Shown here in pieces: positions 1-28,750 of a DNA stretch of 28,750 nucleotides (position 1 is its first letter; each line of letters opens with the position of its first letter). The translations under genes and the position numbers were made by a program. The stretch spans positions 1 through 28,750 of the IMG/VR virus record IMGVR_UViG_3300030372_004814. One strand, written 5' to 3'. This DNA is from a virus. Its lineage: Duplodnaviria > Caudoviricetes. Below the pieces are notes generated by a model. It saw nothing but the letters and a program-made list of their open reading frames with translations. It searched no databases and was not told the DNA's origin.

Positions 1-1
1 T

Positions 2-39
2 CTTGACTGTATTTCTATCCGAAATAGTCAAGGGGGGGG
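2..39 (+). other. Inverted repeat plus G-tract at the left end, probable cos-proximal terminase-recognition region
   Basis: CTTGAC..TATTTC-TATCC-GAAATA-GTCAAG imperfect inverted repeat (2-32), running into G8 (32-39). It lies between the HNH gene (window end) and the MTase/terS genes. Confidence 0.45.
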
Positions 40-96
40 TAGAATTTCATAGGGGGTACAAAACTAGAACTAGTTTAGGTTTAGATTTAAATATTT

Positions 97-741
97 ATGT
101 TTGAAAAAAATAATTTAAAAATATATAATGGAGATTGTGTAGATCTTATGAAAAAATATTCTGATAATTATTTTGATTTAGCTATAGTAGATCCTCCATA
201 CTCAATAATAAATAAAACTCAGAGAGGTAAATATAGATCAGCTCATAAATATAAAATAACAGCTGATACATGGGATTACAAACCTATTAAAAATTATTGG
301 ATAGAGTTATTTAGAATATCTAAAGATCAGATAATATGGGGAGGTAATTATTTTACTAATTATTTATATGAAAATGATGCATGGATATTTTGGTATAAAA
401 ATAATCCTATAGATAGTTATTCTGATGGAGAGCTAGCATGGACATCTTTTAAAAATAAAAAATTAAAATGTTTTAACTATATGTACTATGGAGCTATAAA
501 CTCTGATAAAAATAGATTTCATCCTACACAGAAGCCAGTTAAATTATATGAATGGATATTAAAAAATTATGGAGATAAAAATTTTAAGATTTTAGATACT
601 CATTTAGGATCAGGTAGCTCAGCAATAGCTGCTTTTTATTATGGCTGTAAGGAGTTTATAGGTATGGAGATAAATAAATATTATTATAATAAAAGCATAA
701 AATATATAAAAGATAATACATCTCAATTAAAGTTATTATGA
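97..741 (+). CDS. DNA adenine/N4-cytosine methyltransferase (beta class)
   Basis: Catalytic DPPY near the N-terminus, HPTQKP motif, and SAM-binding motif variant DTHLGSGS near the C-terminus. Confidence 0.92.
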   Translation: MFEKNNLKIYNGDCVDLMKKYSDNYFDLAIVDPPYSIINKTQRGKYRSAHKYKITADTWDYKPIKNYWIELFRISKDQIIWGGNYFTNYLYENDAWIFWYKNNPIDSYSDGELAWTSFKNKKLKCFNYMYYGAINSDKNRFHPTQKPVKLYEWILKNYGDKNFKILDTHLGSGSSAIAAFYYGCKEFIGMEINKYYYNKSIKYIKDNTSQLKLL

Positions 742-1217
742 CAGGGAGAAAAAAAATACCTACAGAATTAAAAAAAGCTAGAGGTACTCTTAGAAAATCT
801 AGAGAGCTAGATAATCCTATGGAGGTAGCTAAAGTACCAGCTGTACCAGCAGCTCCAAAATGGTTATCTGAAATAGGTAAGGAGCAATATAATTTAGTAG
901 TAAAACAGCTTAATGATTTAGGGATGTTATTTCAGGTAGATCTAAAATTAATAGAGGCTTATAGTAACTCTATGGCTTTACATATTGAAGCTGAGCAGGC
1001 TCTTAGAAAAACTGGGAGGATTATGATTTATAAAGATGATGAGGGGAATCCTAAGCATAGTCAAATAGTACCTATGCAAACAGTAAGCAAACAGGCTCTA
1101 GATCAAGCTATAAAAATAGCAGCTCATTTTGGTTTAACTCCTAGCAGCAGAACAAAAATATCAGCTCCAGCTAAGCTAGAGATTAAGGATAATGAATTTA
1201 ATTTTTTTAATGATTAA
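738..1217 (+). CDS. terS: Terminase small subunit (P27 family)
   Basis: N-terminal GRKKIPTELK..RG, APKWLS, C-terminal FGLTPSSRTKI; upstream of terL. Confidence 0.92.
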   Translation: MTGRKKIPTELKKARGTLRKSRELDNPMEVAKVPAVPAAPKWLSEIGKEQYNLVVKQLNDLGMLFQVDLKLIEAYSNSMALHIEAEQALRKTGRIMIYKDDEGNPKHSQIVPMQTVSKQALDQAIKIAAHFGLTPSSRTKISAPAKLEIKDNEFNFFND

Positions 1218-1219
1218 TT

Positions 1220-1357
1220 ATGGCTACTAAAAAAAATGTATGGAGATATACTCCTAATAAGAAAAAAAAAAGAAGAGGTATTCATGCTAAAAATAAGCAG
1301 AGCAGGAATAAAAATTCTGATGGATATAAAAAATCTTATATAGGTCAGGGAAAATGA
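1220..1357 (+). CDS. Unannotated 45-aa highly basic peptide (MATKKNVWRYTPNKKKKRRGIHAKNKQSRNKNSDGYKKSYIGQGK)
   Basis: Translated by hand. ATG lies 2 nt after the terS stop, its TGA overlaps the terL ATG (ATGA), and it fills the gap exactly. Confidence 0.75.
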   Translation: MATKKNVWRYTPNKKKKRRGIHAKNKQSRNKNSDGYKKSYIGQGK

Positions 1358-2907
1358 AATATAAATTTAATGAACATAAAGCTAATAAGGCTGTAGCCTT
1401 TATAGAGAAATTTTGTACTCATACTAAGGGAGAGCTAGGAGGTAAGCCTTTTATATTAGAGGATTTTCAAAAGGACCAAATAATAAAACCTATTTTTGGA
1501 TGGGTAGATAAGGATGGATATAGAAAATATAGATCTGTATATATAGAGATACCTAGAAAAAATGGAAAAAGCAATCTCTGTGCAGCTATCGTACTTTTTC
1601 AATTATTCTGCTCTAATGAATCAGGACAGGAGATAATATCAGCAGCAGCAGATCGTAATCAGGCCTCTATCGTATTTCAAATAGCTAGGAGTATGATCCT
1701 CAATAATAAGGAGCTAAATTCTAGATGTAAGATCTACAGAAACTCAATAACTATAGAGAGTACTGGATCATTTTATAAAGCTATTTCAGCTGAATCTAAT
1801 ACAGCTCATGGATTAAATATTAGTACTTTAATATTTGATGAGCTACATACTCAGAAAAACTCTGATCTAGTAGATACTCTTACTACAGCTACAGGAGCTA
1901 GGAGAGAGCCTTTACAGATATTTATTACTACAGCAGGATATGATAAAAATAGTATATGCTATAAGATGTCAGAGTATGCTACAAAAGTAAGAGATGGGAT
2001 AATAGATGATCCTACTTTTTTACCAGTACTTTTTAGAGCTGAGCCTGAGGATGACTGGAAATCTGAGGAGGTATGGAGAAAAGCTAATCCTGGACTGGGA
2101 GTAATTATTAAAGAGGCTTATTTTCAGCAACAATTTAAAAAAGCTGAGATTACTCCTAGCTTTACTAATACCTTTAAGAGACTCCATCTAAATTTATGGA
2201 CTGGATCAGAGAGCTTATGGATCTCAGATAATGATTTTATGATGTGTAATATTTCTCCTATAGAGCCTAAAAAACTAGCTAAAAGAGACTGTTATGCTGG
2301 ATTAGATTTAGCTAGTACTAGAGATATATCAGCTCTAGTATTAATCTTCCCTGATGAGGATGGTAATTTTGATGTATTACCATACTTTTTTTTACCTGAG
2401 GCTAAGGTAAAAGCAGATGGATTAGGGGATGGAGTAGATTATCAAACATGGGTAGATGAGGGATATATAATAGAGACTCCTGGTAATGTACAGGATTATA
2501 ATTACATAGAGCAAAAATTTAAAGATTTAGCTGAGGAGTATAATATCATATCATGTGCTTTTGATAGATGGGGAGCTAGTCAGTTAGTAGTAAACTTAAT
2601 TAATGATGGAGCTAAAATGAATCCTATTGGTATGGGATTTGTATCTCTATCAGCTCCTACTAAAATGCTAGAGAAATTAATACTATCTAAACAAATTAAT
2701 CATGGAGGTAATCCAGTACTGAGATGGATGTTTCATAGTGTACATATATCATCTGATCCAGCTGGTAATATCAAACCCAATAAGGCTAAAAGTACTGAAA
2801 AAATAGATGGAGTAATAGCTCTAGTATGTGCTTTAGCTGAATATCTTAATGGTTTAGAGGAGGATAATCAGTCAAGCTATGAGGATAGAGGCCTACTATT
2901 TATATAG
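1354..2907 (+). CDS. terL: Terminase large subunit (Terminase_1, HK97-like cos packaging)
   Basis: Walker A IPRKNGKS, Walker B LIFDELH, ITTAG coupling motif, nuclease GLDLASTRD and KIDGVIA. Confidence 0.97.
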   Translation: MKYKFNEHKANKAVAFIEKFCTHTKGELGGKPFILEDFQKDQIIKPIFGWVDKDGYRKYRSVYIEIPRKNGKSNLCAAIVLFQLFCSNESGQEIISAAADRNQASIVFQIARSMILNNKELNSRCKIYRNSITIESTGSFYKAISAESNTAHGLNISTLIFDELHTQKNSDLVDTLTTATGARREPLQIFITTAGYDKNSICYKMSEYATKVRDGIIDDPTFLPVLFRAEPEDDWKSEEVWRKANPGLGVIIKEAYFQQQFKKAEITPSFTNTFKRLHLNLWTGSESLWISDNDFMMCNISPIEPKKLAKRDCYAGLDLASTRDISALVLIFPDEDGNFDVLPYFFLPEAKVKADGLGDGVDYQTWVDEGYIIETPGNVQDYNYIEQKFKDLAEEYNIISCAFDRWGASQLVVNLINDGAKMNPIGMGFVSLSAPTKMLEKLILSKQINHGGNPVLRWMFHSVHISSDPAGNIKPNKAKSTEKIDGVIALVCALAEYLNGLEEDNQSSYEDRGLLFI

Positions 2908-3009
2908 TATTTGCCTCTAAAATACCTAAAAAGCAAAAAATTTAAAAAAACTTTTAAAAAAATTAACAGAGGTAGGAGTAAAAAAACTAATCTTTTTTTG
3001 CCTTTAACC

Positions 3010-3039
3010 TTGTTTATAAGGAAAAAAGTAGTATATTTG
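3010..3039 (+). promoter_or_regulatory. Bacteroidota primary-sigma promoter (-33 TTG, 19-nt spacer, -7 TATATTTG)
   Basis: TTG at 3010-3012 and TAnnTTTG at 3032-3039 with a 19-nt spacer, matching the flavobacterial consensus; intergenic, upstream of ORF 3083. Confidence 0.8.
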
Positions 3040-3082
3040 TTATAACAAACAAACAGAAATAATAATTTTAAAAAATACAATT

Positions 3083-3304
3083 ATGACAAATACAATTCAA
3101 CTTCAAGAAATAGGTTTAGTAAAAGGAACTCCAGCTGGACAAATTAAAGTAGGTACTACTTTATTATGGAACTTTGGACACACTAGCAAAGTAAAAGCTA
3201 TAACAAAAGAAACTCAAAAAAGTATATGGTTTATAACTGAAACTAAAGAAGGTAATACTTATACTAGAAGATTTTTAAAAACTAGAGTAATAGGAACATT
3301 ATAA
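3083..3304 (+). CDS. Hypothetical small beta-rich protein (moron gene)
   Basis: 73-aa ORF with its own promoter and terminator between terL and portal. Confidence 0.75.
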   Translation: MTNTIQLQEIGLVKGTPAGQIKVGTTLLWNFGHTSKVKAITKETQKSIWFITETKEGNTYTRRFLKTRVIGTL

Positions 3305-3312
3305 TAATAAAT

Positions 3313-3342
3313 GGGAGGAGTTTAAAAGCTCCTCCTTTTTTT
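3313..3342 (+). terminator. Rho-independent terminator
   Basis: GGAGGAGTT-TAAA-AGCTCCTCC stem-loop followed by T7. Confidence 0.85.
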
Positions 3343-3356
3343 AAAACAGAAATAAG

Positions 3357-3599
3357 ATGAAAATATATATAGTAAATTGGTATGATGTAGATGGCCATCC
3401 ATCTCCCTTACAAAATAGAGGATTTGTAAATAAAAAAGAGGCTGTAAGTTTTAGGAGTAAATTGAATAAAACTTTTAAAAAAGGAGAAGATTATATATCT
3501 CCTACAGATGACTCTAAGGCTAATAGATTTGTAGATCCTGTAAGTGTAATAGATATACCTATTTCTAAAAAAGGATTAATAAGAGCTTTTAATATGTAA
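3357..3599 (+). CDS. Hypothetical protein
   Basis: 80-aa ORF, tightly packed with its neighbours; AAAACAGAAA motif upstream of the start. Confidence 0.7.
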   Translation: MKIYIVNWYDVDGHPSPLQNRGFVNKKEAVSFRSKLNKTFKKGEDYISPTDDSKANRFVDPVSVIDIPISKKGLIRAFNM

Positions 3600-3601
3600 T
3601 T

Positions 3602-3814
3602 ATGGAATATCAAAAATTTAGATTTTGTATGAGATGTCAAAGAATGGCTCTAATAAAAGTAGATGGCTGTTTTATATGTAAAGGATCTTTTATTTTAGAT
3701 TCTCCTAAGCCTGATAGTTTTTTAGCAAATATGAAAAAATACAATAAACAGAAAATAAATAAACAGAAACAAAATTATGAAAATGAATTACTACAGCTTA
3801 AAAAAACTGATTAA
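3602..3814 (+). CDS. Hypothetical zinc-ribbon protein
   Basis: CMRC...CFIC (two CxxC pairs) in a 70-aa ORF. Confidence 0.6.
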   Translation: MEYQKFRFCMRCQRMALIKVDGCFICKGSFILDSPKPDSFLANMKKYNKQKINKQKQNYENELLQLKKTD

Positions 3815-4061
3815 AGGATATAGAGTAGCTCCTACTTTAAAAAGTAAGACTCTAATAGCTATACCTGAAAAAAAGCTATATAGTCAGTATGGCTTTATAC
3901 CTATTATAGTTAATTTTAAGGATAAAAAAATGAGTATTACTAGGAATACTCCTATACTACATAAGGAGCAATTTAGAGACAAATTTAATAGAGGTACTTT
4001 TTATACTTTATTTTATTATGAATGGAATCCTAATAAATTACAATTAGAGTTAAGTATATAA
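3777..4061 (+). CDS. Hypothetical protein
   Basis: 94-aa ORF; AAACAGAAACAAA motif immediately upstream of the ATG. Confidence 0.7.
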   Translation: MKMNYYSLKKLIKGYRVAPTLKSKTLIAIPEKKLYSQYGFIPIIVNFKDKKMSITRNTPILHKEQFRDKFNRGTFYTLFYYEWNPNKLQLELSI

Positions 4062-4119
4062 TACAAATATTATGCCTTTTTTAATATTAAAGGGGGGGAT
4101 ATTACCTGTTTTTTTTTGT

Positions 4120-4127
4120 TATATTTG
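4120..4127 (+). promoter_or_regulatory. Bacteroidota -7 promoter element (TATATTTG) for the head operon
   Basis: TAnnTTTG match ~40 nt upstream of the portal start. There is no TTG at the canonical -33 spacing. Confidence 0.55.
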
Positions 4128-4165
4128 TAGGTATTAATGTAATTACATACCTTAAATAATCTACT

Positions 4166-5362
4166 TTGGGATTACTAGATTTTTTCTATAGAAATAAAAA
4201 AGAAATTAGATCATCTAATAATTTTACTATTGGAGCTGTAGGCAGCTCATCTAGTGGAGTGAGAGTTAGTGAGGATAATTCTATAGCATTACCTGCTGTA
4301 TGGGCCGCTGTAAGATTATTATCTGAAACTATTGCTAGTTTGCCTCTTAATGTATATAAAATAGATAAGGATGGATCTAAATATATAGATAAAAAAATAC
4401 CTTTAAATAATTTGTTATCTGTAGCTCCTAATACTAAATATACATCTTTTACATGGAGAAATACTTTAATGAACAGTCTGCTGTTATGGGGTAATGCTTA
4501 TTGCTTAATTACTAGGAATGGAGGGAGTAGGCCTATAGCTCTAGAAATAATACAGCCTGATAAGGTAGAGGTATTAGAGGGAGATGATGGGGATGTATAT
4601 TATAAAATTAAAGATAGAGGTACTTATGGATCTATGGAGATTTTACATATAGTAGGTTTATCTTTTAATGGATTAGTAGGTAAGTCTCCTATACAAGCCT
4701 GTAAGGAGGCTGTAGGTTTTGGTTTAGCTACTCAGCAATATGGCTCTAATTTTTTTCAAGGAGCTAATTTATCAGGAGTATTAGAACATCCTGGAGTACT
4801 TACTGATGATGCTGCTAATAGGTTAAGACAATCATGGGCCAATAGATACTCAGGATTACAAAACAGCCATCAAACAGCTGTACTAGAAAATGGTACTAAA
4901 TTTAAGCCTATAGCTATGCCTTTAGCAGATGCAGCTTTTATAGATAGTAGAAATTTCTCAGTAGCTGAGATAGCTAGGATTTTCAGATTAGCTCCTCATC
5001 TTATTGGAGATTTATCTAGGAGTACCTATTCTAATATAGAGCAGCAGAGTTTAGAGTTTGCTAAATATACTTTAACTCCTTACCTTATAAACTGGGAGCA
5101 AGAGCTAAATAGAAAATTATTAAGTACTAAAGAACAAAGTACTCACTTTTGTAAGTTTAGAACTAATGAGCTATTAAGAGGAGATGTAAATAGTAGAGCT
5201 GATTATTATACTAAATTATTTAATGTAGGAGCATTATCTCCTAATGATATTAGAGATATGGAGGATATGAATCAGGTAGCAGATGGTAGTAATTATTATG
5301 TACCTTTAAATTTAGGAGAGGTAGGTAAAACTAATAATGATAATGAAAATCAAAATGGATAA
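4166..5362 (+). CDS. Portal protein, HK97 family (TTG start)
   Basis: AVWAAVRLLSETIASLPL, LLLWGNAY, GLVGKSPI, EIARIFRLAPHLIG, YSNIEQQ motifs. Confidence 0.97.
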   Translation: MGLLDFFYRNKKEIRSSNNFTIGAVGSSSSGVRVSEDNSIALPAVWAAVRLLSETIASLPLNVYKIDKDGSKYIDKKIPLNNLLSVAPNTKYTSFTWRNTLMNSLLLWGNAYCLITRNGGSRPIALEIIQPDKVEVLEGDDGDVYYKIKDRGTYGSMEILHIVGLSFNGLVGKSPIQACKEAVGFGLATQQYGSNFFQGANLSGVLEHPGVLTDDAANRLRQSWANRYSGLQNSHQTAVLENGTKFKPIAMPLADAAFIDSRNFSVAEIARIFRLAPHLIGDLSRSTYSNIEQQSLEFAKYTLTPYLINWEQELNRKLLSTKEQSTHFCKFRTNELLRGDVNSRADYYTKLFNVGALSPNDIRDMEDMNQVADGSNYYVPLNLGEVGKTNNDNENQNG

Positions 5363-6002
5363 AAATAAAAATAAAATAGAGGGTTTAGAGAGGAGAAACT
5401 TTTTAAATTCAGAGATAAGAGTAGAAAATGCAGAGAGTAGAGAGGTAGTAGGTTATGCTAGTGTATTTACTGATACTGATGGTAATCCAGCTCTATCTGA
5501 AAATTTAGGAGGATTTAGAGAGAAAATAGATCCTGAGGCTTTTAATGAGGTATTAGATAATGATGTTAGAGCTTTATTTAATCATGATCCTAATTTAATT
5601 CTAGGTAGGACTACAGCAGGTACATTGAGTCTATCTGTAGATGAGAGAGGTTTAAAATATTCTTTTACAGCTCCTGATACTACTACTGGTAGAGATCTTA
5701 TGGTAAGCCTAGAGAGAGGAGATGTAAGTCAGTCTAGTTTTGGTTTTATAGTAGAGGAGGATTCATGGGATGAGGATGAGGAGGGTAGAACTATTAGAAC
5801 TATTAAAAAGGTAGGTAGATTATTAGATGTATCTCCAGTAACATATCCAGCCTATCCTGATGCAGAGGCTGGTAAGAGGAGCTTTTTAAATTACAGAACT
5901 GAAAAAGAAAAACAAGAAAACAAGAAACAAGAACAATATCAAATTAGGAGAGACTTGTTAGATAAAAAAATCAAATTATTAAAACTTAAAAATTCGTATT
6001 AA
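5355..6002 (+). CDS. Prohead maturation protease, HK97 family
   Basis: GYASVF, LFNHD...LGRT, SSFGF, DVSPVTYPAY motifs. The ATG at 5355 is preferred over 5337 because it overlaps the portal less. Confidence 0.95.
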   Translation: MDKNKNKIEGLERRNFLNSEIRVENAESREVVGYASVFTDTDGNPALSENLGGFREKIDPEAFNEVLDNDVRALFNHDPNLILGRTTAGTLSLSVDERGLKYSFTAPDTTTGRDLMVSLERGDVSQSSFGFIVEEDSWDEDEEGRTIRTIKKVGRLLDVSPVTYPAYPDAEAGKRSFLNYRTEKEKQENKKQEQYQIRRDLLDKKIKLLKLKNSY

Positions 6003-6003
6003 A

Positions 6004-7266
6004 ATGAACTCAATTAATTTAAAAGAAAATAGAGCTGAGCTAGTGGAAACTATGGAGGCTATATTGGATAATGCTAAGTCTGAGGATAGAGATTTATCAG
6101 CAGATGAGCAAAATACTTGGGAGGGTTTTGATACTGAGATTAAGGCTTTAGATAAAAAAATAGAAATAGCTGAAAGACAGGAGCAGCTAAATAAGTCTAT
6201 AGCTGTTAATATGTCAGTACAAACCGATCAAGAGGCTGCTAATAAAGAAATGAAATCATGGAGCTTATTTAAAGCTGTAAGAGATGTACAAAAGGGAGGT
6301 CTTACTGGAGTAGAGAAAGAAATGCATAAAGAGGCTGAGAAAGAAAATAGAGGCTCTATGAATGGTATAGGATTACCATCATGGATGACTAATAAAGCAG
6401 AGTCTAGATCTGCTGCTGATTATGTAGATCAGGGAGCTAGTGCTATTGCTCCTGTATCTGTTAATGCCTTTGCTGATGCTTTAGTAGAGGGAGCTTTATA
6501 TAATAAAGTAGGCCTTACTAACTTAGGTACTTTAGCTGCTGATACAGTAGTACCTATTACTGGAGCTAATGCTGTAGCATGGGCAGATGAGATAGCAGAT
6601 GGTACTAATACATCTACTGATTTTGGTAAGGTTACATTGACTCCTAATCGTATTAATGGATATGCTAATATTAGTAATGTTATATTAATGCAAAATGGAA
6701 CAGGAGCAGAAAATGCTATTATGGCTGATATGGGTAGACAAATAGCAGCTAAAATAGATGCTAATATGTTTGCTAGTACTGATGCTGCTGCTGGTCCTGG
6801 ATGTATTGTGGGTACTACTGGTACTCTAGACTTTGCTGAGGCTGCTGCTTATGGAACTGATACTGTATCTGCTGATTTATTAGCTGCTATACAAAAATTA
6901 GCTGATGATCATGGATTAGATGGTAATTTAGGATTTGTAAATAGTTTTTATGGATATTCTGAGATTAAAAAATCTGCTTTAGTAGGATCAGTATCTCCAT
7001 TATATACAGATGATAGATTAGCTGGTTATCCTGGATGGTTTAGCTCAGCTCCAGCTAAAGTAGAAACTGTAGGCTCTAAGTCTTTTGATGGAATGTTTGG
7101 AGATTTCTCTAGAGTTTATTTTGCTACTTTTGGGCCTACTGCAATATTAGTAGATCCATATTCAGCTGCAACTAATAACTCTGTAAGATTAGTAGTAAAC
7201 CAGCATTATGATTGGAAAGTAGCTTCAGGAGCTAGTTTTGTAAAATATACTTCTTTACTAGATTAG
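6004..7266 (+). CDS. Major capsid protein, HK97 fold with N-terminal coiled-coil delta domain
   Basis: Follows the protease; helical N-terminal ~100 aa, LAGYP, FGDFS and ILVDPYS motifs. Confidence 0.93.
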   Translation: MNSINLKENRAELVETMEAILDNAKSEDRDLSADEQNTWEGFDTEIKALDKKIEIAERQEQLNKSIAVNMSVQTDQEAANKEMKSWSLFKAVRDVQKGGLTGVEKEMHKEAEKENRGSMNGIGLPSWMTNKAESRSAADYVDQGASAIAPVSVNAFADALVEGALYNKVGLTNLGTLAADTVVPITGANAVAWADEIADGTNTSTDFGKVTLTPNRINGYANISNVILMQNGTGAENAIMADMGRQIAAKIDANMFASTDAAAGPGCIVGTTGTLDFAEAAAYGTDTVSADLLAAIQKLADDHGLDGNLGFVNSFYGYSEIKKSALVGSVSPLYTDDRLAGYPGWFSSAPAKVETVGSKSFDGMFGDFSRVYFATFGPTAILVDPYSAATNNSVRLVVNQHYDWKVASGASFVKYTSLLD

Positions 7267-7290
7267 TATATTTAGTTATTAATTTTTTTT

Positions 7291-7323
7291 AAAAGGGAGG
7301 AGGGAGTACCTCCTCCTTTTTTT
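7291..7323 (+). terminator. Rho-independent terminator after the capsid gene
   Basis: GGAGGAGG-GAGTA-CCTCCTCC followed by T7 and preceded by an A-tract. Confidence 0.88.
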
Positions 7324-7340
7324 GTTTATATAGATTTAAT

Positions 7341-7997
7341 ATGATAAAATTAAATTTAAATACATCTCCTACAGCTACTGATCTATTATCCTTAGCTGAT
7401 GTAAAAACTTTTTTAAGAGTTACTAATACATCAGAGGATACATTGATTACCAGTTTAATAGGAGCAGCTATAGATGTAGCTCAGAATTATACTAATAGTA
7501 GATTTTTAGAGACTGAATATACTTTATATATGGAGACTTGGACTGATATATATGTATCTAATAGCTATCAGCAGGCTTTAAATAATGGAGTATATATAAC
7601 TAATGGAGGTTATGTAGGTAAGGATGGACTTAATCAGATAGTATTACCTTATGCTCCTTTAGCTAGTATTACTCATGTTAAGTATTATGATAATACTGGT
7701 ACTCAGCAAACAATGACAGCAGCTACAGATTATTCTGTACATAATTTTATTAATCAAAAGGGATTTATAGAAATAATGGATGGTATTAGCTTACCTACTT
7801 TAGATGATAGAGCTGATGCTGTAGAGATTAAATTTAAGGCTGGATATGGTACTTCTGCTGATGATGTACCTGATGCTATTAAGTCTGCTATTCAGCTTAT
7901 AATTGGCTTTATGTATGAAAAAAGAGAGGATACAGTAAGTAGATTACCTAAGGCCTCAGAGTATTTATTAGATCCATATAGATTTAAAACTTACTAA
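7341..7997 (+). CDS. Head-tail connector/adaptor (HK97 gp6 / phiE125 gp8-like, long form)
   Basis: LSLADVKTFLRV...EDTLITSLI, AGYG...VPDAIKSAI...YEKRE...LLDPYR. Confidence 0.88.
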   Translation: MIKLNLNTSPTATDLLSLADVKTFLRVTNTSEDTLITSLIGAAIDVAQNYTNSRFLETEYTLYMETWTDIYVSNSYQQALNNGVYITNGGYVGKDGLNQIVLPYAPLASITHVKYYDNTGTQQTMTAATDYSVHNFINQKGFIEIMDGISLPTLDDRADAVEIKFKAGYGTSADDVPDAIKSAIQLIIGFMYEKREDTVSRLPKASEYLLDPYRFKTY

Positions 7998-7998
7998 A

Positions 7999-8388
7999 AT
8001 GGCTAAAAGTGAAATCTTAAAAGCTGGAGAGTTAGATACTTTAATAAAAGTATATTTAAATAATAGATCTCAGAATGATTATGGAGAGGTAGTATATTCT
8101 AAGTCTTTTAGTAAAGATGTATGGGCCAAATTACTTACTACAGGTATTAAAGGTAATGAAAAAATAGAGGATGATACATTAAGAGCAGAGTATAAAGTAG
8201 CTTTTTTAGTCAGAGATGATAGTATATTTTATATAAGTAGTACTACTCTATCTACAGCTGAGAAAATATGTATTAAGCATGATAATAAATTTTGGAATAT
8301 TGTTTCTGTAGAGCCTCAAGGTAGAGGGAGAGGTATTCTTTTAAGATGTACTTTTACAGATAATGATTATCCTGAATTTGTAGAGTAA
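7999..8388 (+). CDS. Head closure (head-tail joining) protein, SPP1 gp16-like
   Basis: AGELD..I, QNDYGE, VWAK, WNIVSV motifs and synteny. Confidence 0.8.
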   Translation: MAKSEILKAGELDTLIKVYLNNRSQNDYGEVVYSKSFSKDVWAKLLTTGIKGNEKIEDDTLRAEYKVAFLVRDDSIFYISSTTLSTAEKICIKHDNKFWNIVSVEPQGRGRGILLRCTFTDNDYPEFVE

Positions 8389-8393
8389 ATATT

Positions 8394-8840
8394 ATGATAG
8401 GTAAACAAGACTGGACATCAATAGAAATAGATAAAAGAGATTTTAAAGATTTAATAAAAGGATTAGATCGTATAAAAGATAAATTTTCTCAAAAAAAAGC
8501 TAATTCAGAGATAAATAAAATAGTATTTAATGCTGCTAAGCCCATGACAGCTGTAGCAAAGGCTTTAGCTCCTGTAGGAGAAACTAAAAATCTTAAAAAA
8601 TCTATAGGTAGATGGCGAACTAAAACAGGAGTTAGAGTAGGAGCTAGATATAGAAAAAAAGATAAAATTAAGGGATGGTATGTAGCCTTCCCATCTTATA
8701 TGCATAAGACTAGAGATGGAGGGATGACTGAGAAAGCTACTCCTTTTTTAGCTGATGCATGGGAGAGTACAAAAGAATTAACAGCTAAATTAATAATAGA
8801 TGGAGTTAATAAATTAATTAGTACATTTTGGAGATCATAA
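8394..8840 (+). CDS. HK97 gp10-like tail-completion/neck protein
   Basis: AKALAPVGETKNLKKSI and ATPFLADAWE motifs; synteny. Confidence 0.8.
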   Translation: MIGKQDWTSIEIDKRDFKDLIKGLDRIKDKFSQKKANSEINKIVFNAAKPMTAVAKALAPVGETKNLKKSIGRWRTKTGVRVGARYRKKDKIKGWYVAFPSYMHKTRDGGMTEKATPFLADAWESTKELTAKLIIDGVNKLISTFWRS

Positions 8841-8841
8841 A

Positions 8842-10395
8842 ATGATAGGGAGACTTTTAAAATTATTATTACTAGGTAGATATGCTGCTGAGGGATCAGA
8901 TTCTATAATAGATAATCCATCAGAGGAGATATATTCTTTTGTAAATACAAGAGTATATCCTGAATATAAGCCTCAGGCTACTCTATATCCAGCTATTATA
9001 TACAGTATTGATAGTACAGATCCTGATAAGGTAAAAGGAGTACGATCTCCTAATAATGTTATAATATTTGATTTAATGGTATTATCTAAGAGTTATGCTG
9101 AATTAATACAGCTATCTACATTAGTTATTAATCAATTACATAGATATAAAAACTCTTATAATAGCTCTGATTCTACTGGTATAGGATTTGGTACTCCTAA
9201 TCCCTTAGTACCATATAATTATGGATTTTATAATCCACCATCTACAGGAGATATACAATATATGGGAGGCTTACAGATTCAGGCTTTAAATTTTAAAAGT
9301 GGAATAGATACTTTTGATGATAAATTAAAAATATATAAAAATTCTTTAACATTTGAATTAATATACATAGATGATTTATCAATATGGGGAGCTGATATAT
9401 TATTAAAATTTACTGATTTGAATTTAATGGCTACTAATATTAATAGTACAGATGATCCATTATATACTCAACCTATAGCTCTCAATCAGGGAGTAAATTA
9501 TTTATATACTACTAATACTCTAAAATTTAAAAATGAGACTATTAATCCTGATACTATAGATGATATAGGAGCTGGTATAGGAGGTTATTATAATTATTTT
9601 TATGATCCATCTTTTACCAGTAATACATATAGGCCTACTATTAAAAAAAGTATAGAAAATCCTCCTCAATATAATAGTAATAACTATTTAGAATGTGGAT
9701 TAAATAAATATTTATTAAAAAATAATAATAATGTTAAAAGAAAATACTCAGAGGTTACTTTTTTTTGTGTAGTAGAATTACCTGGATCAGATAGTACCTC
9801 TACATCCTCATCAGTATTATTTAAAGATAGTAATAGTACTAATGATACAGGAGGTATATATTTTTTTACTGAGGTAATAGGAGATCCAGCAGCAGGAGGT
9901 ATGGTAAAATTTAACTCAGGAGGTATGGCTTTAGAGGAGAATGGAGGAGGTATTACTCACAGAGGATTTGGTTTTTTTGGAGGTTTAGTAAAATGGCCAG
10001 CATTTGGATTAAATTTAGATTTATCTATGGAAAATCCATTTTATTTTTCTGTTAATTTTAAAAGATCAGAAAGTAAGACAGATTTATCTGGACAGTATGA
10101 ATGGATTTTATCAAGTGGAGGAGCTGGAGATAGAAATAATTATACAGACTGGTTAGATGTTTGCTCAGCTTCATCAGATGGATTTGAGGATTATTTTTTT
10201 ACTTTTGAATCTATACATAGTGATATTGGTAGTTTTGATACTAATGGATCAGGTACTTTTGATATGAATGGTAATATAAACATATATGATTTTGTTCTAT
10301 TCCCTGAGTTTTTAACTTTTGGGAGTACTAAATATTTACAGGTAAAAAAGCAAATAATAGAAAAACATAATTTATGGGAAAGAACAACTTACTAA
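8842..10395 (+). CDS. Tail terminator-like (DUF3168-type) N-terminal domain fused to a ~340-aa beta-rich, putative ConA/LamG-like domain (paralogue 1)
   Basis: N-terminal VNTRVYPEYKPQATLYPAIIY...SKSYAELIQLS is typical of tail terminators and occupies the expected slot. The long C-terminal extension ends NIYDFVLF...IIEKHNL. Confidence 0.65.
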   Translation: MIGRLLKLLLLGRYAAEGSDSIIDNPSEEIYSFVNTRVYPEYKPQATLYPAIIYSIDSTDPDKVKGVRSPNNVIIFDLMVLSKSYAELIQLSTLVINQLHRYKNSYNSSDSTGIGFGTPNPLVPYNYGFYNPPSTGDIQYMGGLQIQALNFKSGIDTFDDKLKIYKNSLTFELIYIDDLSIWGADILLKFTDLNLMATNINSTDDPLYTQPIALNQGVNYLYTTNTLKFKNETINPDTIDDIGAGIGGYYNYFYDPSFTSNTYRPTIKKSIENPPQYNSNNYLECGLNKYLLKNNNNVKRKYSEVTFFCVVELPGSDSTSTSSSVLFKDSNSTNDTGGIYFFTEVIGDPAAGGMVKFNSGGMALEENGGGITHRGFGFFGGLVKWPAFGLNLDLSMENPFYFSVNFKRSESKTDLSGQYEWILSSGGAGDRNNYTDWLDVCSASSDGFEDYFFTFESIHSDIGSFDTNGSGTFDMNGNINIYDFVLFPEFLTFGSTKYLQVKKQIIEKHNLWERTTY

Positions 10396-10396
10396 A

Positions 10397-11896
10397 ATGA
10401 TAGGGAAAGCTATATATAAAATTTTAACAGAGAATTTACCAGCTCATTTAACTATAAAAAATGGAGGAGTATATCCTTTGTATTTTATACAGGATTCATA
10501 TACAGTAACAGGATCAGGAGGTTATCCATTTTCTACATATCCTCAAATAGTATATCATACTTTTACAGATCCTATATTATCAAAAGATACATTACCTAAT
10601 ATGAATTATGTAAGACTAACTATGCAGGTAGTATCTCATAAATATATAGACATAAATACTGTAAGTAGTCAGTTAAGAGATGTATTAGATCATTATGTAG
10701 ATAGATCCTCAGCTGGATTAGCTGGAGTACCAGGATATAGAGAAAATGGTAATTATCATAATTTAGTATCTAATGTAGATATACAGCATATTTTTTACCA
10801 GGAGGAGGAGGATGAGTATTTTGATAAAATTAAATTATTTACTAGGAGGATAGAGTATGATGTATATTATTATGATGATATTATAAAATATGGATATGAT
10901 AAGGCTGGAGTATGGTTTGAGCAGGATAGGACAGTATCTAATCCTTTAGCATTATGTTATGATTTTACTCAGGTAGGATTAATGAGAAAAAAAGATTATA
11001 CAAATAATATACCTGATTATGCTGGTAAGGTTATTAATGGAGGGGATGTATTTTATACTTTTAATAAGCTGGGAAAAACAGATTATCAAAAAATTAATAC
11101 TTTTAATACAGGATCTACTAACGAAATATTAAAAGAATATCTTGAGACAGATCATGCTAGTAATATGCCTGTATATTATGATGGAGTAGCTGATAATTGT
11201 AAGCCATATTTATTTTTTCAGAATAATAGTAATTTAGGGATAGTCAGTCAATCTCAGATTAATAATTATCCTAATCAATTATTTACTCCTTATGGTTTTA
11301 TGATTGTTATGGTTTATAAGCCTGTTAATTCATGGAGTGAAAATTATCTAATGGGTAGTAATTCTGAATCTCAGCCTACTCCATTTTTAGTATCTCATAG
11401 TAAATTAACTGATGGGATAAAAATTAAGTGTAGGTATCATGGTCTCTCTTTTAGTGGATCTCCAGCTGAGTTTACTATAGTAGATGGAGGTACTGATTCT
11501 ACTAACTACTGGGGAGGAGATTATCATTTTTTATGCTTATCTTTGGGGGGTAGTAAGGCTTATACTGGAGGTAGTAGGAGTTATAAGGGATGGTTTGAGT
11601 ATTTTAATTCTAACTATAATCCTAGACTAACTACAGGACAGATTAGTTATAATAATAAAATATTAGGAGATTTGAGTGTAGAAACTGATGCAGCTCCTAA
11701 TAATGAGTATTATACTAGGATAGGGAGTGTAGATCAAACATCAGCAGGATTTAGGATGTATGAGATGTTATTATTTACTCCTCCTGAAAAAATTAAGAGA
11801 GGATCTAATGTAGATGATCCTCCTTTTCAGCCTACAGATATATTATATAAAAATATAAAAGATTATATATATAGAAAATATGAATCATTAAAATAA
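10397..11896 (+). CDS. Tail terminator-like N-terminal domain fused to a ~340-aa beta-rich, putative ConA/LamG-like domain (paralogue 2)
   Basis: MIGKAIYKIL..GVYP..YPQIVY..KY..VSSQLRDVLD..IQHIFY; C-terminal RMYEMLLF...YIYRKY parallels the preceding gene. Confidence 0.65.
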   Translation: MIGKAIYKILTENLPAHLTIKNGGVYPLYFIQDSYTVTGSGGYPFSTYPQIVYHTFTDPILSKDTLPNMNYVRLTMQVVSHKYIDINTVSSQLRDVLDHYVDRSSAGLAGVPGYRENGNYHNLVSNVDIQHIFYQEEEDEYFDKIKLFTRRIEYDVYYYDDIIKYGYDKAGVWFEQDRTVSNPLALCYDFTQVGLMRKKDYTNNIPDYAGKVINGGDVFYTFNKLGKTDYQKINTFNTGSTNEILKEYLETDHASNMPVYYDGVADNCKPYLFFQNNSNLGIVSQSQINNYPNQLFTPYGFMIVMVYKPVNSWSENYLMGSNSESQPTPFLVSHSKLTDGIKIKCRYHGLSFSGSPAEFTIVDGGTDSTNYWGGDYHFLCLSLGGSKAYTGGSRSYKGWFEYFNSNYNPRLTTGQISYNNKILGDLSVETDAAPNNEYYTRIGSVDQTSAGFRMYEMLLFTPPEKIKRGSNVDDPPFQPTDILYKNIKDYIYRKYESLK

Positions 11897-11900
11897 AGTT

Positions 11901-12152
11901 ATGTATAAAGTTAAATTAATAAAAAATAGTGAGTATGGTAAAATGGGAAAATATATGAATCCTATGGATAGGGATTCTTATATTAGTCTATATAATGCAG
12001 GATTAATAGAGGATGAGCATAATTTAATAAAAGATAAAACAGAGAAAAAAGCAAAAGACAAAACAGAGAAAAAAGCAAAAGACAAAACAGAAAAAAAGGA
12101 CTCAAAAAATAAAGATATTAATTTAAAAATAGATAATCATGGCGATAATTAA
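11901..12152 (+). CDS. Small Lys-rich hypothetical protein with tandem KDKTEKKA repeats
   Basis: 83-aa ORF between the terminator-like and tail-tube genes. Confidence 0.7.
   Translation: MYKVKLIKNSEYGKMGKYMNPMDRDSYISLYNAGLIEDEHNLIKDKTEKKAKDKTEKKAKDKTEKKDSKNKDINLKIDNHGDN
12030..12101 (+). repeat. 3 x 24-bp in-frame tandem repeat
   Basis: AAAGAYAAAACAGARAAAAARGMM units at 12030, 12054 and 12078. Confidence 0.9.
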
Positions 12153-12576
12153 TGGTACTAATATGGTACTTAAAGTAGATGATACAGCTAGTTATACTGG
12201 AGAAAATATTATAGGAGCTGCTACATCATGTACCTTAAATATAACTACAGATGTTAATGAGGTTACTGATAAAAGCTCTGGAGACAGGAGAGAGTATATA
12301 GGCTTAGCTACTTCTTATACTATAGATGCTGAGGTATTTTATAATGAAACTGAGACTGTTAATGCAAACACTTTATTTCAGAGGATGTATGGTAATAGTA
12401 CAGCTTCACAAAATGGAGTAATACAGTATCCTACTAAAGTAGATTTTACTTTTGATTGTGGTACAAAAGAATATTCAGGATCAGGATTTATTTCTTCAAT
12501 GAGTATAACAGGAGGTACTGAGGATGCTGGTACTTATTCTATAAGTATTCAAGGATCAGGGGAATTAACTGACTAA
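12139..12576 (+). CDS. Major tail tube protein (TP901-1-like), paralogue 1
   Basis: INGTN..L, IGAATSCTLNI, TDKSSG..REYI, YSGSGFISSMSI, TYSISIQGSGEL. Confidence 0.88.
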   Translation: MAIINGTNMVLKVDDTASYTGENIIGAATSCTLNITTDVNEVTDKSSGDRREYIGLATSYTIDAEVFYNETETVNANTLFQRMYGNSTASQNGVIQYPTKVDFTFDCGTKEYSGSGFISSMSITGGTEDAGTYSISIQGSGELTD

Positions 12577-12601
12577 TAATAAATAAATAAAATAATAAAA
12601 A

Positions 12602-13075
12602 ATGGCTGTTAAAACAATTTCAGGGAGTAATTTAATTTTAGGAGTAGATCTTACTGGAGGTACTTCTTTTACTGCAATAGGAGGCTCTACTGCTTGTACT
12701 TTAAATATTAATCAGGAAACTATAGACATCTCTAATAAAGGCTCTAATGGTAATAAAGAATTTATGAATGGAGCTAGGAGCTGGAGCATAGACTGTGAGG
12801 CTTATTTTACAGATGGAGATACTACATCTACTGATATACCTATTAGAGATGGAGATGGATCAGGAGGAGGCTCAGCTACTGGATGGTATCCATCTTTAGA
12901 GGCTGGTACTAAGATTAATGTACAATTTAGTACTACTACAGGACAGGCTGGAGCTACTAAATATACAGGAGATGGATATATTACATCTATATCTCTTAAT
13001 GGAGCTATAGGGGAATGGAGTACTTACTCTGTTAGTATTCAGGGTACTGGATCTCTAATAGATTCTGATGTATAG
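12602..13075 (+). CDS. Major tail tube protein (TP901-1-like), paralogue 2
   Basis: ISGSNLIL, IGGSTACTLNI, SNKGSNG.KEFM.GARSWSI, YTGDGYITSISL, TYSVSIQGTGSL. Confidence 0.88.
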   Translation: MAVKTISGSNLILGVDLTGGTSFTAIGGSTACTLNINQETIDISNKGSNGNKEFMNGARSWSIDCEAYFTDGDTTSTDIPIRDGDGSGGGSATGWYPSLEAGTKINVQFSTTTGQAGATKYTGDGYITSISLNGAIGEWSTYSVSIQGTGSLIDSDV

Positions 13076-13126
13076 GTAGGATAGTATTTATAATTTTTCT
13101 TTATATATTTAAAGAAAATTATAATT

Positions 13127-13471
13127 ATGCTTAATATTAAAACTATAGCAATAGGAGGTCAGATGAGGCCTATCCATTATGGATTTGCAGCTCTAGGGGA
13201 GTGGTGTGATCTATCAGGTATAAGTTTACAGGAGTTAAGTAAGGTAGGAGATAATTTATCTCTTACCTCTGCTATCCAGCTTATATATTGTGGATTAAAG
13301 CATGGCTCTAGGAGACAAAAAAAGGACTTTAATTATTCATGTAATGATGTAGCAGACTGGATAGATGAGGAGGGGATGGATATATTTAATGATGCTATGG
13401 AGATTTTTACAGAGTCTCTAGCTAAATTGACTCCAGGAGAAGAAAAAAAAAAGAAAGCAAAAAAGAAATAG
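13127..13471 (+). CDS. Tail assembly chaperone (lambda gpG-like)
   Basis: Lies between tail tube and tape measure; helical, with a Lys-rich C-terminus carrying slippery sites. Confidence 0.85.
   Translation: MLNIKTIAIGGQMRPIHYGFAALGEWCDLSGISLQELSKVGDNLSLTSAIQLIYCGLKHGSRRQKKDFNYSCNDVADWIDEEGMDIFNDAMEIFTESLAKLTPGEEKKKKAKKK
13447..13465 (+). other. -1 programmed ribosomal frameshift sites (two A_AAA_AAG heptamers)
   Basis: In-frame A-AAA-AAG at 13447-13453 and 13459-13465. The -1 frame is open (..KEIDHPDFEDLMGLALG..) into ORF 13492-13803. Confidence 0.85.
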
Positions 13472-13803
13472 ATCATCCTGATTTTGAGGATTTGATGGGA
13501 TTAGCTTTAGGCTTTTTAGATATGAGTTTAGAGGAGTTTTGGGATTTTACTCCTAGACAGTTACAGCTAAAATTAGAACATAGGAAAAACTATGAGGATA
13601 TGCTGCAAAGATTTGAATGGGAGAGAGTTAGATTTCAAACTACAGCTCTTATTAATAAGGACAGGAAAGCTAGCCAGCAAATAAAGCAAACTGATTTAAT
13701 AAGTTTTGACTGGGAAAAAAAATCTAAAATAAAAAATGCAGAATTAGAAAGGAGTAAAGCTATGTACCTAATAAATAAAGCTAATAAAAAAAATAAAAAA
13801 TAA
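13465..13803 (+). CDS. Tail assembly chaperone C-terminal extension (gpT part of the gpGT fusion)
   Basis: In the -1 frame relative to gpG; MSLEEFWDFTPRQL motif typical of gpT-like segments. Confidence 0.82.
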   Translation, partial: EIDHPDFEDLMGLALGFLDMSLEEFWDFTPRQLQLKLEHRKNYEDMLQRFEWERVRFQTTALINKDRKASQQIKQTDLISFDWEKKSKIKNAELERSKAMYLINKANKKNKK

Positions 13804-13809
13804 TTAATA

Positions 13810-16272
13810 ATGGGTACAAATAAGACTCTATCTGTATTTTTAAAACTTAATTCTAAGGCCTTTACATCAGGAATCAAAAGAGTAGAGGGCAAATTAAATA
13901 GATTTAGTAAGCAATTAGGCTCTATAGGATCATCATTAACTACTGGAGTATCTATGCCTTTATTAGGTATAGGAGCTGCTGCTGTTAAAACAGCCTCAGA
14001 GTTTGATGCTTCAATGACTAAGATTAATACCTTAGTAGGTACATCAGCTGAGGAGGTAGCTCAGCTAAGAGATTCTGTATTAGACTTAGCAGGAGAAACA
14101 GCTACAGCTCCAAAAGAATTAGCAGAGGGTTTATTTTTTATACAATCAGCTGGATTTAAAGGAGCTGAGGGATTAGAGGCTTTAGAGGTTTCTGCTAAGG
14201 CCGCCGCTATAGGTATGGGAGATATGACTTCTATATCTAATGCTCTTACTTCTATAATGACTGGTTATGCTGATAGTGGTATGACTGCTACTAAGGCTGG
14301 AGATTTATTACACGAAACTTTAAAGCAAGGTAAATTTGAGGCTGGTCAGTTTATGGATAAGCTAGGCTCAGTAATACCTACGGCAGCTGCTTTTGGTATT
14401 TCTTTTGAACAGCTAGGAGCTTCTGTTGCTACTATGAGTAAGCTCTCAGGAGATGCCGCTGGTAGCTTAACAGCAGTAAATAGATTAATGCTTTCACTTA
14501 ATGCTCCAGCTGAACAGCAATCTAAAATACTTAATAAAGTTTTTGGGAGTTATGAAAATTTGAGCAAAGGCTTAAAGTCTGATTTTATGGGTACTCTAAA
14601 GCAAATTTTTACAGCTTTAGAAGGTAATGATCAGGAGCTTATTAAAGTTTTTGGCTCAGCTAAGGCTGTTCAGGCAGCTTTTGCTACTGCTGGATTACAG
14701 GGAGAGACTTATACAGAGGTATTAGATGGTATGTATAAAAGCCAGGGTAATATAGCTCAGGGTTTTGATACTGTTTCTGATGAATCAGCTTTTAAATTTA
14801 AACAGGCTCTAAGTGATTTAACAGCAGCAGGTATAGAACTAGGTACTACTTTAATGCCTATAGCTACAAAAATAGCAGAGACTTTTAGTAATATGGCTAA
14901 TAAATTTAGCTCTTTAAGTCAAGAGAGTAGAGATAAAATAGTAAAGCTAGGGATGGCTCTAGTAGCTTTAGGGCCTACTTTAATGATTATCTCTAAATTT
15001 GTTGCTGGTTTTTCTATGATGATTAAAGCTATTAGAGTAGCTAGAGTAGCAGCTATAGCTTTTGGAAAGTCTATGTTTTTAATAAGTGGAATAGGTACTG
15101 TAATAGCTGGTATAGTAGTAGCTATAGGTTTTATAGTTAAACATTGGGAGATAGTAAAGGAGAAAATAGTAGGAGTTATTAATTATGTAATAGATTTATA
15201 TAATGAATCTCAAGCTGTAAAGGTAGCTATAGAGTTTATAGGATTTGCATTTCAGGCTGTATGGGAATTTTTTAAGCTAGGTATAAAAAATATAGTATCA
15301 TTATTTAAAGGATTAGGTAATGTAATAGTAGCTGCTTTAGATCCTAGAAAATCTGTAAAAGATGCTTTTAATGATATGGTATCTGATATAGAGGGGAATG
15401 TATTAGGATTTGCTGATAAAATAGTAGAAAATTATGATAAGGCTAAAAGCAATATAGATAGTAAAGAGCCTATTGAGTTTATTACAGCTGAGGATTTAGA
15501 AAATAAAGGTAAGGAGCTAGTTAATGGAGTAAAGAAAATAGCAGGAGATATGGCTGGAGCTGTTGAGGGAGTATTTGATGGCTTATTAGATGGAGGAGGA
15601 GGAGGAGATTTATCTTTTAATCCAGGAGATACTCCTACTTATAATGCAGACTCAGGAGGAGGATCAGGAGGAGACTCAGGGGGAGATAACTCAGGAGGAG
15701 GCTCATCTTTTGGAGAGAAATTTCAGGAGCATTTAGACAGTATTTCTGATGGATGGAGTGAAACTATTACACAGATGGAGGAGCAGGCTAGTAATTTTAT
15801 GTCAGATTTTGGAGAGGGATTTGCTGATATGGTAGCTACTACAATAGTAGAGGGAGGTAGTTTAAAAGATGCTTTTAAAGGTTTTATTAATGCTATGATA
15901 CAGGAGGTAATTAGATTAATAGTAAAGATGACAGTAATGAAAGGTTTAATGGCTATTATTAATCCAGGAGGAGGATTATTATCAGGAGCAGGAGGCTTAC
16001 TTAAAGGTATAGGTAAAGGTATAGGTAAAATTTTTGGATTTGCAGAGGGGGGAATGGTAGTAGGGCCTACATTAGCTATGGTAGGAGAGGGAGCAGGTAC
16101 TAATATATCTAATCCTGAGGTAATAATACCATTAGACAAACTTAGAAACATGATAGGGAATACTGGTACTGGTAGGCTGCATGGTAGTATATCAGGATCA
16201 GATATTTTATTAAGTAATCAGAGGAGTAGTATGAGCCAGGATAGAGTATCAGGCTCAGTAACAGATTTTTAA
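13810..16272 (+). CDS. Tail tape measure protein (TP901 core)
   Basis: 820 aa, Ala/Gly-rich helical; SLTTGVSMPL, FDASM, hydrophobic mid segment, FAEGGMV..PTLAMVGE..PEVIIPL near the C-terminus. Confidence 0.95.
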   Translation: MGTNKTLSVFLKLNSKAFTSGIKRVEGKLNRFSKQLGSIGSSLTTGVSMPLLGIGAAAVKTASEFDASMTKINTLVGTSAEEVAQLRDSVLDLAGETATAPKELAEGLFFIQSAGFKGAEGLEALEVSAKAAAIGMGDMTSISNALTSIMTGYADSGMTATKAGDLLHETLKQGKFEAGQFMDKLGSVIPTAAAFGISFEQLGASVATMSKLSGDAAGSLTAVNRLMLSLNAPAEQQSKILNKVFGSYENLSKGLKSDFMGTLKQIFTALEGNDQELIKVFGSAKAVQAAFATAGLQGETYTEVLDGMYKSQGNIAQGFDTVSDESAFKFKQALSDLTAAGIELGTTLMPIATKIAETFSNMANKFSSLSQESRDKIVKLGMALVALGPTLMIISKFVAGFSMMIKAIRVARVAAIAFGKSMFLISGIGTVIAGIVVAIGFIVKHWEIVKEKIVGVINYVIDLYNESQAVKVAIEFIGFAFQAVWEFFKLGIKNIVSLFKGLGNVIVAALDPRKSVKDAFNDMVSDIEGNVLGFADKIVENYDKAKSNIDSKEPIEFITAEDLENKGKELVNGVKKIAGDMAGAVEGVFDGLLDGGGGGDLSFNPGDTPTYNADSGGGSGGDSGGDNSGGGSSFGEKFQEHLDSISDGWSETITQMEEQASNFMSDFGEGFADMVATTIVEGGSLKDAFKGFINAMIQEVIRLIVKMTVMKGLMAIINPGGGLLSGAGGLLKGIGKGIGKIFGFAEGGMVVGPTLAMVGEGAGTNISNPEVIIPLDKLRNMIGNTGTGRLHGSISGSDILLSNQRSSMSQDRVSGSVTDF

Positions 16273-16287
16273 ATTAAATTATATATT

Positions 16288-16473
16288 ATGATAGATTTTA
16301 TACAATCAAATTTTTTAGAGTTATTAATAGCTGTTATGGCTTTAATAAAAGTAGTAGTAAATTTAACTCCTACTACTAATGATAATAAGGTATTTGCATG
16401 GATAGATAAGATTATAGATGTTTTTATACCTAATTATAATAAAAAAGGGAAAAAACATAAAAACTGCTGCTAG
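16288..16473 (+). CDS. Small membrane protein, holin-like
   Basis: 61 aa with an N-terminal hydrophobic helix, LTPTTNDN turn, amphipathic helix and basic C-tail. Confidence 0.6.
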   Translation: MIDFIQSNFLELLIAVMALIKVVVNLTPTTNDNKVFAWIDKIIDVFIPNYNKKGKKHKNCC

Positions 16474-19296
16474 ATGGCTTATGTAAAATATGAATCTGAA
16501 TTTTATAGCTTGAATCCAGCTACTCCTGATTCTAGATTTAAAGTTAGAATACATAAAAAAACTGGATCAGGTAGTACTACAAACTTTAATCTAGGATCAG
16601 ATGGGTTTGTACTTACTATGGATGGAGGAGATGATACTATGTTAGCTCCTATTAAAACTACATCATGCGAATTTACTTTTTTTATAGAGGATGGAGATAC
16701 AGATCAGGAGGAGATAATAGATGATATTTTATCTGTAGCAGGTAGTAATGAGGATGAGCTAGCTTTAGAGATACAAAGGTATCAATCAGGTATTGGTTAT
16801 AGGAGATACTGGATAGGAGTAATATTAGGAGATTTATCAGAGCTAGAGGATAGATCTCCTCATAATAAAATTAGGATTAGAGCTGTAGATGGATTATCTC
16901 AATTAAAATATAAAACTTTTAGGACTTCTCAGCAGGGAAATAGATCATGTTTATATTATATAAAAGCTGGTTTAAACGAAATAACTACATCTTTTAATGA
17001 TTTTGGATTTTGGACAGAAGATAATGCAGAAACTGAAAACTTTTTAACTCATGAGGCTTTTTATTATAATAAAGCTATGGGGAATATATCAAGCTCAACA
17101 TGGAGAGATGATCTAGATCATGATCCTTTAGCATTAACTAAGATAAATAGTATAGCATTTAAAGGTACTGATGGTCAGTACTGGAGTTATTATAAAATTA
17201 TAGAAAATATAATATCAGCATTTCAGCTAAGATTAATGATGACTCCTATAAGAGATGACTCCTCCTCAAGTGGAGGGAGTTTTTATAATGGTAATTGTAC
17301 ATGGCTCTTACAGTCTCCTTTAGCTTATCATGAATCAAGTAATAATACTGATAGAAAACTTTTCGGACATAAATTTTTTTTACATGGTAAGGATCTTAGT
17401 ACTGATGTAGCTTTAGCTTATGAGGATATTATGCATACTGTTTATAATCCTGAGGAGGTATTAGCTGGAGCTAAAGTAGTATTTACTCCTCCTTTATTGT
17501 CTTATAAGTCTATATACGATCATAGCAATTTTTTAGGATTAGGACTAGGGCCAGCTGTATTTATGAGTAACTGGAATTATGGAACTGGTACAGGAGGTAA
17601 TATTAATAATAATACAAGCTCTGGTTATCATTCATTTTCTACAGATAATACTAATACTATTAATTATCCTCTTACTAATATTACTAATCAGTCTATATAT
17701 GGATGGGTAGGATCTGATAATCAGTTATCATCAGGCTGTAGAATAGCAATAACTGGGAATTGTACAGTATATCCTAAAAATCATAGTTTTGTAGCATCAT
17801 CAGGTATAGTAGGTTATGATTCAGCTGGAGAGTATTTTGAGTATTATGGAGGTACTAGTTTAGGTAATGGATGGTATGGTATTTACGATACAGCTGTAGT
17901 CATGCCTAGATTAGCATTAAAAGTAGAGACATTAATAGCAGATCCAGCAGGATCAGAAACTATACCTGGAGGAGATGGAGCTACATATAGGAGGGATGCC
18001 TTTTGGCTGGGAGATAGGAGATTTGGAACTTTAGCAGGTAGTACTAACTGGGGATATAGACAAACTGGAGATTATCCTGATTATAATGAGGTGATGGGAG
18101 CTGATGAGGATTATCAATATCCTAAAAATTTATATGGTTTTGATAATTCTTTTGATGGTACTAGATTTTGGCCTGATTATTATAATACTACTACTTATAT
18201 AGTAGATGGAATACAACAATGGGGAACAGATATAGGATATTCAGAGTATTATTGGTGGAGGACATCAGGAGAAGATCCAGGCGATCAGTCAGTATATACT
18301 GAAAAAAATCATGCTTTTTTTGCTCCTATATATCATCAATCTAATGTTGAAATAAGAAACGGATCAACAAGCTCCTCTACATGGGATGGAGATGTATGGG
18401 ATATGGAGTGTGAGGATTGGGTACATAGTGATACTTTTGTAGTATTGTCTCCTAGAATACCAGCAGGAACACCAGCAGGGGGAGGTAGTGCTGGAGCTAA
18501 TTATATAAGGAGGATAATTTTATATGCTCTTATAAGATGTGATGATGCTACTACTCCAGGAGGGGTACAACAAGTAGCAGCTTGTAAGTCTTGGGATTAT
18601 TCTAGTTTAGATACTGGAGGAGCTACTAGTGGAGGCTTTGGATGTGAAGCTAGAGGTTTACAATGGGATTATTATTTATCAGATTTAAGAATAAATATTA
18701 CAGGAATTAATGCAGGAGTAGATAGTTTTGATTATACTGTAGCCTGTTATGAAAATACTAATGGAACTCCATCAGAGCAATATGTGCAAGAGCCTGAGAT
18801 AATAATAGGAGATACTCCTCCAGCAGATCCTTATGCATGGACAGAAGATACTGGAGATGCAGGTTTTGGAGGTCAATATCCAGGAGAGTTTAAAATATGT
18901 ACAGAGGCTAATAGTACTAATTCTCCTGAAACTGGATCTGATACTCAAAACTGGAGAGCTTTTTGGGAGGTAGGAGCTACTGTAGCAGGTAGTAGATTAC
19001 ATGAGCAGAGAGTAAAAAATGCTTTAGCTCATTATTATATGCCTAAAAGAGGATTACAATTAACATTTCAAGATAGAACAAATACAAAAGAACTAGAGCA
19101 AAAATTAGCCTCAGGTTTATATTACTGGGCCTCTAATACAAAATGGGGAGAAAATCAATTAGGTGTTAATATAGCATATTTAGTCAATGGATTTACTTTT
19201 GTAGCAGGTACTGGAGAGATTACTTTAGATTTAGAGGACTGTGTTACATTTAGTAGATCAGGATTAGTAGATAAAAGTTATTCAAGTAATGGCTAA
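16474..19296 (+). CDS. Large tail tip/hub protein (possible Dit-Tal-like fusion)
   Basis: 940 aa, first large gene after the tape measure; N-terminal MAYVKYESEF...IKTTSCEF...YWIG...IRAVDGLSQLK; Gly/Trp/Tyr-rich interior. Confidence 0.7.
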   Translation: MAYVKYESEFYSLNPATPDSRFKVRIHKKTGSGSTTNFNLGSDGFVLTMDGGDDTMLAPIKTTSCEFTFFIEDGDTDQEEIIDDILSVAGSNEDELALEIQRYQSGIGYRRYWIGVILGDLSELEDRSPHNKIRIRAVDGLSQLKYKTFRTSQQGNRSCLYYIKAGLNEITTSFNDFGFWTEDNAETENFLTHEAFYYNKAMGNISSSTWRDDLDHDPLALTKINSIAFKGTDGQYWSYYKIIENIISAFQLRLMMTPIRDDSSSSGGSFYNGNCTWLLQSPLAYHESSNNTDRKLFGHKFFLHGKDLSTDVALAYEDIMHTVYNPEEVLAGAKVVFTPPLLSYKSIYDHSNFLGLGLGPAVFMSNWNYGTGTGGNINNNTSSGYHSFSTDNTNTINYPLTNITNQSIYGWVGSDNQLSSGCRIAITGNCTVYPKNHSFVASSGIVGYDSAGEYFEYYGGTSLGNGWYGIYDTAVVMPRLALKVETLIADPAGSETIPGGDGATYRRDAFWLGDRRFGTLAGSTNWGYRQTGDYPDYNEVMGADEDYQYPKNLYGFDNSFDGTRFWPDYYNTTTYIVDGIQQWGTDIGYSEYYWWRTSGEDPGDQSVYTEKNHAFFAPIYHQSNVEIRNGSTSSSTWDGDVWDMECEDWVHSDTFVVLSPRIPAGTPAGGGSAGANYIRRIILYALIRCDDATTPGGVQQVAACKSWDYSSLDTGGATSGGFGCEARGLQWDYYLSDLRINITGINAGVDSFDYTVACYENTNGTPSEQYVQEPEIIIGDTPPADPYAWTEDTGDAGFGGQYPGEFKICTEANSTNSPETGSDTQNWRAFWEVGATVAGSRLHEQRVKNALAHYYMPKRGLQLTFQDRTNTKELEQKLASGLYYWASNTKWGENQLGVNIAYLVNGFTFVAGTGEITLDLEDCVTFSRSGLVDKSYSSNG

Positions 19297-20260
19297 AAGA
19301 TACGGAAAAAATATAGATATGCATAAGCTGGTCAATAAAAGGCCATCTAATAATTTAATATCTCCTAGATTAAGAAATTTTATTGAGAAAGTTAATACTA
19401 CTACTCAAAAAAATAATAAATTTTATGAGCCTCATAGAAAACAGTTACCTACAGGAGAGGGAGAGACTTCTACTCATTTTGCTACTGATAATAATAGAAC
19501 TCCAGGCTTAAATAATCCTTTTTATTTATGGCTTTTAGATAACTCTATATGCAGGATAGCAAAAAAAATTATACCAGGAGCTGCTGTTAGTATAGATATA
19601 GCTAATCCTACTGGACATCTAGGAGAGAATTTATTAAGAAAAGGAGATTATTTTTATATTTATAATAATAAAACTTATCAGAGTATTAGGCTTAGATCTG
19701 ATTTAGATTTAGCTGATAATGCTACATCTATAAGAATGGTAAGTAATACTTTTACTATAGCTGATATATTTAATTCAGGTAGTTTTATAGTACCTGATTA
19801 TAAAGTACAAACTCAAAGATTATCTAATGTACCTGAGTTAAAAGAATATACATTAACTAATACAGAGTATAAGAGCCTAAGCTCATCTCCTTATACTTTA
19901 TTAGCTGCTGAAACTGGTAAGCTACATATACCATTAAGTGCTACTATTATATATAATCATGGAGCAGATGAGATGACTAGAGCTGATTTATATATAGGAC
20001 ATAATGCAAGCTTAACAAGTATAGGACAGTACTGGAGTAGCTTAGATGAGGCTTTTTATAGGAGTAGAGATTCTATGTTAGTACAGTTATCTCCTGGTAT
20101 TTATTCAGCAGGAGCTGGTACAGATTATCAGATGATCCCTTATAAAGCATTAAGATCAACAGGCTCAGGATTAGCTTTAAAATTATATACAAGTACAAAT
20201 TTTACATCTGCTAGTAGTTATATTAAAGTAATATTATATTATAAAACTATAGTAATATGA
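19289..20260 (+). CDS. Putative minor tail/structural protein
   Basis: 323 aa, beta-rich C-terminal domain, overlaps the tail tip gene. Confidence 0.5.
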   Translation: MAKRYGKNIDMHKLVNKRPSNNLISPRLRNFIEKVNTTTQKNNKFYEPHRKQLPTGEGETSTHFATDNNRTPGLNNPFYLWLLDNSICRIAKKIIPGAAVSIDIANPTGHLGENLLRKGDYFYIYNNKTYQSIRLRSDLDLADNATSIRMVSNTFTIADIFNSGSFIVPDYKVQTQRLSNVPELKEYTLTNTEYKSLSSSPYTLLAAETGKLHIPLSATIIYNHGADEMTRADLYIGHNASLTSIGQYWSSLDEAFYRSRDSMLVQLSPGIYSAGAGTDYQMIPYKALRSTGSGLALKLYTSTNFTSASSYIKVILYYKTIVI

Positions 20261-21294
20261 TAAAATATATATATATATTATTATTTATATCTATTTCAGC
20301 TCAGGCTCAGCTGGGAGTATTTAAATACTCTACTTTTTATGGCTCAGTAGGAATTAATCAGGTATTAGATGAGGCTAATACTTATACTATCCAGGATGGA
20401 ATATTAACAGAAACTACAAAAGATAATAAATATAATTATAGATATGCTTTTGGAGTAAGGAGATTAGCTAGACTATCTATGGAGGATAAAAAATCTTATA
20501 AGGATGGTACTGAGACAGATTATGGTAAATTTAGATCAGCTTTACTAACTGGATTAGAGTATTTAATTTCTTATGAAAATGTAAGAGATAGAGGTATTAA
20601 TTATATTAATCAAGATTATTTTATAAGATATTTAAGCAAAAATTATATAATAAAATTACAAAGTACTAACCTAGAGGGAATAGATCTAAAATATAGAGAA
20701 ATAGATCTAAGATTAAAAAAGGATATTAAAAAGCTACAGTTATCAGCTGGAGCAATTATCAGAGTACATCCAGCTTATGGAGTTAATCCTTTTAGTGTTT
20801 TTAGTGGGGGGGATTATATAGATGTAGCTAATAGTTTAGGATATAGTTATCATTATAACTGGGATGATGTAAATAATAATGGATTAGTAGATAGATTTGA
20901 AAATAGTTATTATTACTGGATTAATCCATCAGGAGATACTATAGCTAATAGTAACTCAGAATTTATGGAGTATCATTATTCAGATATAGTAAATAGATAT
21001 AATAGTACAGAAATTAATAAGCTGGGGAATCAGATTACTATATCATCTGTATTAGGTATATCTTATTATACTCATAAAGATAATTATCATACTCTTATTT
21101 GGAGTAATATATTACCTTATAATTATGCTTATACTAATTATGGATATTCAGGAGCTGTAGATTATGAAATAGGAGCTTTAATACAAAAAAAAATAACTAA
21201 AATATTATCATTTCATTTAGAGGGGATCTATTTAAGTTATTTAGATAGAAAAAATTATAATATAAAATTAGGCTTAAATATATTACTAAAATGA
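20257..21294 (+). CDS. Exported protein, putative outer-membrane beta-barrel
   Basis: Sec signal MIKYIYILLFISISAQA|Q, alternating aromatic/hydrophobic beta strands, last strand YNIKLGLNILLK, and a DVNNNGLVD Ca-binding-like loop. Confidence 0.55.
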   Translation: MIKYIYILLFISISAQAQLGVFKYSTFYGSVGINQVLDEANTYTIQDGILTETTKDNKYNYRYAFGVRRLARLSMEDKKSYKDGTETDYGKFRSALLTGLEYLISYENVRDRGINYINQDYFIRYLSKNYIIKLQSTNLEGIDLKYREIDLRLKKDIKKLQLSAGAIIRVHPAYGVNPFSVFSGGDYIDVANSLGYSYHYNWDDVNNNGLVDRFENSYYYWINPSGDTIANSNSEFMEYHYSDIVNRYNSTEINKLGNQITISSVLGISYYTHKDNYHTLIWSNILPYNYAYTNYGYSGAVDYEIGALIQKKITKILSFHLEGIYLSYLDRKNYNIKLGLNILLK

Positions 21295-21602
21295 AAAAAG
21301 ATAATGCATTTCAAATAGGAGAGAGTAGTTTACTTACATTAGATATTAAGACTCTTATAATGATTATAGGATTTACTGTATCTATGGTTATGATGTATGC
21401 TAAATTACAAGCTGATATTAAAGTAGCTATGGAGTCTCCTCCTCCTACTATTACAGCTTCTGAATGGGAGATAAAAGATTTATTAATTAGAGAAACTATA
21501 AAAAATACTTTAATTATTACAGAAAATAATGCTCAAGGAATACAGGAGCTTAAAGATAAATTAATAGTTATAGAAAATAGATTATATGAGATCAATAAAT
21601 AA
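21291..21602 (+). CDS. Single-TM membrane protein with C-terminal coiled coil
   Basis: TM LIMIIGFTVSMVMMYA, PPP linker, heptad C-terminus IQELKDKLIVIENRLYE. Confidence 0.7.
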   Translation: MKKDNAFQIGESSLLTLDIKTLIMIIGFTVSMVMMYAKLQADIKVAMESPPPTITASEWEIKDLLIRETIKNTLIITENNAQGIQELKDKLIVIENRLYEINK

Positions 21603-21966
21603 AAGAGATATAAGTAATTATATATATATTTTATTAATGCTTTTAGTGTTTTTATTTGCTACATTATCTCCAGCTCAGAATTTTATTAAAGATGAGATTG
21701 CTATAGTAGAATTTAATACATCATGGAATCAAGATAATTTTATTAAGAATTTAGATAAATTAAAAAACTGTAAATATTATACTATTATATTATGTGATAA
21801 TGCAGAGTATATGGATAAATATAATATAAAACAGCCTACTATAATAGTATATAATAATGGAGAGGAGATAAAAAGATATAAAAGTACTATTATGTTAGAT
21901 TTTGATATTAATTATAAAGATCTCCAAAAGGATGTAGATGTATTATTATTAAATAAATTTAATTAA
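21586..21966 (+). CDS. Exported thioredoxin-fold protein lacking CxxC
   Basis: Signal peptide ..FATLSPA|Q; IVEFNTSWN aligns to the Trx VVDFWAxWC motif, and KYNIKQPTIIVYNNGEEIKR to the cis-Pro region. Confidence 0.65.
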   Translation: MRSINKRDISNYIYILLMLLVFLFATLSPAQNFIKDEIAIVEFNTSWNQDNFIKNLDKLKNCKYYTIILCDNAEYMDKYNIKQPTIIVYNNGEEIKRYKSTIMLDFDINYKDLQKDVDVLLLNKFN

Positions 21967-21968
21967 TT

Positions 21969-22469
21969 ATGAGATTATCTAGATCATTTAATATTTCTGA
22001 ATTTCTTAATAGTAATGTTTCTATAAGATTAGGATTAAAATTAGATCCTCCTAATGAGCATATAGATAATATGAGTTTATTATGTAGAGATTTATTACAG
22101 CCTTTAAGAGATAAGCTAGCTAGGCCTATTAAAATAAATTCAGGATGGAGGAGCTATGAGCTTAATAAAGCAATAGGAGGAGCTTATAAAATAATAGATG
22201 GTAAATATATACCTACTTCTCAGCATTGTAAAGGACAGGCTGCTGATCTAAAATTTATAGATAATAATGGTAAAATGAATAATAAAATATTATTTGATAC
22301 TGTATTAGAGATGGGTTTAGAGTTTGATCAGATGATTAATGAGTTTAATTATAGCTGGATTCATATAAGTTATAATAAAGGTAATAATAGAAATCAATTA
22401 CTAGAGGCTTATAAAAATGAGGATAATAAAACTATATATCAAAATGTAATTAACTATAAAGGATTATGA
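21969..22469 (+). CDS. Endolysin, peptidase M15A family
   Basis: LSRSFNISEF, INSGWRS..LNKAIGG, SQHCKGQAAD, WIHISY zinc-ligand motifs. Confidence 0.92.
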   Translation: MRLSRSFNISEFLNSNVSIRLGLKLDPPNEHIDNMSLLCRDLLQPLRDKLARPIKINSGWRSYELNKAIGGAYKIIDGKYIPTSQHCKGQAADLKFIDNNGKMNNKILFDTVLEMGLEFDQMINEFNYSWIHISYNKGNNRNQLLEAYKNEDNKTIYQNVINYKGL

Positions 22470-22861
22470 TAAAAAGTATTATTAAAAATTTAGTATCTGA
22501 TTCTAGTAAAATACTAGATGAGGTTATAACTACTGATGAGGAGAGATTAAAGGCTAAGCATGAGCTAAAGTCTTTACTTAAAAATCATGAGCAGACTATG
22601 TATCAGCTGGAGGTAGAGGATAGAAAGTCAGCCAGGATAATGTATCAAAATGATAGTAATATACAGAAGATACTAGCTACTATATTTACTGTAGCTTATT
22701 TTATATTAAGTTTTTTATTAGCTAGATACTTTGTAATTGGAGATATAAATTTAGGAGAGTTTGAGATCAGTTTTATTAGTACTTTATTTGGAGCTATGAG
22801 TGCTAAGGTTAATACTATTATTGATTTCTTTTTTGGGGGATCATCTAAAAAAGACAAATGA
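22466..22861 (+). CDS. Holin (GTA holin-like)
   Basis: DEVITTDEER, DRKSAR, two hydrophobic segments and FFFGGSS end; adjacent to the endolysin. Confidence 0.75.
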   Translation: MIKSIIKNLVSDSSKILDEVITTDEERLKAKHELKSLLKNHEQTMYQLEVEDRKSARIMYQNDSNIQKILATIFTVAYFILSFLLARYFVIGDINLGEFEISFISTLFGAMSAKVNTIIDFFFGGSSKKDK

Positions 22862-23625
22862 GCTATAGGCCTAGATTAAATAAATATGTATATGATTTTA
22901 TCAACTATCATAAGAGATCTAATGTAGTAGGAATTATATCAGATACTCATTATCCTTTTGCTCATAAAGATCATTTAAATTTTTTATATGAAACTTTTAA
23001 TAAATTTCAAGTTAATAGAGTAGTACATATAGGAGATTTAGTAGATGGACATAGCTGGAGCTATCATGAGTCTAGTAATACAGCAGATTCTCCATCTAAA
23101 GAGTCAGAATTAGCTCAAAAGGATATAGATAAATTAAAAAAGACTTTTAATACTTTAGATCTTACATTGGGGAATCATGATTTATTAATATCTAGGAGAG
23201 CTACTACTCATAATATCCCTAATAAATTTTTAAAATCTTTTGAGGAGATATGGAACTTCCCTAAAGGATGGAAAGCTCATAACCATATAACTATAGATGA
23301 TGTTTTATATATTCATGGTACTGGTAAAAGTGGAGTTAATGCAAGTGTATCTTTAATGACAGATTATAGACAGTCTGTAGTATCAGGACATACTCATAGT
23401 GCTGGAGGAGTAAGCTATAGAGCATCTTATAGAGATATTACTTTTGGCCTTAATGTAGGCTGTTTAATAGATGTAGATAGCTATGCTATGGAATATGGGA
23501 AAAACTTTAGTAAAAAGCCTACTCTAGGCTGTGGAATAGTAATAGATGGTAAGGTAGGATTTTTTATACCTATGGATCTAGGATCTAAAATCAGTTATTG
23601 TAAGAAATCAACATCCCATTGTTAA
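22858..23625 (+). CDS. Calcineurin-like metallophosphoesterase
   Basis: SDTH, GDLVD, GNHD, HG and GHTH motifs. Confidence 0.92.
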   Translation: MSYRPRLNKYVYDFINYHKRSNVVGIISDTHYPFAHKDHLNFLYETFNKFQVNRVVHIGDLVDGHSWSYHESSNTADSPSKESELAQKDIDKLKKTFNTLDLTLGNHDLLISRRATTHNIPNKFLKSFEEIWNFPKGWKAHNHITIDDVLYIHGTGKSGVNASVSLMTDYRQSVVSGHTHSAGGVSYRASYRDITFGLNVGCLIDVDSYAMEYGKNFSKKPTLGCGIVIDGKVGFFIPMDLGSKISYCKKSTSHC

Positions 23626-23697
23626 TAACAATCATTATTAAAATTTTCTTTTTAAGTAGTTTATAAGTTAATTTGTACAAACAAAAAAAAATACAAT

Positions 23698-23784
23698 ATG
23701 GAAAAATTAGCTATGATATTAATAAAATTAGGATTCATTTATTTTATAGGTAGATTTTTAATTACATTAATATTTAATATTTAG
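23698..23784 (+). CDS. Unannotated 28-aa hydrophobic peptide (MEKLAMILIKLGFIYFIGRFLITLIFNI)
   Basis: Translated by hand. It has an A-rich leader typical of Bacteroidota initiation and lies downstream of a near-consensus -7 element (TTAATTTG, 23668-23675). Confidence 0.6.
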   Translation: MEKLAMILIKLGFIYFIGRFLITLIFNI

Positions 23785-23822
23785 TTTATATTTTGGGGGT
23801 AAGTAGTATAGGTTAATCTACA

Positions 23823-23830
23823 TATCTTTG
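23823..23830 (+). promoter_or_regulatory. Bacteroidota -7 promoter element (TATCTTTG)
   Basis: TAnnTTTG match in an intergenic gap at the head of the early/replication gene run. Confidence 0.55.
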
Positions 23831-23834
23831 TTAT

Positions 23835-24155
23835 GTGATAAACATATATGAATTTATGGACAGCCTATACTACTTATTAGAAACTAATAATATTACATTA
23901 GAGGAGGATATTCAGAGAGACAAAGCTATCAGAATATTATTAGAGCATAAAAAAAAATATGCTACTAAAGAGATAACAGATAAAAAAATTATAGATGTTT
24001 ACAGAAAAAAAGGGATGGAGGAGATTAAAAAATACTTTAATAGGAATGTATGTTATTTATATTCTACGATTTTTTGTTATGATGTATTATTTTATCATTA
24101 TAAAAATGACTGGAGAAAATTAGAAAAAATTATAAAAAGTAGATTAGATGACTAA
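23835..24155 (+). CDS. Hypothetical protein (true start may be ATG 23856)
   Basis: The ORF overlaps the next gene; the GTG at 23835 is very close to the -7 element. Confidence 0.65.
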   Translation: MINIYEFMDSLYYLLETNNITLEEDIQRDKAIRILLEHKKKYATKEITDKKIIDVYRKKGMEEIKKYFNRNVCYLYSTIFCYDVLFYHYKNDWRKLEKIIKSRLDD

Positions 24156-24471
24156 AAGAAAAAAAGAGCTTAAATTAACTCAAAAAGATATAGCAGATGT
24201 AATTAAAACTATAGAGATTCAGTTTGATACTATGGATAAAGATGAGAAAAAAGCTATATTAAAAAAATTAGGAATATCTAAAAATGATATAGAAAAATTA
24301 GATGATACTGGATTAGTTAATAAAGTAAAATCAGAGTATAATAAAGTATTACCTAATATAGATTTAAATAATTTTAGTTTAGATAGAAAATATATAATAG
24401 CTAATGAGTATATAAGTAAAAAGAAAAAAACAGAATTAAAAAAAGAAATAGAAGATTATAAAAAATTATAA
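24148..24471 (+). CDS. Hypothetical protein
   Basis: 107-aa charged helical ORF overlapping the previous gene. Confidence 0.7.
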   Translation: MTKRKKELKLTQKDIADVIKTIEIQFDTMDKDEKKAILKKLGISKNDIEKLDDTGLVNKVKSEYNKVLPNIDLNNFSLDRKYIIANEYISKKKKTELKKEIEDYKKL

Positions 24472-24474
24472 AAC

Positions 24475-24621
24475 ATGGAGCAATTAGATACAAGGGATTA
24501 CAGATTATTATTATCTGTATTACATAATGAGAAACTAGATCCTACTGATAGAGTAGCTTTAGATTTAGTAAAATTAAAATTATTATCAAAAGTAAATAAA
24601 TTAAGTAAATATTATGAATAG
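24475..24621 (+). CDS. Unannotated 48-aa hypothetical protein (MEQLDTRDYRLLLSVLHNEKLDPTDRVALDLVKLKLLSKVNKLSKYYE)
   Basis: Translated by hand; it fills the gap between 24471 and 24614 and overlaps the next ATG. Confidence 0.65.
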   Translation: MEQLDTRDYRLLLSVLHNEKLDPTDRVALDLVKLKLLSKVNKLSKYYE

Positions 24622-25027
24622 AGATAAATTAAAAGATATATATAAAAAATATGATTTAGAGCAAGATGATATTTTTATATTAAAATTTGGATCAAAAGAA
24701 AAACCTATTATTACTAGATCAGGTATTGAGAGGATACAGAATAAAGAAAAAATACAGTTAAATTTTAAAATAGAGAAAATATCAGAGGATCAAAAAAGCT
24801 GTATTATGTTAGCTCATGGAGTTATAATGACTGATCATCCTGATAAAAATGGACAGTTAGTACCTAAAGTAATGGCTCAATCTTTTGGAGAGGTATCTCC
24901 CGAAAATAATAAAAGTAATTATCCTATAGCAATCTGCGAAAAAAGAGCAGCAGCTAGAGTAATCCTCAAATTAGCTAATCTAATAGGATTTTATTCAGAG
25001 GATGAGTCTGAGGATTTTAAAAAATGA
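24614..25027 (+). CDS. Putative single-strand annealing/recombination protein (Rad52/ERF-like)
   Basis: SFGE...YPIAICEKRAAARVILKL..FYSEDE C-terminal pattern; near the SSB-like gene. Confidence 0.45.
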   Translation: MNRDKLKDIYKKYDLEQDDIFILKFGSKEKPIITRSGIERIQNKEKIQLNFKIEKISEDQKSCIMLAHGVIMTDHPDKNGQLVPKVMAQSFGEVSPENNKSNYPIAICEKRAAARVILKLANLIGFYSEDESEDFKK

Positions 25028-25242
25028 TGGCTTATTATATAATATTATGTAATAATACATCTGATATTTTAGTAAGATGTAATAAAGATGATCTATTAGA
25101 TATTTTATTAATGTTAGATAAGGATAATGATTTTGATGTAATAGATTATTTTGAGTATAGATCTGAGGAGTATAAAATGTTAATTTATGGAGATGATTAT
25201 ATAGCTGATGATAATATTATAGATCATGCAATCAGTAAATAG
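25024..25242 (+). CDS. Small acidic hypothetical protein
   Basis: 72 aa, Asp-rich, overlapping both neighbours. Confidence 0.6.
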   Translation: MMAYYIILCNNTSDILVRCNKDDLLDILLMLDKDNDFDVIDYFEYRSEEYKMLIYGDDYIADDNIIDHAISK

Positions 25243-25666
25243 ATTAGTAAGGATATGCTGTTATTATAATAAGGTAAAATTTGCTGATTTTTACAATGTT
25301 TTTAGTAATAATAGGATTAAAGACTGTAGATCAATAGTATATAATATATTATTACTGGAATTAAATTTTAATATTTATCAAATATCAGATTATTTTAATA
25401 AGCCTGTAAAATACATAGAGGATCTTATTAATCATCATAAGTCAGAGTATGAAATAATTAATCATTATACTAAGGCCTATCAGAATACTTTTACTCAGTT
25501 TGAAAATTGGAGTAATTCAGAGCTAGATTTAGCATATAGTATAGTAAAGACTAAATATGATTATGATAATGAGATTAAATATGAGCAGATACTTAATGAT
25601 AATTGTAGATTAGAGCATGAAATAGATATATTAAAAATTAAATTAAATAAAAAAAGTTATGTATAA
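25226..25666 (+). CDS. Putative DnaA C-terminal-like HTH DNA-binding protein with coiled-coil tail
   Basis: CRSIVYNIL...FNIYQISDYFNK pattern resembling the DnaA domain IV HTH. Confidence 0.4.
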   Translation: MQSVNRLVRICCYYNKVKFADFYNVFSNNRIKDCRSIVYNILLLELNFNIYQISDYFNKPVKYIEDLINHHKSEYEIINHYTKAYQNTFTQFENWSNSELDLAYSIVKTKYDYDNEIKYEQILNDNCRLEHEIDILKIKLNKKSYV

Positions 25667-26021
25667 AATAAGAGGTAGAATTATAAATTTTAGAACTGAA
25701 ACAATTAATCTAAAAGATGGAGAAACAGCTCAGAAAATGTTTATTACCATAGAGGAATCAGATACAGGATTTAACCATAAACATCAGTTTGAGATCTTTG
25801 GAGAAACTAAAATAAATTTATTAAAGGATAAAATAAAACAAGATAGATTTGTGAAAATTGATTTTTATATTAAATCAAACGAATGGAAAGACAAATTTTT
25901 TAATACATTAAATATAAAAAATGTAATATTAGAGGATGAGGTATCTATGCCTGATATGTCAGTATATGAGGAGGAGGATCATCAAGCAGAGGAGGAGGAA
26001 AAAAATAAAATACCTTTTTAA
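25659..26021 (+). CDS. SSB-like OB-fold protein (DUF3127-like)
   Basis: IRGRI, FEIFGE, VKIDFYIKSNEWKDKFFNTL and an acidic tail ending IPF. Confidence 0.8.
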   Translation: MYKIRGRIINFRTETINLKDGETAQKMFITIEESDTGFNHKHQFEIFGETKINLLKDKIKQDRFVKIDFYIKSNEWKDKFFNTLNIKNVILEDEVSMPDMSVYEEEDHQAEEEEKNKIPF

Positions 26022-26040
26022 TAACTAAAAAAACAGAAAC

Positions 26041-26829
26041 ATGGCTAAATATAGACAGATACATACAACATTTTGGAATGATCCTTTAATACTGGATTTA
26101 ACTCCTGAGCAGAAATATTTTTATTTATACTTACTTACTAATCCTAATGTAAAACAGGCTGGAATTTATGAGATCAGCATGAGACAAATTACTTATCATA
26201 CAGGTTATAATAAGGAAACTGTAGAGAAATTATTAGAGCTATTTGTAGGATTAAATAAAATAGTAATTAGTAAAAAGACTAATGAGATAGCTATAGTTAA
26301 TTTTTTAAAATATAATTATTCAGCATCTCCTACAGTAAAAAAATGTATAGAGAATGAATTAGAGGAGGTAAAAAATAAAGAATTAATAAAGTATATATAC
26401 AGTATAGATAGTCTAGATATAGAGTATAGTAGTAATAATAAGAATAATAATAAGAATAATAATAATAATAAAAATAATAATAAGAATATTTTACCATCTA
26501 CAGAGGAGTCTTTTAAAGAATATGTATATAGTTTAGATAATAAAGAACATCATAAGGATTTTATAGATTACTGGACAGAAAAAAGCTTAACAGGTAAAAT
26601 GAGATATATGCTAGAGAAAACATTTAGTATAGAAAAAAGATTATCAAGATGGAGCAGGAGTACCTTTGCTAAAAAAAATAATGGTATGCCTGATTATTAC
26701 GATAAGGCCTATGCAGCTAGAATAGGACAGGATCAAACAAAGCAAAAGGAGTATAGAAATCATTTAATAAGTTTAGGTTATGAGCAAAAATACTCATATA
26801 ATGGAGAGCCTACATGGGTAAAAAAATAA
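26041..26829 (+). CDS. Phage replication initiator (replisome organiser-type)
   Basis: MAKYRQIHTTFWND...LTPEQKYFYLYLLTN...GIYEI winged-helix N-terminus, low-complexity linker, FIDYWTE...RLSRW C-domain. Confidence 0.8.
   Translation: MAKYRQIHTTFWNDPLILDLTPEQKYFYLYLLTNPNVKQAGIYEISMRQITYHTGYNKETVEKLLELFVGLNKIVISKKTNEIAIVNFLKYNYSASPTVKKCIENELEEVKNKELIKYIYSIDSLDIEYSSNNKNNNKNNNNNKNNNKNILPSTEESFKEYVYSLDNKEHHKDFIDYWTEKSLTGKMRYMLEKTFSIEKRLSRWSRSTFAKKNNGMPDYYDKAYAARIGQDQTKQKEYRNHLISLGYEQKYSYNGEPTWVKK
26391..26487 (+). repeat. Low-complexity repeats inside the initiator gene, candidate replication origin
   Basis: (A)GTATA/ATAGA-type short repeats at 26391-26432, followed by (AATAATAAG/AAT)n at 26434-26487 encoding NNKNNNKNNNNNKNNNKN. 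Confidence 0.5.
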
Positions 26830-27032
26830 TTATGGAGTTTTTAAAAAATTTTAGAAATAGAAATTTAAAAAATAAGTATTTAGATAATAGTACTTATATA
26901 TATGCTGTAGATGTAGAGTCTATTTTAATAGATATAAAACATAGTACTATATCAGATTTAGATAATAAAATAAATAATTACCTTTTAAAAATAGAGGATT
27001 TAATAGAAGAAAATAAAAATGGAGTTAGATAA
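26814..27032 (+). CDS. Hypothetical protein (start may be ATG 26832)
   Basis: ORF between the initiator and the next gene. Confidence 0.6.
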   Translation: MGKKIIMEFLKNFRNRNLKNKYLDNSTYIYAVDVESILIDIKHSTISDLDNKINNYLLKIEDLIEENKNGVR

Positions 27033-27435
27033 GTTACCAATAAAAGATATATATAATTTAGTAATAGAGGGAGAAATAGATCCTCTAAAGGCTGTTATAG
27101 TATTAAAAGAAATAGAGAAAAAAGCTAAGGAGTACAAGTGTATGATAGATGATATAGCTTTAGATGAGATTACTAAATATGGTAGAGGAGGTACTGAAAT
27201 AGATGGATATTCTGTTAGTGTAAGATCATCAGCAGGTAGATGGGATTTTAAGCATATAAAAGATATTACAGATCTAGAGAAACAATTAAAAGAATTAAAA
27301 GAAAAACATAAAGCAGCTTATAATCAGATGACTAGAAATCTTACAACTTTAGGAGAGGGAGGAGAGGTAATAATACCAGCTAATTATAAACAAGGTAAGG
27401 AGATAATAGTAATATCTAAATTAAAAAATGATTAA
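27019..27435 (+). CDS. Hypothetical coiled-coil phage protein
   Basis: 138 aa, helical, overlapping its neighbours. Confidence 0.75.
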   Translation: MELDKLPIKDIYNLVIEGEIDPLKAVIVLKEIEKKAKEYKCMIDDIALDEITKYGRGGTEIDGYSVSVRSSAGRWDFKHIKDITDLEKQLKELKEKHKAAYNQMTRNLTTLGEGGEVIIPANYKQGKEIIVISKLKND

Positions 27436-27793
27436 TCATAAAAAAATATATTGCAATTATTTTGGATATGATGTGGGAGATGTTATTATATGTGAGGTAT
27501 GTAAATATAACTGTAAGCAGCCTTTTGCATTTAGCTTAGGATTACCAGCTGTATTAAAGGAGGCTGTAGATATACATCATATAATACCTAGAGCTATGGG
27601 AGGAGCAAAGGGTAATAAGATAAGAGGTACAGAAAATTATAGAGATTATCCTGAGAATCTTATAGCTTTATGCAGAGAATGTCATGAGGAGGTAGAGAGA
27701 TGTAAAGAAAAAAATAAGAGATGTTATGTTATACATTTAAAGAATATAATAAATAAAATAGAGGAGGATGATTTAAATAAAATAAACTGGTAA
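27428..27793 (+). CDS. HNH endonuclease
   Basis: CEVC...VDIHHI.PRAMGG...NLIALCRECH. Confidence 0.88.
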   Translation: MINHKKIYCNYFGYDVGDVIICEVCKYNCKQPFAFSLGLPAVLKEAVDIHHIIPRAMGGAKGNKIRGTENYRDYPENLIALCRECHEEVERCKEKNKRCYVIHLKNIINKIEEDDLNKINW

Positions 27794-27993
27794 TGACTAA
27801 ATTATATATGGATAATAAAAAGAATAATATAGAGAATGCAGCTGTAGAATACTTTACTTATATAGGAGAGAGAGCTGTAGTATATAATAAGAAAATAAAT
27901 AAGGAGATAGCAGGCCTAGATAAATTTAATAAGGAACAAAAAAAAGTTATAAAAGAATTTTTTATACATCTATTAAAGGAGTTAGATAAATAG
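27793..27993 (+). CDS. Hypothetical protein
   Basis: 66-aa ORF with a TAATG stop/start overlap. Confidence 0.6.
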   Translation: MTKLYMDNKKNNIENAAVEYFTYIGERAVVYNKKINKEIAGLDKFNKEQKKVIKEFFIHLLKELDK

Positions 27994-28004
27994 ATTATAT
28001 TTTG

Positions 28005-28012
28005 TATCTTTG
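28005..28012 (+). promoter_or_regulatory. Bacteroidota -7 promoter element (TATCTTTG)
   Basis: TAnnTTTG match 11 nt after a stop codon and directly upstream of the structured RNA. Confidence 0.65.
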
Positions 28013-28096
28013 TATAGTATCTCTTATGAGGTATTGTATTTGTTTCTGTTTTATGTAAAGGCTTATAGATCTCCGATTTATAGGCCTTTGCTGTTT
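28013..28096 (+). ncRNA. Candidate small antisense regulatory RNA (hairpin - U-rich seed - hairpin)
   Basis: 11-bp stem 28013-28038 and 17-bp stem 28055-28091, each with 3 G-U pairs, which fixes the + strand. The linker is complementary to several start-proximal sites. Confidence 0.65.
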
Positions 28097-28108
28097 AATA
28101 TATATAAT

Positions 28109-28330
28109 ATGGATGAGATAAGTATAGATGACTTTTTAGATATGGCTGGTAATAATGTATATGATACAGAGTATTCTCATAAGTTAAATATTAGCTGTAA
28201 GCATACTACATATAGAATGTTTAAAGAATTAAAATATAAATTGAATAAGATGGATATTAAAGTAAATAATGCACAGTTATTTGAGTATATGGTAGTAGAG
28301 ATGTATAATAGTAATTTAAATAGTTTATAA
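28109..28330 (+). CDS. Hypothetical protein, possible ribbon-helix-helix-like DNA binder (start moved from TTG 28010 to ATG 28109)
   Basis: In-frame ATG with an AT-rich leader after the RNA structure; KLNISC beta strand followed by two helices. Confidence 0.55.
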   Translation: MDEISIDDFLDMAGNNVYDTEYSHKLNISCKHTTYRMFKELKYKLNKMDIKVNNAQLFEYMVVEMYNSNLNSL

Positions 28331-28335
28331 TAGTT

Positions 28336-28674
28336 ATGCCTTATTTACCTACTACTACAAAATATAAGTGGATTAGAAAAATTAAAAAGGATCATGATAA
28401 GTCTTATTCTGATCCTAAATATAGTAAGATATACAATAGCAATAGATGGAGAAAATTAAGGAGCTGGTTTATAAAAAGAAATCCTCTCTGTGTTATATGT
28501 AATAAAAATAATATAAGTACAGCAGCTAGAGTAGTAGATCATATAAAGGAGATAGCTGATGGAGGTAGTGTATGGAGTGCTAGTAATTTACAGAGTCTAT
28601 GTGATAGATGTCATAGAGTTAAGACAGCTAAGGCTGTAAACAGGAGAAAATATAAAAAAAATAAAGAGGGATAG
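28336..28674 (+). CDS. HNH endonuclease, HK97 gp74-like terminase cofactor
   Basis: YNSNRWRKLR...PLCVIC...VVDHI....GG...NLQSLCDRCHRVKT; last gene before the putative cos region. Confidence 0.9.
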   Translation: MPYLPTTTKYKWIRKIKKDHDKSYSDPKYSKIYNSNRWRKLRSWFIKRNPLCVICNKNNISTAARVVDHIKEIADGGSVWSASNLQSLCDRCHRVKTAKAVNRRKYKKNKEG

Positions 28675-28750
28675 GTATGTTAAAAAAAAATAATAATTAA
28701 CAGGTATAGGGAGGGTACTCCGAATCATACCAAAAAAAAAATCTGTATAT

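What the first reader, a model, noticed from the sequence alone, without database searches (positions are those of the whole stretch)
28005..28096. Candidate trans-acting antisense sRNA matching the translation starts of at least five dispersed phage genes
Seen: a TATCTTTG -7 element is followed directly by hairpin 1 (28013-28038), an unpaired linker TTTGTTTCTGTTTTAT (28039-28054) and hairpin 2 (28055-28091, then TGTTT). G-U pairs in both stems imply a + strand RNA. The reverse complement of 28031-28053 is TAAAACAGAAACAAATACAATAC, and pieces of it lie at + strand gene starts. (1) AAAACAGAAACA 26030-26041, 12/12, includes the A of the replication-initiator ATG. (2) AAACAGAAACAAA 3761-3773, 13/13, ATG at 3777. 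(3) TAAAACAGAAATAAG 3342-3356, 15 nt with 2 G-U, ATG at 3357. (4) AAACAGAAATAA 3051-3062 plus AAATACAAT 3073-3081, ATG at 3083. (5) AAACAAAAAAAAATACAATA 23679-23698, 18/20 ungapped, reaching the ATG of the 28-aa peptide. Established: Bacteroidota mostly lack Shine-Dalgarno pairing and use A-rich leaders, and phage antisense RNAs such as P4 CI and P1 c4 control lytic genes in trans. Inference: one RNA silences an early/replication regulon, acting as an early-to-late switch or a repressor-free carrier/immunity mechanism. Caveats: A-rich leaders inflate chance matches, and part of the match for sites 4 and 5 lies in the 3' arm of hairpin 1.
Basis: partly seen in the sequence, partly recalled or inferred. 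Interest (0 to 1): 0.9.

Follow-up and report, generated by a model that had tools for sequence, protein, structure and literature searches.

The report
Phage small RNA co-evolving with targets
A family of uncultured marine phages keeps a conserved gene predicted to make an RNA of about 80 bases whose exposed stretch mirrors the start region of the phage's own DNA-replication gene and changes together with it from relative to relative, so this one RNA likely switches off early phage proteins by base pairing, though no transcript has been seen.

Summary
Supported, by comparison with relatives rather than by the window alone. The window is a 28.75-kb HK97-type phage with Bacteroidota-type promoters. 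The element (TAnnTTTG box, short hairpin, open U-rich stretch, 17-bp terminator-like hairpin) is present in 45 of 46 related loci examined, 34 distinct versions, with strong stem covariation and + strand polarity. Its U-rich stretch co-varies with the replication-initiator leader: own pairs average -16.0, swapped pairs -12.1 kcal/mol (n=23, p<=5e-5; two control genes not significant). It is the best complement of its own initiator leader in 20 of 25 loci (controls 0 of 21, 0 of 25). The first early-operon gene co-varies too; the other named sites are real but rest on fewer genomes. Corrections: the 13-bp hairpin 1 is not conserved, the start is probably 28017, and a G-U bias test on target pairs was not significant. 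Like elements occur in a second phage lineage and in cultured Cellulophaga phage phi39:1, a ready test system. No Rfam match, no RNA data. This scan noted the same kind of RNA before on other phage DNA. Most likely role: delayed shut-off of early and replication genes; immunity is the main rival.

The parts
28005..28012 (+). Bacteroidota sigma-A type -7 box TATCTTTG; predicted start near 28017
   Evidence: Sequence; exact TAnnTTTG in 21 of 34 versions, one- or two-base variants in 13 (read; boxes were picked with a lax pattern); box position -12..-5 from PMC9723704 passage
28017..28097 (+). Predicted small RNA, about 80 nt
   Evidence: Fold -27.9 kcal/mol from 28017; own covariance model scores 77 bits at 28014-28102; no transcript data
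28017..28034 (+). Hairpin 1: 7 bp from the predicted start; conserved core is 4 bp (28020-28023 with 28028-28031)
   Evidence: the longer stem is not conserved
28035..28054 (+). Open U-rich seed, complementary to target leaders
   Evidence: Unpaired probability about 0.9; opening 28039-28053 costs 0.1 kcal/mol; co-varies with targets
28055..28097 (+). Hairpin 2 (17 bp, 28055-28091) and T-rich tail, terminator-like
   Evidence: Only + strand terminator-like site in 22000-28750; more stable on + than - in 34 of 34; 16 of 16 model pairs with changes on both sides (alignment fitted to the model)
26030..26041 (+). Target site: -11 to the A of the start codon of the replication initiator (26041-26829)
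   Evidence: 12/12; PHROGs replisome organizer E 1e-43; co-variation p<=5e-5
23679..23698 (+). Target site: leader of the 28-aa first gene of the early/replication operon (23698-23784)
   Evidence: 18/20; this slot co-varies with the seed, n=22, p=2e-4
3342..3356 (+). Target site before ORF 3357-3599 in the small-gene cassette after the terminase
   Evidence: Rank 1 of 46 starts; group n=6, p=0.02
3761..3773 (+). Target site before ORF 3777-4061; a second AAACAGAAA at 3746
   Evidence: 13/13; group ranks in the top 7% of starts, co-variation not significant, n=7, p=0.19
3051..3081 (+). Split target site in the leader between the promoter box at 3032 and ORF 3083-3304
   Evidence: 11/12 and 9/9; slot test n=8, p=0.002, but the slot was doubtfully placed in 3 of the 8 genomes
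24442..24474 (+). Added candidate target: leader of 48-aa ORF 24475-24621; weak in this genome, stronger in relatives
   Evidence: Rank 9 of 46 here; group median top 8%, n=13, p=0.013
28109..28330 (+). 73-aa ORF after the element (true start ATG 28109, not TTG 28010); possible ribbon-helix-helix regulator; not needed next to the element
   Evidence: 76 homologs; Atlas nearest named families MetJ and RHH_1 at 0.90, a lead only; fold searches inconclusive; other genes lie between it and the element in 6 loci

Best explanation
The element is a conserved phage gene predicted to make a + strand RNA of about 80 bases whose open U-rich stretch is complementary to, and co-varies with, the start regions of the replication initiator and other early genes, and it likely represses their translation in trans as a delayed shut-off of the early programme. 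Shown by sequence and comparison: the structure, its polarity, the complementarity and the co-variation. Inferred: (1) transcription from the host-type box at 28005, ending at hairpin 2; the 3' end of the upstream early-operon mRNA may carry the same seed; (2) pairing over about -13 to the A of AUG hides the adenines at -3, -6, -12 and -13 that drive initiation in Flavobacteria and blocks 30S loading; (3) the RNA, protected by hairpins at both ends, builds up with time and genome copy number, so early proteins come as a pulse and replication initiation is capped before packaging.
For: Element in 45 of 46 loci examined, 34 distinct versions; it keeps its place when other genes are inserted downstream in 6 loci. 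Stems: 94.8% of cells paired against 73.1% in shuffles, 20 of 20 pairs with two-sided changes; an unfitted 16-sequence alignment gives 11 of 20. Hairpin 2 more stable on + in 34 of 34, mean -19.7 vs -9.3. Initiator leader: own seed -15.97, others -12.13 kcal/mol, n=23, p<=5e-5; SSB n=19 p=0.16; HNH n=25 p=0.62. Of 44 gene groups plus one merged slot, the top six by rank are all early-region genes; initiator p=2e-4, first early gene groups p=4e-4 each. Initiator ranks 1-5 among starts in 22 of 23 genomes or loci. Blind recovery 20 of 25, here 1st of 575 bins; controls 0 of 21 and 0 of 25. Thirteen independent neighbour pairs: own pairing better in 9, worse in 2, tied in 2, p=0.019; within the 13 genomes sharing this seed type p=4.5e-4. 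L066, 93% identical in the initiator N-terminus to L017, has a different seed and a 16-bp duplex with its own leader. Two target leaders of one genome resemble the seed complement more than each other (8.1 vs 10.5, n=16, p=0.002). Matches end at the start codon (median -13 to the A, n=23), the window that tunes initiation in F. johnsoniae (PMC6847099 section 15). FopS-10 blocks translation this way in Bacteroides (PMC11697453 passages). Same design in a second lineage and in phi39:1, where the mirror stretch follows the major capsid gene, a late position.
Against: No expression, pairing or phenotype data. The G-U bias test on seed-target pairs was not significant (C>T 19 of 108 vs G>A 4 of 29, p=0.78; A>G 4 of 412 vs T>C 1 of 54, p=0.46). 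In the window alone the best five starts are not beyond shuffled seeds by energy (177 of 1000). The element was not found in L025; L073 pairs weakly with its initiator (-8.4); L027/L028 rank 6th in the blind test. The promoter box is of the same host type as the early ones, so nothing in this genome shows late timing. The tail after hairpin 2 is a weak terminator here. Related genomes are not independent; 13 of 24 inner tree branches are open. The leader-versus-seed comparison used a seed slightly longer than the leaders. The host is inferred, not found.
Confidence: 0.68

Rival explanations
1. Same RNA and same pairing, but its main job is immunity: made in an infected or carrier cell, it silences the initiator and early genes of an incoming phage of the same seed type, and seed switching creates immunity groups.
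For: Seed and target switch together between close relatives (L017/L066 swap cost 14.9, L006/L040 14.1 kcal/mol), as c4 and its targets do between P1 and P7 (PMC5320573 passages). No integrase or repressor family was hit by 46 ORFs in PHROGs or Pfam, so an RNA could stand in for a repressor.
Against: No integrase or partition family was hit either; in phi39:1 the like element sits behind the capsid gene, which a silent carrier would not express. Most relatives share a core TTGTATTG, which would give cross-immunity. ORF 24148 has a faint HTH repressor hint (E 0.03).
Confidence: 0.14
2. Roles reversed: the element is the leader of the transcript that runs on into the 73-aa gene, HNH and terminase, and early mRNAs that pair with the linker control read-through at hairpin 2 (RNA-triggered attenuation).
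For: It lies directly upstream of the packaging genes with no other intergenic TAnnTTTG box before the terminase, like a late-operon leader with a short terminated transcript; co-variation alone does not say which partner is regulated.
Against: The linker overlaps neither arm of hairpin 2 and is already open, so binding has no evident way to change termination; the target sites are tied to start codons; in the second lineage and in phi39:1 the like element is at the end of late genes.
Confidence: 0.08
3. Seed and leaders are binding sites of one phage protein, on double-stranded DNA (operator, inverted at 28040) or on RNA, and co-vary with that protein, with no RNA-RNA pairing.
For: A possible ribbon-helix-helix protein lies next door; three sites lie just downstream of promoter boxes; the G-U bias test gave no support for pairing.
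Against: Sites at 3342, 3761 and 26030 have no promoter box and are tied to start codons; different targets match different parts of the seed and resemble each other less than the seed complement; L070/L071 pair in two separate helices; an RNA decoy would need the - strand, where hairpin 2 is half as stable.
Confidence: 0.07
4. An ordinary terminator of the early operon preceded by U-rich filler; matches to A-rich leaders are chance.
For: Hairpin 2 is terminator-like and ends an operon; energy ranking within the window alone is not significant.
Against: A-rich control leaders such as that of SSB show no own-seed advantage; chance cannot make own pairs better than swapped pairs across relatives.
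Confidence: 0.03

Closest known systems
FopS and GibS small RNAs of Bacteroides thetaiotaomicron (PMC11697453, passages)
   Same: Sigma-A promoter, single-stranded 5' seed, intrinsic terminator; one RNA pairs with the translation-initiation regions of several mRNAs in a phylum without Shine-Dalgarno pairing; FopS-10 blocks translation, with compensatory rescue; a FopS copy was seen in a tailed phage.
   Different: Host RNAs against host polysaccharide genes, multicopy, seed conserved. Here a single-copy phage RNA against the phage's own initiator and early genes, with a seed that changes in step with them. No Rfam match.
c4 antisense RNA of phages P1/P7 (PMC5320573, passages); P4 CI RNA (recalled, no call)
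   Same: Phage RNA of about 80 nt acting in trans on phage mRNA near ribosome-binding sites; seed and target differ together between related phages.
   Different: c4 has three stem-loops, is cut from a precursor by RNase P, pairs through two loops and serves immunity of a temperate phage. This one has two hairpins, one linear seed, its own promoter box, dispersed targets in three transcription units and no lysogeny genes found.
SviR of the Vibrio cholerae satellite PLE (bioRxiv 10.1101/2022.04.08.487710, passages)
   Same: Trans-acting, multi-target sRNA of a mobile element that pairs near start regions and lowers translation; also has targets in its own genome.
   Different: Satellite against helper phage, two seeds, Shine-Dalgarno host; no co-evolving address on early genes in the passages seen.
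P22 sar, lambda OOP and aQ, PAK_P4 antisense RNAs, VpdS, PreS (review PMC12197685 parts 1-2 of 6; PreS preprint passages)
   Same: Phage-encoded RNAs that tune the phage life cycle after transcription.
   Different: sar, OOP and aQ each act on one gene; PreS acts mainly on host genes, VpdS on host and phage mRNAs, both with Hfq. None in the parts read is a multi-target RNA against a phage's own early and replication starts.

Membership tests
Trans-acting base-pairing sRNA (general kind) | Conserved structure with compensatory changes and strand polarity | tested here: met
Trans-acting base-pairing sRNA (general kind) | Not a conserved reading frame | tested here: met
   Frame of the downstream ATG open across the element in 5 of 34; spacing spread over all three frames; other short overlapping frames differ in length between relatives
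Trans-acting base-pairing sRNA (general kind) | Accessible seed complementary to start regions encoded elsewhere | tested here: met
   Opening cost 0.1 kcal/mol; matches
Trans-acting base-pairing sRNA (general kind) | Seed and targets co-vary | tested here: met
Trans-acting base-pairing sRNA (general kind) | Seed-target differences favour G-U wobble | tested here: inconclusive
   p=0.78 and 0.46
Trans-acting base-pairing sRNA (general kind) | Discrete transcript and measured repression | not testable with these tools
   No RNA run listed
FopS/GibS | Match to the family's sequence and structure model | tested here: inconclusive
   No Rfam 15 hit near a gathering score; the paper says FopS was deposited in Rfam, but I did not confirm that its model is in this copy and did not align the R1 seed
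FopS/GibS | Single-stranded 5' seed plus intrinsic terminator behind a sigma-A promoter | tested here: met
   an extra short 5' hairpin is present
FopS/GibS | Binding to RbpB-type proteins; host mRNA targets | not testable with these tools
   Host unknown
c4 antisense RNA (P1/P7) | Three-stem structure with two pairing loops | tested here: not met
   Two hairpins and one linear seed; no c4 hit in Rfam scans
c4 antisense RNA (P1/P7) | RNase P processing from a longer precursor | not testable with these tools
   No transcript ends available
c4 antisense RNA (P1/P7) | Part of the immunity system of a temperate phage | tested here: inconclusive
   No integrase or repressor family among 46 ORFs; many early ORFs have no family

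The most novel reading that the evidence does not exclude
Phages of Bacteroidota widely run their early programme through an RNA address system: each early gene carries a short tag in its Shine-Dalgarno-free leader, one small RNA reads the tag and silences the whole set including the replication initiator, and tag and reader switch together between close relatives, giving an RNA-only, repressor-free timer that doubles as a type-specific exclusion system in phages regarded as lytic. Three unrelated seeds in three genomic positions (this family, a second lineage, cultured phi39:1) suggest repeated invention or relocation.
Probability: 0.35. Interest if true: 0.9.

Novelty: new variant of a known kind. 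Interest (0 to 1): 0.76.

Why it matters
How small phages with no RNA polymerase or sigma factor of their own turn early genes off is largely open, and few phage-encoded regulatory RNAs are described (PreS preprint). Here the candidate regulator, its seed and its main target are pinned down by natural seed-target co-variation, which is rare evidence for any bacterial sRNA, and the natural variants are ready-made compensatory alleles. The like element in Cellulophaga phage phi39:1 moves the question into a cultured phage-host pair. It would also explain why early genes of these phages share odd leader motifs, and give a sequence rule for calling early genes among unannotated ORFs.

Tried and rejected
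Rfam: nothing near a gathering score in the window, in 9 related loci or at the phi39:1 element. RNA runs: no RNA holder listed, so no reads were laid; this is no evidence either way. Cultured close relatives: none by DNA or by initiator, terminase, SSB, capsid and ERF protein searches; phi39:1 came from the capsid search at 26% identity and shares genome plan, not element sequence. Prophage or host: two scans of species genomes found no relative of the 73-aa protein or the portal. TTG-28010 ORF rejected. Long hairpin 1 rejected as a family feature. G-U bias test not significant. Fold of the 73-aa protein: mean pLDDT 69, best Z 4.4, no Foldseek hit under E 1; Atlas gave no usable hit for ORF 3777. 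My covariance model does not reach the second lineage (best E 0.1-0.7), and there the initiator leader shows no own-seed advantage (n=20, p=0.17), so it is treated as an analogue. In one search the seeds of L072 and L073 were cut wrongly (they held the promoter); the totals there include these rows; corrected values are -13.2 and -8.4. Thirteen metagenome loci could not be extended to whole contigs, so post-terminase targets rest on 6-8 genomes. Literature: searches listed no description of such an RNA; the library lacks most subscription papers. The IMG/VR structured-RNA catalogue (PMC10690425, passages) may list the motif: its two zip files and one table were not searched and three large files could not be read; three searched files had no hit.

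Full report
Setting. The window is the whole 28,750-base record, 29.6% G+C, with all long genes on +. PHROGs and Pfam give an HK97-type plan: methyltransferase, terminases, four small unknown ORFs (3083-4061), portal to tail, lysis, a run of small genes with SSB (DUF3127) and replication initiator (26041), a 73-aa ORF and an HNH gene. No integrase or repressor family was hit among 46 ORFs; ORF 24148 has a faint HTH hint (E 0.03). Intergenic TAnnTTTG boxes stand at 3032, 4120, 23823 and 28005, the sigma-A box of Flavobacteria, which lies at -12 to -5 (PMC9723704, passages). The host is inferred from these signals; two scans of species genomes found no relative.

Observation. The fold is real: -34 kcal/mol, z -7.6. 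AAACAGAAA occurs six times on + against 0.4-1.3 expected, and its complement once, in the linker; it is in 4 of 46 leaders against 0.06 after shuffling. But by duplex energy the best five starts are no better than shuffled seeds achieve with their own best five (177 of 1000), and a shuffled linker finds an equally shared 9-mer 14 times in 1000. The window alone is suggestive; the case rests on relatives.

Conservation. The 73-aa ORF brought in 48 loci from viral and metagenome contigs. I looked for the element in 46 (L044 and L048 were skipped as duplicates of L043) and found it in 45; not in L025. With the window there are 34 distinct versions. Each has a box (21 exact TAnnTTTG, 13 variants, picked with a lax pattern), a U-rich stretch and a strong hairpin with a T-rich tail. 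In six loci other genes lie between element and 73-aa ORF, so it is not that gene's leader. An unfitted alignment of 16 gives 20 pairs, 11 with two-sided changes; the model-fitted alignment of 35 matches, which includes two weak - strand hits, gives 94.8% paired cells against 73.1% in shuffles and 39-57% when slid. Hairpin 2 is more stable on + in 34 of 34, so the RNA is the + strand. Hairpin 1 is conserved only as a 4-bp core. From the predicted start 28017 the RNA is about 80 nt, and 28039-28053 opens for 0.1 kcal/mol. The TTG-28010 frame is open in 5 of 34.

Co-variation. For 23 distinct seed-leader pairs, each seed pairs better with its own initiator leader (-15.97) than with the others (-12.13; permutation p<=5e-5); SSB (n=19, p=0.16) and HNH leaders (n=25, p=0.62) show nothing. 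Searching each locus blind with its initiator leader returns the element as best + strand complement in 20 of 25 loci, top three in 23; here it is first of 575 bins; controls 0 of 21 and 0 of 25. Across 23 genomes or loci and 44 gene groups plus one merged slot, the six best-ranked groups are those of 3357, the initiator, 3777, 24475 and the two main forms of the first early-operon gene. Own-seed advantage survives correction for 45 tests for the initiator (p=2e-4) and the first early gene (p=4e-4 for each form, 2e-4 merged; a third, smaller form of that slot shows none, p=0.75); it is nominal for 24475 (0.013) and 3357 (0.02) and absent for 3777 (0.19); two structural-region groups also reach nominal values (0.011, 0.027) with poor ranks. 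For the first post-terminase gene p=0.002 in 8 genomes, three of them doubtfully placed. To limit the effect of kinship I paired 26 of 27 genomes with their nearest neighbours: own pairing better in 9 pairs, worse in 2, tied in 2 (p=0.019); within the 13 genomes of this seed type p=4.5e-4 (two seeds there were mis-cut, corrected). The sharpest cases are close relatives with different seeds: L066 forms 16 bp with its own leader and is 93% identical to L017 in the initiator N-terminus; L006 and L040 are 90% identical and lose 14 kcal/mol when swapped. Matches run from a median of -13 to the A of AUG. Against: the G-U bias test was not significant, L073 pairs weakly and L027/L028 rank sixth.

Like elements elsewhere. 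Among 61 more distant loci found with the initiator, a pattern search showed in 23 an element of the same design at another place, about 2.3-3.7 kb upstream of the initiator: lax box in 22 of 23, hairpin more stable on + in 23 of 23, a seed holding an anti-start codon, and a - strand frame of only 4-45 codons. These loci were chosen by that pattern. With the anti-start part removed, own seeds still pair better with the first downstream ORF (n=19, p=1e-4) and an ERF-like gene (n=13, p=6e-4), not with lysozyme (n=7, p=0.24) or the initiator (n=20, p=0.17). My model does not link the two families. Cellulophaga phage phi39:1 (NC_021804.1, 28,760 bp) has the same genome plan. There CAATTAAACAA occurs five times on + (expected 0.02-0.05), each just before a start (gp01, gp02, twice gp06, gp38), and its one complement lies directly before the terminator behind the major capsid gene. 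One generic test, a shared leader 9-mer mirrored just 5' of a strong hairpin, picks this site first of 19 hairpin calls in phi39:1 and the present element first of 21 in the window; shuffles reach the same count 19 and 14 times in 1000. No relatives of phi39:1 were compared.

How it most likely works. Shown: structure, polarity, complementarity, co-variation. Established: Flavobacteria initiate without Shine-Dalgarno pairing and gain from adenines at -3, -6, -12 and -13 (PMC6847099, abstract and section 15); a Bacteroides sRNA blocks translation by pairing there (PMC11697453, passages). Inferred: host polymerase makes the RNA from 28017 to about 28095; its open seed pairs with the initiator leader (28041-28052 with 26030-26041) and, through overlapping parts, with the other leaders; ribosome loading is blocked; a stable RNA whose template multiplies gives delayed negative feedback, ending early synthesis and capping initiation. 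The position behind the capsid gene in phi39:1 favours shut-off over a silent carrier state. Rivals are immunity by seed type (0.14), attenuation with roles reversed (0.08), shared protein sites (0.07) and chance (0.03). The neighbouring 73-aa protein may be a ribbon-helix-helix regulator (folds inconclusive) and could set the timing; untested.

Known kinds. It works like FopS/GibS and, in the joint change of seed and target, like P1/P7 c4 (PMC5320573, passages); it fails the c4 structure test and hits no Rfam family. SviR (passages), sar, OOP, aQ, VpdS and PreS (review parts 1-2 of 6; preprint passages) differ in targets or setting. P4 CI is recalled only. Eight searches listed no description; the alignments of the IMG/VR structured-RNA catalogue could not be searched and may hold the motif without a function.

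Earlier notes of this scan. After my reading was formed, a word search showed eight unchecked AI notes on other genomes proposing the same kind of RNA, five of them in Bacteroidota or Flavobacteria-type phages by their own words; no look-alike of this element's DNA was on record. They are not evidence; they pointed me to the FopS paper.

Verdict. Real feature; first reading supported; new variant of a known kind; interest 0.76. The missing step is a transcript and a repression assay, and phi39:1 offers the place to do both.

Noticed in passing
L132:7548-7612 (Cellulophaga phage phi39:1, behind the major capsid gene): U-rich stretch before a terminator mirrors an 11-nt word found five times just before four gene starts; a like element in a cultured phage.
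   Followed up: partly
L074:5277, L077:6762, L085:6981, L090:6972, L106:2199 and 18 more loci: Second family of promoter + seed + terminator elements whose seed holds an anti-start codon and co-varies with early-gene leaders but not with the initiator leader.
   Followed up: partly
window 28109-28330: 73-aa protein family found only in these phages here; weak lead to ribbon-helix-helix regulators.
   Followed up: partly
window 3032-4061: Cassette of four small unknown genes with its own promoter box and a terminator-like hairpin (about 3312-3336) between terminase and portal; its first gene is swapped among relatives while the seed-matching leader is kept in several; phi39:1 has four small genes at the same place.
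   Followed up: partly
window 23698-23784: The first slot of the early operon holds one of three unrelated small genes (28, 53 or 68 aa) in different relatives.
   Followed up: partly
L009:6446-7142, L018, L027, L030, L038, L043: The spot just downstream of the element takes up extra genes, methyltransferase-like by their motifs in several loci.
   Followed up: no
window 2876-2957: Hairpin across the end of the terminase gene, weak - strand hit to my model (23 bits, E 0.44), about equally stable on both strands.
   Followed up: partly
window 12037-12093: Three AAACAGA copies 24 nt apart encode a KTEKKAKD repeat in ORF 11901; one gives the only AAACAGAAA not near a start.
   Followed up: no
window 12139-13075: Two tandem major-tail-protein paralogues.
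   Followed up: no
window 26423-26482: AAT-rich tandem repeats inside the initiator gene, a possible origin region.
   Followed up: no
window 25226-25666: Conserved 146-aa ORF with no family hit; by eye helix-turn-helix-like, a possible transcription regulator (my impression, no call).
   Followed up: no
L017:9875-9990: This version carries an extra hairpin between seed and terminal hairpin.
   Followed up: no
G000-G003, G007, G009: Records of 28.7-30.1 kb rated 41-46% complete; those examined end 400-700 nt after the 73-aa gene, which suggests whole cos-type genomes rather than fragments.
   Followed up: no
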